Below, one piece after another: positions 1-64,000 of a DNA stretch of 64,000 nucleotides. This stretch comes from Candidatus Marinacidobacterales bacterium (GTDB lineage Bacteria > Acidobacteriota > Vicinamibacteria > Marinacidobacterales > DATDRI01): NCBI GenBank assembly GCA_965226495.1, contig OZ245365.1, forward strand, positions 288,001 through 352,000, written 5' to 3'. The notes below the pieces were generated by a model. It did no database searches. It had not been told where the DNA came from and saw only the letters and a program-made list of their open reading frames with translations. The translations under genes and the position numbers were made by a program. Numbering within the stretch: position 1 is the first letter of the stretch; the number at the start of each line of letters is the position of its first letter.

Positions 1-8
1 ACGAAGAG

Positions 9-398
9 ATGCGAAGCCTCCTGGATCGAACTCGGACGATTGCGGTGTTGGGGCTTTCCCCGAGTCCCGAACGCGCGAGTCATCGTATCGCGAAGTTCCT
101 CATCGACCGCGGCTATACGGTGTTCGGAGTAAGGCCAGATGTCGACGAGATACTTGGCCGACCCTGCTATCCCCGCCTTGCCGATGTCCCCCAGAAAATA
201 GATATGGTCGACGTGTTCCGGCGCCGGGACACTTTAGCCGGACATACCGAGGAGACCATCGCGGTTGGTGCAAGCTCGTTGTGGTTTCAACTCGGATTGG
301 TAGAAGAGGACTCCGCGCTAAGAGCTCAAGACGCCGGGATCGAGGTGGTGATGAATCGCTGCATCATGATCGAGCACGGACGACTGATCGGTACATGA
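9..398 (+). CDS. CoA-binding protein (YccU-like); true start may lie upstream of the window
   Basis: IAVLGLSPSPERAS, DMVDVFR, LWFQLG and VVMNRCIMIEH motifs; frame is open to the window edge. Confidence 0.85.
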   Translation: MRSLLDRTRTIAVLGLSPSPERASHRIAKFLIDRGYTVFGVRPDVDEILGRPCYPRLADVPQKIDMVDVFRRRDTLAGHTEETIAVGASSLWFQLGLVEEDSALRAQDAGIEVVMNRCIMIEHGRLIGT

Positions 399-587
399 AT
401 GTACCGATCAGTGTACGTCGAGAGCGGGGGTGGATCCCCACACCGTGGGCGCCTCGACGTCGAGGGGAATGTACTAAATGGCTGTTACGTAATATGTTAT
501 GGGGAGGGTAGATAGCGGCGTGGGTTTGTGCACGAATCTTGCTTATATCTGAATTATAGGATCGCATTGGGAGCGGAGGAGAATCCT

Positions 588-1166
588 GTGCATGCGCAAA
601 CGCCAACTGAGTATTTCCGAGAGCTCGTCGAAAACGCCATAGCCAGACAGAAGCTGACTTCGAGTGAAGTCTCTTCGTTTTACTTAGTGCAACTCCTTGA
701 TTCGTTTGTCCGGCCGGATCGCACCCTTGCCGACTCCGGCGTTGACTACGATCAGCCCCTCGCGCACCTTCTTTGCGAGGCCATTGCTAGTGCGGAAACC
801 CGTCGGTTCGCGCTCTTCAAAGCGACGGGGGACCTGTCGCTTTTCATCTCCGGATTCTTCTCGGACAGTTTGAGCCGCAAGCGAGTCGACTTCGACTACT
901 ACGTGAGTATGGGAGGCTATGCCTATCGGCGGGCGGCTAGCTTGAGCGCTCACCAAACCGCGGCCGATGTGTTCGAAGAACTTTCGGAGAAATTCGTCCG
1001 CTTCGTCGATGTTCTGACCGAGGTTAGCGAAGCCAGCTCACTTACCGACCACAAGAGTCTTCTTCGGCTCTATGAGAAGTGGCTTCGAACCGGGAGCGAG
1101 CGAACTGCCGCGCAACTGCGTGAGCACGGCGTCCTTCCCGCTCCGGGCTCCAAGCTCATTCAATAG
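588..1166 (+). CDS. Hypothetical protein (helical)
   Basis: GTG at 588 after GGAGGA; long ORF with GDLSLFISGFF, YYVSMG and LYEKWLRTGS; 9 bp from the next gene. Confidence 0.75.
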   Translation: MHAQTPTEYFRELVENAIARQKLTSSEVSSFYLVQLLDSFVRPDRTLADSGVDYDQPLAHLLCEAIASAETRRFALFKATGDLSLFISGFFSDSLSRKRVDFDYYVSMGGYAYRRAASLSAHQTAADVFEELSEKFVRFVDVLTEVSEASSLTDHKSLLRLYEKWLRTGSERTAAQLREHGVLPAPGSKLIQ

Positions 1167-1175
1167 GGCTGGCCG

Positions 1176-1826
1176 ATGCTAGCGACCCTCCTCTCCCAAA
1201 TTGATCGGATCTATGACTTGGAGCTCGAGGTCGAAATCGATGAGTTCATGATTAGCCGCGAGCTCTGTCAAAGCGTGGCTGGCAACCAGGCCGAGGGTAG
1301 TGCGGTCCTAGTGCGCCAAGGCGAAGAAGAGACGATCCAGTTGGGTGTTTATATAGGCGAAGATACTCTGACTCGGCTTCGCGACGTCGACCTCGCAACC
1401 GGTGTCGAGTCCGAACACGTTCCGGCGCTTTGCACTGCCATCGAAGAAGTCAGTCATTTCGCATATTTGATATGGAACGCCCATCGTGACAAGTCGGTCA
1501 CGCAACTGGAGCTAGAGCTTCAGGCAGAAGTAGACAAGTTCGTCACTTCGGCACTCCTGCTAGCTCGAAGAAACCGTGGCCTCATTCCCGCCGATCTCCT
1601 AGACCGCCTGTTCGGTGATTTCAATCTGCGTGACGGATTGGACGGGACGCGGCGCGAGCGCTACTTGACGGCCAGCTCCTTCGCACGTACTTATTGCTCC
1701 TTCCTGGTCCGACGTTTTCTTCGCGAGTCTCGTGTCGCAGACCTCCTTGCTGAGCTCCGTTACTTCTATCGGCTCACCCAGCGAGGTAAGATCGGGCACA
1801 TCTATCGGACCGCGTACGTCGCCTGA
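1176..1826 (+). CDS. Hypothetical protein with metallopeptidase-like EExSH...ELQAE motif
   Basis: 216-aa ORF in an operon with the upstream gene; IEEVSHF and ELELQAEVDKF. Confidence 0.7.
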   Translation: MLATLLSQIDRIYDLELEVEIDEFMISRELCQSVAGNQAEGSAVLVRQGEEETIQLGVYIGEDTLTRLRDVDLATGVESEHVPALCTAIEEVSHFAYLIWNAHRDKSVTQLELELQAEVDKFVTSALLLARRNRGLIPADLLDRLFGDFNLRDGLDGTRRERYLTASSFARTYCSFLVRRFLRESRVADLLAELRYFYRLTQRGKIGHIYRTAYVA

Positions 1827-1850
1827 GTCTCGTTCGAGGCGGGCTTCGAC

Positions 1851-2080
1851 CGGCTAGCTCCAAACTGGCTATGACCTCTTTTGGCGGCAAGCGGGACCTT
1901 CCCCCCCCACGGCTCGGGTCTTGTCGCCGGGCATCTTTCAGTGCTCGCTCACTCCTTCATGAATGGCGCGGGGCCCCACCCCCACGCCTCATGCTACGTC
2001 GACTCGCGACTTCGCATGGGCTCACGGCTGCGTTCGGCCGCTGTCCTCCGGTCGCAGGCTCTCGCTGCGGCCGGCGGCCG
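1851..2080 (+). repeat. Dispersed intergenic repeat element, copy 1
   Basis: 1948-2080 is nearly identical to the reverse complement of ~13945-14080; weaker similarity extends upstream. Confidence 0.85.
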
Positions 2081-2104
2081 GCTAACTAGATTTCCCGGCG
2101 AGAG

Positions 2105-3016
2105 ATGTTTCCCTTCCCACTGATTTACAGCGAGGACTACATCGTCGATCTGGGTGATCATGTTTTCCCGGCCATCAAGTACCGCCTCGTCAGGGAGCGC
2201 CTGCTTTCGGAGGAAACTGCATCGGTCGGCGATTTCATAGAGCCACCCCCCATTCAAGACGTCGATGTCCTGCGTGCTCACACCCGTGAGTATCTGGAAA
2301 AGATCAAGACAGACACGTTGAGCCACGAAGAGGTGGCGAGACTCGAGCTCCCCTTTTCAGAAGGCCTTGTCAGGGGCGTCTGGTCGTCGACGGGAGGAAC
2401 GCTCCTCGCTTGTGAGCGCGCACTCGAGAAGAGAGTTGCAATAAACCTTTCCGGAGGCTACCACCACGCGTTCGCCGACCATGGGGAAGGTTTCTGTCTG
2501 TTGAACGATGTCGCCATCTCCGTGGCCTCGATGCACGCGCAAAAAAGGATATTGCGTTCCGCGATCGTGGACTTGGACGTTCACCAGGGAAATGGCACCG
2601 CGGCTATCTTCTCTGATTGGCCAGAGGTCTTTACGTTCAGCATGCATCAAGAAGACAATTACCCTTTTGTAAAGCCGCCATCCGATCTCGATATCGGACT
2701 CCCAGACGGAGCCGGCGGGGGCGTGTACTTGGAGGCGCTAGGCAAGCATCTGCCCGCCATTTTGAAAACACACTGCCCTGACTTGATAGTCTATTTGGCG
2801 GGCGCTGATCCTTACCACCAGGATCGCCTTGGCGGATTGGGCTTGACCTTGGAAGACTTAGCCGAAAGAGACAGGATGGTACTCGCTGAGTCGTTCAGGC
2901 ATTCGATTCCGGTAGCCGTCGTGCTCGCCGGTGGATACGCCCAAGATACTCGCGATACTGTCCGTATCCATGTCGGGACGGTAGAAGCCGCTCTCCGACT
3001 CTCTAAATCAAACTGA
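2105..3016 (+). CDS. Histone deacetylase family protein
   Basis: HVFP, GGYHHA, GFC, DLDVHQGNGT, GADP and LAGGY motifs. Confidence 0.95.
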   Translation: MFPFPLIYSEDYIVDLGDHVFPAIKYRLVRERLLSEETASVGDFIEPPPIQDVDVLRAHTREYLEKIKTDTLSHEEVARLELPFSEGLVRGVWSSTGGTLLACERALEKRVAINLSGGYHHAFADHGEGFCLLNDVAISVASMHAQKRILRSAIVDLDVHQGNGTAAIFSDWPEVFTFSMHQEDNYPFVKPPSDLDIGLPDGAGGGVYLEALGKHLPAILKTHCPDLIVYLAGADPYHQDRLGGLGLTLEDLAERDRMVLAESFRHSIPVAVVLAGGYAQDTRDTVRIHVGTVEAALRLSKSN

Positions 3017-4226
3017 GATGGAGCCGCTCGACTTCGTGGATGTTGGAGGCGAGGTCTCGATAGTTTTTCTTGTGAGTGGTATCGGAGGTGAGTATTCGGC
3101 GAAGCCCCTTCGCGACCGGATTCCCGTTGACGTGCTCGAAACGGAATCGAGTCAACCGAGAAAAGTAGCGAGACAGCGCCGTGGGCTCGAAGTAGACGTC
3201 TCCGCACAGAAAGATGCGATCGGAGAAAAGGTCGCTCGCGATCTCGCCTCGACCCGCCCCTTTCAGCTGGGCGAAACAGCCAAAGATAACTTTCTCGATC
3301 ACGAACAAAAGGTTCTTGAGTTGGATGTCGATGGCGCGACTGATGGTCTCGTCTTCCACGACGTACTCGATGAGCCCCCGCTCGCTGAAGCTTCTGAGGT
3401 TGGACGGCGGGGAAACTTCAGGGAGAACCTCGCCCGCCGGTTCGAGCACCGTGGGCATGCCGTCAACGGTATTCGTCACGACTTCCGGGGTTACAGGCGC
3501 TTTCGCCCGGGAGTCGTTCACCTGTCGATCGAAGAAACTCTTTGACAGTGTCCGCACCACCTGGTGAAATGTGTTGAACCCGAATGTAGTACCTAGTCGA
3601 AATTGAAGGTTTTCTTGCACGTCCCGAACCAACTGGTCCCAACTCCCGTCGCGCACCACCAAGCTTTGGAGGTTCCCATCCACGAAAACGCCGGACGCGA
3701 CACGAGTGCTGCCGACATGCACGACCATCCGAGCTCGGTGGGAATCGTCGTCGTGCCTCAAGACCGGCAGGCCCGCTCCTAACGCCGCGGCCAGAATTTC
3801 TGGTACTAGGATGATGTCCTTGGAGCGAATGCTGTGGTCGAGACAGCTCCGGATGTTCAATTGGGATTGAAGGCTGGCCGCGGTGGGGACCGTGGCCCAC
3901 AAGCGCCGCCGAGCCCAACTCGATGTCGGGGGCACGACGATTTCGAGATAGCCGCTCAATACGAGCGGATCCTCGATACGCCCCGGGAAGACGCTTACGA
4001 TGTCGTTGGACTTACCAACCAGGCGAAAAGCTCGCTGCCCAACCGCACGAATCTCCCGACCGCTGACTTGAGCCAGGGCGGGAGTTCGTTGTTCCTCTAC
4101 GTCGCCGCGGCGTCGCGCCTGGAGTACCACGCACTCGCGAGAGTCGAGAGCGAGACCTATTTCCTGATAATTGAACACGGTTTTTTTCGGGTTCGGTGCT
4201 TGATTGAGTGTCTCTTTAAGTATCAC
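3003..4226 (-). CDS. Divergent MreB/Mbl-like actin-fold protein
   Basis: ATVPTAAS...LVPEILAAALGAGLPV..MVVHVG..IFLCGD..PVAKG follow MreB motif order, but the nucleotide-binding motifs are degenerate. Confidence 0.7.
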   Translation of the reverse strand: MILKETLNQAPNPKKTVFNYQEIGLALDSRECVVLQARRRGDVEEQRTPALAQVSGREIRAVGQRAFRLVGKSNDIVSVFPGRIEDPLVLSGYLEIVVPPTSSWARRRLWATVPTAASLQSQLNIRSCLDHSIRSKDIILVPEILAAALGAGLPVLRHDDDSHRARMVVHVGSTRVASGVFVDGNLQSLVVRDGSWDQLVRDVQENLQFRLGTTFGFNTFHQVVRTLSKSFFDRQVNDSRAKAPVTPEVVTNTVDGMPTVLEPAGEVLPEVSPPSNLRSFSERGLIEYVVEDETISRAIDIQLKNLLFVIEKVIFGCFAQLKGAGRGEIASDLFSDRIFLCGDVYFEPTALSRYFSRLTRFRFEHVNGNPVAKGLRRILTSDTTHKKNYRDLASNIHEVERLHLSLI

Positions 4227-4306
4227 ATTAGCTTGCCAGTGTCAAAAGCGCGCCCCGTCATGCGCTCGGCAGACGGAGAGGACCGACGTGCTATACTCCC
4301 TCAGGG

Positions 4307-5140
4307 ATGAAGCGGGACGAGTGGGCCGTTCTGGTCGAGCGGCGTGTCCTTTCCGCCGACGCCTACCTCCTGTTTTTCGAAGCACCAACTCTTCCATCGA
4401 CATCCTTGCCGGGACAGTTCACGATGGTGCGCACACCTGGCGAAGGGTTACTCCTGCGTCGCCCGTACTCCATTTGTTCCGTAGAGCCCGAGACGCACCG
4501 GTTCAGTCTCCTGGTAAAGGTGGTTGGGCAAGGAACAGGTGCGTTGGCGGAGCTTCCCTTGGGCGGCGGGGTTCACTGTCTGGGACCATTAGGAACATCG
4601 TTCGAGCGACCATCCGCCGGCGCTCGTGCCGTCGTCGTTGCCGGGGGAGTTGGCATCGCACCCTTCCTCTACTTCTGTGAGAGCTTGGCGCAGAATGGCA
4701 TGATGGCTCGTGTGCTGCTGGGCGGGCGTCAAGCTCGTGACCTTTACTTGAAAGACGAATTTGTCGAACTAGGCATGGAAGTCGTCTGCTCCACCGAAGA
4801 TGGAAGCGATGGCCACCGCGGCGTCGTCACGGATCTGCTCCTGGACGCGCTGGAGGGACCCCGGCCGGTGCAACTCTATTCCTGCGGCCCTTCGGGCATG
4901 CTACGGCGCGTCGCAGAAATGGCGGCCGACAGGAATGTTCCTCACCAGGTTTCCATCGAGCGACGTATGGGTTGTGGTATGGGTTGCTGCCTAGGGTGTG
5001 TCGTGTTCGTCAGCGGTGCCATCAAGCAGGACGGCAAGCAGGACGGCAACGGTGAGGGGAACTATCATCGTGCCTGCACGGAAGGTCCAGTGTTCGACGC
5101 TGATCGAATCCATTGGGACAGAGACCAGCACCCGTTATGA
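4307..5140 (+). CDS. pyrK: Dihydroorotate dehydrogenase electron transfer subunit
   Basis: RRPYS, GPLG, AGGVGIAP, CGP, ERRMGCGMGCCLGC and CTEGPVF. Confidence 0.95.
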   Translation: MKRDEWAVLVERRVLSADAYLLFFEAPTLPSTSLPGQFTMVRTPGEGLLLRRPYSICSVEPETHRFSLLVKVVGQGTGALAELPLGGGVHCLGPLGTSFERPSAGARAVVVAGGVGIAPFLYFCESLAQNGMMARVLLGGRQARDLYLKDEFVELGMEVVCSTEDGSDGHRGVVTDLLLDALEGPRPVQLYSCGPSGMLRRVAEMAADRNVPHQVSIERRMGCGMGCCLGCVVFVSGAIKQDGKQDGNGEGNYHRACTEGPVFDADRIHWDRDQHPL

Positions 5141-6084
5141 CTGAAGTGCGTCCGAGTCTCTCCGTCGAGATCGCGGGGCTCACGCTCGCCTCGCCACTCA
5201 TCGCCGCCAGCGGCACCTTCGGCTACGGTACCGAGTATCTTGATGTCGCCGACTACTCGGCGATCGGTGCCATTGCGGTCAAGGGTCTCTACCTGAACCC
5301 GAGGCCCGGCTGTCCTCCGCCTCGCATCTGGGAGACGCCGTCCGGCATGCTGAACGCCATCGGATTGCAGGAGATCGGCGTCACGCGATTCATAGAGGAG
5401 AAACTACCCGGGCTCCGTGAACTCGGTCCCGCTATCCTCGTCAATATTTGCGGAAGCACCGTCGAGGAGTACGGCGAGTTGGCTCGAGTTCTGAGCGATG
5501 TGGAGGGTGTTGCTGGACTCGAGATCAACATCTCCTGCCCCAATGTGAACGAAGGGGGAATCCTCTTTGGGTGCGATCCGGATCTTGCTGCGAGGGTCAC
5601 GGAGCTCGTGCGTTCCAATACGTCCCTGCCGGTGATTCCGAAACTGAGCCCCAACGTAACGGATATCGCGGCCATCGCCCGCCGCGTGGAATCCGCGGGT
5701 GCGGATGCTTTGTCTCTCATCAATACGATCCCGGCCATGGCCATCGACGTCGAGACGCGTCGGCCAAGGTTGGCCAACGTGGTGGGTGGGCTCTCCGGCC
5801 CTGCCATTCGGCCGATCGCTGTCCGCCTGGTCTATCAGACCGCGCAGGCGGTCAAGATTCCAGTCATCGGGATCGGCGGGATTGCCACTGCGCAGGATGC
5901 CCTGGAGTTCATTATCGCAGGTGCTCAGGCGGTACAGATCGGTACGATGAACTTTGTCGATCCCTCCGTATGGTCGCGCACTCGAGCCGGGCTCGAGGAC
6001 TACTGCGGTCGTCATGGTCTTGCCTCAATTGCGGAACTCTCGGGAAGCCTTCATGTCGAGGGAGTGGTACCGTCGGGCTGGTGA
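5137..6084 (+). CDS. pyrD: Dihydroorotate dehydrogenase B catalytic subunit
   Basis: ASGTFGYG, NAIGLQ, EINISCPN, KLSPN and GGLSG; ATGA overlap with pyrK. Confidence 0.95.
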   Translation: MTEVRPSLSVEIAGLTLASPLIAASGTFGYGTEYLDVADYSAIGAIAVKGLYLNPRPGCPPPRIWETPSGMLNAIGLQEIGVTRFIEEKLPGLRELGPAILVNICGSTVEEYGELARVLSDVEGVAGLEINISCPNVNEGGILFGCDPDLAARVTELVRSNTSLPVIPKLSPNVTDIAAIARRVESAGADALSLINTIPAMAIDVETRRPRLANVVGGLSGPAIRPIAVRLVYQTAQAVKIPVIGIGGIATAQDALEFIIAGAQAVQIGTMNFVDPSVWSRTRAGLEDYCGRHGLASIAELSGSLHVEGVVPSGW

Positions 6085-6788
6085 TGTCGCCACCATCATT
6101 AATCGTCGCTCTGGATTATCCCGCTCCTCGACTGGCACTCGAGCTTCGAGAGCAATTGGCAGGGGTTGTCGATTTCTTCAAAGTGGGGAGCGAGCTGTTC
6201 ACCGCCGCCGGACCCGAAGTGGTCGAAGCGCTGCGGCGGGCCGACTCGCGCGTCTTCCTGGATTTGAAATTCCATGACATACCCAACACAGTCAGCCGGG
6301 CGATAGCCGCCGCCGCGGAGCTAGGAGTCAGTCTCGTCGACGTCCACGCCTCGGGAGGCGAAGCGATGCTCAAAGCAGCGATGGACTCGGCATGCAATGC
6401 CGGCGCTAGTCGTCCGCTCGTATTCGGCATCACAGTTCTCACGCACCTCGCCGACGAGGATCTACCGACACTAGGTGTGAAGGCGGCTAGTCGCGAGCAA
6501 GCGGTTCGCTTGGCGCGGCTCGCTCACCGCTGCGGTTTGGATGGCGTCGTTGCGGCTGCTGCGGAAGTGTCTGACATACGCGAGGCCACTGCTAACCAGC
6601 TGGAAGTGCTGGTCCCCGGAGTCCGGCCAACATGGGCGAGTCAGACCCACGATCAAACCAGGGTCGCGACGCCCGCCGATGCGGCTCGGGCGGGAGCTCG
6701 TTATATCGTGGTAGGGAGGGCGATCACCGGCCAGCCGGATCCCCGAGCCGCAGCCCTGCGAATCTTGGAAGAGATCGAATCGGCCTGA
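6084..6788 (+). CDS. pyrF: Orotidine-5'-phosphate decarboxylase
   Basis: IVALD, FLDLKFHDIPNTV, PGVR and VVGRAIT; TGATG overlap with pyrD. Confidence 0.95.
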   Translation: MSPPSLIVALDYPAPRLALELREQLAGVVDFFKVGSELFTAAGPEVVEALRRADSRVFLDLKFHDIPNTVSRAIAAAAELGVSLVDVHASGGEAMLKAAMDSACNAGASRPLVFGITVLTHLADEDLPTLGVKAASREQAVRLARLAHRCGLDGVVAAAAEVSDIREATANQLEVLVPGVRPTWASQTHDQTRVATPADAARAGARYIVVGRAITGQPDPRAAALRILEEIESA

Positions 6789-6795
6789 TTCCTTC

Positions 6796-7086
6796 ATGGG
6801 GACTCGAAGGCCGGGACGAAAAGCGGCGTCGATCGAATTGGTGCTCTATAGCCGGCCGGCGTGTCACTTGTGCGATGAAATGAAGGAGCTGATAGCCCAA
6901 GTGCTCGGAGATTTCGAGGCGAGCCTCCGGGAGGTCGATATATCCACAGACCCCGATCTCGAGGCCGATTATGGCGAGCAGATACCGGTACTCTTAGTTG
7001 ACGGCAAGAAAGCCTTCAAGTTTCGCACCACGCGGGCCGCCTTGCGGGAGCGACTTCAGAGAGCAAGAGACCCCGGAGCCTGCTAA
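6796..7086 (+). CDS. Glutaredoxin-like protein (DUF836 type)
   Basis: LYSRPACHLCD and YGEQIPVL. Confidence 0.85.
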   Translation: MGTRRPGRKAASIELVLYSRPACHLCDEMKELIAQVLGDFEASLREVDISTDPDLEADYGEQIPVLLVDGKKAFKFRTTRAALRERLQRARDPGAC

Positions 7087-7096
7087 CTCCGGGGTC
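7069..7096. terminator. GC-rich hairpin between convergent genes
   Basis: GACCCCGGAG-N8-CTCCGGGGTC, 10-bp stem; no U tract. Confidence 0.4.
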
Positions 7097-7118
7097 CCCC
7101 AATGGCCCCAATCGAGGT

Positions 7119-7670
7119 TTACTTGGACGCGATCCGAAGATGGGCTCGGCGGTTCTTTTGCCAGCACGCCTCGTTATGGTCGCTGCAGGCCTGCCGATCC
7201 TTCCCGTAGCTGATCGTGCGGAGTCGGTTGGCCGGCACACCAAGTGAGACGAGGTAGTCCATCGCGGACTTGGCTCTACGTTCCCCGAGCGCCAAGTTGT
7301 ACTCCACCGTCCCGCGTTCATCGCAGTGTCCTTCGACCTCGATGACCGCGGTGTTGTAGCTCAGCTTCAACCAGTCGGCGCTTTTGGCCATGGCATCCCT
7401 CGCCTCGGGCTGCAGATCCGACCGGTCATAGTCGAAATGGGCGTCGGACAGGTTCTTTTGGAGCTCGATGGCCGTCGCCTCAACAAAGAGATCCTCCGCC
7501 GTCGGTTGCTTCCGCGGTGGTGGTGGCGGTGGTGGCGGCGGCGGTGGTGGCTCCTCCTTTGGTGGAGGCGGTGGCGGCGGGGGTGGATTCTTTCCGCAAC
7601 CCACAAGATCGGTCGCTAGGACGACGACAAATACGAACAGTCCTAGCGAGGCTATCCATCGTTTCTTCAC
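7119..7670 (-). CDS. pal: Peptidoglycan-associated lipoprotein (OmpA-like domain)
   Basis: LVGC lipobox, poly-Pro linker, HFDYD, EGHCDERGTVEYNLALGERRA and SYGK...NRR. Confidence 0.9.
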   Translation of the reverse strand: MKKRWIASLGLFVFVVVLATDLVGCGKNPPPPPPPPPKEEPPPPPPPPPPPPRKQPTAEDLFVEATAIELQKNLSDAHFDYDRSDLQPEARDAMAKSADWLKLSYNTAVIEVEGHCDERGTVEYNLALGERRAKSAMDYLVSLGVPANRLRTISYGKDRQACSDHNEACWQKNRRAHLRIASK

Positions 7671-7852
7671 GAAGTCACCTCCTACGCGTTATGATAGGTA
7701 GAATTCAGATGGTTCCTCGTGACACCGGTCACAGTCGGTTCGCGTACTGGGGCTCTAGCCCAGGGCTGTTTTCCATATGGAGTCACGAGACTAGTAAAGT
7801 ACCCGAAATCGGCGAGTTAGTCTAAACGCCAGAGCGTGAATTTGTCAAGATC

Positions 7853-8452
7853 ATGGCAAAAAAACAGCCAGAAAAAATCAGGAAGAAGATACTAACCAAG
7901 GAAGTCCTTGCCTTCGTGTTGGTCGTTTTGGCGGTCACCGGGTACCTGCTTTATCAGGGGGCCACGAAACCGCCTGCTACCGCTGGGCCCACCGCTGCAC
8001 CGGCGGCGCCGAACCAAGGCCTCGTCGCCGGGAACATGCTTCCCGTGGTTCCTCTTATCTCGCTCGATGGAGAGCAGCTGGAGCTTCGTTCTCCGGAGGG
8101 CAAGCAACCCAGCCTCGTATTCATATTCTCGCCCACTTGTTCGGTTTGCCACGCGACGCTTCCGATCTGGAAAGAGATGTACCAGCAAGCGAAGGCGCAG
8201 GCCATCGAAGTCGTGGGGCTGTCCGTCATGGAGCCTGCAACCACTGCTCAATACGTGCAGACCAACGAGGTTCCATGGAACGTCTACTGTCTCGCCGGGC
8301 GCGCCGCTATCCGCACGCTAGGCATCGAGAGGGTGCCTTATACTCTCGTGCTCGAAGGCACCGGGGAGATCTCCCTTGCGACGGGGGGACAGTTGACGGC
8401 CGAGCAGCAGCAGGCAATCGTCGACGCACTCCAAGCAGGCTCCCAGAGCTAG
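7853..8452 (+). CDS. Membrane-anchored TlpA/redoxin family protein
   Basis: N-terminal TM helix, FSPTCSVC and cis-Pro RVPYT. Confidence 0.8.
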   Translation: MAKKQPEKIRKKILTKEVLAFVLVVLAVTGYLLYQGATKPPATAGPTAAPAAPNQGLVAGNMLPVVPLISLDGEQLELRSPEGKQPSLVFIFSPTCSVCHATLPIWKEMYQQAKAQAIEVVGLSVMEPATTAQYVQTNEVPWNVYCLAGRAAIRTLGIERVPYTLVLEGTGEISLATGGQLTAEQQQAIVDALQAGSQS

Positions 8453-8535
8453 CCCGCCTCCGATATCGTCGACCGGGCCTCTATTTCCCGGGGGGGCGCT
8501 CGCAAACGGTTGGAGCGCAGCTCGACGTCTCTTCA

Positions 8536-9306
8536 TTAATCTTGATTGAGGCTCCATATGATCTGTAGGCCGTCGAGTGTCAGCCAGGGAGCCAGGATTT
8601 CGATCACTGTGGTCTCCGCAGCGATCAGGCCGACCAAATCACCGGTGCCGATAACTTTCGTATTTTGACCGAGCTCATTCTTGAATCGTTTCACCATGCC
8701 TTCTACCAATCCCACGTACCCAAAGATCATCCCAGATTGTACGGCCTCGACGGTGTTGCGCCCGATAGCGGCGGTTGGTCTGGCCAGCTCAACGCGCGGA
8801 AGTTTGGCTGCCCTATGGAAGAGCGCATCTGCGGCGATGTCCAGACCCGGGGCGATCGCGCCTCCTAGGTACTCACCTTCCGATGAGATGGCATCGAACG
8901 TTGTTGCGGTTCCGAAGTCAACAACGCACGCCGGAATGCGGTAGAGGTGTTGGACGGCGACGGCGTCCGCCACTCGATCCGCACCCAGAGCGTTCTTGGG
9001 ATCCTCATATCGAATATTGAGGCCCGTTTTTACCCCCGCGTCGACAACGAGTGGTACCTGGCCGATGTAGCTCTGGCAAGCGCTCACCAGAGTCCCCGTC
9101 AACGGTGGGAGGACCGAGGCCAGCACACAGCCATCGATCTGGTCGGCTTGACAGTCGGCACGTTCGAACAACCCGAGCATCTGCAGGCCGTACTCGTCCG
9201 GCATGCGGCCTCGGACAGTCTCCAGCCGCCAAGCGTGCTTGCGCTCCCGACCCTCATAGAGACCGAGAGTGATGTTTGTATTTCCGATGTCAATCGTCAG
9301 AAGCAT
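8536..9306 (-). CDS. coaX: Type III pantothenate kinase
   Basis: IDIGNTN, LGADR, VDFGTATT and YLGGAIAPG. Confidence 0.95.
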   Translation of the reverse strand: MLLTIDIGNTNITLGLYEGRERKHAWRLETVRGRMPDEYGLQMLGLFERADCQADQIDGCVLASVLPPLTGTLVSACQSYIGQVPLVVDAGVKTGLNIRYEDPKNALGADRVADAVAVQHLYRIPACVVDFGTATTFDAISSEGEYLGGAIAPGLDIAADALFHRAAKLPRVELARPTAAIGRNTVEAVQSGMIFGYVGLVEGMVKRFKNELGQNTKVIGTGDLVGLIAAETTVIEILAPWLTLDGLQIIWSLNQD

Positions 9307-9324
9307 GTTCCTTAGATTCTCTCT

Positions 9325-10161
9325 CTAAGTGCCGACCAACACGTTGTCGATCAGCCGCGTCTCGCCGAAATAGATCGCCATCGAAAGCAGCGCGCGCTCA
9401 ACGCGACCGTCGAGCTCTTCCAGCGTTTCAGGATCGGCCACCGAGACATACTGAATACGCGCCATGGATTCGGCTCCGGCGACCTCGACCATTTTGTCCC
9501 GCAAACGGTCGGCTTCCAAGACGCCGTTCCTAAAGGCTCTGCTTGCCGCTTGCAAGGCACGGTAGAGTCCAGAAGCCGCCTTCCGTTGCTCCGAGCTGAG
9601 AAAGGCGTTGCGACTGGACACCGCGAGCCCGTCCGCCTCCCTGACAGTTGGGCAAACAACGACTTCAATTGGGAAGTCTAGGTCGTTTACCATGCGTCGA
9701 ATTACCAGCGACTGCTGGGCGTCCTTCTGCCCGAAATATGCCCGAGCGGGTTGGAAGTTGTGAAAGAGCTTGGTCACGATGGTCGTGACCCCGCGAAAGT
9801 GCCCTGGCCGGTGCTCTCCCTCGAGTACGCTCGTCAATCCCTCGACATCAACCCAGGTTTGGTATCCGGTCCGGTACAACGTGCTTCGACCCGGAATCCA
9901 GAGTAAATCGACGGCCTCAGCCTTCAGAAGTCGCTGATCACGCTCGAGATCGGATGGATAGGAATCCAGATCTTCTTGAAGGCCAAACTGAGTCGGGTTC
10001 ACGAATATACTTACTCCCACGCTGGCGCATTCTTCTCGAGCTCGTCTGACCAGCGAGAGATGGCCTTCGTGCAAGTACCCCATGGTGGGAACCAGGCCGA
10101 AGGGCTCCGGGAGTGATTCACGTTCCGCACGTAGCTCAGTATGGGAGTAGACGACTTTCAC
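9325..10161 (-). CDS. panC: Pantoate--beta-alanine ligase
   Basis: VPTMGYLHEGH, FVNPTQF, RPGHF, FGQKDAQQ and RLIDN. Confidence 0.97.
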   Translation of the reverse strand: MKVVYSHTELRAERESLPEPFGLVPTMGYLHEGHLSLVRRAREECASVGVSIFVNPTQFGLQEDLDSYPSDLERDQRLLKAEAVDLLWIPGRSTLYRTGYQTWVDVEGLTSVLEGEHRPGHFRGVTTIVTKLFHNFQPARAYFGQKDAQQSLVIRRMVNDLDFPIEVVVCPTVREADGLAVSSRNAFLSSEQRKAASGLYRALQAASRAFRNGVLEADRLRDKMVEVAGAESMARIQYVSVADPETLEELDGRVERALLSMAIYFGETRLIDNVLVGT

Positions 10162-10182
10162 GGTTCGAATCCTGATCTCAAT

Positions 10183-11145
10183 TCAAGGTTTGTTAGGAGC
10201 AGGGCACCGTGACTCGGACAGGGCTTCTCGCTTCGCGTGGGCCTTGGCGCCCACCAGGTTCCACAATGTCCAATTCACAGGGGTCTTGGTGCCGAGTCGC
10301 CTTCCTTCCTTCACAATCGCGCCGCTGATGGCATCGATCTCGGTTGGCGCCCCACGCTTAATGTCTTGCAACATGGAGGAAGCGTTTTGAGCCGTTCGCT
10401 CAGCGACCTGCTCGGCGGCTATCGCCGCATCAGCGTACGGAAGCCGGAGGCCGCTTGCCTCAGCGACTCCGGCCGCCTCCCGGGCCGCTTCGACCATCAC
10501 CCGGTAGGCACGCGCGTGTCGGAGCACTTCACCGTTCGTAATCTCCAACAGCGCCGTCACTGGGTTGATACCCGCATTGATGGCCAGCTTTCCCCACGCA
10601 AGGCCCGCGAGGTCTTCGGTTGAGCGCACTTCGAAGCCTGCGGATTGCAGCAGGTCAACTACTGGTTCGAGCCGCGGGTGAGAGGCAACGTGGGTTGGGC
10701 CGACTCCTCCTGGCCTCACCCTCCCCGGGGCGAGCAGCGAGGCCCCCAAGGTTGTCACTCCCATGGCCGTACGTTCCTGACCCAGCGCGGCCTGAAGGGT
10801 CTCCAAGTTACCGAGCCCATTTTGCAGTGTAAGTGCGATGCCATCGGTGGCGAGACACTGGGATAACATCTTCGCTGCACGCGCCGTCTGCCAGGACTTC
10901 ACCAGCACCAGCGCCGTTCTTGCTCCTGCACACTGCTCAGGGTGAGAGGCGACTTCTACCTCGGCTCGGCACAGCTCTCCATTCTCTTCAAGGTGAAGCC
11001 CGTCACGCCGCACCACCTCCATTCCCTGCTTCCAAGTTCCGAGCAGGGTAACTTGCGCATGGGCCGCGAGCCGAGCGCCAATGAGGCTAGCCATCGCGCC
11101 CGTCCCAACGATCAGAATCTCCCGATCGTTCCCCGGCCTAGTCAT
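10183..11145 (-). CDS. panE: 2-dehydropantoate 2-reductase
   Basis: GTGAMA, VKSWQ, LQNGLG, WGKLAINAGIN, SSMLQD and TEID. Confidence 0.95.
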   Translation of the reverse strand: MTRPGNDREILIVGTGAMASLIGARLAAHAQVTLLGTWKQGMEVVRRDGLHLEENGELCRAEVEVASHPEQCAGARTALVLVKSWQTARAAKMLSQCLATDGIALTLQNGLGNLETLQAALGQERTAMGVTTLGASLLAPGRVRPGGVGPTHVASHPRLEPVVDLLQSAGFEVRSTEDLAGLAWGKLAINAGINPVTALLEITNGEVLRHARAYRVMVEAAREAAGVAEASGLRLPYADAAIAAEQVAERTAQNASSMLQDIKRGAPTEIDAISGAIVKEGRRLGTKTPVNWTLWNLVGAKAHAKREALSESRCPAPNKP

Positions 11146-12031
11146 CCGAGCCCGCCCGTCTCTCGTTCAGCCACTCTTGCAGATCGCTCCAATCCTTTTC
11201 GGGCATCTCGAAGGTGTGCTCTTCGAGGGGGAATCGGCCTTTTTCAACGTCTTGCTTATATGCCGCAATAGCGCGGCTCATCTCGCCGCCCAGATCCACA
11301 TATTGCTTTGCAAACCCGGGTGTTAAACGGTCGAACAGGCCCAGGATGTCATGCGTTACCAAAACCTGGCCGTCGCAGTCTGGGCCGGCACCGATGCCAA
11401 TTGTCGGAATCTCGACCTGTTCGGTCACGAGCCGGCCCAGCCGAGCCGGTATGCTCTCCAGAACAAGCGAAAAGCAGCCGGCCTGTTCGAGCAGCTTGGC
11501 GTCTTCGATCAAACGAATGGCGTCTCCGGTTTCCTTGGCTTGCGCCCGAAATCCTCCGAGTTGGTGCACCGACTGAGGTGTCAAGCCCAAGTGTCCCTGA
11601 ACCGGAATTCCGGATCCAACGATGGCGCGGATCGCTTCGACCCGTTCACGGCCACCTTCAAGCTTCACCGCATGCATACCTCCTTCTTTTAGGAAGCGCC
11701 CGGCGTTGCGCACCGCAGTTTCGACAGAGGCCTGATACGACATGAACGGCATGTCACCAATCAACAGTGCGAACGTGGCGCCCCGCGCCACCGCCTTACA
11801 GTGGTGAATCATGTCATCCATCGTGACGGGAAGCGTATTTTCGTAGCCCAGCATCACCATTGCCAAAGAGTCTCCGACTAGGATCGAATCGATGCCTGCC
11901 TGGTCGACGGCCAGCGCGGTGGCATAGTCGTAGGCGGTGAGCATAGTAAGGGTTTCGCCTTTGACTTTCTTCAGACGAAAAGAGTGCGTCGTGATCTTCT
12001 TGCGGATCTTCGGGGGCAGAGCCGTGGACAT
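11138..12031 (-). CDS. panB: 3-methyl-2-oxobutanoate hydroxymethyltransferase
   Basis: MLTAYD, LVGDSL, DMPFMSY, KLEGG, GHLGLTPQ and GIGAG. Confidence 0.97.
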   Translation of the reverse strand: MSTALPPKIRKKITTHSFRLKKVKGETLTMLTAYDYATALAVDQAGIDSILVGDSLAMVMLGYENTLPVTMDDMIHHCKAVARGATFALLIGDMPFMSYQASVETAVRNAGRFLKEGGMHAVKLEGGRERVEAIRAIVGSGIPVQGHLGLTPQSVHQLGGFRAQAKETGDAIRLIEDAKLLEQAGCFSLVLESIPARLGRLVTEQVEIPTIGIGAGPDCDGQVLVTHDILGLFDRLTPGFAKQYVDLGGEMSRAIAAYKQDVEKGRFPLEEHTFEMPEKDWSDLQEWLNERRAGSDD

Positions 12032-12073
12032 CGCTATCTCCTCCTACGAGTGAGATGCACCAAGGACAAAATA

Positions 12074-12152
12074 CCAGCCCCGGCCTTGGGCGGGACAGGA
12101 GCGCATATCGTATTGTCCTGCCGTCTCGGTCGTTGCGCGATCCGAGCGGCAC
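12074..12152 (-). ncRNA. Probable pan RNA motif (cis-regulatory leader of panB)
   Basis: Minus strand TGCCGCTCGG...CCGAGACGGCAGGACAA bulged hairpin, then a second related hairpin; lies between TATAAT (12157-12162) and the panB RBS; resembles the pan motif as recalled. Confidence 0.65.
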
Positions 12153-12269
12153 CCGAATTATAGCCTAGCTAGAATCACGTGCTAGCTTGCATTTGAGGGT
12201 GGGTTGGGTCGAGGCTTCCGAGGATGCGCTGGTCGGCTACACGGACAAGGACGCCGCCGCGTAGTGGAG

Positions 12270-13601
12270 CTAGGGGAGGATCTTGTGACGCTTCATTTTT
12301 TCGTGGAGCGTCGTGGGGTTGAGACGGAGTTTCTCCGCCGCCCTCTTCTGGCTCCCGTCTACGCGTTCCAGCGTCTGGATGATGATGCGTTTTTCGATGT
12401 CGGCGATGAACTCGCGGAGCGACAGGTTGTTCAGTCTTGCGGTCTCGGGAACTCCGAGGGAGGGGGCGGCGCAGAACTGTTCGGGTAGCGTTGTTCCCTC
12501 GAACCTAGCGGCGGACGCCATGGAAACAGCGCGTTCGATGACCATCGAGAGTTCGGCCACGTTACCGGGCCAATCGTACGAGAGGTAGTTTTCGATCGTT
12601 TGAGAAGGAACGCCCAGCGGCTTCAGACTGAAGCGTTCGCAGAAGCGCTTCAAGAAATGGTCGACTAATACGGGTATGTCTCCCCGTACCTCGCGCAGAG
12701 GGGGTATGGAGATACGAACCGCCGAGAGTTGATCGAACAACCTGTTGTCGAACTCACCGCGGCGGACGGTTTCCTTGAGGGAGGGGTCGGCAGAAGTGAT
12801 GATTCGGAACGGGACCGGTTGGTCAAGCAGCTTGTACAAGGCGTCTTGATCGAGTGGCGAAAGGGCGGTGAGCTCGGAAAAGTAAATAGCGCCGGGACGG
12901 AACGTCCCGCTGCTATATGCTGGGAAGCGTCCCGGCTCGTCGCCGGTCGTCAGCTCTTCGAGGAGCCGCGTCAGCTCTCCCCTCGGGAGGCTCGGGATTT
13001 CCACAGGGAGAAACGTCGAATGGGGGTTCCGGCCATGTCGATGGATGAGCTCTGCGGCCAGGCGTCGGCCGGTGCCGTCCTCGCAGAGCAGCAGAACCGG
13101 ACCAGTGGAGAGTGCCGCGGTGGCGATGGCTTTTCTCACCTCCTGAGATTCGGGAGTGCAACCGACCCAGTCTCCCAAACTCAGCGCCCGTCCCAGTTGT
13201 CGTTTGAGAATACGGTTTTCTTGAAGGAGTTTGCGGTGAACCATCGCGGACTCGACCGCCATGGCGAGAGTCTTCCGCTCCAGCGGCTTGACCAAGAGCC
13301 CCGCTGGACGGAGCTGAGGCCCCTCGAGTCCTTGTAAATCCATTCCTGCCGGGGCCACGAGGAGTATCTCCAAGTCAGGATCCGTCGACTTCACGATCTG
13401 GATTGCATGGCGGATCGGCTCCGTCAACGATTCGGCGTCGATCACGACCAGATGGTGCGGCCGTTCCCGAAGTATCTCGATGGCCTCGTCGAACGAGAGG
13501 GCGTGTGACAACTGCCAGGCTTGACCCGTCAAGTCGGAAGCAAAGTCCCCGTGGATTAAGTGCTCTCCTACTATGAGTATGGATTCATCTGCCATAACCA
13601 A
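12270..13601 (-). CDS. Degenerate NtrC-family regulator (REC-AAA-Fis HTH)
   Basis: YDWPGNVAEL, ISIPPLRE and GSQKRAAEKL HTH; Walker A/B altered and GAFTGA absent. Confidence 0.85.
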   Translation of the reverse strand: MVMADESILIVGEHLIHGDFASDLTGQAWQLSHALSFDEAIEILRERPHHLVVIDAESLTEPIRHAIQIVKSTDPDLEILLVAPAGMDLQGLEGPQLRPAGLLVKPLERKTLAMAVESAMVHRKLLQENRILKRQLGRALSLGDWVGCTPESQEVRKAIATAALSTGPVLLLCEDGTGRRLAAELIHRHGRNPHSTFLPVEIPSLPRGELTRLLEELTTGDEPGRFPAYSSGTFRPGAIYFSELTALSPLDQDALYKLLDQPVPFRIITSADPSLKETVRRGEFDNRLFDQLSAVRISIPPLREVRGDIPVLVDHFLKRFCERFSLKPLGVPSQTIENYLSYDWPGNVAELSMVIERAVSMASAARFEGTTLPEQFCAAPSLGVPETARLNNLSLREFIADIEKRIIIQTLERVDGSQKRAAEKLRLNPTTLHEKMKRHKILP

Positions 13602-13811
13602 CTCGTTTTCTGACCGCCACCGGAGGCCCGGTGGGTCGCGCGATCGACATGACGGTTCGGGCGGTTCGGTGAACGGAATGTGTTTCCTGTTCTCCCGAAG
13701 TCATACGGACGCCATGCCGGCTCGCACCTGAGCGATAGCGTTCGAATTTGGCACTGTTTGTTCCCATGAGTGGACAATCCAGTAGCTAGACCGGTATTCA
13801 ATGTACACAAG

Positions 13812-13827
13812 AGCAATTCTGATGCCA
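13812..13827 (-). promoter_or_regulatory. Sigma54 -24/-12 promoter
   Basis: TGGCATCAGAATTGCT, upstream of the degenerate activator gene. Confidence 0.7.
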
Positions 13828-13944
13828 TGGAGAGAAGTCGGCTAACCGCTTCTGATAATTGGATGGCTAGGAGAGATACTTCAAGAAACTGAATAGATTC
13901 TTTAATGAGTGGCTAGTGTTTTTACATGAGCCGTCAGCTGTTCC

Positions 13945-14170
13945 GAAGCCGCCGCCGGCCGCAGCGAGCTTGTCGAGCGGAGGCCAGCGGCCGAACGCAG
14001 CCGTGAGCCCATGCGAAGTCGCCAGTCGACGTAGCATGAGGCGTGGGGGTGGGGCCCCGCGCCACTCATGAAGGAGTGAGGCCGCATTTGAGAAAGCCGG
14101 CGAAGGGACGGCGGTTTGTCAGATTCTGCTTGCCGCCAAATGGCGTGGTTGCTTTAACCGGAGCTAGTCA
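13945..14170 (-). repeat. Dispersed intergenic repeat element, copy 2 (inverted)
   Basis: Reverse complement matches 1851-2080. Confidence 0.85.
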
Positions 14171-14296
14171 GACGGGTTTTCAGATCATGGTGGCCGTCAA
14201 ACTACGTGCTGCCATCGAACGAGGTGGCCAGACGGGCACTCAGTTCCTGTTGGCCGTCAAATTAGGCGGTTGCTCTAACCGGAGCTAGCCAGACGG
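14131..14296 (-). repeat. Three degenerate tandem units of ~60-bp period
   Basis: CCGTC-TGGCTAGCTC-N19/20-TTTGACGGCCA units at ~14131, 14191 and 14251. Confidence 0.75.
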
Positions 14297-14916
14297 CGGT
14301 GGCGCCCCGCCGCACTGATGAGGCTTGGTGCGGTGCTGGATGCGAGCACCTGGCTTGCAAAAAACGAGTGGACGCGGTCATCCCCGGACAGCTCGGGGTG
14401 AAATGTTGTCGCCATGACGCGGCCCTGGCGTACGAAGACCGGGTCGCCTCGATGGTTGGCCAGGACTTCGACGTCTTTGCCCACCGCTCGAATGATGGGG
14501 GCTCGGATGAAAACCATCTCGAGGGGAGGAGCTCCCAGAGGCGGGCATGGTTCACGGGCGATGTGGCTTTGCGCCTGCCGCCCGTACCCATTTCGCTCGA
14601 TCGAGATATCTAGAAGTGACAAGGTTGCCTGGCTTGGAGAGGTTGCCTTCCTCGCCAACAGGATGGCGCCGGCACAGGTTCCATAAAGTGCCCCACCGTC
14701 TTCATGAAATGCGGCGACGGGGTTCATCAGAGACTCCTCGATTAGGAGCTTGAGCATGGTGGTGCTTTCGCCACCGGGCAGAATGAGGCCCTCGAGCGAC
14801 TCGAGCTCACGGGCGTGTCGGACGAGTCGACTCTCTACACCGAGGCGGTCCAGTACCTCCTGATGCTCGGCGTAGTCGCCCTGGAGGGCGAGAATTCCAA
14901 TGCGAGGTTCACGCAT
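14275..14916 (-). CDS. pdxT: PLP synthase glutaminase subunit
   Basis: GILALQG, PGGESTT, GTCAG, RNGYGRQ, FIRAP and FHPEL. Confidence 0.95.
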   Translation of the reverse strand: MREPRIGILALQGDYAEHQEVLDRLGVESRLVRHARELESLEGLILPGGESTTMLKLLIEESLMNPVAAFHEDGGALYGTCAGAILLARKATSPSQATLSLLDISIERNGYGRQAQSHIAREPCPPLGAPPLEMVFIRAPIIRAVGKDVEVLANHRGDPVFVRQGRVMATTFHPELSGDDRVHSFFASQVLASSTAPSLISAAGRHRRLASSG

Positions 14917-14924
14917 ATTTCACT

Positions 14925-15077
14925 CGCCTTCGCCAGCTCCACGGGCGAGTTGGCTTCGGCTCGGCCAGGCTTGCGCCATCCGCCTTCGTTCGCTGCTTTG
15001 GATCTGTGATCAGCGAACTTCGGCGAGACCTCGCCGAAGGCAGGTGCATTAGTGACGCCTGCCATGGCGAAGGCGGG
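14925..15077. repeat. REP-like palindromic cluster between pdxS and pdxT
   Basis: CGCCTTCG...CGAAGGCGG inverted motifs and the hairpin CTTCGGCGAG-AC-CTCGCCGAAG. Confidence 0.55.
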
Positions 15078-15956
15078 TTACCAGCCGCGGGTCTGCAGTA
15101 GATCCTTCGGTTCCAAACGCGCAATGTCGATCCCCTTCATGGGCTCACCCAGATCCTGTGAGACTTCTGCAAGGACCTTGGGCTCGTTGCAGTGAGTGAC
15201 CGCCTTGACGATTGCCACGGCCTGCTTCGCCGGGTCTTCCGACTTGAAGACACCTGAGCCCACGAAAACGGTTTCTGCCCCGAGCTGCATGCAAAGCGCC
15301 GCGTCGGCGGGCGTCGCAACTCCACCGGCCGCGAAGTTGGGAACCGGCAACTTCCCCTTCTCCGCAACCAATCTCACGAGCTCGTAGGGCGCGCCGAGCC
15401 TCTTGGCTTCTGCCATAAGCTCCTCCTCACCCATCACAGTGAGTCGACGCATCTCGCGGTTCATTTGTCTGAGATGGCGAACCGCTTCGACGATGTTGCC
15501 GGAGCCTGCCTCGCCCTTCGTGCGGATGAGGGCAGCCCCCTCGCCGATCCGGCGCAACGCCTCACCGAGATCACGACAACCACAAACGAACGGAACCTCG
15601 AACTGGTGTTTATCGATGTGGTTTTCCTCATCGGCCGGCGTGAGCACTTCACTTTCATCGATGAAGTCGACGCCGAGCTCCTGAAGGATTTGGGCCTCTA
15701 CGAAGTGGCCGATGCGTACCTTAGCCATAACCGGAATGCTCACCGCTGCCATGATATCCCGGATCTTGCGAGGCGATGCCATTCGCGCGATCCCGCCCTC
15801 TTTCCGGATGTCGGCCGGGACTCTCTCCAGCGCCATTACCGAGACCGCCCCTGCGTCTTCCGCGATCTTCGCCTGTTCGGCGTTAGTGACATCCATGATG
15901 GCGCCGCCTTTCAACATGTCGGCGAGACCAGTCTTTAGTCTGAGTTCTGTTGTCAT
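15078..15956 (-). CDS. pdxS: PLP synthase lyase subunit
   Basis: [32 protein letters not shown] and [13 protein letters not shown]. Confidence 0.97.
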
Positions 15957-15976
15957 GATTCTTACCTCCGTTCGTT

Positions 15977-17491
15977 CTAGATATGAAATACCGGCTCACC
16001 GACGGACTGCAACGATCGCTGCGGCTCCCTCGTGATGTACCGCTCGATGAGTTTTCCTAGTCGTTGCACGCCTTCCTCGATGCGATCGGTCGGGACGCGT
16101 GAGATGGAAAGCCGCAGAAATTGCTGGCCCTTTCCATCGATGAAGAACTGACTGCCGGGAGAGAAGAGCACGCCGGCACGCGCCCCGTCCGCGAGAAGGA
16201 TCTCACTGGAGAGATGATGAGGAAGGGTGATCCAAAAGGCATAGCCGCCTTCCGGCTCCGTCCAGGAGACACCTTCCGGAAAGTAGTCGGCCATTGCTTT
16301 CAGCAGGAGCTGGTTTTTCTTCCTGTTCACCCGAGCCAGGTTCCTGAGATGATTTTTGTAATGGCCTCGTTCGCAAAATTCCAGCACCGCCGCCTGAAGG
16401 AGCTGGCTGGTGTGATAGTCGGTGAACATCTTGGCGCGTCGGAGTATTCCAACCAGCTCCGGTGGCGCTACGATCCACCCGAGTCGGAGACCGGGAAAGA
16501 GTCCCTTGGAAAAAGTGCCTAGGTAGAGCACGCTTCCGCCCACGTCGAGTGCTTTGATCGGTGGCAAGGCCTCCCCACGGAAGCGAAGCTCGGAGTCGAA
16601 ATCGTCCTCCACGATCGGTACTCCGTAGCGGCCAGCCAGATTGAGAAGCGTTCGTCTCGACGCAAGGTCCATGGTGATGCCGGTGGGATTGTGAAAGGTG
16701 GGCATCGTGTAGATCAGTCGTACCGGTCGGCTCGCCAAGGTCGCTTCGAGGGCTTGCTGATCTATGCCTCGTTCGGCCATCGGAATGCCGATAACGCGCG
16801 CCTGATACTGCGCGAGAACCGGAAGGACTGCGGTGTAGGTCGGGCTCTCCACCACGACCGTGTCTCCCGGATTGACCAGCGCCCGGAAGACGAGGTCCAG
16901 ACCTTGCTGGGAACCGTTGACGATCAAAACGTGCTCAGGCGTCGCTCGGACTTTACGCTCCGCAAGCCGCTCCGCGATGTATCGACGCAGCGGCGGGTAG
17001 CCGGGCACTGCCCCGTATTGCAGGAGCCGCTTCCCTTGACTGCGTAAGACGGCGTCGACGGTTTTGCGAAATGGCTCGATGGGGAAAAGCTCCTCGTCAG
17101 GGATGAGCGATGCAAAATCGATGGGATCGGGATGCTCGATGGGAGGAGCTTCTGAAAGCAGATGCCGGCCAGCTGCCTCCATCGCCCGCGAAATGGGCCA
17201 CGTCAATGTTTTTGCGTGCTGTGGCTCCGCGCTGTCCAAGACGAAAGTCCCTTGGCCGACGTGAGAGCGCACCAAGCCTTCTGACGCCAAGCCGTCGTAG
17301 GCGCTGGCAACCGTAGCCCGATTGACGCTTAGGCGGATGGCGAGGTCGCGGCCGGCAGGGAGGCGTGTGCCGGGTACCAGCTTGCCACTGAGGATGAGTT
17401 GGGTGATCTGCCTTTGCACCTGCCGATAGAGCGGCAGGTCCGCCCCCCGGTCCAAGTGGATTGGCAGTGTCGACGAAGCCAATTGGCCCAT
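15977..17491 (-). CDS. pdxR: MocR/GabR-family regulator (GntR HTH + PLP aminotransferase fold), PdxR-like
   Basis: PLYRQV...GTRLP...[22 protein letters not shown] and GTFSK..PGLRLGW; directly upstream of pdxST. Confidence 0.8.
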
Positions 17492-17551
17492 ACCAATACT
17501 TATTATCGCGCAATTCCAGGCTTGTCAAGCTAAGACAATTGCCAATTGGCC
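17478..17551. promoter_or_regulatory. Putative MocR operator pair and sigma70 -35 element
   Basis: Palindromic GCCAATTGGCC at 17478 and 17541; TTGACA on the minus strand at 17523-17528. Confidence 0.55.
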
Positions 17552-17593
17552 TAGAACAAGGCCGGTCCAAGACGGGGGTCAATCGGGGCGCTA

Positions 17594-19570
17594 CTATTGA
17601 TGGGCGATCTCGTAGACCTTCGCCTCGATGAAGAGCTCCAACAGATCGGCGTCCACTTGTCCTCTCTCCGCGTCGCCTCTGAGGATATCGAGTGCCTTTG
17701 CGGTGGGGACCGCCCGCTTGTAGGGCCGATCGCGCGCGGCCAGCGCATCGAAGATGTCCGCGATCGTCATCATCCGTGTCTGGGGAGGGATTTCGTCTCC
17801 CTTCAGGTTGAAGCCGTAGCCGCTTCCGTCTAGCTTTTCGTGGTGTCTTCCCGCGATTTTCGGGATGTTCTCGAGCTCTCGAGTCCAGTCGATCTCAATG
17901 AGGAAGTTGAACGTGTGCGCGACGTGTTCTTGGATCTCCTGACGCTCCTCGTGAGTCAGCGTCCCCTTCGGGATGGAGAGGGCCTCGAGCTCACGGGGTT
18001 CGAGGTAGGCGCGGGGCGTTCCGTCGAGGTCGTCGAACCGAAGGTGCCCAATCTGTTTGATCTTCTCGAATCGCTCGACGTGAGTCACGGTCGGCTTGTT
18101 GCTGGCAAGGATTTCCGCCAAGGCCTCATCAACTTCGTTCACTCTTCGCCGCAGCTCCGCCTCCGTCGACGCAAGCTCTTCGGCGGAAAGCTCGCCTTTC
18201 GTTTCGACGATGCGGTTCAGGACCCCCCTTAAGAGCTGTGCTTCGAGCGTCCGTTTGATGGTTTGAAAGCGCTCCTTTATGAGATCGACCTGGCCGTAAT
18301 AAAGCTTAGTGGCTTTGACGAGAACTTTTGCGTCAACACCTACCTTACCGAAATCGTGAAGGAGGGCTGCGTACTTGAGCTCTTTGACCTGCTTCGAGTC
18401 CAGACGGAGGTCACGGTAGACGCCGTGGTTGGTTCGGTTGACGACGTCCGCTAGGCCGGTCGTCATTTTCGCAACCCGTGTGGAATGGCCCTTCGTGGTC
18501 GGGTCCCGACTCTCGATGGCATGTACCGAAGCCCACACAAAGTCAAAGAAAAGCCGGTCGATTCGTTGGTAGAGGCGGTTGTTATCGACGGAGACCGCCG
18601 CCTGACTCGCTAGGGAACGGACTAGCTGCTCGTCGAGAGCAGTAAAAGGTACGACTTCCTTCTCGAAGCTGTCCATCTCGGTCAAACGCGTCGAAGAGGC
18701 TTTCTTCTTGTTGATGAGCTGCAACACACCGATCGTCTCGCCTCCCTGATTCAGCATCGGCACCACCAACATCGAGCGGGTACGGTAGCCGGTGGTCTCG
18801 TCGAAACTTCGGTTGATAGTGAAGGGCTTATCCGGCGGGATGTTGTAGGCATCCTCGAGGTTCAAGGTAACACCGGTCTCCGCTACATAGCCCGCGATGC
18901 TCCCGGGACTGATTCGCAAAATGTCTTCTTCAAATTGAAACTCCCGCGAATCGTTCTGCGCCAGACGAAACTGCAGCCACTTTCCTTCCACCCTTTGCCG
19001 GTCACCCATCCGGTTCTCCGGGCCGATGGGTCTATCGATGCTCTCGACGAGGAACAAGCTGCCCGCGTCCGCCTGCGTAATCTCGCGGCTCTTGGTCAAG
19101 ATGAGATTCAAGAGGCGCTCATGGTCGCGCTCGGCGGAAAGGGCGATGCCGATAGCGTTGAGCTCTTCTAGCTCGCGCGCTCTTTGTTCAGCAGCCTTCT
19201 GTGACTCCAAGAGGTTCTGCTGTGATGCCAAGAGATGGCTTGCGTTTCGGAGTGTCCGGAGTAGGTCCTTTTCCCGCGGCTTGTCAGGCAGGACATCGAA
19301 GACGAGCTCGTCGAGAACGAGTGGCACTCCGTCTCCATCGTCGCCAACTGCCAAAACTGGGAGAGCGAAGGGTGACGACTCCTTAGCGAGGTGGCGGAGC
19401 TCGTCGGAGTGCTCCCGGAGAAGCTCCACGTCCACGACAAGAAGGGCCCCGGACTCGGGACAGGCGTGGGGAGCCGAGAACTCACCGACGGTGAACTCGC
19501 GGTGGATCGCAGGGTACTCTTCCGAGGAGAGCCACCCTCTTTGCTTTGACCACACCAGAAGTTGGTGCAT
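17594..19570 (-). CDS. GAF + HD-GYP cyclic dinucleotide phosphodiesterase
   Basis: GAF (DAY..F..SFD..TGYRTRSML.VPM), GHSTRV, LHDFGK, HHEKLDGSGYG and ADIFDAL..RPYK; start uncertain (19570 or 19633). Confidence 0.9.
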   Translation of the reverse strand: MHQLLVWSKQRGWLSSEEYPAIHREFTVGEFSAPHACPESGALLVVDVELLREHSDELRHLAKESSPFALPVLAVGDDGDGVPLVLDELVFDVLPDKPREKDLLRTLRNASHLLASQQNLLESQKAAEQRARELEELNAIGIALSAERDHERLLNLILTKSREITQADAGSLFLVESIDRPIGPENRMGDRQRVEGKWLQFRLAQNDSREFQFEEDILRISPGSIAGYVAETGVTLNLEDAYNIPPDKPFTINRSFDETTGYRTRSMLVVPMLNQGGETIGVLQLINKKKASSTRLTEMDSFEKEVVPFTALDEQLVRSLASQAAVSVDNNRLYQRIDRLFFDFVWASVHAIESRDPTTKGHSTRVAKMTTGLADVVNRTNHGVYRDLRLDSKQVKELKYAALLHDFGKVGVDAKVLVKATKLYYGQVDLIKERFQTIKRTLEAQLLRGVLNRIVETKGELSAEELASTEAELRRRVNEVDEALAEILASNKPTVTHVERFEKIKQIGHLRFDDLDGTPRAYLEPRELEALSIPKGTLTHEERQEIQEHVAHTFNFLIEIDWTRELENIPKIAGRHHEKLDGSGYGFNLKGDEIPPQTRMMTIADIFDALAARDRPYKRAVPTAKALDILRGDAERGQVDADLLELFIEAKVYEIAHQ

Positions 19571-19629
19571 GAAATGTTTCCTTTTCCGTCGGCGGGGCGA
19601 CGCTATGCTATCGGTTTGGCGCCGCCCGG

Positions 19630-20517
19630 TCAAACTTCAGTCTCGACGATACGGCTCTGACGCACGAGGTAGACGCTCGCCAAAAGGACGGCCGCTCCCA
19701 AAATCTGTCTCACCGATACGTTCTCGCCGAGGGTTAGCCATGCGATCGCGAGCCCCGCCACCGGGGTAAGGTTCGAATAGACCGCGGTGCGTGTGGCTCC
19801 TACACGGGAGACGGCGTAGTACCAGAAGAAATATGCGGCGGAGAGCGCGAAAACGAAGGAATACGCTGTTCCTAACCAAGCCGTCCACGGAACCCGCTCG
19901 AACGGGACGCGAAGGAGCGACGGAATACCGAAAGGGATATAGAACAATGATCCAAGGGTCATCGTATAAGCCGAAAGCCGGAGCGGGCCGAGCCGACCCA
20001 ACAGGCTCTTGCTTGCCACCGTGTAGAACGCCCAGCAAATCGCTGCAGCAATTATCAGAAGATCACCAATAGTGTCGCCCCCGTTTGTAGACGACGGGTC
20101 CATGACGAGATAGACTCCGAAGACCGAAGCGGTGACGCCGACCCACGTCAACGAAGACGACCTTTCTTGTCCCGTCATGTGTCCGAGCACGGTTACCACG
20201 ACGGGGGTCATTGAAATAAGCAGCGCAGAATTGCTGGCGCTCGTCCGATCTATACCGAAAACGAAAGTGAACTGATAGAGAGTGTGACCCAACAGGCCTA
20301 ATAGCAGCAATCTTGGGAGATCGGCGCGGGACAGCACCCTAGGCTTGTCGAGTAGCGTGAATGCCAGCAGGAGAGTGGAGGAGCCAACGAGACGGATGGT
20401 ATTGAAAGCGAGAGGTGGGAGGTGCGAGAGAACCGCCTTGACGACGCTGAAGTTCGCTGCCCAGATGAGGACCGTCAGCAGAAGCACGACGTCTACGGTG
20501 CCGAAACGACGGGTCAT
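19630..20517 (-). CDS. EamA/DMT family transporter
   Basis: About ten TM helices; IWAANF, GDLLI..AAICWAFY and NLTPV. Confidence 0.9.
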   Translation of the reverse strand: MTRRFGTVDVVLLLTVLIWAANFSVVKAVLSHLPPLAFNTIRLVGSSTLLLAFTLLDKPRVLSRADLPRLLLLGLLGHTLYQFTFVFGIDRTSASNSALLISMTPVVVTVLGHMTGQERSSSLTWVGVTASVFGVYLVMDPSSTNGGDTIGDLLIIAAAICWAFYTVASKSLLGRLGPLRLSAYTMTLGSLFYIPFGIPSLLRVPFERVPWTAWLGTAYSFVFALSAAYFFWYYAVSRVGATRTAVYSNLTPVAGLAIAWLTLGENVSVRQILGAAVLLASVYLVRQSRIVETEV

Positions 20518-20621
20518 CGCTTTTGGGGGCGAGTCAGGCGCGGCAAACCATAGCGTTTGCCATAAGGACTCCGGCCATGCGGCAGAGATGGCAACCCGGT
20601 GACTCTAGGGGGCAGGGAGAG

Positions 20622-21512
20622 TTACATCATTCTCTTGATGATTCTCTGCGATTCTTCCTTGCCCAGGCCGAGTGGGCGATGCGCGATGGGGCCGCCTTCC
20701 TCGAGAACCGGTTCCAGCTGATCTAGGGTCGGGCGACTCACCTCGTGAAATAGCCCGGTGTAGATGGTGTCTCCCCACTCCATGGCTTTTTCGCAAGCCG
20801 TTTTCCAATCGGTGGGGTCGTGGCCCTCGTCCTCTAATTTCTTCACACGCGGCCGAAAGAAGGCGTAGGTGTTGTCGTGATTAAAGGTCACGCAGGGGCT
20901 GAAAATGTCGACCAGGGCGAAGCCTTTGTGTTGGATGGCCTTCTTTATGAGGTCCATCAGGTGTTTGGCATCCCCGCTGTACCCTCGAGCCACGAACGTA
21001 GCGCCGTTCATGATGGCCGAAGTGATCGGGTTGACCGGCCTCTCGACGTTGCCGAAGGGCGTGCTCTTGGTCTTCATCCCCATTTCACTGCTCGGGGAGA
21101 CTTGTCCGGTAGTGAGTCCATAGATCTGATTGTTCATAACCAGATAAGTCATGTCGACGTTGCGGCGCGCGGTGTGAACGAAATGATTGCCGCCGATGCC
21201 GTAGCCGTCGCCGTCGCCTCCGGTGGCGATCACCGTCAAGTCGTGATTCGCCATCTTGACGCCCGTTGCCACCGCCAAAGCACGACCGTGGAGGGTATGC
21301 ATCCCGTAGGAGTTGAAGTAACCCGGGAAGTTCGACGAGCAGCCGATGCCGCTCACGGTCACGATTTCGTGAGGTCGGAGTCCCATCTCGGCGGAGACCT
21401 TCTGAAGGGTATTGAGAACGCCAAAGTCCCCGCAGCCCGGACACCAGTCCGGCTCCACTTTTCCTTTGAAATCCTTGGCTTTCAGCTCAACGGCAGTCGG
21501 TGCGCTAGACAT
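20622..21512 (-). CDS. 2-oxoacid:ferredoxin oxidoreductase beta subunit
   Basis: WCPGCGDF, SGIGCSS, HGRA, GGDGD and NNQIYGLTTGQ. Confidence 0.95.
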   Translation of the reverse strand: MSSAPTAVELKAKDFKGKVEPDWCPGCGDFGVLNTLQKVSAEMGLRPHEIVTVSGIGCSSNFPGYFNSYGMHTLHGRALAVATGVKMANHDLTVIATGGDGDGYGIGGNHFVHTARRNVDMTYLVMNNQIYGLTTGQVSPSSEMGMKTKSTPFGNVERPVNPITSAIMNGATFVARGYSGDAKHLMDLIKKAIQHKGFALVDIFSPCVTFNHDNTYAFFRPRVKKLEDEGHDPTDWKTACEKAMEWGDTIYTGLFHEVSRPTLDQLEPVLEEGGPIAHRPLGLGKEESQRIIKRMM

Positions 21513-21524
21513 GTTTTCTCCTCT

Positions 21525-23315
21525 TCAAACCATGATTTCCTGGAAGGGAACATAGTGGTCCGTTTTTCCGGCCATCTGTTCGAGCACGCCCTCGACGATG
21601 TGATGAGGCATGAACGGTTCGCCATCATATTTACGAATATGCCCATCGACGTTGAGGCCGGTCTCGCTCCGCAGATAGCGGAAGAACTGTCCGGAGTGGT
21701 TGTTCTCGATGATGATCGTCTTCTTGGCGCGGTTGACGATGTCGGTGATCGCATGTGCGTGCAAGGGTACGATCCACTTGACGGCGAGCTGGTTGGCGGT
21801 GACTCCCTTTTCTTTGAGCTGCGCGATCGCTTCTTTGATCACGTCAGCCGTAGAGCCAAAACCGATGAGGGTCACGTCAGCGTCGGGGGGGCCTTCGAGC
21901 TTGGGTGGCGCGATTTCGTTCACCACGTTCTCGAACTTACGCGCTCGCTTTTCAACCATCTTTCGACGCTTGTGAGGATTGGTGAACTCGTCGCTGATCA
22001 GAATTCCGTCTTCGTCGTGCTCGTCGCTGGCCACCACGTGGACATGGCCTTCGACTCCAGGAATCGCACGAGGAGAAATCCCGCTCTCGGTGTTCTTGTA
22101 GCGCATGTAGTCGTCTTCGACTCCAGGGGGTCCGGGCTTGGTGACCAACTCGCCGCGATCGATCTTCGGATGCATGTCGATCGTATCCGGATCGGCGCTG
22201 AATGTTCCTTCCGAAATCAGCAAGTCGGAGAGCACGATACCCGGACACTGAAACTTGTCGACGAGGTTGAAGAGCTCGGGAATCGTGTCGAAGGCGTCCA
22301 GAGCGTTCTCGGGTGCAACGATGAAACGTTGGAAGTCACCCTGGCTGGCGCCGAGCATTTGCCACAAGTCACCCTGCTCGGTCTTAGTAGGAACCCCGGT
22401 GGACGGACCGGCCCGCTGCACATTAATGAAAACGACCGGAATCTCCATCATGCCCGCCATTCCGACGGCTTCGGTCATCAACGCGAAGCCTCCACCAGCA
22501 GTGGCGCACATGGACCGGGCCCCGGTGTGGGCCGCCCCGATGGCCATGTTGGCGACGCTAATCTCGTCTTCAACCTGGCGAACCATGATTCCGAGCTCGC
22601 GAGCGTTCTTGGCCATCCAGTGGAGGACGCCGGTCGCCGGGCTCATCGGATAGGCGCAGTAGAACTTGACGCCTGCCGCCGCACCACCCATCGCCAAGGC
22701 ATCGTTGCCGGTCCAGACCGCGAGCGGCTTGGCTCCTTCCGAGATAGGTTCCGCGTAAGGCTGGAAGTTCGCCTGCGCATACTTAAACCCGGCGCGAGCC
22801 ACCCCGACGTTCTCGTCTACCACTTCCTGGCCTTTCCGCTGGAACTGCAACGTCAGTGCGTCCTCGAGAGTCTTGAAGTCCATCCCGAACAAGAACACGG
22901 TCACGCCGAGGGCGACGGTGTTCTGCACGAGCTTGTTGCGACTGTTGTTGCTGAGCTCGCCCACCGGCATCGCGCACAACTGCACGCCTTCCGCCGTTTT
23001 CCCCGGTTTGACGGTGTCACTATTGAAGATGACGCTGGTTCCTGCTCCCATCAGCCCAAGGTGTCGATCCATGGTGTCTTGATTGAGACACATCAGCAGG
23101 TCGAGCTTGTCTCCATGGGAGTAGACCTCTTGGTCGCTCACTCTGACGGTAAGAAAGATGTGCCCGCCTCGAATGATGGATTGATACGCGTTGTACGCGT
23201 TCAAGTGGAGTCCACGACGGACGAATATGCGAGCAAGGATGTTTCCCGGAGTTGCGATTCCTTGTCCAGCGGCTCCCCCGATGGCGAGGGCGAAGTCGTA
23301 TTTCTTAGAACTCAT
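21525..23315 (-). CDS. 2-oxoacid:acceptor oxidoreductase alpha subunit (gamma-alpha fusion)
   Basis: GGAAGQG, GNDA, YPMSPAT, QVEDEI, QRAGPSTG.PT and ENN..GQ. Confidence 0.95.
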   Translation of the reverse strand: MSSKKYDFALAIGGAAGQGIATPGNILARIFVRRGLHLNAYNAYQSIIRGGHIFLTVRVSDQEVYSHGDKLDLLMCLNQDTMDRHLGLMGAGTSVIFNSDTVKPGKTAEGVQLCAMPVGELSNNSRNKLVQNTVALGVTVFLFGMDFKTLEDALTLQFQRKGQEVVDENVGVARAGFKYAQANFQPYAEPISEGAKPLAVWTGNDALAMGGAAAGVKFYCAYPMSPATGVLHWMAKNARELGIMVRQVEDEISVANMAIGAAHTGARSMCATAGGGFALMTEAVGMAGMMEIPVVFINVQRAGPSTGVPTKTEQGDLWQMLGASQGDFQRFIVAPENALDAFDTIPELFNLVDKFQCPGIVLSDLLISEGTFSADPDTIDMHPKIDRGELVTKPGPPGVEDDYMRYKNTESGISPRAIPGVEGHVHVVASDEHDEDGILISDEFTNPHKRRKMVEKRARKFENVVNEIAPPKLEGPPDADVTLIGFGSTADVIKEAIAQLKEKGVTANQLAVKWIVPLHAHAITDIVNRAKKTIIIENNHSGQFFRYLRSETGLNVDGHIRKYDGEPFMPHHIVEGVLEQMAGKTDHYVPFQEIMV

Positions 23316-23498
23316 CAAATGTCTCCATAAGGTCAGATCAGACGATACGAGGCAGAGGGAAGCCCAACCGATTTACGCCTAATTACGATGTTGCTCTTGG
23401 CGGCCAGAAAGAGTCAGGTTAGCCTCGACCTCGAACCCTAAATCTTAGCATCCTCGGACCCCGATACCAAGGGGGGCGTCCTGCCGCGTTCGATAGTG

Positions 23499-23543
23499 CC
23501 GCCTGGCTAGCTCGATATTGGCAACTTGGTATTTTGGCGGCCA
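23499..23543 (+). repeat. Isolated copy of the ~45-bp hairpin unit
   Basis: CCGCC-TGGCTAGCTC-N19-TTTGGCGGCCA. Confidence 0.65.
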
Positions 23544-23654
23544 GAGGGAACCAAGGAGCATCCAAAGCCTACTGGACGCCCGACACGATCTGCAGCCCCG
23601 GCAGTGGGCTGGGGCAGAATCGGAGCTTTGGCTGAACGGATGGAGTCGGCGGTC

Positions 23655-25037
23655 TTAGCTTGCGTGCTGCTGTTTGCGGAAGGCTTCTGGCTGGATGCCG
23701 TATTTCTTCATGACATCGTAGAAGTCTTTCCGATCCTTCTTGGCCAGCCGGGCAGCCTGGCTGATGTTGCCCTGGCAGATACGGAGAACTTGAGAAATAT
23801 ACTCTTTCTCGAACTCCCGCTTGGCTTCCTTGAAGGATTGGAACTTGTTTGAGGAAACCGGAACGTGGAAGAAAAGATCCTCGGCGGTGATGACGTTGTT
23901 GCGCGTCAGAACCATGGCTTGCTTGATCTTGTTCTTGAGCTCGCGCACGTTTCCCGGCCACTGATATGTCATCATCTTCTGGATGGCGGCGGGCGAGAAT
24001 CCCTCCACCACTTTTCCCAACTCCTTGTTGAAGTCGCTGAGGAAGTGATTGATGAGGAGCGGTATGTCCTCTTTACGCTCCCGGAGTGGTGGAATGTTTA
24101 CGGGGATGACGTTCAAGCGGTAGAAGAGGTCCTCGCGGAACGACTTCTCGGCTATGGCTTGGATCAGATCTTTGTTGGTGGCGGCGATCACCCGGACATC
24201 CACCCGGATGGGGCGTGTCGATCCGATTCGCTTGAATTCGCCATCCTGCAAGACGCGCAGGAACTTGACCTGAAGGGTTACCGGCAGCTCCCCGATTTCG
24301 TCCAAGAACAGCGTGCCCCCATGCGCCTCTTCGAATAAGCCCTTCTGATCGGTTCGGGCGTCGGTGTAGGCGCCTTTCACGTGGCCGAAGAGCTCGTTCT
24401 CGATCAGGTTTTCGGGGATCGCTCCGCAGTTTTCAACGACAAAGGGTCGATCGGCGCGCTTGCCGGTATAGTGGATGGCTCGCGCCACGAGCTCCTTACC
24501 GGTGCCGGACTCACCGTAAATGATAACCGGGACGTCGTTTTGCGCCACGATGGAGGTTTGAGTGAGCAGCTCCTCGATCTTCGCACAAGCACCCACAATG
24601 TAGTCGGACTTCCGCCGGCTCATGATCTTGGTGCGGACCTGCCGGGCCTCGGAACTCGTGATTTGATGGTCTAGCGCCTTTTTAACCTTGGTGACTAGAT
24701 CTTCCACGTCGAATGGCTTGGTGACGTAATGGTAAATACCGTCCCGCATGAGCTGCACGGCTTCGTCCACCTCGGCGTAGGCCGTCATGACGATGATGGG
24801 GATATTCGGATTGAACTGCGCTACCGCCCTCACCAACTCGTCCCCTCGGAGCTTGGGCATCCTCAGGTCCGTAATTATCAAATTGAAGACTTCCTTACGG
24901 ATGAGGTCGAGCCCCTCTTCGCCGTTGGGAGCCGTATGCACGGCGTAGCCCTCGCGCTCCAGACGCTGCCGGAGCATGCGTTGCATACTGGCATCGTCAT
25001 CGACAACAAGGACCTGCGACCCAGTGGGTTCGTTCAT
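23655..25037 (-). CDS. Sigma54-dependent response regulator (GlrR-like)
   Basis: REC (VVDDD, DLRMP), GESGTGKE, ELFGHVKGAYTDA, LFLDEIGE, FREDLFYRL, WPGNVREL and GNISQAARLA. Confidence 0.93.
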   Translation of the reverse strand: MNEPTGSQVLVVDDDASMQRMLRQRLEREGYAVHTAPNGEEGLDLIRKEVFNLIITDLRMPKLRGDELVRAVAQFNPNIPIIVMTAYAEVDEAVQLMRDGIYHYVTKPFDVEDLVTKVKKALDHQITSSEARQVRTKIMSRRKSDYIVGACAKIEELLTQTSIVAQNDVPVIIYGESGTGKELVARAIHYTGKRADRPFVVENCGAIPENLIENELFGHVKGAYTDARTDQKGLFEEAHGGTLFLDEIGELPVTLQVKFLRVLQDGEFKRIGSTRPIRVDVRVIAATNKDLIQAIAEKSFREDLFYRLNVIPVNIPPLRERKEDIPLLINHFLSDFNKELGKVVEGFSPAAIQKMMTYQWPGNVRELKNKIKQAMVLTRNNVITAEDLFFHVPVSSNKFQSFKEAKREFEKEYISQVLRICQGNISQAARLAKKDRKDFYDVMKKYGIQPEAFRKQQHAS

Positions 25038-25080
25038 TGTTACGGCTCCGTTTGTCGTACTGTTGGGGGTGTGGGGAAAA

Positions 25081-26277
25081 TTATACATTACTTGTCTCTC
25101 CAATGGAAACGCGTGTTAGGTCTAGGGGGCGAGGCTTCGCTGGAGCGTTCGTCCTCGCGAGAACCCGCCTAACACGTTCGGTCGGGCCATGTCTCCAAAG
25201 CAGAGTCAGACCTCGCCGAACCGACGGCCACTGGTTGGGGGGGTGTCCTGCCGTGCGGGTGCAAAGGGTCTCCCAAGCCAGCGCCAGTCCGTCCCGAGGT
25301 CCCGGGGTCCAGCGGATACGCACCCAGGGTGAGCCAAAGACAGATTCAAGAGCCGGATTCAGAAGGGATTCGGTCCTTAGCTTCGTGGCACGCCTCTGCT
25401 GCCAGCGGCCCACGAAAGGCTTTAAGGATTCAAGGGCTTTCCCGATTTCCTCCGTCGGGAAAAGATGGTGGCAAAGTGAGAGTCCCCCGTAAACGAGAGG
25501 AGCCAATCTAGGGGCGGAGGCTTGGTCGATGAAACGATCCCAGCGGAGCTCTGTCTGCTGGGAGAGAAGGTATGCGTCGCAGGCGTTGACGGCCGGCTGT
25601 CGGAGTCCGTGCTGGAAACTCCCGTGCAGGCATAGGTGGAGCAGGTGGTCTTCGAGCGCTAACGTGCGCGCCGCCAGGTGCACCGTGGGGATCGAACGGT
25701 CGAAAAGGGAGCCGGCTTCGACTCCCACATAGTCTGGGCAGCTTGTGAGGCTCGTGTGCAGCTCTAAATAGGTGCGTGTTTTTCGGTGTTGTAACGAGAG
25801 CGCATGATCGGTTGTTTGATGGTGCTGGTAGCCGAGCTCCTTCGCCAAGTGTGCGACGTAAGCCAAGTCCTCGCTCCGCACCAGAATGTCTAGGTCACCC
25901 ATCGGCCGGAGTGCCGGACTCGGGTAGAGCCATCCCGCGAAAGAGGCACCCTTTAGCAACACCAGAGGAACTCCACCCTTTCGGGCCAGCTTGATGAGCG
26001 ACTGCGCATGCTCGAACAAGTGGAAATTGTGGACCAAATTCGTGTAATACGCGCTCTCGAGCGATCGCCAAACGGGCTGGGGTACGGACTTCTGGAACGC
26101 GAGCCGACGAATACCCTCGAACAGAAGGCTCGCCAAACGGTGCCGTCGCGCCGACGCCGCGATCCAGGGCCAGTCGGCGTTGGCCAGGTCGCTGCTTTTC
26201 TCGAGCTCTGGTTCGTAAGGCTCGCCCAGTCCCGCCCGAACCAGTCCCAGATAGAGCCCGAAATCGTCTCGACTCAT
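25081..26277 (-). CDS. Uncharacterised nucleotidyltransferase family protein (NTP_transf_5-like)
   Basis: LLKG...LYP.PALRPMGDLDILV, LELH and HLCLH. Confidence 0.85.
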   Translation of the reverse strand: MSRDDFGLYLGLVRAGLGEPYEPELEKSSDLANADWPWIAASARRHRLASLLFEGIRRLAFQKSVPQPVWRSLESAYYTNLVHNFHLFEHAQSLIKLARKGGVPLVLLKGASFAGWLYPSPALRPMGDLDILVRSEDLAYVAHLAKELGYQHHQTTDHALSLQHRKTRTYLELHTSLTSCPDYVGVEAGSLFDRSIPTVHLAARTLALEDHLLHLCLHGSFQHGLRQPAVNACDAYLLSQQTELRWDRFIDQASAPRLAPLVYGGLSLCHHLFPTEEIGKALESLKPFVGRWQQRRATKLRTESLLNPALESVFGSPWVRIRWTPGPRDGLALAWETLCTRTAGHPPNQWPSVRRGLTLLWRHGPTERVRRVLARTNAPAKPRPLDLTRVSIGETSNV

Positions 26278-26741
26278 TGATCCCCTCTTTCAAGCTGCGG
26301 TGCCCGAGGGAGGAAACGGCGCACGTTTTTTTTCCATTGGACAAGCTTTGGATAATAGCGGTTCAAGACGAGACCAATGTGGCGGGCCAGGCCGCCCGTC
26401 AACGGTATGAAAAAGGGTTCCTCGATCCCGAGGACCCGCCCGAGCACTTCAGAGACTTCGACCGGGCCGTCCGCTTGGCCAGACGAGTCGCCCTTGGTCC
26501 ATACGCGGCTCTCGTCGCACGCCAAGACGCGATGCGCCACGAGACGGCCCCCGGCGGTGCGGAAAAACGCGATGTCGCCGACCATGGGACGTTCATTGGA
26601 CGGGGCGATTCTAAGGACCGTACCGCTTCTCAGAAGCGGTTTCATGCTCGACCCGGAGACCCTAAGGCTAAGAGTCCATCCGGAACGGAGCAGTGATTCG
26701 GCCAGAGTCCGGCTGGTTTCAGTCTGTTTCATCAGTGCCAT
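26274..26741 (-). CDS. S24/S26 family peptidase
   Basis: VSGSSMKP, VGDI, VAHRV, TKGD and DGP..VLGRV; no clear TM anchor. Confidence 0.85.
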   Translation of the reverse strand: MALMKQTETSRTLAESLLRSGWTLSLRVSGSSMKPLLRSGTVLRIAPSNERPMVGDIAFFRTAGGRLVAHRVLACDESRVWTKGDSSGQADGPVEVSEVLGRVLGIEEPFFIPLTGGLARHIGLVLNRYYPKLVQWKKNVRRFLPRAPQLERGDQ

Positions 26742-26777
26742 CTTTCGTCGGATACTCCACTTCCGTCACCCCGATAC

Positions 26778-26793
26778 TGCAAGTGGCGTGCCA
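26778..26793 (-). promoter_or_regulatory. Sigma54 promoter
   Basis: TGGCACGCCACTTGCA, a consensus match 37 bp before the peptidase start. Confidence 0.8.
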
Positions 26794-27137
26794 TTGGACC
26801 TCCAGGCAGGCGGCGTAAGCAACTAAGAATGAATGAATTACAGCCGTGAGGGATTCTAGCAATGGGCACCCTCCCTCACAGCGTGTGGAAATTCACACCC
26901 ATGGCGAGAGGGGTGCTTCCCCCGCAACGATCCAGCCACCCGCGATCTTGAATACGTTTGCCCCTATCCACTTGTAAAAAAGAACGTTAGCCGTTGTTGG
27001 CGGGTCCTGCCGCAACCCCCGTCCGGTATGTGGGCTTAAGCCTACAATCGTTGGCAGAAATTCCCCCCGAAGGGGGACACTACTCGGATTTCAAAGCGAA
27101 AGGGCAGGCCTTGATTACGGGCGCCGGCTTGCCGCCT

Positions 27138-28187
27138 TTAGGGGTGTTTCTGGACGAATACGAAATACGAGTCCCCGGTGGGGGGGCCCTCGAAGCCGGT
27201 CGGGCTAAGCGCGGTCACTCTCCAGAAGTACGTTCCGGGTTCTAGGCCATTAACCCTGACCGAGGTCTTCGGTCCCGTGAGCCACTCTTCCGCGAGGTCG
27301 AAGAAGCCCTCGTCCCGGGCGATCTGCAATCGGTAGGATTGCGCTCCTGGGACCGGCGTCCACCGGAAAACCTGGTCGAACGAAGGTGCGCGCACGACTT
27401 GCTCGGCCTGCGGTTCGATAAGCTCCCGAGGAGCGTCGGGGAGTGGCTCCAGCTCGCTGACGTCCTCTCCTCCACGAGCGAGGATTCCACGATCGGCCGG
27501 CACCAGAACCGTGTCGTCACCGGCTTCTAGCTCGACGGTGCCCTCAAGCACCTCGAGGCGGGTGGCACCCCCGGCTTCCACTTTGAGACGGAAATCGGTG
27601 CCTCGAATGATCGTACTCGCGGTGGGCGTTTCAATCACGAAGCTCCCGTCGACCTTGCCCATGGTTCGGGACCAGATGTTGCCTTCGATCAGCTCCAGAC
27701 GGATGCTGGGTCTCATCGATGACCCGGTCGGCTTGAGACTCAGGATGCGTGCTTTGCTGTGGCTCCGGAGGACGATGTAGTTTCCGTTCTCGAAGAGGAC
27801 GCGGGCACCCGCGTGGCGCCAGGTTCTAAGAACGTCCCCTTCCCGTAGAAGGAGGTTCTCGAGTAGGGGAATGTAGCGTTTGTCGAAGCTTCTTCTGACT
27901 TCCGCTTCCCCGTACAGCCCGGCGATTCGCGCCAGCGTGTAGTCGGCGCTCAACATCTCGCGAGGCATCTCGATGGGCGTCCCGCGACCTTTCAGGAGGT
28001 TGAACTTCGCCAGCTCTTCCCAGGAGCCGGAGATCTCCGGATATCTCTCAAAAAGCTCCTCAGGGTTTGATTCGCTGTCCGTGACGATGACGTAGGCATC
28101 CTTATTCTTCCCGTTCGTGGTTTCCCGGCCAGGCTCTCCCGACCCCAACAGGAAGATCGCAATGGGAAAGAGCAGCATTCGTTTCAT
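27138..28187 (-). CDS. Secreted FecR-domain protein with C-terminal FN3-like domain
   Basis: Signal peptide; LREGD.L.T, IETPTASTIIRGTDFR..VLEG.V; FRW..V.GA.SYRLQIA and GTYFWRV. Confidence 0.8.
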   Translation of the reverse strand: MKRMLLFPIAIFLLGSGEPGRETTNGKNKDAYVIVTDSESNPEELFERYPEISGSWEELAKFNLLKGRGTPIEMPREMLSADYTLARIAGLYGEAEVRRSFDKRYIPLLENLLLREGDVLRTWRHAGARVLFENGNYIVLRSHSKARILSLKPTGSSMRPSIRLELIEGNIWSRTMGKVDGSFVIETPTASTIIRGTDFRLKVEAGGATRLEVLEGTVELEAGDDTVLVPADRGILARGGEDVSELEPLPDAPRELIEPQAEQVVRAPSFDQVFRWTPVPGAQSYRLQIARDEGFFDLAEEWLTGPKTSVRVNGLEPGTYFWRVTALSPTGFEGPPTGDSYFVFVQKHP

Positions 28188-28361
28188 GATCGTCCCCTCT
28201 ATTTCACGTTTCTTTACTCTAAAGATGATGGCCGGGCCCAGGGTTCGAACTTGGAGTTGGGAATGGAGGAAGAATTTGAGCTCGAGCTTAAACAACCAGC
28301 GCTTTCGTTGGCACGTTCGCTTTCGATTCTTGTCACCCCAGGCCTTTCCAAGAATGAAGCT

Positions 28362-28377
28362 AGCAATTCCTTTGCCA
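28362..28377 (-). promoter_or_regulatory. Sigma54 promoter
   Basis: TGGCAAAGGAATTGCT, upstream of the FecR gene. Confidence 0.65.
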
Positions 28378-28652
28378 TCAGAAAGTTCTCCGGACCGGAG
28401 CCCCTAAAACGTTGCGCCTGCTTGGGTTGGCCGTCTGGAACCGAGTCTCCCTGCCAGGGCGGACCGGAGGGATTCCCCCTCAGGGGAGTGCCTAAACCAC
28501 CACACTGCAGTATTTCGAGGTGTCATGCAACCGTATTGTTTTCAATGGTTAGGATGGATCGCCTAATGCTACGCGAGCGCTGAAATCTGACGAACTCCTG
28601 CCCGTGGGAACGCAATCTCTGTTCTCCTGGCTCACCGGAATATCTGTTTTAA

Positions 28653-28706
28653 AATCAGATAGTTGGGGGATTGTTTTTACGGGTTCCGACTGGCACAAGG
28701 GTTGCT
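28653..28706 (+). promoter_or_regulatory. IHF-like site plus sigma54 promoter
   Basis: AATCAGATAGTTG (28653-28665), then TGGCACAAGGGTTGCT (28691-28706), then AGGAGG RBS. Confidence 0.8.
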
Positions 28707-28734
28707 GTAATCAATCCTTTAGGAGGAGTCCGAG

Positions 28735-30132
28735 ATGCCGAGATCAAACAAGAATCGTTCGAGAGGGCGGTTCGCCGGAGTCATCATCGGGGCGATTGTC
28801 ATGATGGGTGCGCTGGTGGGCTATGGAGTGGCGCAGAGTACCCAAGTCACCCAAGCGGAGTGGGCCGTCTATATGGTCCAGGGATTGGGGCTGGATTGGA
28901 ACATGCCCGCCAATTCGACCGCCAATGAATATGTGGCGCGCCTCATCTGGTCGACGAGCATCGAGTTTCCAGCGACCCGGACGCTTCCTGGTTCGAGCCC
29001 GTCGCTGACGGTCCAATCGGACGCCGTCCCTGCGTTCGTCGGGACGGACGCCCCAACCGCCGAGGCGCTCTACCGAGTGTCCACGATCCAGGCGGGCGAC
29101 TATAACTTTCGGGTGAACCTTGCTGGCGGTACCGCGATGTTCAAGGTCGGGGATTCGGTCTTCGAGATCACCCAGCCTGATGAAGAGTATCAATGGGTGG
29201 ACCTCAATCGGGTGAGCTTGGATCCGGGTGAGCACACGGTCAGCCTGCTTCTCTCGCCCGGCGCCCGCGTTCAGGGGCTTTCCGTTGTTCCCCCATGCCT
29301 GCGCCAAATCGAGCCACTGGACGGCTGGGCTCCGCTCGAGCCACTCGACTTCGGCGAGCTGGCGGTGACCGTCGCAAGAGCGCTCAACCTAGAGTATGAG
29401 CTTCCCAAACTAGGCCCGGAGATCAAACTGCGGGGAGAAGAATTCGAAAAGGTTCTCGAGCTCCCGGTAGAAGACTTGGAGGTAGACAAGTCGGAAGATC
29501 CTTTTTGGCTTTCCACGGGCGGCTCGATCGTGACGGGCCGCGCCAAGTTCTCTGTTCCGGAGAGTGGACTCTATTCCTTCGAGGCGCGTTATCTGAGCCC
29601 CACACCCGTTCGCTGGGTCTCGAACGGGTGTCTCAAGGTCGTGACGTGTCAATTGACAGGCGACTCTGGTATGCATTGGAAACGCGTCGTCACCCTCGAG
29701 CTCGATGCCGGTGAGCACGACCTCGAGATCACGCTGCCTCCCAAGGCCGCACTGGACCAGGTCGTCATTCAGCGGCGCGACGCCGGCCTCAATGAGTACA
29801 TCGATGTGGTGTCCGACGAAGGATTCAAGCTCGGACCGCCTACCCGCACCGTGCGTCGCCGAGAGGCGATCGCGGCGGCACGACGCCTCCGCAACCGTTT
29901 CGATGGCAAGAAGCAATTCCGTTGCGAGGACTCGCTGATCGCGTTGGAGCAAGCCGCGTTTCTCCGAATGGCGGCGCTTCGAAGTGACCGAGAACAGGGA
30001 GTCGAGCTCGCCGTCGCCACCGGCTTCCCGGCGACCGACCCAGGAGGGGGTGTAGGAGGAGGCACCAACTCTTTTCCGAAAGCCCCGGGACTCCCTCCGG
30101 CAGCGAGTCCGATTACGCCTGAGTCTGAGTGA
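28735..30132 (+). CDS. Secreted surface protein with two SLH-like helix + CBM-like repeats and a Gly/Pro/Ser tail
   Basis: Signal peptide; TQAEWAVYMVQGLGL / DFGELAVTVARALNL; W....V.L..GEH....L occurs twice; ends PPAASPITPESE. Confidence 0.7.
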   Translation: MPRSNKNRSRGRFAGVIIGAIVMMGALVGYGVAQSTQVTQAEWAVYMVQGLGLDWNMPANSTANEYVARLIWSTSIEFPATRTLPGSSPSLTVQSDAVPAFVGTDAPTAEALYRVSTIQAGDYNFRVNLAGGTAMFKVGDSVFEITQPDEEYQWVDLNRVSLDPGEHTVSLLLSPGARVQGLSVVPPCLRQIEPLDGWAPLEPLDFGELAVTVARALNLEYELPKLGPEIKLRGEEFEKVLELPVEDLEVDKSEDPFWLSTGGSIVTGRAKFSVPESGLYSFEARYLSPTPVRWVSNGCLKVVTCQLTGDSGMHWKRVVTLELDAGEHDLEITLPPKAALDQVVIQRRDAGLNEYIDVVSDEGFKLGPPTRTVRRREAIAAARRLRNRFDGKKQFRCEDSLIALEQAAFLRMAALRSDREQGVELAVATGFPATDPGGGVGGGTNSFPKAPGLPPAASPITPESE

Positions 30133-30720
30133 GGGGCCGGCTCCCGTCGACCCACGTTCGACACGCTCGGCCTAAGGTTTCGTAAAGCCGGCGCGGTTGC
30201 TCGTGGCGCAAGTCGACGGCTCTACCTGCTCGGCTCTTCTCCCCAATCGTGGAGGGGGCCCAAGAAGAGTGTGCCGCTCTCCAAAACCTAATCAAATCTG
30301 AATCAGGCCCAGGTTCCTGCTTCACCAAGGATCGTTTCACTTCGGCTCACCCCGAAGCCAGAGCGTTCCTCTCCACAGGCTTGACTTCCGGTGGAGCTCA
30401 CCGTACAAGAACGTACTTTCAACTAGGTTCCAGTTTGGTCTTCAAATGACGAACCCTCACGACAGTTTCGCGGCTCTTGGCCTTGACCATTTCGCTCTTC
30501 TAAGAACTCAACTTACCGCATCACCTCCTTACCCAACTCGACGACTCTCCGTCGCTACGCAACGCTCTAGCTTGCCTGGCTCTCGCAAGGCTTGGTTGCC
30601 CAAGACCCGAAGACCTCTTCGATGCACCAAACGGCCCCTCAGCGATCGGGACGGCTTCTAAAGGTCCTACTCATCTGAGACGAATTTCTTCGACCGGTCC
30701 CTCCCTCGATCTGGGATTTT
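30133..30720 (-). ncRNA. Candidate large structured non-coding RNA
   Basis: No credible ORF, at least 8 hairpins, purine-rich minus strand; strand is tentative. Confidence 0.4.
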
Positions 30721-30737
30721 TTCTTTTACGCTGCCGC

Positions 30738-30905
30738 GATCTGAACCCGCTAAATCGCCTGTTTGAACGGATTTGAGTAGATCTCTGACTACTGCTACTA
30801 GCCCCCCTAACAACGAGCCTCTCCGTCTCGCATTCCCTGACTAGTCCCTCCCTCGTGGAGATCTGAACCCGCTAAATCGCCTGTTTGAACGGATTTGAGT
30901 AGATC
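30738..30905. repeat. Perfect 46-bp direct repeat, two copies, 76-bp spacer
   Basis: GATCTGAACCCGCTAAATCGCCTGTTTGAACGGATTTGAGTAGATC at 30738-30783 and 30860-30905. Confidence 0.95.
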
Positions 30906-30955
30906 CCGTCTCGTTGGTGCGGGGGGAGAGGGGCGCTTTTGGTGCTGGGCCTTAG

Positions 30956-33107
30956 TTAGCCGCGCGCGCTTCTTGGTCGCGGGGCTCCCCGGCGGGCGGT
31001 CGGCCGGGAGTTGATGGGCGTTACCTTGGTCTGCTGTTGCTTGTGATAATAACTGTAGTAGCTGTGGTAGCTATCGAGCTTGGGATCCACACCGTTCAGA
31101 ACCGCTCCCACTAGCCGCGCGTTGGTCTTACTAAGCAGGTTAAGGCAGCGGCGAACCAGTTTCCTGTCGACTCCGTTGGCACGGACGACCATTACCACCA
31201 TGTCGGCCAGGTTCGCCAAAAGGATGGGATCGGTGACGCCCGCGATCGGGGGGGCATCGAGAATGATCCAAGTGAATCGCTCGCGCGCCTCTTCCAGGAG
31301 CCGTCGGACGGCCGGAGTCCCGATGAAGGCCGGTGGATTGGGCGGCCGCTTGCCCGCCGTGATGAGCGAAAAGTTGGGATACCGGGTCTGCTGAACGACG
31401 GAATTGAAAATCGGAAGGTCTCGAAGGCAGTAGTCGGCCATTCCCGGTTCCCGAGACATACGCAACCGAGAATAGAGGTCGCCCCGCCTCAGATCGAAAT
31501 CGATCAGCAACGTCGGCTCTCCCGAAGCGGCCAACGCTCGAGCCGTGTGAAGCGCCGTCGTGGACTTTCCTTCCTGTGCCACCGAGCTCGTTATCAAGAC
31601 CACGTTGCTCTTCTCGTGCTCACGACTAAAGAGGAGGGCAGTCCGCAGCATCCGATAGGACTCGGTTACGACGCCCTCTTCGGAGGCCTCGTGGATCGGC
31701 ACCATGGATAGGCAATCGGTATGGAGATGCGTTTCGATGTCCTCTTGCTCCTTGAGCGTGTTGTCGAGATAGTCGCGGAGCAAAAGAATCCCACACCCCA
31801 GGGCGAGTCCGACCATCAGCGCCAAAGACAGATTCTTCTTCGGGTCGGGACTGATGGGGCCCCCGGGGACAACCGCCTCTTCGACGATCGACACGTTGTT
31901 GTCCCACAAGCTGGCCGCTACATCGGTCTCTTTGATCTTCTGGAGGATGACCTCGTATAGGTTCTTGTTGGACATGGCATCGCGTTGGAGCATCTCCATC
32001 TGAACCGCCTTGCGGCCTTCTTGGAACGATTCCTTCCTGTGCTCGTTGACCGAGGCGAGTAGCTCCTGCTCGCGCCTTCGAATTTGCTGGTACTCGCCCT
32101 GGATTCCCACCGCGATTTTCTCCGCTTGGGAATCGATCGCTTCCTGCAGTTGTTCGACCTGGGTTCGGAGCTTCTTGACCTTCGGGTGCCCCTCTTTGTA
32201 CCTGTTCCGGAGCTGAACAAGCTCGATTTCGAGGCCCGCCCGCTGCATGTTCAGGTTTTTCTCCAGCGCATCGTTGGTCACCTGTGGCAGCGACTCGAGC
32301 GACTTTCCCTGCCGCTTCAGAGTACGAATCTGGCTGAGCATGCTCTCGAGCTCGATGCGGCGGGTCTTGGCATCGGTGTACGCCTCGTTGAGCTTCTCGA
32401 GAGTGCCGCTGACGATACTCTGCCCCCTCGTCGGGGATGAAGAGATCCTGCTTCTCGCTGTACTCGTAGAGCTTTTCCTCGGACTGGTGCACGTCTTGTT
32501 GCGCCGAGGTGAGCCTTTCCTGGAGCCAGCCGTAAATGTTGCGGGTGGTCTCGATCTTGGCCTCTAGATTCTGCTCGAGATAGGCCTCCGCCAATGTGTT
32601 GGCCCATTCGGTCGCCACTTTTGGATCCTGGTGGCTGATGGCGACTTCTGCCAGACGCGTGTCAGGCAACGGAATCACCGAGACATGGGAAACAAAGAGT
32701 GCGGCCGAATCCTTCGACCCTTTGAAAGGGGGCTTGTCGTGGAGCTTGAGTTTGAAGAGAACCTTCTCCGCTAGCGCCTTGCTGCGGATAATCCGGTACT
32801 GTGTCTTGTAGTAGTTCTGGTAGTCGAACCAGTTCAGAGCGGTGGCTGGATAAGGATTCGACAGTGCAGAGATGTTCTGGCTCGGCGGGTCGATTTGCAC
32901 GAGTGACTGCGATCGATAGACCGGTACTTGCATGTAGGTGACGAGGAAGCCGACGCCGAGCCCGACCAGTGCCATTGCAATGATCGTGGCACGGCCCGTC
33001 CAAAGAAGCCGCAGTCCGTATTTGAGGTCGAATCCTTCACTGAAATCGGTGCCTGTGAGATTGGACGGGCCGATAGGGTCTCTCGTGTTCGTAGGACTTT
33101 CGTTCAT
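30956..33107 (-). pseudogene. wzc: Polysaccharide co-polymerase/tyrosine autokinase, frameshifted (real or sequencing error)
   Basis: Wzz-like N-terminus (PVYRS), YKEGHP, ESYRMLRT, SSVAQEGKST, DFDLRR, LDAPP and Tyr cluster; extra base in the C5 run 32423-32427. Confidence 0.85.
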
Positions 33108-33121
33108 ATACCTCGAGGATC

Positions 33122-34026
33122 TCAGAAGACCCGCTTGCCCACTCGGACGACGTCTCCGGGAGCGAGCAGGATGTCAGTTTTCTTGCCTTTCTCGATGTCG
33201 CCGAGATCCACCTTGATGCGCTCGGGCTCGCCGGCAACCTGATTTCGCAGAATCTCTACTTTGCCTTTGCTTCCGTATTTGCTGAGACCACCCGCTTGGG
33301 AGATGGCTTGCAGAACCGTAAGCCCGCTGGTAAGGGCGTAGGAGCCCGGTTGGTGACTTCGCCGTTGACGTACACCGAGTCTTGCCCGGCAATGGTGATG
33401 AGGTCCCCGCTGGAAAGAGTCAGGGCGAGGGCGTTCTTCTGTTCGTCCGTGGGCATGTCGCGAGACAGCCAGACTCGTTTGAGACTCGTTCCGTCGTCGA
33501 AGACTCCGTCGAGTCGGGTCACCACGAGCTCTCCGTTCGCTTTCGACGTGAACCCACCTGCCTCCGTCAGAAGGTCGAGCAGCGACTTAGGTCCGGTGAG
33601 ATAGTATTTGCCGGGCCGGCCCACTTCACCCACCAGCGTGACCCATTGAGACAGGTACTCCTTCACCTTCACGCTTACGTGCGGATCGCGCAAAAAGTCT
33701 TTCCCGAGGAGCTCCGTGATCTGGATCTGGACCTCTTTCAGGGTGAGACCGGCTACCCGTACCTCGCCAATGAGCGGAAAGGAGATCTCTCCGCCGTGTT
33801 GGACCGTGACGAGACGCGTGAGGTCTTCTTCTTCGAAAACGATGACGTCGAGCACATCGCCCGGCCCGGTTCGGTAAACGTCCGTTTCCGGCTCGGGCAG
33901 AACGTCGGGTGCGATGGTCTTGCCGTTTCCTTGTGTGGCGGGGTAGGGGAGAGCACTCGCCGAACATACGCAGCCGAGCCAGATTACGGCGCCAGCCAGT
34001 AGGTGGTTCCAGCGAGTCATGGTCAT
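33122..34026 (-). pseudogene. wza: Polysaccharide export protein (Poly_export + SLBB), frameshifted near 33350
   Basis: Y..GPGDVL, G.ISFPLIG and GEV.RPG.Y; the second SLBB (PGSY..GLTVLQAISQAGG..PGDVV) continues in another frame. Confidence 0.85.
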
Positions 34027-34039
34027 TTGTCCTACTCCT

Positions 34040-35951
34040 CTACTTTGAGAAAAATCCTATTCCGAACACGAGCCGTATCACGTTGTTGGTGTACTGGAAC
34101 TCGTCGAGATTGGACCGCCGGCGCTCGTGCCGATAGTCGGCCCGGAAGTAGGTTCGCGGTGAAAAGAAATACGCGGCTCCCACCCAGCCCGCCAGGACGT
34201 TGTCGTTGCGCCGCTCGGGAAGCTCGAAGGCTTCGAGTGGGTAAAGGTTGTCGAAGAAGTAGACTCCGGTAATGAGCTGGAGGTTCTGGCGTATCGGTCC
34301 GGTGAATTGCACGTTGGCGAAGTTCGACGTGTAGTAATTGTTGTTTTCGAAATTGGAGAGATTCGCCTGACGTCCACCTTCGATCGTTAGAGCCGCCGCT
34401 TCGGTGAAATAGCGTGTGAGGCTCACGCTGGCGACGAGGCCCCGAAAATCCAACGCGTTGGCCTCGTCAGTACCGAAATCTTGTGCAGAGTAACCGACCC
34501 GAATCGTTCCTAATAGGAGAGGCGTGAGCTCGCCCTGGATTCCGGCAAGAAACGCATTGCCTGTCCGTTTGGCTTCGGGTCGCTGCGCCGGCTCCGGGGT
34601 GTTCACTCTCAAATACTCTCCGAACATGGACGTGACCGGTGAGAGGCGATAGCGGAAGTTGGCCCCGACGGTCATCGTGTCGTAGTTGAAAAAAAGTAAT
34701 CTCCTCTCCTTGGAAATTGACGAAATCGTAGGTTCCCGTCACCGCGAAGCCCAATCGCTCGCTCATCTCCATCTCGAGCCCGGCTATCGTTCGATTCCGA
34801 TTGAACGGCTCGATGTTGAAAAAGACTTCCTGTCCGGGATCGAACTCGGTGGTCTCGAAGCTTCCGCGGAAGAAGTGATTCTCCGCGCTGAACTTCATGG
34901 TCGGGGAAAGCATGACACCAGTACCGACGTTGAAACCGTGCGAGAAATTTTCTTGGAGCAGCTGAAATTTGTTGAACTTCCGGTAGCGGAGCTCATAGTC
35001 GAAGTGGAGCGTGTTATCGGACTCCAGAAGCTCGAAGGCCGCTACCGCCCGAGCGTAAATAGCGTTGTCCCTAAAATTTTCATCCGTTTGGAGGGTCAGG
35101 TTGTCCCCGCTAATCCAGCTGCCTTCGACGAAGGGCCGGAAAAGGAATCGGCCCAGAAGCAAGCCACTCGTCGACCCGCCGCCCACCTGGTCGATCTGCT
35201 CGAGAGGGGTGTCGAAAATGGGACGACTCTCGTCGGGTGCTGGAAACAAGCTGATGAACTCGCCAGACTGCCCGGCGGTCTCCTCCGCTTCCGGGGGCGA
35301 CGGCAGTTGCGACTCACTGGTCTCTGCCTCTCCCGAAGAGTCCGACAGAAGGGCTTCACCGGGACTCGGTGGCAATTCCGGTGGTATCGGAGGGCTCGCG
35401 TCCACTCCAGAACTAACCGCTGGCACGGTTCCCTGCTCGACGGTCGGTGTGGACGTAGGCGCACCGGCGACGCCCGAGGCTGCGGCGGAAGCTTCCGAGT
35501 CGTGACCGTTCCCTCCGGACGCGTCGGCCAGCGCCGTGGGAGAGTTGCGGGAGATCTTGATGAGGATACGCGTCGGTCGCATCTGGCTTACCACGGAGCT
35601 GGCCTCGAGATCGATCTCCATCATGACGCGGGTGTACACCCGGTCGCCCAGCTTCATTGGCCACATCTCGAAGCGACGAGTAAAAGGCGTCGTGACGTCA
35701 TACTTCGAGTCGACGGGTGGAACAGCGGGTACATCGAGCGTGAGCCGGTAAGAGTCGGTCGCCATCCTGCGGGTGGTTTTGAACCCCGTGATGTCGCCGT
35801 CGGCGATGATGTGAACCTCGAAGACGTCTGCCTCTGATTTGGCATACATGTTCAGGAGCTTGACGGTTTTGTTGTCCTGCGCTTGGGCCGTGACGGTCAC
35901 GGCTAGCCAAGCGAGCGCGACAACCAAGCTCCTCCGCGGAAACGCGTTCAT
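34040..35951 (-). pseudogene. EPS-associated outer-membrane beta-barrel with N-terminal periplasmic domain, frameshifted at A7 run 34689-34695
   Basis: Signal peptide, Pro/Ser linker, amphipathic beta-strands and C-terminal FGIGFF; two ORFs join if one base is removed. Confidence 0.75.
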
Positions 35952-37099
35952 TTGTCCTCCATGGCTTTGAGGGTTGCCCCGACCTTGCCAGCGGAAGTTG
36001 GGACAGTCCGCTCGGCTCGGAGCTCTCCTCCGAACCGAATAACCCAGAGCACCAGGGTGGCCAGTAGCACTGAGTCCAGCACGATCCACACGCTTCGGGT
36101 CAGGGGTGCGTCGGCTAGGTGGAGCGCTCCCAACCCGAGTCCGAAGGTCACGAGGTAGAGAAAGATCACCGCCTGCAGCTCGGTGAGGCCGCAGCGCACG
36201 AGGCGGTGGGAGAGATGGCAACGATCGCCGATGTAAATAGGCCGTCGTTCGAGGATTCGAATGTAAACGACTGAGGTCGTGTCGAGCAGGGGAACCGCCA
36301 GAACCAGTAGCGGCATGAGTATCGGAAACATGGACGAAGACGCCGTGGTGACGTAACGCTCGAGAATCGTAAGCGACGAAAGTGTGAATCCAATGAAGAG
36401 CGCTCCGGAATCTCCCATGAAGAGAGAAGCGGGTGGAAAATTGAAACGAAGAAATCCGACCAGGCTTCCGATCAAGGCCGCCAAGATGAAGCAAATGAAA
36501 ACCTCGCCCAGCTCCGCGGCGTTGATGAGGAAAACTGCCGAGGAGACCGCTGCCACACCCGCGGTCAGACCGTCCATGTTGTCGAGCAGGTTGAAGGCAT
36601 TCGAGATTCCGACGATCCAAAGCACGCTCAGCACGAAGTTGGCGACGTCGTTGCCCGCAAAGTCCACTCGAACTCCACAGGCGACCGCGACAACGGCGGC
36701 GAAGATCTGTCCCGCAAATTTGTAGCGCGTAGGAAATTTTTCCCCGAGGAGGTCGTCCATCAAACCAACGAGGAACATGATCGTGCCACCTAACAGGAGG
36801 CCGACGAGTGGCGACTTAACCGTCCAGGCTCCCGCGAGCGCGGTCATGGTGTGGGGAAGCGCGGTCTTGATGGCCGGAATGGTGGCGAGCCAGGGAGCCA
36901 CGGCAAAACCGAAGAACACCGTGGCAATGAAGCCCACGTATATCGCGATTCCCCCTAGTCGCGGTTTGGGGCCGTCGTGGGCCTTACGGCCGCCAGGCCA
37001 GTCGAATAGGCGGTGGGTCGTCGCGTACGAGCGGATCCACAGAGCCAGAGCCAGTGTGACTCCCATCGGTATCGCGGCGGCTCCCAAGTAGATCAACAT
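35948..37099 (-). CDS. wecA: Undecaprenyl-phosphate GlcNAc-1-phosphate transferase (WecA/MraY family)
   Basis: RKAH..P.PRLGG, GLMDD, NAFNLLDNMDGL, FMGDSG and D..HLSH. Confidence 0.88.
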   Translation of the reverse strand: MLIYLGAAAIPMGVTLALALWIRSYATTHRLFDWPGGRKAHDGPKPRLGGIAIYVGFIATVFFGFAVAPWLATIPAIKTALPHTMTALAGAWTVKSPLVGLLLGGTIMFLVGLMDDLLGEKFPTRYKFAGQIFAAVVAVACGVRVDFAGNDVANFVLSVLWIVGISNAFNLLDNMDGLTAGVAAVSSAVFLINAAELGEVFICFILAALIGSLVGFLRFNFPPASLFMGDSGALFIGFTLSSLTILERYVTTASSSMFPILMPLLVLAVPLLDTTSVVYIRILERRPIYIGDRCHLSHRLVRCGLTELQAVIFLYLVTFGLGLGALHLADAPLTRSVWIVLDSVLLATLVLWVIRFGGELRAERTVPTSAGKVGATLKAMEDK

Positions 37100-37571
37100 G
37101 CGCTAACTAGGCTCCCCGTCCACTGAGAGGGTGGAAACCCCTACCGTCAGTGGGAAAGTCCCTACAGGTGGCAACCCTGCTGTGGCTACGGGAGGTTTAC
37201 CGGTTAGAATGCCGGTCATCAGCCGTCGGGAAGCTGTCTCCCATCCCAACATTGCGTCTCGGTAGTCCCGGGCGACTCTGTTAACTAGTTGATTGGTATT
37301 GATTTCGACCCAAACGCCCAATACACTGTAGAACTCCGGGTACTCAACTTGGCGGTTTTCCCTCGACCCCGAGACATCCCAAACGCAGGGGTTACCCCAC
37401 ATGACCGCGGGCTGACGTCTCCCCGCTGGGCTCGAATCGCTCTCTGTTCGATGCGTCGGTCGGGTGTCCATCTCTAACCTTTTGATTATTTGATACTTAG
37501 TCTCGCCCTAAATTAGGCTCGTTCAGAACGCCGCGGAGCCGTCAGCAGGCCCCGAAGCTGTTCTATGAGAG

Positions 37572-37587
37572 TGCAGGATTCGTTCCA
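37572..37587 (-). promoter_or_regulatory. Possible sigma54 promoter
   Basis: TGGAACGAATCCTGCA (GG-N10-GC); IHF consensus sites at 37282-37294 and 37475-37487. Confidence 0.45.
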
Positions 37588-37627
37588 TGCCCGTAATTGG
37601 CTGAAACGGGCCGATTTGAGAGGAAAT

Positions 37628-38911
37628 TTATGCTTGGGAGGAGCGGGGTAATGAATCCGGGAGCCCGGAAACAGGTCGTACGTCCTTGGCTTTTAGGAGC
37701 CGAAGATAGAGCTGATCCAGGTCGGTCAGGAGGCGCTCCAGGCTGAACCGGCGCAGGACGCTTTCCCTCGCCAGCTCGGCCAGCCCGGTTTGAGCTGCCG
37801 AGCGACCCTCCGGGGTGAGGGAGTGGGTGATAGCCTCCGCCAAAGCCTCTGGGTCGCGCGGCGGCACCAATCGCCCGAGTCGGCCGTCCTCGAGAAGGTC
37901 CGGTGTTCCACCCACTCGCGTCGCCACGACGGGTACTCCAGCCGCCATCGCTTCGATCAAAGCGACCGGCGTTCCTTCGTTCAAAGAACAGTTGATCGCA
38001 AGGTCCAGATCGGCGTAGATGCGCTCTAGGTCGGTGCGAAAGCCCAGGAAACGGACTCTCGAACCGAGCTTGAGGCGGTCCGCTTCTCTTTCTAGCGCGG
38101 GCCGTTGATCGCCATCCCCGACCACGAGTAAGACTGCCTCTGGGCATGTGGTTGAGACCCGGACTATGGCTTCCAAGAGAGTACCGAGATCTTTGATGAG
38201 GACCAGTCTCCCCACGCACCCCACAAGGGGAGCATCGGCCGCTAGGCCCAGCTCGTGCCGCAACTCGCCCCGGTATTGAGACACGTGCTCGAATCGATTG
38301 AGCTCCAGGCCCAGAGGAATCACTTCGATCTTGGATCTAGGTGCAATCTTTCGCTCCTCGAGATCTTCGGCGACTCGCCGGCTCACGGCGAGAATGGCAT
38401 CGGTGCCGAGAGCCATGGTGCGCTCGATCAACTGGAAGAATCGAGACGTGAAAGAGCCGAAATACCCTGCGAACACGGAGCCATGAAACGTGTGTACGAT
38501 CACCGGCACTCCCGCAAGGCGAGCCGCGAGTCGTCCGAGCGCTCCGGCCTTGGCGGTATGCGTGTGGACGATGTCGGGTCGCCGCTGCTTCATTAGCGTG
38601 AAGAGCTTGACGAAAGTGATGAAGTCTCGAAGCGGTCGGATTCGCCGACCGAAGGTTGGGATGATGCGATAGGCAGCTTCTCTTGACTTGGCCAGATCGG
38701 TGAAGTTTCCTTCGCGCTCGTCCTCTTTCCCGACAACCAACAGAGAGTCGTAGCGCTTCGGATCGAGACCGGCCGTCGTGAGGATAACGTGTATCGCTGG
38801 TCCGCCAATGTTCAACCGCGAAAAGAGACGGAGCACTCGGATTCGCCGGTTCGCGATGTTTGGCGGACCCACCTCGGGTGAAGGGCGGCTAGCGAAGGCG
38901 ATATTTTGCAT
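37628..38911 (-). CDS. GT4 glycosyltransferase
   Basis: RLNIGGPA, HTHTAKAG, VGRLV.IK and NEGTPVALIEAMAAG; start uncertain. Confidence 0.92.
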   Translation of the reverse strand: MQNIAFASRPSPEVGPPNIANRRIRVLRLFSRLNIGGPAIHVILTTAGLDPKRYDSLLVVGKEDEREGNFTDLAKSREAAYRIIPTFGRRIRPLRDFITFVKLFTLMKQRRPDIVHTHTAKAGALGRLAARLAGVPVIVHTFHGSVFAGYFGSFTSRFFQLIERTMALGTDAILAVSRRVAEDLEERKIAPRSKIEVIPLGLELNRFEHVSQYRGELRHELGLAADAPLVGCVGRLVLIKDLGTLLEAIVRVSTTCPEAVLLVVGDGDQRPALEREADRLKLGSRVRFLGFRTDLERIYADLDLAINCSLNEGTPVALIEAMAAGVPVVATRVGGTPDLLEDGRLGRLVPPRDPEALAEAITHSLTPEGRSAAQTGLAELARESVLRRFSLERLLTDLDQLYLRLLKAKDVRPVSGLPDSLPRSSQA

Positions 38912-39032
38912 CTTCCTTGAACGAAGCAACCCCCATGCCATAAGGGCCTCCCTCTCCCCTTGCGAGACTGGGGGCGTCAAGAAATGCCGTGCCGCTATCA
39001 ATGACGTCAGACGCCGGGAGAGGGGGTGGTGA

Positions 39033-39164
39033 CCACTAAGGCCCCCTCTCTCCCCTTTGGGGGAGAGCGCTGGGGCCACTAAGGTCTCCCTCTCCCCTTT
39101 GGGGAGAGGGTTGGGGCCGCTAAAGTCTCCCTCTCCCCTTTGGGGAGAGGGTTGGGGTGAGGGG
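39033..39164. repeat. Tandem REP-like palindromes (three units of ~41-43 bp)
   Basis: CCCTCTCCCC-TTT-GGGGAGAGGG core repeated; degenerate copy near 38940. Confidence 0.85.
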
Positions 39165-39190
39165 ATGGTAGTTCGTCAAGAGAACGAAAC

Positions 39191-39769
39191 CTAAATCCAC
39201 CCACGTCCCAAGTAGTAGGCTAGCTTCGCGTACTCGGAAAAAACGATCCTCGCGCTGAACGAGTTCCGCCACCAACCCTCGGGCTTCCAGAAACTCGGCT
39301 CGGCGGGGCTGTTGAACACCGTCACCTGGTTACCGAAAGACTTCCGCGCCGCCAAAAAGGCTCTTCTCTGGTGGTAGGGATGGGTCACCAATGTTAGTGA
39401 ACGGATCTGGTGACTCTTGAGGATGGGAAGAACAAACACAACCGATTCGTGAGTGCTCCTCGAACGATCCTCAAGCACTAGCTTGTCGGCTGGGACCCCT
39501 CTCGCGATGGCATGTTGCGCCAAACTGCTAGCGTGGTCGCCGCCGCCTGGTTCGCCACCGCAGAGAACCAGTCGGGCAACGAGCCCATTTTTGTACAAGC
39601 GCACGGCGTGCTCGGTTCGCTCGTAACCGGGGTCCCCCCCGAAAACCATAGCGGCGTCGGCGCGAGTAGGTGGGTCTCGAAGCACAAGTGCGTGTGAAGT
39701 GAGATCGCTCATGGCGAGAACCCCAATACATCCTATCGACGCGCATGCGACCAAAAGCCATATACGCAT
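39191..39769 (-). CDS. YdcF/DUF218 (ElyC-like) protein
   Basis: ADAA.VFGG, LVLCGG, EDRSRSTHE, LVT.PYHQRRA and EYAKL. Confidence 0.88.
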   Translation of the reverse strand: MRIWLLVACASIGCIGVLAMSDLTSHALVLRDPPTRADAAMVFGGDPGYERTEHAVRLYKNGLVARLVLCGGEPGGGDHASSLAQHAIARGVPADKLVLEDRSRSTHESVVFVLPILKSHQIRSLTLVTHPYHQRRAFLAARKSFGNQVTVFNSPAEPSFWKPEGWWRNSFSARIVFSEYAKLAYYLGRGWI

Positions 39770-39848
39770 ACGGTTCGGATACCTTGCTAGTACGTGAATC
39801 AAGTTGGCTACCTACGTTGAGGTGGCTAAGTACCTGGACCCTGCGATG

Positions 39849-41711
39849 TCAAAAGGTTCTCATCCACATTTCGAGTGTGAGCCAGGAGAAGAGCCGATGG
39901 CCAAAGTCTCTTTCTCCGCTAAGGTGGGCGTTTAGATGGGAGGTTACGATCTCTGGCCGCACGTGTTGGAAGAGCCGAGATTCCCGATCGGTCAGATGAT
40001 CTGCAACCAAGGGTCGTAACGGCCCCCGGAACCAGGAACCCAGGGGCACACCGAAACCCATCTTGCTACGATTCAGAATTGGTTTCGGTATGATGTCCTT
40101 GAACGCCTCCCGCAAGATGTATTTGGTCGTAGTCCCATGGAGCTTGAATCGATCGGGGAGTCGCCCTGCGAACTCCACGAGAGCAGTGTCCAAGAACGGC
40201 GATCGGGCTTCCAGTCCATGTGCCATCGTCGCGCGATCCATCTTGACCAGAAGATCTTCGGGCAAGTATGTGCAGAAATTTAGATAGAGTAGGCGTGCAA
40301 GTGTTGTCCCCTCGGCGGCCTCTGAAAAGGGCACGCGGAAACATTCCTCCACGTCGCGATCGAGAGCCTCGGGGTCGGGAAGCATCAGATCTTGTGCCGC
40401 ATTTGGAAAGACGCTGCACCAAGTTTGGAATCGTTTTTCCAATGGCAGCGAGGCTACCTCGAGGAACCGCTTGATACGTCTCAGTGGGTTGGTCCGGTCT
40501 GGCGGTTCTGGGCAAAGACTTGCGAGCCTTGCTCCGCATTTCTTCAACCACATCGGCAGTCGTTCCGCGGCTACTGCACCTACGAACCGTTGGTAACCCG
40601 CGAAGAGTTCGTCGCCACCGTCGCCATTGAGCACAACGGTTACATGCTCGCGCGCGAGCTTTGAAACGATATAGGTAGGAATCGCCGACGAGTCGCCGAA
40701 GGGCCCATCGTAGTGCTGAACCAGTTGCTCGAGGAAATCTTGATCCGGCGGCTGAACCTTGAACGTTGTGTGTTCCGTTTGGAACGCCTTCGCCGCCATC
40801 TCAGCATAGCCAGTCTCGTCATAGTCGGGAGCGCCCTCGAAGCCGATACTGAATGTTCGAATGGGCTGCTGGACCTGGCGGCTCATTAGCCCGACTACAA
40901 GCGTGGAATCCAGTCCTCCGCTCAAGAATGCGCCAAGTGGGACGTCCGCGACTAGTCGGCGGACTACGGCCTGTTGCATTAGGTGGCGAAGCTGCTCGAC
41001 TGCGTCCTGTTTGCGGCTCGTTCCATTTGTCTCGAAAGGCGGCGACCAGTAGCGGTGTTCGCGCATTGCCCCTCGGACTTCCACGCTAAGAACCGTGGCC
41101 GGAGAAAGCTTGCGGATCCCGCGATACCCGCTGCTCGGCGCAGGGAAGTAACCGTAAGTGAGATAAAAGGGCAACGCGTCGAGATCCGGCTCTCTTCCGA
41201 TCGCCGGGTGAGCGTGTAGAGCCTTGGCTTCGGACGCGAAGGCGAACCGGTACGAATCGTGGTAGTAGAAGAGCGGTTTTTTTCCGGCGCGGTCACGAGC
41301 CAGAGTAAGCAAGCCGTTTCGCTGATCCCAAATGCCGAGGGCAAACATCCCGTCGAGCTGCGGTATCGCGTCGGCCCCGAGTCGCTCATATAACCTCAGG
41401 ATGACTTCGGTGTCGCTACGAGTGTGGAAGCTGCACCCTTGTTGCTCTAGTTTTTTTCGAAGTTCCTGGAAGTTGTAGATCTCCCCGTTGAAAACGATGC
41501 CCACGGAGCGGTCCTCGTTCCACATGGGTTGGTCGGCCTGCTCAGAAAGGTCAATGACCCGCAGCCGAGCATGACCAAAGCCGATCGGATGCCTTGAGTC
41601 CACGCGCACGCCATCTGGTCCCCTATGGGAGATGGTATCGACCATCCGTCTCAGGTTCTGAAGCTCGGCCGGGCGTTCACCGAACTCCAGCGTGCCGACT
41701 ATGCCACACAT
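39849..41711 (-). CDS. asnB: Asparagine synthase-like glutamine amidotransferase (glycan amidation type)
   Basis: MCGI, HRGPD, FNGEIYN, FLSGGLDS, GDGGDELF.GY and LE.RSPFLD. Confidence 0.93.
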   Translation of the reverse strand: MCGIVGTLEFGERPAELQNLRRMVDTISHRGPDGVRVDSRHPIGFGHARLRVIDLSEQADQPMWNEDRSVGIVFNGEIYNFQELRKKLEQQGCSFHTRSDTEVILRLYERLGADAIPQLDGMFALGIWDQRNGLLTLARDRAGKKPLFYYHDSYRFAFASEAKALHAHPAIGREPDLDALPFYLTYGYFPAPSSGYRGIRKLSPATVLSVEVRGAMREHRYWSPPFETNGTSRKQDAVEQLRHLMQQAVVRRLVADVPLGAFLSGGLDSTLVVGLMSRQVQQPIRTFSIGFEGAPDYDETGYAEMAAKAFQTEHTTFKVQPPDQDFLEQLVQHYDGPFGDSSAIPTYIVSKLAREHVTVVLNGDGGDELFAGYQRFVGAVAAERLPMWLKKCGARLASLCPEPPDRTNPLRRIKRFLEVASLPLEKRFQTWCSVFPNAAQDLMLPDPEALDRDVEECFRVPFSEAAEGTTLARLLYLNFCTYLPEDLLVKMDRATMAHGLEARSPFLDTALVEFAGRLPDRFKLHGTTTKYILREAFKDIIPKPILNRSKMGFGVPLGSWFRGPLRPLVADHLTDRESRLFQHVRPEIVTSHLNAHLSGERDFGHRLFSWLTLEMWMRTF

Positions 41712-41716
41712 GGTAT

Positions 41717-42853
41717 TTACTTCTTCTCCATTGACCGCGCCGTCAGGGAATTGTTTTTGGCACCATCTACACACGCTCTGAGGATGTGTCCCACTCGTGG
41801 GGCCTGGACTTTGGCTGAGTACCAAGACTCGACCGCTTTCCGACCCGCCATGCCGAGTCTTTGGCGAAGGCTGGTGGACTCGAGGAGAGCTCGGAGCTTC
41901 GTCGCCCATTCGTTAGCATCGCCGGCCAAGAAACCGTTTCTGTCGTCTGAAATCGCCTCCGCCGCCCCACCGATGGGAGACGCGATGGCCGGGATTCCGA
42001 GGGCCATGTATTGCAGCTCCTTCATAGCGCCTTTACCTCGGCTCCAAGGGTCGTCAGGCAAGGGCTTGATGCCTATGTCGATATCCTGGAGATCGGAGAC
42101 CTCGGTTCGAGCGTTCCAAGGGATGGCTTTTACATTTACGCCTGGCAAAGTGAACCCAGGTGCGCCGACCATTTTTAGCTCGAAACGATAGGTGCGAGCG
42201 AGATCTCTGAGCACCGGCGCGAGCACTTTCACGTAGGACGCCGTACTGTGACTACCGGTCCAGCCGACGATCGGAACATCGTTGGGTGCTCGCGGTATGA
42301 CGCGGTAGTCATCGGTTTCGATGGTCGTTGGGACTTGGTGCACGATGCGACTATGTAGACGTGCGTATTCCTCCAAGTAATTGTTATTGACCATCACGTG
42401 TTGAGCTATCTTGCAGATGGTTGCTGTTTTTCCTGGGCACTTTAGGTAGCTCAAGTAACCGTTGGTCGGGCTCTTGTACCGCACGAAGACGGCGTCATCG
42501 AAGTCGTAGACCAGGGGTACGCCTTTGGCTCGTAGCCAGCGTTCAAAGATCGCGGGGCCGATGAGGGCGGCCTCCCGGAGCAGATACACCGCGTCGTAGT
42601 AAGGCAGGTGGAGGAGTCGGGTCAGCCTCCTGAGCAATGCCTTTCCGAGACCCCAACCCTTGCGAACGAGCGCTCCTTGCCGATAGAGCACTGCGTGCAA
42701 ATCCTCGTTCTCGAACGGCAAGAACTCGACCGAGATGCCTTCCCCCGCGAGACGCGGTGCCCATTGCTCCATCCGAAACCGTTGCCCTGGAGACGTGTCG
42801 AATATACTTGGCACCATAGCTAGTACCTTGATTTCCTTGTTTTCGCGCTTCAT
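41717..42853 (-). CDS. GT4 glycosyltransferase
   Basis: SPGQRFR, YDFDDA, GWTGS and K..QYMALGIP. Confidence 0.9.
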   Translation of the reverse strand: MKRENKEIKVLAMVPSIFDTSPGQRFRMEQWAPRLAGEGISVEFLPFENEDLHAVLYRQGALVRKGWGLGKALLRRLTRLLHLPYYDAVYLLREAALIGPAIFERWLRAKGVPLVYDFDDAVFVRYKSPTNGYLSYLKCPGKTATICKIAQHVMVNNNYLEEYARLHSRIVHQVPTTIETDDYRVIPRAPNDVPIVGWTGSHSTASYVKVLAPVLRDLARTYRFELKMVGAPGFTLPGVNVKAIPWNARTEVSDLQDIDIGIKPLPDDPWSRGKGAMKELQYMALGIPAIASPIGGAAEAISDDRNGFLAGDANEWATKLRALLESTSLRQRLGMAGRKAVESWYSAKVQAPRVGHILRACVDGAKNNSLTARSMEKK

Positions 42854-42856
42854 GGG

Positions 42857-44125
42857 CTACGTCAGACAGGTCTCGGGCCTACCACGTTCCGTCAGCAAGG
42901 ATTGGTAAACGTCCAGGTAGCTGGCGCACCCTTTGTCTAGGGAGAAATGCAGATCAGCGGCGCGGCGGCAGGCCTCGTCCTGGGCGACTTGCTTCGAAAC
43001 GAAGTCAAACGCCCTCGCGGCCGCCGAAGTCATTCCTGTTGCCGAGAAATCCGAAACCACGACGCCAGCGTGTTCTCGAACAAGGATCTGTTCTACATCC
43101 CCGACGCCGGAATTGGTCACCACGGGGACACCTGCGGCGAGGAATTCACCCAGTTTTGTAAAGCAAGATGCCTGGGCTGCGTAGCTCGGTTGAAGAAAGA
43201 AGATGCCAAGCTTGAAGAGAGATAACCAGTCAGGCACTTCATCAGGGGTGGCTTCCACCGCCACGAGGTCTGACGGAGCGAGTCCTTCCTGTTGAGCGAC
43301 ACGGAAAAGAGGCGTGGGGTCCTGGCGAGTCAGGTACACGAAGCGCAGCTGCGGCAAATGCTCTTTAAGTCGTGCCGCGAATCGAAACATTTCAGGAAGC
43401 AAGTAACGACGGTTTATTGCGCCGATGTTGCCGACCACGAATTTGTCGATCAATCCGTGACGTTCCGCCAGTTCGACGTTCGGTTCGTTAGCTGAGAACC
43501 GATTCTGATCGACGCAACAAGGGATCACGGCGATCTCACGTGGATGCTCCTGCCAGTGAGGCGAGGCCTCTAGGACTTCCTTCGCGCGCTGTGACAGGAC
43601 TACCAAGTGGTCGGCGTGCCTGAAGAAGAGGCTTTCCATCCACTTGGATAGCCGAAAGAGGACCCCCTTTGGCGGAAAGATCCCCAATTCAACGCGCTCC
43701 TCCGGCCAAAACCCTCTCATGTCGAACAGGAACCGAGCTCCACTAAGCCACTTTACGGTGAGTGCCATCAGTGCCGGGACGTAACTTCTAGCATGTACGA
43801 TTCGAGCGCGTCTCTGCCTAGCTTCGCGAACGCATACCCATGTGCCTAGGACTAGGTCGAACAGTGTGGACACGAGCCGTGGGCGGGGATGATAGGTGAG
43901 GCGAGTCCACGTGACACCGTGCGACTGGAGCTGCTTGTCCAGGCGCTTCCGGCTCACGACATCGGCAAGATCGGTCTTCTTTTCGAAGGAGATCACGTGC
44001 ATCCCCACACCCGAGTCGGCCAAGGAGATCACATAAGGAAGGACTTGTGACTGCCCGAGCGGCTCGAGCAAGCCATCGTATGAAACAAAGAGTCCCCGTT
44101 CGGGAGAGTTATGTCGCGGACTCAA
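42857..44125 (-). CDS. GT4 glycosyltransferase
   Basis: YDGLLEPLGQSQV, HARSY, FDMRGFW and TKLGEFLA.G.P; start uncertain. Confidence 0.88.
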   Translation of the reverse strand: MSPRHNSPERGLFVSYDGLLEPLGQSQVLPYVISLADSGVGMHVISFEKKTDLADVVSRKRLDKQLQSHGVTWTRLTYHPRPRLVSTLFDLVLGTWVCVREARQRRARIVHARSYVPALMALTVKWLSGARFLFDMRGFWPEERVELGIFPPKGVLFRLSKWMESLFFRHADHLVVLSQRAKEVLEASPHWQEHPREIAVIPCCVDQNRFSANEPNVELAERHGLIDKFVVGNIGAINRRYLLPEMFRFAARLKEHLPQLRFVYLTRQDPTPLFRVAQQEGLAPSDLVAVEATPDEVPDWLSLFKLGIFFLQPSYAAQASCFTKLGEFLAAGVPVVTNSGVGDVEQILVREHAGVVVSDFSATGMTSAAARAFDFVSKQVAQDEACRRAADLHFSLDKGCASYLDVYQSLLTERGRPETCLT

Positions 44126-44888
44126 GAAGTTCTCCCAGCTTCTCTGGACGCCATCTATCGGCGGCCACTTCCTCGGCACCAACGTCATCGGGAAGGTCGA
44201 CGCGTGTCTTTCGAGTGAGGAGGCGCATCCCGCGTTCGTCCAGTACCTTGACCGAGCGAGCCGGATTCCCAGCGAAGAGAACGCCTCGACCGCGAAGCTC
44301 GTCTATTACGACCGACCCCAAACCGACGACGCAGTAGGAGGGGATGTCGGCGCCAGGAGCCAAGCGTACTTCGGAGCCGAGGTAAACGAAGTTCCCAATT
44401 GAAATGGGGCGGGTCCACTGGCGGCTATGCGTCCAAAGCGACGAGTGACGCCCACCCAAGATGCTCCGGACGCCGATCGTGACCGCGTCCGTGAAATCAA
44501 TCCAGTGGCCCGTCGTAATTACGCTTCCGGGCCCGAGTTGGAACTCTGGTCGGACTGGTGTTTCTGCATCGGGCTCTGGAATGGAATTGATCACGTTGGT
44601 GCGGAAGATCTCAGCGTAGCGGCCGACGTGGATGCTGGCACCGCCGCGGAAGAGGTTCAAATGCCCGATGCGGACATGGTCTTCGATGACGAGCTGGTCG
44701 GTCCTCCAAAAAAGGTTGAAGTGACCTATTTGAGTTCCATCATCAATGCGACAGCTCTCCACCACCAGGGGCGAGAGACCGAGTCGCACGCCGCTGCCAA
44801 TTTTGTAGCCGCAGAGATGACGATAGATGGGCTTCTTGAGCCACCCGGGCAGAAGGGCCAACAGACAGTGAGAGGCGAGACGTAACAC
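44109..44888 (-). CDS. Hexapeptide-repeat (LbH) acyltransferase
   Basis: Repeated IG..V.IG hexapeptides, GSVV and AGNPA. Confidence 0.85.
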   Translation of the reverse strand: MLRLASHCLLALLPGWLKKPIYRHLCGYKIGSGVRLGLSPLVVESCRIDDGTQIGHFNLFWRTDQLVIEDHVRIGHLNLFRGGASIHVGRYAEIFRTNVINSIPEPDAETPVRPEFQLGPGSVITTGHWIDFTDAVTIGVRSILGGRHSSLWTHSRQWTRPISIGNFVYLGSEVRLAPGADIPSYCVVGLGSVVIDELRGRGVLFAGNPARSVKVLDERGMRLLTRKTRVDLPDDVGAEEVAADRWRPEKLGELLESAT

Positions 44889-44966
44889 GACCCGAGAAAC
44901 CAGTGCAAGGCATATGCCAGCGCAAGTGCTTGCGCTTGGCGCTACCCCGTAGGGGAAACCACACGT

Positions 44967-46232
44967 CTACGGAAGGACGGGCCGAGGTTCGAGAGATTCT
45001 TCTGGCGTTTCTCGGGTCCTTTGTTTCTTGAGACCGTCAGCAATGAAGAGGAAGTAGAACATCATAATTTGCGTACGCTGACGATACGCCGTACCAGCGT
45101 TTCCGAGAAAAGCCCCATAGGCGAGAGTAAGCGAGGCCGTGAAGACCAGGATGGGCAGCGACTGGCCCAAGCGTTCTTTGACCGCCGACTTCAGGCCGAT
45201 CAATAGCGCCGGCATTAGTGCATACCATATTAGAATATCGGGCAAAGATAGGAGCTGCCGGAAGCTCGACACCGTCCATGGAAACGGCGCGAAAAGCAAG
45301 TACGCGACCCCCATGGGCAGCACCCGAAGAAGTCCAGATGTCGTCGACACGTCGGCGTCTCGCGCATAGCCCGTGTCGGCCCGAGCGGCAAGATCGCTTC
45401 GAGAGGTTTGGAGCATCTGCAAATCGAGGAAGCGGCTCTGACTGATCATTTCTTTGCCCGCAGGTGTTAATAAGAGTAAAACGATCATTGCGGTTACGAC
45501 CGCCATTTGGGACAGGAGCCGGAAGGCCAAGCTCCGGCGCGAGCTGATAAAGAATCCCGCTACGGTCGCACCAGCAATAGCGAAGAAGATGTAGAACCGT
45601 AACCAGATCAGAGAAGCCGTTGCCAATAGGTAAACGACCAAGGTGCCGAACTGGAACTGGTTCTTCAGACGCACGAGCGCCCAAATGCTCAAGGCGATAC
45701 AGAGCATCACAGCCGCGTCCTTGTAGAGTGCAGCGGACCAAAAGATCATCTGAGGAAAGAATGCGGTGAATAGCATCGCCCTTCTGGCCGTCTGAAAGTC
45801 ATACAAACGAAGGCCCAGATCGAAAATGACGACCGCTGTGAGGGCGCCAATAATACCGTTGAGAAACTGCACGAGAAGCGTGTTGCGTCCGAATACGTAG
45901 TAAATGACACCGACGAAGTAGATAAAGCCCCGATTGGCGTGTCCCTCGACCGTCTGCGTCCAGCCGGTCGAGCCGGCTTCCCCCGCCCAGAACTGGGCGA
46001 CTGCAGCACCCAGGGCGTCGTAGGTTGCGGAATCGCCCCAGAACATCGTTGCAAAGCCCAAATCCGCATGGTTCAGCCAGAGAAAAATGGCCAGCAGGTA
46101 ACGAAGCCCGACGGTGGCCAAATACGTATTGGCGACAGTGGAGTAGACCTCTTGACGATAATGAGGCTTCAGGCACGAAAGGACGGCCACGTTGGCCATG
46201 GCCGCAACGAAGAAGGCTACAAGAACGTCCAT
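44967..46232 (-). CDS. Polytopic membrane GT-C protein, putative Wzy polymerase
   Basis: About eleven TM segments; GDS..YD, KD, FAPFPW and N.GTAYR.R. Confidence 0.65.
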   Translation of the reverse strand: MDVLVAFFVAAMANVAVLSCLKPHYRQEVYSTVANTYLATVGLRYLLAIFLWLNHADLGFATMFWGDSATYDALGAAVAQFWAGEAGSTGWTQTVEGHANRGFIYFVGVIYYVFGRNTLLVQFLNGIIGALTAVVIFDLGLRLYDFQTARRAMLFTAFFPQMIFWSAALYKDAAVMLCIALSIWALVRLKNQFQFGTLVVYLLATASLIWLRFYIFFAIAGATVAGFFISSRRSLAFRLLSQMAVVTAMIVLLLLTPAGKEMISQSRFLDLQMLQTSRSDLAARADTGYARDADVSTTSGLLRVLPMGVAYLLFAPFPWTVSSFRQLLSLPDILIWYALMPALLIGLKSAVKERLGQSLPILVFTASLTLAYGAFLGNAGTAYRQRTQIMMFYFLFIADGLKKQRTRETPEESLEPRPVLP

Positions 46233-46286
46233 AGACTACAACCTGTGGAGCAGAAGTGATGTCTCGTTGGACACGGTTAGTTTGAA

Positions 46287-46302
46287 CGGCACTGTTCTTG
46301 CT
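46287..46302 (+). promoter_or_regulatory. Possible sigma54 promoter
   Basis: CGGCACTGTTCTTGCT. Confidence 0.5.
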
Positions 46303-46349
46303 ACTGGCTTCCGTCGAGAGCCTGACTCTTGAGTAGCTGTGGCAACGAG

Positions 46350-46365
46350 TGCAATACGCGTTCCA
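46350..46365 (-). promoter_or_regulatory. Sigma54 promoter for the leftward glycan operon
   Basis: TGGAACGCGTATTGCA. Confidence 0.6.
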
Positions 46366-46638
46366 GCCGTTGCCCGCAACAGTAATGCCCAGAGTTGCGA
46401 CGGGATGCTCCGATTCCGCGACAAACCGAGGGGTGGTACCTACATCTCGGATGGCAAGATTGGGGGAGTTTCCCCCCGACATCGGAAGGTTGGGGCCGAC
46501 TAGTCGTATGGCAGCATAGACTATGGCCTTCAGATCGAGCGGAACGCTGTCCTCCGGAAGGGAGTTCCCCGGCTTTTTCCAGGAGCAGATCCCGTACTTT
46601 CTTCTAGTCCAGAAGATCGAGTGAAAAGCCGGTGCCGA

Positions 46639-46654
46639 TGGCAAGTTTTTTGCT
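46639..46654 (+). promoter_or_regulatory. Sigma54 promoter for the rightward glycan operon
   Basis: TGGCAAGTTTTTTGCT, 40 bp before the GTG start with a GGAGG RBS. Confidence 0.65.
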
Positions 46655-46693
46655 TGCTTTAGTTTCTACGGAACCGACCAGGAGGGGTAACGT

Positions 46694-47956
46694 GTGTCAC
46701 GCGGCGCCCTCGCGACGAGGACTCCGAGCCATCGCTTCCGCAAAACATTGCACGTAGCCATAGTCGATACAACTCTGACCAAGCTACCCACGGGCGGCGC
46801 GCAGACCTTTCTCTTGGATCTAACTCGAGGCTTGCGCGAAAAGGGTTGGAAGCTAACGGTCGTTACCGAGCGGGGGGACAGTGACTCCCTTGTATGGGAG
46901 TTGACGGCAGCTGATGTCACGGTTCTGGATAACGTTTGGAAGATTCGCCATCTTCCGGAAGAGCGCAGTGTTCGCCTCGCAGAAGCTATAAATCGGCAAC
47001 GACCGGACGTGTACGTGATCTCAATCTCTCCCGATGCCGGTTGGTTAGCGCTGCCTCTCCTCGACTCAAGAATCGCGACGATGACGATTGCTCATAATGA
47101 TGTAAACGCGTTTTATGCTCCGCTTCGGTACTACGGGGACTTCATTGACCGCAGCGTCGGTGTGAGCCGGGAGACGCACCGAAGGATCACTGAAGAATGC
47201 GGAATTCCTCCACAGAGGGTATGGCAGATTCCGTACGGCGTGCATTCGGTGACGGAGGAGGAAGCCGCCAAGAGGTGCAGTAGAGAGAATGGCGGGCCAC
47301 TGAAGATTGGCTACGTGGGTCGACTCGAGCAGTATCAAAAACGGGTGCCCGATCTCGTTCCGATCGCCGCTCGACTGAACTCTAAGGGCGTTGCCTTCGA
47401 ATTACACCTCGTCGGGGATGGTTCGATCCGGCGGCGCCTGGAGGCCCAGTTTCAGAAACAGGGGCTTCGCGAGCTGGTTCGTTTTTGGGGCTGGCTAGCT
47501 CCGATACAGGTGAGGGAGCGCCTTGCCAACCTCGATGTGTTCGTTCTCCCATCCGATCACGAGGGCTTGCCGGTCGCCCTTCTGGAGGCGATGAGCCAAG
47601 TGGTAGCTCCGTTAGTGACGAACATTGCGAGCGGGAACACGGAGCTGGTGAGTGAGGGTGAGAATGGTCACCTGCTTGAGGTTGGTGACATCGATGGTTT
47701 CGTTGGCCGGCTCGAAACCCTGGCCCGGAAGCCGGGGCACTTGAAGCAACTAAGGCGCGCCGCCTGGGAGACGAGCCGCCAATACGGGATCGGTCGCATG
47801 GTCGAAAGCTACGAAGAGTGTATCCAACAAATAACCACTTCCAAACAAAACCAGGAGCGATCCCGCCCGCCCGCGTCATTCCCGGTCATGCCCTCCTGTC
47901 GATCGAGTTACCCGAACTGGCTCCGAAAGATCAAGTGGGCGCTTGCGGGAGTTTGA
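46694..47956 (+). CDS. GT4 glycosyltransferase
   Basis: GGAQTF, YVGRL...QK and PS.HEGLPVALLEAM. Confidence 0.92.
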   Translation: MSRGALATRTPSHRFRKTLHVAIVDTTLTKLPTGGAQTFLLDLTRGLREKGWKLTVVTERGDSDSLVWELTAADVTVLDNVWKIRHLPEERSVRLAEAINRQRPDVYVISISPDAGWLALPLLDSRIATMTIAHNDVNAFYAPLRYYGDFIDRSVGVSRETHRRITEECGIPPQRVWQIPYGVHSVTEEEAAKRCSRENGGPLKIGYVGRLEQYQKRVPDLVPIAARLNSKGVAFELHLVGDGSIRRRLEAQFQKQGLRELVRFWGWLAPIQVRERLANLDVFVLPSDHEGLPVALLEAMSQVVAPLVTNIASGNTELVSEGENGHLLEVGDIDGFVGRLETLARKPGHLKQLRRAAWETSRQYGIGRMVESYEECIQQITTSKQNQERSRPPASFPVMPSCRSSYPNWLRKIKWALAGV

Positions 47957-47960
47957 ACCA

Positions 47961-48929
47961 ATGGAACTAACGACCGAGTGTAGCAGCGGTGTTCAGCCTG
48001 CCAGGCTACGGCGTACCCAGTGCCCCTCTTGCGGGGACGACAGGCTTCATTGTTTGGGAGACCTGCCCGGCCCAGCCAACCGTAGCTGGGAGTTCTCGAC
48101 GAAACCGGGCCGGCTCTACGAATGTCTTGATTGCACGATGCGATTCCGATTGCCGATGCCGACTGGGGATGAGCTCCACAAGCAATACGAAAGCTTATCC
48201 GTCCATGGACGCTGGGAATACGGGGCACGGGTTGTCTGGCGGGACATTCGCCGAATCCTTGATAGCTGTCCCAACCGCTCAGTGCTTGACGTCGGTTGTT
48301 TCCGCGGCGACTTTCTAGCTTCGTTGGGAGGAGATTGGAGACGCTTCGGAATAGAGCCATCCGAACAAGCGCGTGCAGCAGCGGAAGAACGTGGGATTTG
48401 CGTTCTTGGTGACCGCATCGAGTCGTTGGAAGAGCATGAGTTCAGTGGGATCACACTCATTGATGTCATTGAGCATTTGCCCCGCCCGTTCGAGGCACTG
48501 CAAAAGCTCGTGAAGTCGCTCGTTCCGGGCGGGAAGTTGATTCTTTTCACGGGAAACACGGAGTCCCTTTCTTGGAGACTTGCTGGACGCTACTACTGGT
48601 ACAGCTCACTGCCGGATCACGTCGCGTTTTTCGGTCCTTCCTGGTTCCAATGGGCCGCTCCTCGCCTCGGGTGCGAGTTTCGTTTAGTAGCTCGACTCGC
48701 CCATGGGCCGAAGGGGATGGGTTGGCGGATCGACGAAGGCGCTAAGAATCTCCTATACATCGGCTACCACCAACTAGACAACCTTCCGTTTCTCAAGAGT
48801 ATGGTCGGCAGTGTTCCTTTGCTTCGGCGAGTCTCAGGCTGGGACGTCCCTTGGTGGACGTCCGCGAGGGATCACATGCTGGTCACCCTCGAACGGGTCG
48901 ACCCGGCAACACCGAGGTCGGTCTCATGA
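47961..48929 (+). CDS. Class I SAM-dependent methyltransferase with N-terminal CxxC pairs
   Basis: CPSC..CLDC, VLDVGCFRG, GIEPS and DVIEHL. Confidence 0.9.
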   Translation: MELTTECSSGVQPARLRRTQCPSCGDDRLHCLGDLPGPANRSWEFSTKPGRLYECLDCTMRFRLPMPTGDELHKQYESLSVHGRWEYGARVVWRDIRRILDSCPNRSVLDVGCFRGDFLASLGGDWRRFGIEPSEQARAAAEERGICVLGDRIESLEEHEFSGITLIDVIEHLPRPFEALQKLVKSLVPGGKLILFTGNTESLSWRLAGRYYWYSSLPDHVAFFGPSWFQWAAPRLGCEFRLVARLAHGPKGMGWRIDEGAKNLLYIGYHQLDNLPFLKSMVGSVPLLRRVSGWDVPWWTSARDHMLVTLERVDPATPRSVS

Positions 48930-49996
48930 AGATCCTGGTGACGGGTTCGAGTGGACTCATCGGATCGGAGGCCGTACTTCACTTCGATTCTGCCGGGCAT
49001 CAAGTGATCGGTATCGACAACAACATGCGGCGACAGTTTTTCGGCCCAGCCGGCGATACGACGTGGAATCTCGAGCGTCTCAAAGCGGAGACTCGATCTT
49101 TCGAGTCCGTCGCCATTGATATTCGAGACCGTAGTGCACTGACCGATCTCTTCGACGAAAACCGTTTCGATCTAGTTATCCACTGTGCAGCACAACCGTC
49201 TCACGATAAGGCGGGCGCTATCCCTCTTGTCGACTTCGATGTCAATGCCGTTGGTACGGTGAACTTGCTGGAGGCGACACGACAACATGCGCGGGACGCT
49301 GTTTTCATCCATATGAGCACCAACAAAGTCTACGGCGATGCACCAAACGAGTACGAGATTGTTGAACGTCCCACGCGCTACGAGTACGCCAGGCCGGAGG
49401 ATCACAACGGGATCGACGAGAACTGCCGCGTCGATCAGTGCATGCACAGTCTTTTCGGTGCATCCAAGGCGGCGGCTGATCTCATCGCGCAAGAGTACGG
49501 ACGTTACTTTGGTATGAAAGTGGGAATTTTCCGCGGCGGTTGTCTTACCGGAAAGGCTCACTCCGGTGTCGAGCTTCACGGTTTTCTCTCCTACCTTGCC
49601 ACGGTAGCGGTTTCAGGAGGTTCGTATACGATCTTTGGTTACAAGGGGAAGCAGGTGCGTGACCAGATTCATAGCAACGACGTCATTCGGGCCTTTGAGG
49701 TGTTCGCAAATGATCCAAAGCCGGGAGAGGTCTACAACCTTGGCGGCGGGCGAGGCAACAGCGCATCCGTTCTGGAATGCATACAACTGTTCGAGGACAT
49801 CATAGGGCGATCGATTGATTGGCATTATGACGAAGCAAACAGAATCGGGGACCACATTTGCTACATTAGCGACACCCGAAAATTTCAGTCGCACTATCCC
49901 TCTTGGCGTATCACTCGGAGTCTGAGGGACATTTGCGAAGAGTTGGTCGCCGCTCAGCGAGAGCTTGCGAAGGCCAGCATAAGAGTTAGTAGGTAG
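48926..49996 (+). CDS. NAD-dependent epimerase (CDP-paratose 2-epimerase-like)
   Basis: VTGSSGLIG, HCAAQPSHD, STNKVYG, FGASK and QVRD. Confidence 0.9.
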   Translation: MKILVTGSSGLIGSEAVLHFDSAGHQVIGIDNNMRRQFFGPAGDTTWNLERLKAETRSFESVAIDIRDRSALTDLFDENRFDLVIHCAAQPSHDKAGAIPLVDFDVNAVGTVNLLEATRQHARDAVFIHMSTNKVYGDAPNEYEIVERPTRYEYARPEDHNGIDENCRVDQCMHSLFGASKAAADLIAQEYGRYFGMKVGIFRGGCLTGKAHSGVELHGFLSYLATVAVSGGSYTIFGYKGKQVRDQIHSNDVIRAFEVFANDPKPGEVYNLGGGRGNSASVLECIQLFEDIIGRSIDWHYDEANRIGDHICYISDTRKFQSHYPSWRITRSLRDICEELVAAQRELAKASIRVSR

Positions 49997-50041
49997 TCAT
50001 TCGATGTTCAGCCGAACAGCGTTTCGGAGGAAGTCCACTTC

Positions 50042-51016
50042 ATGAGTGCTGACAAAGAGCCCATAGTCTCGATCGTCACTCCGGCGTGCAATCAGGCAGC
50101 TTTCCTCCGAGAGACCATTGAAAGCGTGTTGGTTCAGAGTTACCGAAACATCGAATACATCGTCATTGACGACGGCTCGACGGACGAAACACCGGAGATC
50201 CTAAAGAGGTACGGTAACCGTTTCTCGTGGTTCACCCAAAATAATCTCGGGCAAACGCCGACCATAAACAGAGGTTGGACACTGGCCACGGGTGAGATCC
50301 TGGCCTGGCTAAACTCCGACGACACGCTAATGCCGGACGCTGCTTCGAAGGCTGTCGCCTTTCTCAAGGCACATCCCGAAGTCTCTGTCGTATTTGGAGA
50401 CACCCTTTTCACTGACGCAGACGGCAAACCTCTTTACCGTTCTCCGCCGCAACGAGGCTTTTCGTACGACCGATTTGTCTTGGAATGCCACAACCCAATT
50501 CCACAGCCCTCTGCTTTCGTACGTCGCCGGGTGATAGAGGACGTCGGGAAACTCGACCCCTACTACAAGTACTTCATGGACTGGGACTTCTGGTTGCGCG
50601 TTGGGATGCGACATCGGATCGAATACGTACCAGAGCTGCTGTCCACCTACCGACTCCATCCGAATTCGAACACTGTGGCGAGGGAGGCGCAGGTAGCTCC
50701 CGAGCTCGCGCGAATGTACGAGAGGTACTTCGACCTGCCCGATGTACCGGGGGAAGTTCGACGACAGTCTCGAAGGGCGAAGGCGAACATGTACTTCACG
50801 AGTGCCGGCTATTGCGGGCGCGGTGGGGCGCGAGTAAAAGCAGCCGCTAGTGCCCTCCAGGCACTTCGCATCTACCCCGAGCTTGTCGTAAAGCCGGGGA
50901 TGGTTCGAAAGTTGCTCTATTGTTTCTTGGGAGAGACCGCACTTGCCCGAAAAGCACGCGCTTGGCGCCGGCAAAGGGCAAACTCCTCGCAATCGTCGGT
51001 AGCACATTCTTTTTAG
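50042..51016 (+). CDS. GT2 glycosyltransferase
   Basis: SIVTP, IDDGSTD, WLNSDD, QPSAF and MDWDFW. Confidence 0.92.
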   Translation: MSADKEPIVSIVTPACNQAAFLRETIESVLVQSYRNIEYIVIDDGSTDETPEILKRYGNRFSWFTQNNLGQTPTINRGWTLATGEILAWLNSDDTLMPDAASKAVAFLKAHPEVSVVFGDTLFTDADGKPLYRSPPQRGFSYDRFVLECHNPIPQPSAFVRRRVIEDVGKLDPYYKYFMDWDFWLRVGMRHRIEYVPELLSTYRLHPNSNTVAREAQVAPELARMYERYFDLPDVPGEVRRQSRRAKANMYFTSAGYCGRGGARVKAAASALQALRIYPELVVKPGMVRKLLYCFLGETALARKARAWRRQRANSSQSSVAHSF

Positions 51017-51090
51017 GGAACTTGGACTGGGATGGGTCTGTAGTGAGGCTTTGCGACAGACCGGATGTTTCAAATCGTCCACCGAAACCG

Positions 51091-52032
51091 ATGAAAACGA
51101 ACTTACTCCCCGACGTTTCGATTGTGATACCTGCCTACGACGAGGAGAAGACGATCGAGCGGCTCTTATCGGCACTTTCCGATCAAACGGTTTTCCCGGG
51201 CGAGGTCGTAATTGTCGATGCCGGTTCCACGGACCGGACGGTAGAACTTGCGGAGGCCTTTTGCCCACCTTTTTCGTTGCGGGTACTCAAGCGAGGTCGT
51301 CTCAATCCGGGTGAGGCTCGGAACGAAGGAATTCGTGACACGACTGCTACTTGGATCGCGCTCCTTGATGCGGGCACCGAGCCGGTGCCCGGATGGCTTG
51401 AAGGGCTTATGACGGTCGCGACAGAAAACGGTGCGGACGCTGTATTCGGCTCTGTGGAGGCTACCTGCGATACAGCTTTCAGGAAATGGGCGGCCATCGC
51501 CTACGTTCCGCCTCTCGACTCAAATGGAGTTCGTATGTTCCTTGCCGCCTCAGTATTCCGACGCTCCGTTTTCGAAGCCGTGGGTGGCTTCCCGCCCCAA
51601 AGAGCGAGCGAAGACCTCGTCTGGATGGAGAAGGTTCATGCGGGCCCGTTCAGAATCGGCCATGCACCCACGGCCGTCGTTCGTTGGGAAACGCAGCCGA
51701 GTATACGTTCGACCTTCCGTCGTTTCGCTGTCTACTCCAAGGCGAACCTGGTGGCTGGACGGGGGCGGTTCTGGCATTGGGGCGTGGCTCGGTTGTATCT
51801 GGGTCTCTTCGCGCTTCTGATCACGATGGTGCTTGTTGGTTGGGGAGCTTGGGCTTGGGTGCTCGCTCCCATGTTCTATCTGGCTCGATCTTTGAAGTCG
51901 GCGTGGCAGAAGCGAGGCTCCCTGCCCTTCGAACCCCTCAACCCCATCCATCTGACGGGTGCTTCGATCGTCTTGGTAGTTCTCGACGTCGCGACGCTGA
52001 CGGGGACTCTTAGTTGGCTAGTCGATAGATAG
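51091..52032 (+). CDS. GT2 glycosyltransferase
   Basis: SIVIP.YDE, VDAGSTD, ARNEG and VGGFP...SED. Confidence 0.9.
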   Translation: MKTNLLPDVSIVIPAYDEEKTIERLLSALSDQTVFPGEVVIVDAGSTDRTVELAEAFCPPFSLRVLKRGRLNPGEARNEGIRDTTATWIALLDAGTEPVPGWLEGLMTVATENGADAVFGSVEATCDTAFRKWAAIAYVPPLDSNGVRMFLAASVFRRSVFEAVGGFPPQRASEDLVWMEKVHAGPFRIGHAPTAVVRWETQPSIRSTFRRFAVYSKANLVAGRGRFWHWGVARLYLGLFALLITMVLVGWGAWAWVLAPMFYLARSLKSAWQKRGSLPFEPLNPIHLTGASIVLVVLDVATLTGTLSWLVDR

Positions 52033-52313
52033 CAGGTGGAACCGGGTTGGAGCTCATCTATACCTCCTGCAGGTCAACTGAGTCGTTCGGCCAGGCGTGG
52101 GTGATTCCTCACCTATTGGGGTGGAGGAGACTTAGGCTGGAAGTGCACCGTGATTCCCTTCGAGAAACCCGAAACTGTCGGACCGGAAGTATATCGGTTT
52201 TCTTGAGGTGTGGTTCATGCGATAGGCCGAGGGGCTCGTGTTTTTCACTGAGACCGCCGGCTGAAAATGACGTCGAGGCACTGTCCTTTGAAGTCTAAGG
52301 ACCTCCTTTTCCG

Positions 52314-53873
52314 ATGAACGAGAACATCCAACTTAGGACTACCGGTAAACTCATCGGCCGGAATGCGTTCTGGAATTTTGGTGGGCAGGCTTGGGCGGTA
52401 GCGCTTGCCTTCTTTACTACTCCCTATGTTGTTCACAACCTGGGTGCCGACTCCTACGGACTCCTGATGACAGTGGGAGTTGTGACTAGCTACTTTGCGT
52501 TTTCCGATCTTGGGTTGGGACAGGCGACGATCAAGTACGTTGCGGAACACGCGGCACGGCAGGAATGGAAGGACATAACGAAGATCTTCTGGACGTCTGT
52601 AGCGTGCTATGTCATTTGCGGAGGAATCGCAGCCATCGTTCTGGTGATCATCACGCCACTTCTCATTCATCGATTGTTTAGGATTCCCCCCGAGCTACAG
52701 GAAACGGCCGTGAGGGTCTTCTATGTGAGTGCCGCCGCCTTCATGGCAGGGATGATCAACAGTGCTCCAACGTCTATTTGTCGTGGTCTACAGCGTTTTG
52801 ATATTGCCAACAAGGTTTCGATCCTGGTAGTTACCGTACAAACAGTACTAACCGTAGGAGTGCTTGCCGCCGGCTACTCTGTTTACGCTGTCGTGCTGAG
52901 TAACCTGGCTGTCGGAGTCGTCGCACTGATCGTGAACTCCGTTATCGCTGTCCGTTTGGTGCCCGAGCTGCGCTCGCCCAGCGCCGATACAGCAACCCTG
53001 CGCAAGCTTGCCGGGTTTGGAGGGTTCTTTGCCATCTCCGCTTTGGTAGTCCCTTTTCTTGGGCATGTCGAGAAGTTGATCATCGCGAACTGGATTTCGA
53101 TCGGAGCCGTGACCTATTACACGATCCCATTCAACGTGGCGGCGAAGCTTTTGATCATTCCAGGTGCCGTCATTCCTGCACTGTTCCCATTGTTTAGCAG
53201 CCTGAAGGGCAGCGGAGGAACCAAGCTGGGCGTAGACGTCTACTTACGGACTTCGCGTTACATGGTGTTGATGCTGATGCCCATTGTGCTTGCTCTAGTA
53301 CTGGTTGGTGAAGAGTTCTTGGAACTGTGGCTCGGGCCGGAGTTCGCCAGGCAAAGTGCGGCACCGTTACAAGTCTTGGCAGTGGCAATGCTTCTCTACG
53401 GCCCCGGCTGGAACTCCTTCAACTTGATCCAGGCTCGGGGGCGACCCGATCTCACCGCAAGGTTTCATGTTGCGGAGCTAGTAATTCATATACCAACGAC
53501 ATTCCTCTGTGTCTACTTGTGGTCACTGCCGGGCGCGGCGGTGGCATGGCTGTTGCGTGTGGTAGTGGATCTCGTCTTCCAATGGGCAGGCGTAGCCAAG
53601 GTTTGTGGAGTCGATTGGCGGACACTCGCACGAACCGTGATCAATCATTCGCTAGCGGCTGTCTTAGTCGTCGGCTTGTTTCTCGGAGTCCTGAAGAACG
53701 CTGTCGAAGGATTGCTCCCGTCGTCTGTCTTGCTAACGGCTTTTGGCAGCGCCGCGCTTCTGATGGCACTGGGCTGCGGCTGGGTGTGGGGGATGAAGGA
53801 CGAGGAACGCGACCTAGTTCTCCAGACGTTCGGTCGATTTCAGATAGACCGACCCATAGTCAAAAAGCAATGA
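52314..53873 (+). CDS. wzx: Polysaccharide flippase
   Basis: LG...YG, DLGLG.A.IKYVA, P..FP.FS and LWLG..F; 12-14 TM segments. Confidence 0.88.
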   Translation: MNENIQLRTTGKLIGRNAFWNFGGQAWAVALAFFTTPYVVHNLGADSYGLLMTVGVVTSYFAFSDLGLGQATIKYVAEHAARQEWKDITKIFWTSVACYVICGGIAAIVLVIITPLLIHRLFRIPPELQETAVRVFYVSAAAFMAGMINSAPTSICRGLQRFDIANKVSILVVTVQTVLTVGVLAAGYSVYAVVLSNLAVGVVALIVNSVIAVRLVPELRSPSADTATLRKLAGFGGFFAISALVVPFLGHVEKLIIANWISIGAVTYYTIPFNVAAKLLIIPGAVIPALFPLFSSLKGSGGTKLGVDVYLRTSRYMVLMLMPIVLALVLVGEEFLELWLGPEFARQSAAPLQVLAVAMLLYGPGWNSFNLIQARGRPDLTARFHVAELVIHIPTTFLCVYLWSLPGAAVAWLLRVVVDLVFQWAGVAKVCGVDWRTLARTVINHSLAAVLVVGLFLGVLKNAVEGLLPSSVLLTAFGSAALLMALGCGWVWGMKDEERDLVLQTFGRFQIDRPIVKKQ

Positions 53874-55369
53874 TTCGTAGGACACTCGCTTACGTTCTCC
53901 TCGCGTCCTTCGCAGTACTGTCTGTAGGGTTGGCGATTCCACGAATACTTTTAAAGTTAGACTCGGATCCTTCCCCAAGGCGGTTTCAAGAGGGCGGCGG
54001 GTCAATTACCCACTCGGCGAACATGGATAATATATTGCTCATTACGATTGATACGCTCCGAGCCGATCACCTTGGAATTTATGGATACGCAAGGCCAACC
54101 AGTACTCGAATAGACTCCTGGTTTGGGAATTCTCAGATCTACGAGCGAGCGTACTCGACCGAGGCTAACACTACTCCCAGCGTCGTGAGTATGCTGACGG
54201 GCCTCATACCCCAGCGGCACGGAGTCCGGTTACTTTTTCAGAAGATTTCAGGGCGCATTCTTACTGTGCCTGACTACTTGGCCCATGCCGGCTATCAGAC
54301 GTCCGCAGTAGTATCGAACTTTGTCCTAACCGCCGAAGCCAGCGGGCTCGACACACGATTCGGTCACTACAATGACTTGGTGGACGAACAGGAGTCCTAT
54401 CGATTGGCTTTTGAACGCCGCGCCTCGCGAACGACCGACGCAGCGGTTGAATGGCTGGTTAAAGGGAGGGATCCAGGTCAGCCGCACTTCCTCTGGGTGC
54501 ATTACATCGACCCACACGGTCCTTACCAGCCTTCAGTAGACGGTTTGACAAACTTCACACACTCCGAGATTCGCCTTATCGACAAGGACAAAATTCCTGA
54601 TTACCAGCAGGAGCCTGGCTTGTTGGATGGGAACGAGTACGTGGATCGATATGACGAAGAGATTGCCTACGTCGATCGCGAAGTGGGGCGTTTGCTAGAC
54701 GTCTATGAGCGGCTCGGGCTCGCCAAGGACGCTACGGTTGTCCTTACGGCAGACCATGGTGAAAGCATGATGGAGCACGAGCAGTGGTTCTCCCACGGTT
54801 ACCAAGTCTACGAGTATATCGTTCGAGTTCCTCTTATGATACGCTCGCCGCGATTTCCTGCTAGACGAATAGTCACGCCGGTTTCCCTTGTCGACCTTGC
54901 ACCGACGCTGCTCAAAGTAGCAGGAGCTTCGATTCCTCAGGGACTTGACGGACGGGCGCTGCCTCCGTCGTCGCTGCCGCGGGACGTGTTTGTCGAGGCA
55001 ACGATGGGCGAGAACCAATGGCGTGCGCTTATTCGAGGAAAAGAGAAGTGGTTGATCGGCGTGAAGCGGAACTCCAATTTCGTTGATCGTGCTCTCCACA
55101 GGCTTTTCTTGGTTCAGCCGTTCGTCGAGGTCGTCGAGTTCGAGCAGCGTTACTATCACCTGGACGAAGATCCAGGAGAGTTACGACCTTTGCACTGGCC
55201 ACGGGAGGAGGACGCCTTAAGCTTGATTAGGATGGCGGCAGAGGACCCGGATCCTGCGGGCCTTCCTACTCGTTTAACCCCGGGGATCTGGGTGAAGGCT
55301 CCGAAGGTTGCCCCAGGCGTTGACGCTCGATCGCTAGAAAAACTCAAGGCTCTGGGTTATGTGCAATGA
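53870..55369 (+). CDS. Sulfatase/alkaline-phosphatase-superfamily protein with Thr at the nucleophile position
   Basis: NILLITIDTLRADH, TTPSVVSMLTG, HYIDPHGPY, TADHGE and LKALGYV; N-terminal TM. Confidence 0.88.
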   Translation: MIRRTLAYVLLASFAVLSVGLAIPRILLKLDSDPSPRRFQEGGGSITHSANMDNILLITIDTLRADHLGIYGYARPTSTRIDSWFGNSQIYERAYSTEANTTPSVVSMLTGLIPQRHGVRLLFQKISGRILTVPDYLAHAGYQTSAVVSNFVLTAEASGLDTRFGHYNDLVDEQESYRLAFERRASRTTDAAVEWLVKGRDPGQPHFLWVHYIDPHGPYQPSVDGLTNFTHSEIRLIDKDKIPDYQQEPGLLDGNEYVDRYDEEIAYVDREVGRLLDVYERLGLAKDATVVLTADHGESMMEHEQWFSHGYQVYEYIVRVPLMIRSPRFPARRIVTPVSLVDLAPTLLKVAGASIPQGLDGRALPPSSLPRDVFVEATMGENQWRALIRGKEKWLIGVKRNSNFVDRALHRLFLVQPFVEVVEFEQRYYHLDEDPGELRPLHWPREEDALSLIRMAAEDPDPAGLPTRLTPGIWVKAPKVAPGVDARSLEKLKALGYVQ

Positions 55370-55479
55370 ACACCTCCCAGCAGCAGTCGTGTGATTCGGT
55401 GTCGACGTGTCAGTCATTTGGGATGGACGCGTGAGAAGAATCGTGCGCCTCTTGCTCCAAATAAGGGTTGGGCTTGCCC

Positions 55480-57090
55480 TCACTCGGGGTTGGGCCTGGT
55501 AGCAACGCCGCGCACTACGCCGAGGACAATCGACAGGAGCGCGAAGTTAGCGGGAAGGTGAAGGCTGAAATCCGTTAGACTGTGAAGGCCAATGCCGATC
55601 GCGGCAGCGCAGTACCCGGCGTGCAGATTGAACAGGGCAGGGTGGTAATGGAGTGCCTCGCGATCTCGGTGCGCGCTTCGCCATACGACCAATAGGATCC
55701 ACGCGAGTAACAGTGAGCCCGGGAGCCCAAGCTCAATCAATAGCTGCAGATAATCGTTGTGAGCCCACGAGTAGAAGACGCGTCCCGAGAACGTGCGGTA
55801 GTTGCTCGTTAGATACCGGTATGAGCTCAGGCCGGAACCAGTAAGCCAGAAATCCTGCGCTGCGCCGAGGCTGTCTTTCCAGACTTGCGGGCGAGCTTTC
55901 TCGGCTTCCAGCTGTCGCGGAAGCTCTCCGAATCGGCTAAGAACTGGCTCGATTCCGATCCAGACCGCAAAGCCCGCGACGGCGAGTGCCAGGATCCAGT
56001 ACCCTCGAGTGAAGCGGTGGTGCGTTCGCTTTCGACGATGGCCGTGGTGGAGGTCGATCGCGTCCGTCTCGTCTCCACGGAGGCCCGGTTCCCGTTTGGT
56101 CAGAAGCGCGAACGCTACACAACCGGCTAGGGCGAACGTGAGCCCGGAGCGTGAGAGTGAAAAAACAATGCCGAGACCGATGGCAATGATTCCCAGACCG
56201 CCCAGAATAAGTCTGGCTCGCGCGTCCCCGGCATCGGTTTGCCTGACCCGACGTCCTTCGGTTCGAGACAATTGAACATTTCGTGATGCAAGCCATCCGA
56301 GACTGCACAGCAGGATCATTCCCAAGAAAGCAGCGTAATGGTTCGGGTTGCCGAAGGTCCCTCTCGCTCGAATTGTGGTAATGGACGCGGCTTCACCCAT
56401 CTGAGACTGCAAGCCTAGAAGCCACTGTCCCGTACCATAGACGCCGAAGGCGATACCGCATAGAAACAGCGCGAGGGTTAACTTTTCTACCTTTTTCGCG
56501 TTCTCGGCAAGTCTAAATGCGGAATAGAAGAGGACGAGGTACGCGATCCACTGCCACAGGTCGCGCAAGGTGAGGAATGGCGCCAAGCTCAAAGGAGAGG
56601 AACTTACCTCGCCACCGACTAAGGCTTCTACTTCTGAGCGGAGGGAGTGCGCCTCGGGCGAGATCGCCTCGAGCCAAGTTGGATCGAGAGGCACGAGTGA
56701 GACCCCAATCCAGAGGGACAACAGGAAGACTGGCACACCAAGCCCCGTTCGTTTGAAAGGGAAGCCTAGTACCACGACGTGATTCTGGGCATCGAAGCTG
56801 AAGGATTCCTCGTCGTCGACGGAGCCGGGTGGCAGGATGGTGACTTCTGTCCGACGACGGCCTCTTAAGCGTAGCCATGGGTGTCGTTCTAGAAAGGGGA
56901 GCCGCTTCAACGCCCTTCGTTGTTCGAGAATCCTCCTTCTTTCTGCAGGCCCGGTGTGTCTGAGGACGTCGAAGACCAACCAGAGCGCCAAACCGACCGC
57001 GCCGAGCTCGAGAACAAGACTCGCCCATGGATCGTAGCCTCCTCTCCCGAGGGCGACGATCATGATGAGCAGAACAAGTAACAGGTGCAT
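55480..57090 (-). CDS. O-antigen ligase family protein
   Basis: GTFGNPNHYA, SLSRSG, R..W, G.GL and AHNDYLQLLIELG. Confidence 0.88.
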   Translation of the reverse strand: MHLLLVLLIMIVALGRGGYDPWASLVLELGAVGLALWLVFDVLRHTGPAERRRILEQRRALKRLPFLERHPWLRLRGRRRTEVTILPPGSVDDEESFSFDAQNHVVVLGFPFKRTGLGVPVFLLSLWIGVSLVPLDPTWLEAISPEAHSLRSEVEALVGGEVSSSPLSLAPFLTLRDLWQWIAYLVLFYSAFRLAENAKKVEKLTLALFLCGIAFGVYGTGQWLLGLQSQMGEAASITTIRARGTFGNPNHYAAFLGMILLCSLGWLASRNVQLSRTEGRRVRQTDAGDARARLILGGLGIIAIGLGIVFSLSRSGLTFALAGCVAFALLTKREPGLRGDETDAIDLHHGHRRKRTHHRFTRGYWILALAVAGFAVWIGIEPVLSRFGELPRQLEAEKARPQVWKDSLGAAQDFWLTGSGLSSYRYLTSNYRTFSGRVFYSWAHNDYLQLLIELGLPGSLLLAWILLVVWRSAHRDREALHYHPALFNLHAGYCAAAIGIGLHSLTDFSLHLPANFALLSIVLGVVRGVATRPNPE

Positions 57091-57095
57091 CAGGC

Positions 57096-58280
57096 TCAGG
57101 GGTTCCAGAGATTCGTCGTCGTGACCAGGCGCGCGATCTCCCGCTCGGCCTCGGCATTGTTGGGATCCAATCTCAACACCTTTTGATACTGCGCCATAGC
57201 CTGTTCGTTGTTGCCCGAACGGTGTGAGATCCGAGCCAGTCCGAGTGTTGCCGGTGTGTAAGAAGGAGACAAGGTGGATGCTTCGGCAAAGAGACTTTCT
57301 GCCAAGACGACATCACCGCGATTCAAGTACTCATTTCCCATAGAGCACAAGAGCTCCAAACTTGCACGGCTGGAGACCCCGGACGTCTTCTCGATTTGCT
57401 GCAGTGCGCTACGAAAGACTTGATAAGCCGCGGCGGCGTCACCAAGTAGAAGGTGTGCCCTTGATACGAAAATGGCCCACTGAAACGAGTTCGAGGCGGT
57501 ACTCTTTGCTTCCGCGTCCTGCCACTTGAGGGCGGCTTCTAACCCCAACCGCGCATCACCTTTCTGGAGCGCCCAATGGGTTGCCTGGCGGAAGAAACTT
57601 GGGTCGTCCGATGTGACCAACATTTCTCGTAGCAACACGAACGCCTCCGTGTCGTGCTCAGACCTGAAGAGGACGGCGAGCAGGGTGTTCTGCCCGCGAA
57701 CGTCGTGAGGGACGAGCTGGGCCCAACGGTTCGGTGGCACGTGGTAGCGTTGGGCGGCCGTCAGGACTCGATCCGTCAGCTCAGGCTCCCGTTGAGCGGC
57801 TGTTCGTAGGTGATTTTCGGCGAGGTCCAGTGGATCGATCGGGTCAGACTGACTGCTGTTGATGGCGGTCCATGCTGCCAAGTCGGAGCGCGCAGTGAGT
57901 AGCCACTCTCCATAAGCTAGGTGGAGCCGTCCATTGGCGGGAAAGCGATTCAGAGCGAGTGCGAACGATTGATTCACGACGGCTGGATTCTCGGCGCGGT
58001 TCGCATAGTAATCGGCAAGGAGTAACGGGGGCTGGTAAAAGGACGGGGCCTGCCTCAGGAGACGATGGAGGCGGGCGAGTTGGTCATCGGACGGTGTAGG
58101 ACTGCTGAGCGCCTGGCGGACAACCAGAAGTGTGGCCTCGGGGTGGTGCAGATCGGAAATCGTTTGCGCACTCGCCTCCGCCGGAGACCGTGCCCACCGT
58201 TCTTGAAAGTAGAAATTGATCGCGCCCGCGGCGTACAGAGCCGCCAATATTATCGAGAGACCAGCAATGAGTGCGCGCAT
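57096..58280 (-). CDS. Membrane-anchored tetratricopeptide repeat protein
   Basis: N-terminal TM; TPR pattern A...Y..VL.LDP.N.EA. Confidence 0.8.
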   Translation of the reverse strand: MRALIAGLSIILAALYAAGAINFYFQERWARSPAEASAQTISDLHHPEATLLVVRQALSSPTPSDDQLARLHRLLRQAPSFYQPPLLLADYYANRAENPAVVNQSFALALNRFPANGRLHLAYGEWLLTARSDLAAWTAINSSQSDPIDPLDLAENHLRTAAQREPELTDRVLTAAQRYHVPPNRWAQLVPHDVRGQNTLLAVLFRSEHDTEAFVLLREMLVTSDDPSFFRQATHWALQKGDARLGLEAALKWQDAEAKSTASNSFQWAIFVSRAHLLLGDAAAAYQVFRSALQQIEKTSGVSSRASLELLCSMGNEYLNRGDVVLAESLFAEASTLSPSYTPATLGLARISHRSGNNEQAMAQYQKVLRLDPNNAEAEREIARLVTTTNLWNP

Positions 58281-58347
58281 GGATAGATCGAAGGATTCGA
58301 GCTGTTCTGGCTTCGTCGGATACTCTGTTTTGAGGCCCTTAGGGCGT

Positions 58348-59259
58348 TCAAGGTTTGACGGCGACGCTCGTCAATCCGTCCCCGAGCCTCAGTACGTCTG
58401 CAGCCCACATGACCGCGCTCGTACCAAACCGTTCTAGCGACTCCGTTGCATTCCGCGGTTTTGGCAGGCAGTTCCTGCCCTGGAAGACGTTGATGGTGAC
58501 GTCGGTGAAGCCGCAACGACTCAACATAGTTTCGAGGCTCTTTGGGGAAAAACCAAACACATGGCCCGGCGAGAATGTTGGCGACAGATTGACTACCCAG
58601 TCACGACCGCGGATCCTTTGCCAAAAATTGCCGACGCGGTAGTAGAGTCCTCTCTCATTCGGCACTTCCAGCAACAGCAAGCCACGTGGCCGGAGCGCCC
58701 TAAAGATCTTCGAAAGCACTTGGCAAGGGTCGAGTAGATGTTCGAGAATGGCGTTCAAAAAGACAATGTCAAACGAGTTTGCCTCCAAGTCGACCGTGGC
58801 AATGTCGCCAACGTCGACGCGCACCCCCAAGTTCTCTAGGGCGTATTTTGCAAACTGTTCGGAGATGTCGAGGCCGACGGCCTCCCAACCGCGGTGACGG
58901 GCCACCTCTAAGAGAACACCCTGTCCGCAACCGACGTCGAGGAGGCTGCGGCCTTCGGTTCGGTGCTCTAGGTCGGCCAAGCTAGTCGCGGCGGCTCTGC
59001 GCTTTACCTCGATGTCGTGATGCCTGAAGTATTCCTCCGCAGCCGTGTTGTACAGCAGGGAAGGGTCCTTGGGAATGGGCATGGGATTTGCGAAGATCAG
59101 ACTGCATTCCTCACAGGTAACCACGCGTGTTAAGATCCCTTCGCCGGAACGGTGGGCCTTGCCACCGCGGAAACTGATCTGACGCTGCCTAGCGCTCTCG
59201 CAGGCATTACAGCGCGGCATGTTACGGAACTGGAATTGTTCGTAGGCGACCTGCGTCAT
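58348..59259 (-). CDS. Class I SAM-dependent methyltransferase
   Basis: CxxC pairs, LLDVGCGQG, ILEHL.DP and EVPN. Confidence 0.9.
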   Translation of the reverse strand: MTQVAYEQFQFRNMPRCNACESARQRQISFRGGKAHRSGEGILTRVVTCEECSLIFANPMPIPKDPSLLYNTAAEEYFRHHDIEVKRRAAATSLADLEHRTEGRSLLDVGCGQGVLLEVARHRGWEAVGLDISEQFAKYALENLGVRVDVGDIATVDLEANSFDIVFLNAILEHLLDPCQVLSKIFRALRPRGLLLLEVPNERGLYYRVGNFWQRIRGRDWVVNLSPTFSPGHVFGFSPKSLETMLSRCGFTDVTINVFQGRNCLPKPRNATESLERFGTSAVMWAADVLRLGDGLTSVAVKP

Positions 59260-59432
59260 CGTGTTCCTCGGCTGACGGCGAGACGAGCGAGTGCATCCAA
59301 TCTCGCTGCGAACATGCGCATTGATGAGCCGAAGGGGGTCTCGATAATTACCTCCGGTTGGACCTTTTTGTTTGACTTTAGAGGCATTGTAACACACGGA
59401 GTGAGGCTAACAAAACGTTCCGTCACTGATGG

Positions 59433-61526
59433 TTACGGCGGGGTTGTCTCGGTTAGATAGCGTTCGAGCGCTGTTTCGGCGTCCGACCCATCACCCGCCG
59501 CCCCGCGGAGAATCGCAGGGTCGTCGTCGACATAAGGTCCAATCGTTGACACCGCTTCATAGGGAGATATGCCAGGAACCATGTTCCTCCCTTTCTCCAG
59601 TTGCTCTAGAGCGTCCTCTACCCGACCCCGGGAGGCGAGATAGAGCGCGTAGTTGACTCTCAGCTGGCTCCACGTTGGCTCCAAGTGAAGCGCGTGCTCG
59701 AAAAGCGGGCTCGCGACATCGTCGTTGAGAAGATTGGCCTGGGTCCATGCCAGCTCGAACCAGTAGCGACCTCGGGCCGGTGCACGACGCACAGCCTCAT
59801 CGAATGAATCTCGTGCCTGGGTAAATCGGATCTCTCGGTACCGATCCGAGTTCGGCGAGCGATAGGCTTCCTCGTTGTAGAGCGATCCTCGTTTGAAGGC
59901 CGTTTCGGGATTACCTTTCGCAAAATCCCGCGAAGCATTCAACTGGCCCGCGAGATCGGCGAAGGCCTTCGGTTCAGCACGCGATGGATTTACTGTGAGG
60001 ATGGCGTTGCGGGAGAAACCGATTGCTAGCGTCGCGGTCGCCGCGGCAACCGAGCACAGCACGACCAGGACGGCAGCTCCCCAGCGGAGCGATGAACCAG
60101 CTGGTTGCGAGGCATCGCGAGGATGAGAGCCCGCGATCATCCCCAGAACCGCGGCGAAGAGGAAGCCATTCGAAGGAATATGGGAATTGAAATCGAAGAT
60201 CCCGTGGACAAGTAGAGCCACAGCGGCCGCCATCGCGCCGAAGAGAATCCCCTGGCTCCCGCTCGATGGTTCCTCGTCTTCCAATCTTTCTCGAGCCCGC
60301 CGGATCGCCACCCAGAGGAAGCCGAGCACGATGGCGAGCCCGGCGACGCCGGTTTCGCAAGCGAGCTGCACCAGGTCGCTCTCCGCGAACTCCGCGCGAG
60401 TTTCATTCATTCCCGTGCGATAAGGCGGGATCGCAGCCGCATAGGTTCCGAGTCCGGTTCCAAAGAGGGGCGAGCGTAGAGCGAGGTGTATTGAATCGGA
60501 CCACAGCTGCAATCGAAATTGCATTGAAACGTCTTGCGAGCCCCGACCTATGGATCCGATTCGCTCGAAAACGCTGGTCGGCGCCGCAAAGAGCAACAAG
60601 AGTGTAATGGCTCCCGCCCAAATGGCCAGTACCGAAACTCGGGTCCGTGCCTTCCCTCGTAATGCCAGAATGCCTAAAACAACCGCGCCGGCTCCTGCTG
60701 CCAAGAAGCCGCCTCGCGAGTGGGAGAGGACTATCGCCACTCCCATAAAGAGTGCCGATCCGCCAAGCAGTATCGAAACCGTCTGGCTGCGACGCCCCAG
60801 GTGTCCGATCGCACCGCCAAGAGCAACTAAAGCGCACATTTCTACGAAACCGGCGAAGTGGTTGTGATTCACGAACGGGCCGAACGGGTTGGCGGAAGGT
60901 ACGGGGTAGCGACCGTAAAGCACGGTCCCCCAACGTGCGTGCTGGTAGACGGCGAATAGGCTAAGCGCAACGCCCAAGGCAGCCACGGTGTATCCGAACA
61001 GCCGGATGTCGCGACGGTGAACGAAGAGATGGCTGAATAGAAAGAAAGCGGTGACCAGCGCACCGAGTCGCAGTAGCTCGCCCTGGGTGGCGAACGTCTC
61101 GATGGAAACGGCGCGCCAGCCAGTGCCGACAATTTGCTCAGCATGGGCAATGCCCGGGAAGTGAATCGCCGCGGAGGCCGGTGCGAGAATCTTGAGAAGG
61201 CCGGGCGCCAATGGAAGCAGCTGGAACAGACCAAGCAATACCGCGAGACCGAGCCAGCGATGAGCGGGCCAACGGAAGTACACTCCGCGCTCTCTTATTA
61301 AGAGGTTGCAGACCCAAACCCCAAAGAGCAGGTAGAGCGCCGCGCTCAGGAACGCCGAGGGCAATGGTGTCGCCGAGCCGAATGGCCAAGGGGCAGCAAC
61401 CAGCAGGAGTAGAAGTGAGAGACGAATCACCCAGCCGAGCTTCCCCTCGTCGAGCGCGGCAGCCGCCGATTCGTTCTCGTTCCGTGTCTTGGCGGGGGGC
61501 GGGAAGTCGGAGACGTTCATAACCAT
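59433..61526 (-). CDS. O-antigen ligase family protein with C-terminal TPR
   Basis: GPFVNHNHFAG, SHSRGG, R..LW, GTGLG and AESD..Q..CETG (E in place of the usual H). Confidence 0.85.
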   Translation of the reverse strand: MVMNVSDFPPPAKTRNENESAAAALDEGKLGWVIRLSLLLLLVAAPWPFGSATPLPSAFLSAALYLLFGVWVCNLLIRERGVYFRWPAHRWLGLAVLLGLFQLLPLAPGLLKILAPASAAIHFPGIAHAEQIVGTGWRAVSIETFATQGELLRLGALVTAFFLFSHLFVHRRDIRLFGYTVAALGVALSLFAVYQHARWGTVLYGRYPVPSANPFGPFVNHNHFAGFVEMCALVALGGAIGHLGRRSQTVSILLGGSALFMGVAIVLSHSRGGFLAAGAGAVVLGILALRGKARTRVSVLAIWAGAITLLLLFAAPTSVFERIGSIGRGSQDVSMQFRLQLWSDSIHLALRSPLFGTGLGTYAAAIPPYRTGMNETRAEFAESDLVQLACETGVAGLAIVLGFLWVAIRRARERLEDEEPSSGSQGILFGAMAAAVALLVHGIFDFNSHIPSNGFLFAAVLGMIAGSHPRDASQPAGSSLRWGAAVLVVLCSVAAATATLAIGFSRNAILTVNPSRAEPKAFADLAGQLNASRDFAKGNPETAFKRGSLYNEEAYRSPNSDRYREIRFTQARDSFDEAVRRAPARGRYWFELAWTQANLLNDDVASPLFEHALHLEPTWSQLRVNYALYLASRGRVEDALEQLEKGRNMVPGISPYEAVSTIGPYVDDDPAILRGAAGDGSDAETALERYLTETTPP

Positions 61527-62354
61527 TCAGGCCTTAAACCCGACCGCGCACCAATAGGGTTCCGTATCGGCCAAGCGAACTTCGGTGAGCCCCGCGGCTT
61601 CCATCATTTCTCGGATCTGAGACGCGCTAAACCTCTGTTCGAGCGGTGTGCCAAAGCGGTCTCGGGAGTCCGTTCGCATGGTGTAAAGGCTGCGATTCCG
61701 ATAACTAGCTAGGGGGAAGTTCGAAACCCGCCCCCCAAAGAATTCCGCGGCTTTGGCGAAACGGGCCAAGGGCCAATAAACCGTGAGGGCTATGGTGTCG
61801 CAAACTATGTTTTTGGGCTTCTCGGGTAGAGCAGCTACCAGGTGTCTTATGCCGTTGGATGCTCGCCAGAGTGATCGAAACCACCAGGGCCGGTTGTCCA
61901 TCGCGTAGTACAAGTAGACGAGGAAAGGGGCTCCTTTCTTAAGCACCCTTGCGCACGCTGCGAGCGAAGCTTCGGTGTCGGGGACATGATGAAGAACTCC
62001 AAGGGAATAGCCAAAATCCATTGAATTCTCTGCGAACGGAAGGTTCATCACCGAGCATTGGTGGAAAACAGAATTCTTGAACGGCTGGAGATTGCGTTTG
62101 GCTACCTCGAGCGCCTCTGGGCTCGCGTCCACGCAATTCAGCACACCCACTCGGGGGGCGACGAAGCGGGCCCAACGGCCGGAACCACAACCCGCATCGA
62201 AACCCTTCGCTTCGGGGGGGATGCGTTGCCAAGGAAACAGTCGGAAATACTGCTCGAAAATGGAGCTCAGTTCGGCTTCCTGCACCTCGGACTGATCAAA
62301 GCGAGACCATTCCCTTCCAAACGATTGAACGGTCCGTTCGTCTAGATTGCTCAT
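61527..62354 (-). CDS. Class I SAM-dependent methyltransferase
   Basis: FG.EW..F, DAGCGSGRW, SLGVLHH and DRFGTPLE; start 62354 or 62384. Confidence 0.9.
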   Translation of the reverse strand: MSNLDERTVQSFGREWSRFDQSEVQEAELSSIFEQYFRLFPWQRIPPEAKGFDAGCGSGRWARFVAPRVGVLNCVDASPEALEVAKRNLQPFKNSVFHQCSVMNLPFAENSMDFGYSLGVLHHVPDTEASLAACARVLKKGAPFLVYLYYAMDNRPWWFRSLWRASNGIRHLVAALPEKPKNIVCDTIALTVYWPLARFAKAAEFFGGRVSNFPLASYRNRSLYTMRTDSRDRFGTPLEQRFSASQIREMMEAAGLTEVRLADTEPYWCAVGFKA

Positions 62355-62691
62355 GTAGATCGCTGACGATGGAGCAACGCGCATCCTGGCCTCACATCAG
62401 TGGGCCATTCTCACGCTTCTATTTAGTTGGCTGCGGGAGGATCAGTATCTCATTCAGATCATACCATAAATCCCTTAACTACACGCCTTTGGCGCACTCC
62501 TCCACTGTGGGGAAAGAATAGCCGTTGGTAGGGGAACCCCCTCAAAAAAAGGGGGTTAGAGGTGGTCAAAACGTCGACTTTTGCGGTTAGGGGTGGGTAA
62601 CTCCCCCCGAACAAAATCGTTCGCCGACGCTCGTACCCCGATCTAACTGCGCCGCCGACACTTAGCGCTGCTGCCCACGGCCTAACGAGCC

Positions 62692-62707
62692 TGGCAGGCC
62701 TTTTGCT
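62692..62707 (+). promoter_or_regulatory. Sigma54 promoter with no downstream protein gene
   Basis: TGGCAGGCCTTTTGCT, preceded by palindromic sites at 62528 and 62593. Confidence 0.6.
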
Positions 62708-62717
62708 ATTAGAGAGA

Positions 62718-62975
62718 ATTGAAACACGGCTTTCGGCTCGAACGAAAGAAAGAAAACCGAGCCACTTGAGCCACTTGAGTTTGATTAGCCGCCGTGCTGA
62801 TGGTGGTTTCCGAAGCAGCAAGGCACTGCAACGGAATTTAAATCACCTGAGGCGGCACCCCCGCGTGGCGGGGTCGGAGTGGATGTGAGGTCGATTCCGG
62901 TAACGGTTCCGGGCTTCGGTAATTCGCGTCCAGGTTGGGGCTTCGACCCTGCCCGCACCCTTTGTTTCTGTTTCC
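62718..62975 (+). ncRNA. Candidate structured sRNA (~255 nt)
   Basis: Three nested stem domains with G-U pairs on the plus strand, A-rich loop and U-rich tail. Confidence 0.55.
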
Positions 62976-63002
62976 TCTACCTTGTGACCACTGCCCCGGT
63001 GG

Positions 63003-63400
63003 TCAACGAGCAGCCTGCCAAGTGTCCACGCACCCCTTGTAATTTTCCGCGATGGCTTCGATCGCCGCGGACTCTTGCTTGGGATCTTCGAGAAAACGCT
63101 TGAGGGGAGCGCTGAAGTTGGTGCGGCCGACGGCGAACCCGATGAAGCCGGGAACCGGTGAAGCGACCTGTAGCCACTTGTGGACTTGCTCTTGTCGGAG
63201 CCGCGCCCCAGGATGATGCAACCGACTCTCTTGCGCGCCTCACCGACGCGCGCTTGTTCCGAGACCGCCTCCGCCTGCTCGCGCCGGTCCAGACCTTCCA
63301 CCTTCCAGATGTCCGGCTCGACGCCGTAGTCTTGCAACACCTTCACCGCTTCGACCATGTGGTCGGGGCGGAGCTCGGAATCGTAACGGTCCCCTGCGTT
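63003..63400 (-). pseudogene. 5'-truncated, frameshifted DUF2090 (IolC-associated aldolase-like) fragment
   Basis: YD.ELRP, GVEPDIWKVEG and IILGRG, then GFIGFAVGRT in another frame. Confidence 0.8.
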
Positions 63401-63438
63401 CTTGAACGGTTCTTGGGGGAACGAAAAAAGGCGGAGGA

Positions 63439-63740
63439 TTAATGCAAGTCCGACTCTGGTTTCAAGTAAACGATAGCGTAAGCAAAGGGGTTTTCTCTCT
63501 CGGCCAGCGCTTCGATAGCTCGTATTATGTCCCCGTCGGTCATACGAGGGAGTCTCTCATCAATCGTGACGAAGACTCAATTTGCTTTCGCGGCGTGCTC
63601 GAATAGCACCTCGTCTTGCGTTCTCTCGGGGAAAGCATCGATAGCCCGCTCGACATCCCAAATCCTCGGCAGATCAAACCATCGACTATTTGCTGACGGA
63701 GACAGGCGTCGCTGAACAGCGGAAACCAGTTGGGCACTAG
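63439..63740 (-). pseudogene. DUF5615 PIN-like toxin pseudogene
   Basis: GL..RG/WDVERA...DEVLFEHA, then an in-frame TGA before VFVTID; frameshift. Confidence 0.65.
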
Positions 63741-64000
63741 CGGGCAGCTCGGCGCTTCAAGTATTCGGCCCGCTTCCGTTCGTGCTCTTCTTCCGCTTTG
63801 TCTTCTTCGGCAAAGGAGGCTTCAATTTCCTCCGTATGGTCGTAGTAGTAGGCCAGAGCCGCGTAGACTTGGGCCAGGCTCAATGGGGCTGCGAACACAT
63901 TGAGCATTTTCTCAGGACTATGCCTTCCTCGTGCAGACAGACGCGATGTCCTTGACGCTGATGCGAGTTCCGTCAATACAAGCCTTGCCGCCGCAGACGC
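63737..64000 (-). pseudogene. DUF433 antitoxin-like gene, frameshifted, partial at window edge
   Basis: VCGGKACIDGTRI.V and LSLAQVYAALAYYYDH..EI lie in different frames. Confidence 0.75.

Follow-up and report, generated by a model that had tools for sequence, protein, structure and literature searches.

A sigma-54-transcribed, structured RNA gene of about 250 nt very probably lies at 62718..62975 on the + strand of the window (the whole 64,000-nt stretch of Candidatus Marinacidobacterales DNA that we analysed, G000:C1:288001-352000), at the edge of an exopolysaccharide/envelope-glycan cluster. Within its RNA family, which occurs in two families (f1 and f2) of one Vicinamibacteria order, it is the founder and the best conserved; this RNA family is a previously undescribed one within a known kind of system. 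Judged by its sequence features, i.e., a conserved -24/-12 promoter, the presence of rpoN and activators in the genome and the lack of a coding frame, the gene would fall into the functional class of sigma-54-dependent small-RNA genes. The reading we prefer, and hold with moderate confidence, is that it is activated together with the glycan cluster and acts as a regulator in trans, with its 3' domain as the functional core.

The source genome (G000) is a single contig of 6.34 Mb with 59% G+C, and the RNA lies in a gap between genes at 62385-63002. The gap is flanked on one side by the start of a methyltransferase gene (61527-62384, - strand) and on the other by the end of a truncated DUF2090 gene copy (63003..63404, - strand), which is convergent to the RNA. 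The methyltransferase gene is the first of a divergent glycan operon, the second gene of which (59433-61526, - strand) encodes a Wzy_C/TPR O-antigen-ligase-like protein. Of 14 other genomes examined, 8 likewise have Wzy_C directly upstream of the RNA.

The promoter, TGGCAGG-N4-TTGCT (TGGCAGGCCTTTTGCT), is found at 62692-62707 on the + strand, with its GG at 62693-94 and its GC at 62705-06, and the predicted +1 is 12 nt after the -12 GC, at 62718. As a pattern it is unremarkable, with 42 sites genome-wide against approximately 20 expected, so it stands out from chance because it is conserved among orthologues and not because the pattern matches. An earlier note on this DNA, made by a model from the letters alone, had read a sigma-54 promoter at 62692, and this reading holds: the motif is in place, and TGGCA-N7-TTGCT is kept in 20/20 distinct full-length orthologous loci, 139-198 nt upstream of an invariant core. 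It is also present in 18 of 24 metagenome matches; the other six comprise three second modules of tandem pairs, two matches without upstream sequence and one doubtful member. The genome has one copy of rpoN (one Sigma54_DBD match) and around 20 strong Sigma54_activat matches. A simple promoter and terminator scan of 62300-63100 returned no sigma-70-like site. The same scan picked up one unrelated terminator-like hairpin at 62400.

Further upstream, the block GTTGGTAGGGGAACCCCCTCAAAAAAAGGGGGTTAGAGGT (62524..62563, + strand) combines an 8-bp palindrome with an A-tract and is a candidate enhancer or bending site; the hairpin or palindrome AACCCCCT/AGGGGGTT lies within it at 62535-62557. The block is almost invariant across G000, G002 and G007, though the region as a whole is just 69% identical to G007 of a sister genus (86% to G002 of the same genus). 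Two candidate activator-binding sites, the box ACGTCGACTTTT (62571-82, + strand) and the G/C-rich dyad GGGGTGGGTAACTCCCCCC (62590-62608, + strand), follow about 100-120 nt upstream of the -24 element, and G002 and G007 preserve both. In family f2 there are related G-rich boxes or dyads and an A-tract placed like the block at 62524..62563, as well as TTTGACGGGAATCTCCCACG-like boxes at a distance similar to that of the two sites. The palindromes that had been called enhancer-like are thus conserved upstream of the promoter, but the strict pattern GGG[GA]A-N1-5-T[CT]CCC shows no enrichment (1 of 8 sigma-54-like sites in the window and 1 of 34 elsewhere), and "enhancer" therefore stays a reading. 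Looser GGGGA..TCCCC-like dyads can be seen by eye upstream of other sigma-54 sites in the glycan cluster.

A BLAST search with 62400-62990 gave matches in 22 of 41 related genomes, with none in the 16 genomes of a third family, f3. The most widely conserved part is domain 3, the last 105-115 nt, which is 83-91% identical across f1 (6/7 genomes) and f2 (15/17). The 20 distinct full-length loci have one layout, consisting of the sigma-54 promoter, a variable 5' hairpin, a domain closed by GCCGCC/GGCGGC and a 3' domain of about 105 nt that hardly varies. Scanning 185,579 species genomes for the exact pattern of the invariant core yielded 20 stretches, all from Acidobacteriota, Vicinamibacteria or 'Candidatus Marinacidobacterales' records, and a metagenome scan added 24 further matches in 21 contigs. 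A covariance model of domain 3 (R1) matched 20 genomes in a sample of 151 from the class, all in f1 (3/5) and f2 (16/18), with no match in 127 genomes of 17 other families; a model of the short form of the RNA (R2) found no match in a phylum-wide sample of 150 other genomes. Four copies are without the promoter (copy 2 of G000, the copies in G003 and G014 and, in G020, the second of two tandem modules), and a fifth, in G001, is merely a 70-nt remnant. One of the genomes, G007, is unpublished; the three-way alignment draws on it, it accounts for one member out of the 20, and two paralogue matches, both weak, come from it, but the main conclusions hold without it.

The + strand of 62715-62975 folds with a free energy of -105.6 kcal/mol (z = -2.9; 0 of 200 shuffles as good), compared with z = -1.6 and 11 of 200 shuffles for the - strand. 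Domain 1 is a 5' hairpin (62728..62772, + strand) with GGCTCG/CGAGCC at 62735-40 and 62758-63, accompanied by a GAGCCACTT tandem at 62759-76. Its sequence differs between families, and the hairpin nevertheless appears in the minimum-free-energy fold of every one of the 20 members. Domain 2 (62788..62856, + strand) is closed by a nearly invariant GCCGCC/GGCGGC stem (62788-93 with 62851-56); the hairpin inside it is variable, having been swapped for other sequences that still pair. Domain 3, the conserved module (62863..62956, + strand), is built on P1, a 17-bp G+C-rich stem in which 62863-81 pairs with 62938-56, and on P2 (UGGAUGUG/CGCGUCCA), along with a 9-nt bulge, AGGUUGGGG (62932-40), and a 32-nt apical element (62889-62920). 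The RNA would end after the P1 stem and the T-rich tail that follows it, near 62956-62975. This tail is U-rich in G000 and in many others, and its U-tract is poor in, e.g., G004, G005 and G020 (G020a). Because the P1 stem-loop is about 95 nt long, a simple terminator scan did not call it. The same three-domain layout is seen in the folds of 20/20 members, whose 5' sequences differ.

Compensatory change is clearest in domain 3, where 18 of 33 pairs change on both sides, 98.1% of cells are in standard pairs and 0 of 500 shuffles score as high, as measured on 33 matches fitted to R1, a fitting that favours the model. By helix, both-sided changes affect 10/17 pairs of P1, 6/7 of P2 and 2/9 of the apical helix, and controls in which the alignment was slid gave 2-6 compensatory pairs. 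An independent MAFFT/RNAalifold run produced the same domain 3 helices. Formal covariation is sparse in domains 1 and 2, and the MAFFT/RNAalifold consensus of 16 family-f2 sequences consists mostly of invariant pairs. The earlier proposal of a structured RNA of some 255 nt is therefore borne out by the position of the domains, the fold of the + strand and the compensatory changes.

The 32 apical nucleotides and the bulge AGGUUGGGG are almost invariant across the two families, so covariation cannot probe their pairing. The RNAalifold model accommodates the rare variants that do occur (GUAA changed to GUGA; one position with C, U or G), and they argue against a C(UUCG)G tetraloop.

Searches with R1 and R2 also turned up shorter RNAs. 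They retain P1, the bulge and P2, where compensatory changes are clear. These paralogues have a small hairpin in place of the apical element, and their 5' parts are unrelated. A sigma-54 promoter lies 71-111 nt upstream in all seven of the first-found paralogues and also in two from G034. One f1 group, which includes the G000 copy, instead has a sigma-70-like promoter of the TTGACG-N17-CATAC type. The G000 paralogue (C1:2773483-2773588) was found with R2 at 52 bits; an earlier regex search for extra paralogues in G000 had returned none. In G020, L126 and L139, two modules stand in tandem in one transcript. The earlier note had not recognised domain 3 as a module conserved in its own right, with a second copy in G000 and counterparts in the paralogues.

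These paralogues bear on the best-surviving alternative, that the 3' module is a strong terminator hairpin peculiar to this lineage, taken up by otherwise unrelated small transcripts and with no function of its own, and that any function lies in 5' parts that base-pair in the manner of Hfq-dependent RNAs. In most short forms the module does end the RNA and is followed by a U-run, it occurs behind both sigma-54 and sigma-70-like promoters, and Hfq is present in the genome, whereas CsrA and ProQ were not found there. However, terminator stems normally drift, and here the bulge and the apical element hardly change between the two families. The tandem modules have no U-run after the first copy, and the 5' parts, which would be expected to carry the seeds, are the least conserved. 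We therefore regard a mere terminator as unlikely, though still a reading to be reckoned with.

A different alternative is that domain 3 belongs to the DUF2090 gene, as a structure in its 3' UTR or as a bidirectional terminator, and that the sigma-54 transcript is incidental or antisense. The neighbourhood speaks for it: DUF2090 is the next gene after the main form of the RNA, and convergent to it, in 14/14 contexts (directly adjacent in 13), and domain 3 stays attached to DUF2090 in the promoter-less copies of G003, G014 and G000. Three contigs from RNA libraries (X17, X18 and X19) also bridge domain 3 and the 3' end of DUF2090. Against this, several pairs are G-U in most sequences (e.g., in 17/20 and 20/20) and would be A-C on the opposite strand, and R1 has matches on the + strand only, with none on the reverse strand at E<=0.01. 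Both facts put the RNA on the + strand, the same as the promoter, as the G-U pairs had first suggested in the earlier note. On the - strand, no U-run follows the stem. Moreover, the promoter and the 5' domains are kept with domain 3 in 20/20 full-length loci, and the paralogues that carry the same module are not adjacent to DUF2090. Taken together, this makes an element of the DUF2090 gene improbable, while the promoter-less copies of domain 3 that persist beside that gene could have a role independent of the sigma-54 promoter.

Hints of expression come from four runs filed as metatranscriptomes (X18 was merely guessed to be RNA), which hold relatives' contigs over parts of the RNA. The 184-nt contig X20 covers 62721-62900 from its fourth letter, giving a start at about 62718 that coincides with the predicted +1 and agrees, as a weak hint only, with the 5' end expected beforehand. 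X18 spans 62689-63097 and begins 3 nt before the promoter motif; because it includes the promoter, it may be DNA or read-through. Contigs from RNA libraries show neither strand nor transcript ends, and DNA may be present in such libraries, so we treat them as a weak hint of expression. The region 62300-62673 has no contig cover in the four runs, which is uninformative either way.

The gene might also be a cis-acting leader or encode a small protein, and for this there is a 61-aa + strand ORF at 62703-62888 and the paralogue L087, which lies directly upstream of a GGDEF gene and has no U-tail. The ORF, however, is broken in same-genus G002 by indels that are not multiples of three, the invariant domain has no codon-like pattern of change, and no same-strand gene follows the main form in 14/14 contexts, leaving a leader or small-protein gene barely credible. 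A 120-aa frame on the - strand has no Pfam match. The sole ORFs of the region are thus unconserved, in agreement with the earlier view that no credible ORF follows the promoter.

Known RNA families were searched with cmscan against Rfam 15, which gave no family at E<=1 over 58000-64000 nor at E<=10 over 62700-63000, so the RNA is outside known families, as had been supposed. The paralogues had no Rfam match either, apart from a chance miRNA at E=0.19, and ARAGORN called no tRNA or tmRNA in 55000-64000. SRP RNA and 6S RNA were rejected as identities, given that both genes were found elsewhere in the genome. A description of this RNA was not found in Rfam 15 or in the accessible portions of the literature on sigma-54-dependent, Acidobacteria and Vicinamibacteria small RNAs.

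The RNA locus has been touched by rearrangement in G000, where a direct repeat of 541 columns (copy 1 at 62865..63404) is 97.8% identical to G000:C1:354372-354912. The repeat spans most of domain 3 and the 3' part of the DUF2090 gene, so domain 3 is duplicated within the genome, and the DUF2090 copy next to the RNA is a 3' part only, truncated and frameshifted. The intact gene is 3.9 kb beyond it, past the edge of the window. That the locus is what remains of a mobile element, or its attachment site, and not a gene is very hard to believe: a toxin-antitoxin/AbiEii segment is inserted between the two copies of the duplication, and transposases adjoin the locus in G003, G022, G016 and G034, but the locus is single-copy in most genomes, its position is syntenic in both families, and its promoter and fold are conserved.

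The cluster beside the RNA encodes an asparagine-synthase-like amidotransferase, GT4 and GT2 glycosyltransferases, methyltransferases, two Wzy_C proteins, Wzz and a polysaccharide export protein. The opposite end carries a - strand operon (23655..26741) for an S24-like peptidase, NTP_transf_5 and an NtrC-type sigma-54 activator (23655-25103, - strand), with a sigma-54 promoter-like site before it at 26778-26793. Others lie at 28362-77 (-), 28691-706 (+), 38925-40 (-), 44904-19 (-) and 46639-54 (+), each upstream of an ORF, and a further one is at 13812-27 (-). Of the genome's 42 TGGCA-N6-TTGC[AT] sites, eight are in the window, which makes up 1% of the genome; seven of these are just upstream of ORFs, and the eighth is that of the RNA. 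Clusters of family f2 are similarly dense, with five sites in 38 kb of G010 and six in 40 kb of G028 against approximately 0.1 expected, and among the cluster sigma-54 sites of these two genomes the RNA's site alone has no ORF of >=60 aa within 350 nt.

The activator is conserved to an unusual degree, and its orthologues can be told apart cleanly, as they are 85-97% identical (97% in G002 and 87% in G030 of the other family) and paralogues are <=47% identical. Among 19 genomes whose RNA carries the promoter, 16 also encode an orthologue (the exceptions are G005, G012 and G022), and in 11 of 13 cases it is 3-38 kb upstream of the RNA on the same contig. G003 and G014, where the sole RNA copy is promoter-less, have no activator orthologue. 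In G001, a single deletion fuses what is left of the RNA's 3' part to the middle of the activator gene, near residue 246. G006 and G026 show the converse, with the activator but no main RNA; the cut in the G026 locus falls immediately upstream of the expected position of the RNA's upstream boxes and promoter. These five exceptions (G005, G012, G022, G006 and G026) mean that the pairing of RNA and activator is not obligate, and since family f3 has neither, their co-occurrence is partly phylogenetic. The RNA probably belongs to the regulatory circuit of the glycan cluster, and whether the cluster's own activator controls it is an even call.

We propose the following mechanism for a trans-acting regulator with a functional 3' domain. 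Transcription would begin at the sigma-54 promoter, with +1 near 62718, and end after the long G+C-rich stem near 62956-62975. The NtrC-type activator from the cluster's other edge, or another activator, would switch on the RNA together with the glycan genes, and the RNA would then act in trans and post-transcriptionally on the glycan programme. The 3' domain (P1, bulge, P2 and apical element) would be the functional core, most likely a protein docking or titration site that doubles as the terminator, and the variable 5' domains may give target specificity. The analysis shows the promoter motif with its conservation, the covarying fold, its strand, the lack of a coding frame, the synteny and the co-distribution with the activator, and we infer the transcript ends, the dependence on this activator, the action in trans and any partner or target. 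Conservation is centred on a folded 3' module that is common to the paralogues and sometimes doubled, which points to a bound partner rather than a classical seed. Even so, we are doubtful when it comes to the specific claim that the 3' domain works by protein binding rather than base pairing, and consider it possible at best.

A bolder version is that the RNA is a modular riboregulator: its 3' domain would be a high-affinity protein site for which the long, short and tandem forms compete, in an independently evolved decoy hierarchy like that of GlmY/GlmZ that sets EPS output. This is speculative and, to our mind, rather unlikely. A RapZ homologue adjoins rpoN in this genome. Target predictions were made by a crude whole-length duplex method that ignores intramolecular structure. 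With the glmS 5' region it gave -115.1 kcal/mol, and 62% of 120 random windows were as good, so the glmS link that had been suggested found no backing from it. The 5' regions of the Wzy, methyltransferase, NTP_transf_5 and activator genes also gave duplex energies no better than random windows, with a method too crude to exclude targets.

GlmY of Enterobacteria depends on sigma-54 and GlrR, and the earlier note had drawn on it in proposing an envelope-glycan regulatory RNA here. The glycan part of that proposal is backed by the conserved synteny with the Wzy/glycosyltransferase cluster and the NtrC-type activator, but a relationship to GlmY is not, as there is no match. The likenesses to GlmY/GlmZ concern design: a structured small RNA is read from a sigma-54 promoter preceded by dyads, its activator is likely to be a response regulator of the NtrC family, sister RNAs related by homology have a common structural module (with at least one behind a sigma-70-type promoter), and there is a link to envelope sugar metabolism, including the RapZ homologue. 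Unlike GlmY/GlmZ, the present RNA belongs to a different phylum, is longer, has no sequence or structure match to them and neighbours an EPS cluster rather than glmS; no glmS complementarity was found, and decoy action is a proposal here. By this comparison the RNA appears analogous to GlmY in logic and is not a member of the GlmY family.

Other regulatory RNAs offer partial parallels. As with Qrr1-5 and LuxO of Vibrio, a genome carries several small RNAs that are paralogous and sigma-54-dependent, the activator is of the NtrC type, and the RNAs have one conserved segment in common and differ elsewhere. Qrr RNAs are about 100 nt long and their conserved part is a single-stranded seed, whereas the conserved part here is a folded 3' domain, again with no Rfam match. 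Titration of a protein by repeated modules, as in CrcZ/CrcY (CbrB, sigma-54) and RNAs of the CsrB/RsmZ type, is conceivable given that some members have tandem copies of domain 3. Unlike those RNAs, the present one has no repeated A-rich or GGA motifs and most members have a single module; moreover, CsrA was not found in the genome.

To our knowledge, almost nothing has been learned about how RNAs regulate genes in Acidobacteria, and metagenome-assembled genomes are the sole source of information on these Vicinamibacteria. The family is well delimited, in that its promoter type names the sigma factor, a candidate activator is at hand and its conserved structural module has enough covariation to be modelled, and it is a candidate for Rfam. 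With an exopolysaccharide cluster of 5-8 sigma-54 promoters as its candidate regulon, it opens the control of surface glycans and of biofilm in these bacteria to direct testing. If it is true that the 3' module binds a protein, circuit logic of the GlmY/Qrr type would have been invented independently outside Proteobacteria.

The cluster itself resembles the EPS loci of PEP-CTERM/exosortase systems (PrsR, TIGR02915), which likewise have an NtrC/AtoC-like sigma-54 activator and for which we know of no described RNA gene. The NCBIfam cut-offs of the PEP-CTERM/XrtA families are not reached: the activator scores 398.2 bits against 502.6 for PEP_resp_reg, the amidotransferase 568.8 against 816.9 for eps_aminotran_1, and the scores for stp2 and PEP_O_lig_1 are 198.4 against 409 and 57.6 against 188, respectively. 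Several of the cluster's proteins resemble families of the XrtA system.

The window, 1% of the genome, contains eight of the 42 sigma-54 promoter-like sites found genome-wide, including the one that precedes the RNA. Each of the seven others, at 13812-13827(-), 26778-93(-), 28362-77(-), 28691-706(+), 38925-40(-), 44904-19(-) and 46639-54(+), has an ORF downstream, in the glycan cluster or in the operon of the NtrC-type activator. The sigma-54-like site at 38940 is immediately preceded by a palindromic unit (CCCTCTCCCCAAAGGGGAGAGGGAG-like) that is repeated three times in tandem (about 38950-39200, - strand); these copies may be activator sites or a repeat element.

At its 3' end, the RNA overlaps a direct repeat of 541 columns (97.8% identity, one gap), which pairs window positions 62865-63404 with G000:C1:354372-354912 (L002:1501-2041) and spans most of domain 3 as well as the 3' portion of the convergent gene, DUF2090. 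The DUF2090 copy in the window is frameshifted and truncated, and an intact DUF2090 gene comes after the second repeat copy. The ~3.4 kb separating the two repeat copies contains a disrupted AbiEii gene along with small ORFs that are toxin-antitoxin-like; no integrase was seen.

In a genome of the same genus (G001), a remnant of 70 nt from the RNA's 3' part adjoins a truncated activator gene (L024; G001:C8:76566-77323). The activator fragment corresponds to residues about 246-481 and is 95% identical. This junction is as expected for a single deletion that removed the 5' part of the RNA, its promoter, Wzy_C, NTP_transf_5 and the N-terminus of the activator.

The 3' module also occurs in shorter paralogues. 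In the one in the source genome (L099:1420-1606; G000:C1:2773400-2773588), the promoter is sigma-70-like (TTGACG-N17-CATAC) and the 5' part is conserved; the related genomes G003, G006 and G007 carry orthologues, and a comparison with Rfam gave no match. In other members, two tandem copies of domain 3 follow a single sigma-54 promoter (L013:931-1304 in G020, and stretches L126 and L139), the first copy being without a U-run. Another short form, in G005 (L087:1405-1600; contig C3), has a sigma-54 promoter, no U-tail and a GAF-GGDEF gene directly downstream on the same strand, so that it may serve as a 5' leader and not exist as a free RNA. A PilZ gene adjoins another G005 member (L086).

Elsewhere in the source genome (G000:C1:2404276-2406921), rpoN is followed after about 1.7 kb by a RapZ-like gene in the same orientation, an arrangement also found in the enterobacterial rpoN operon.
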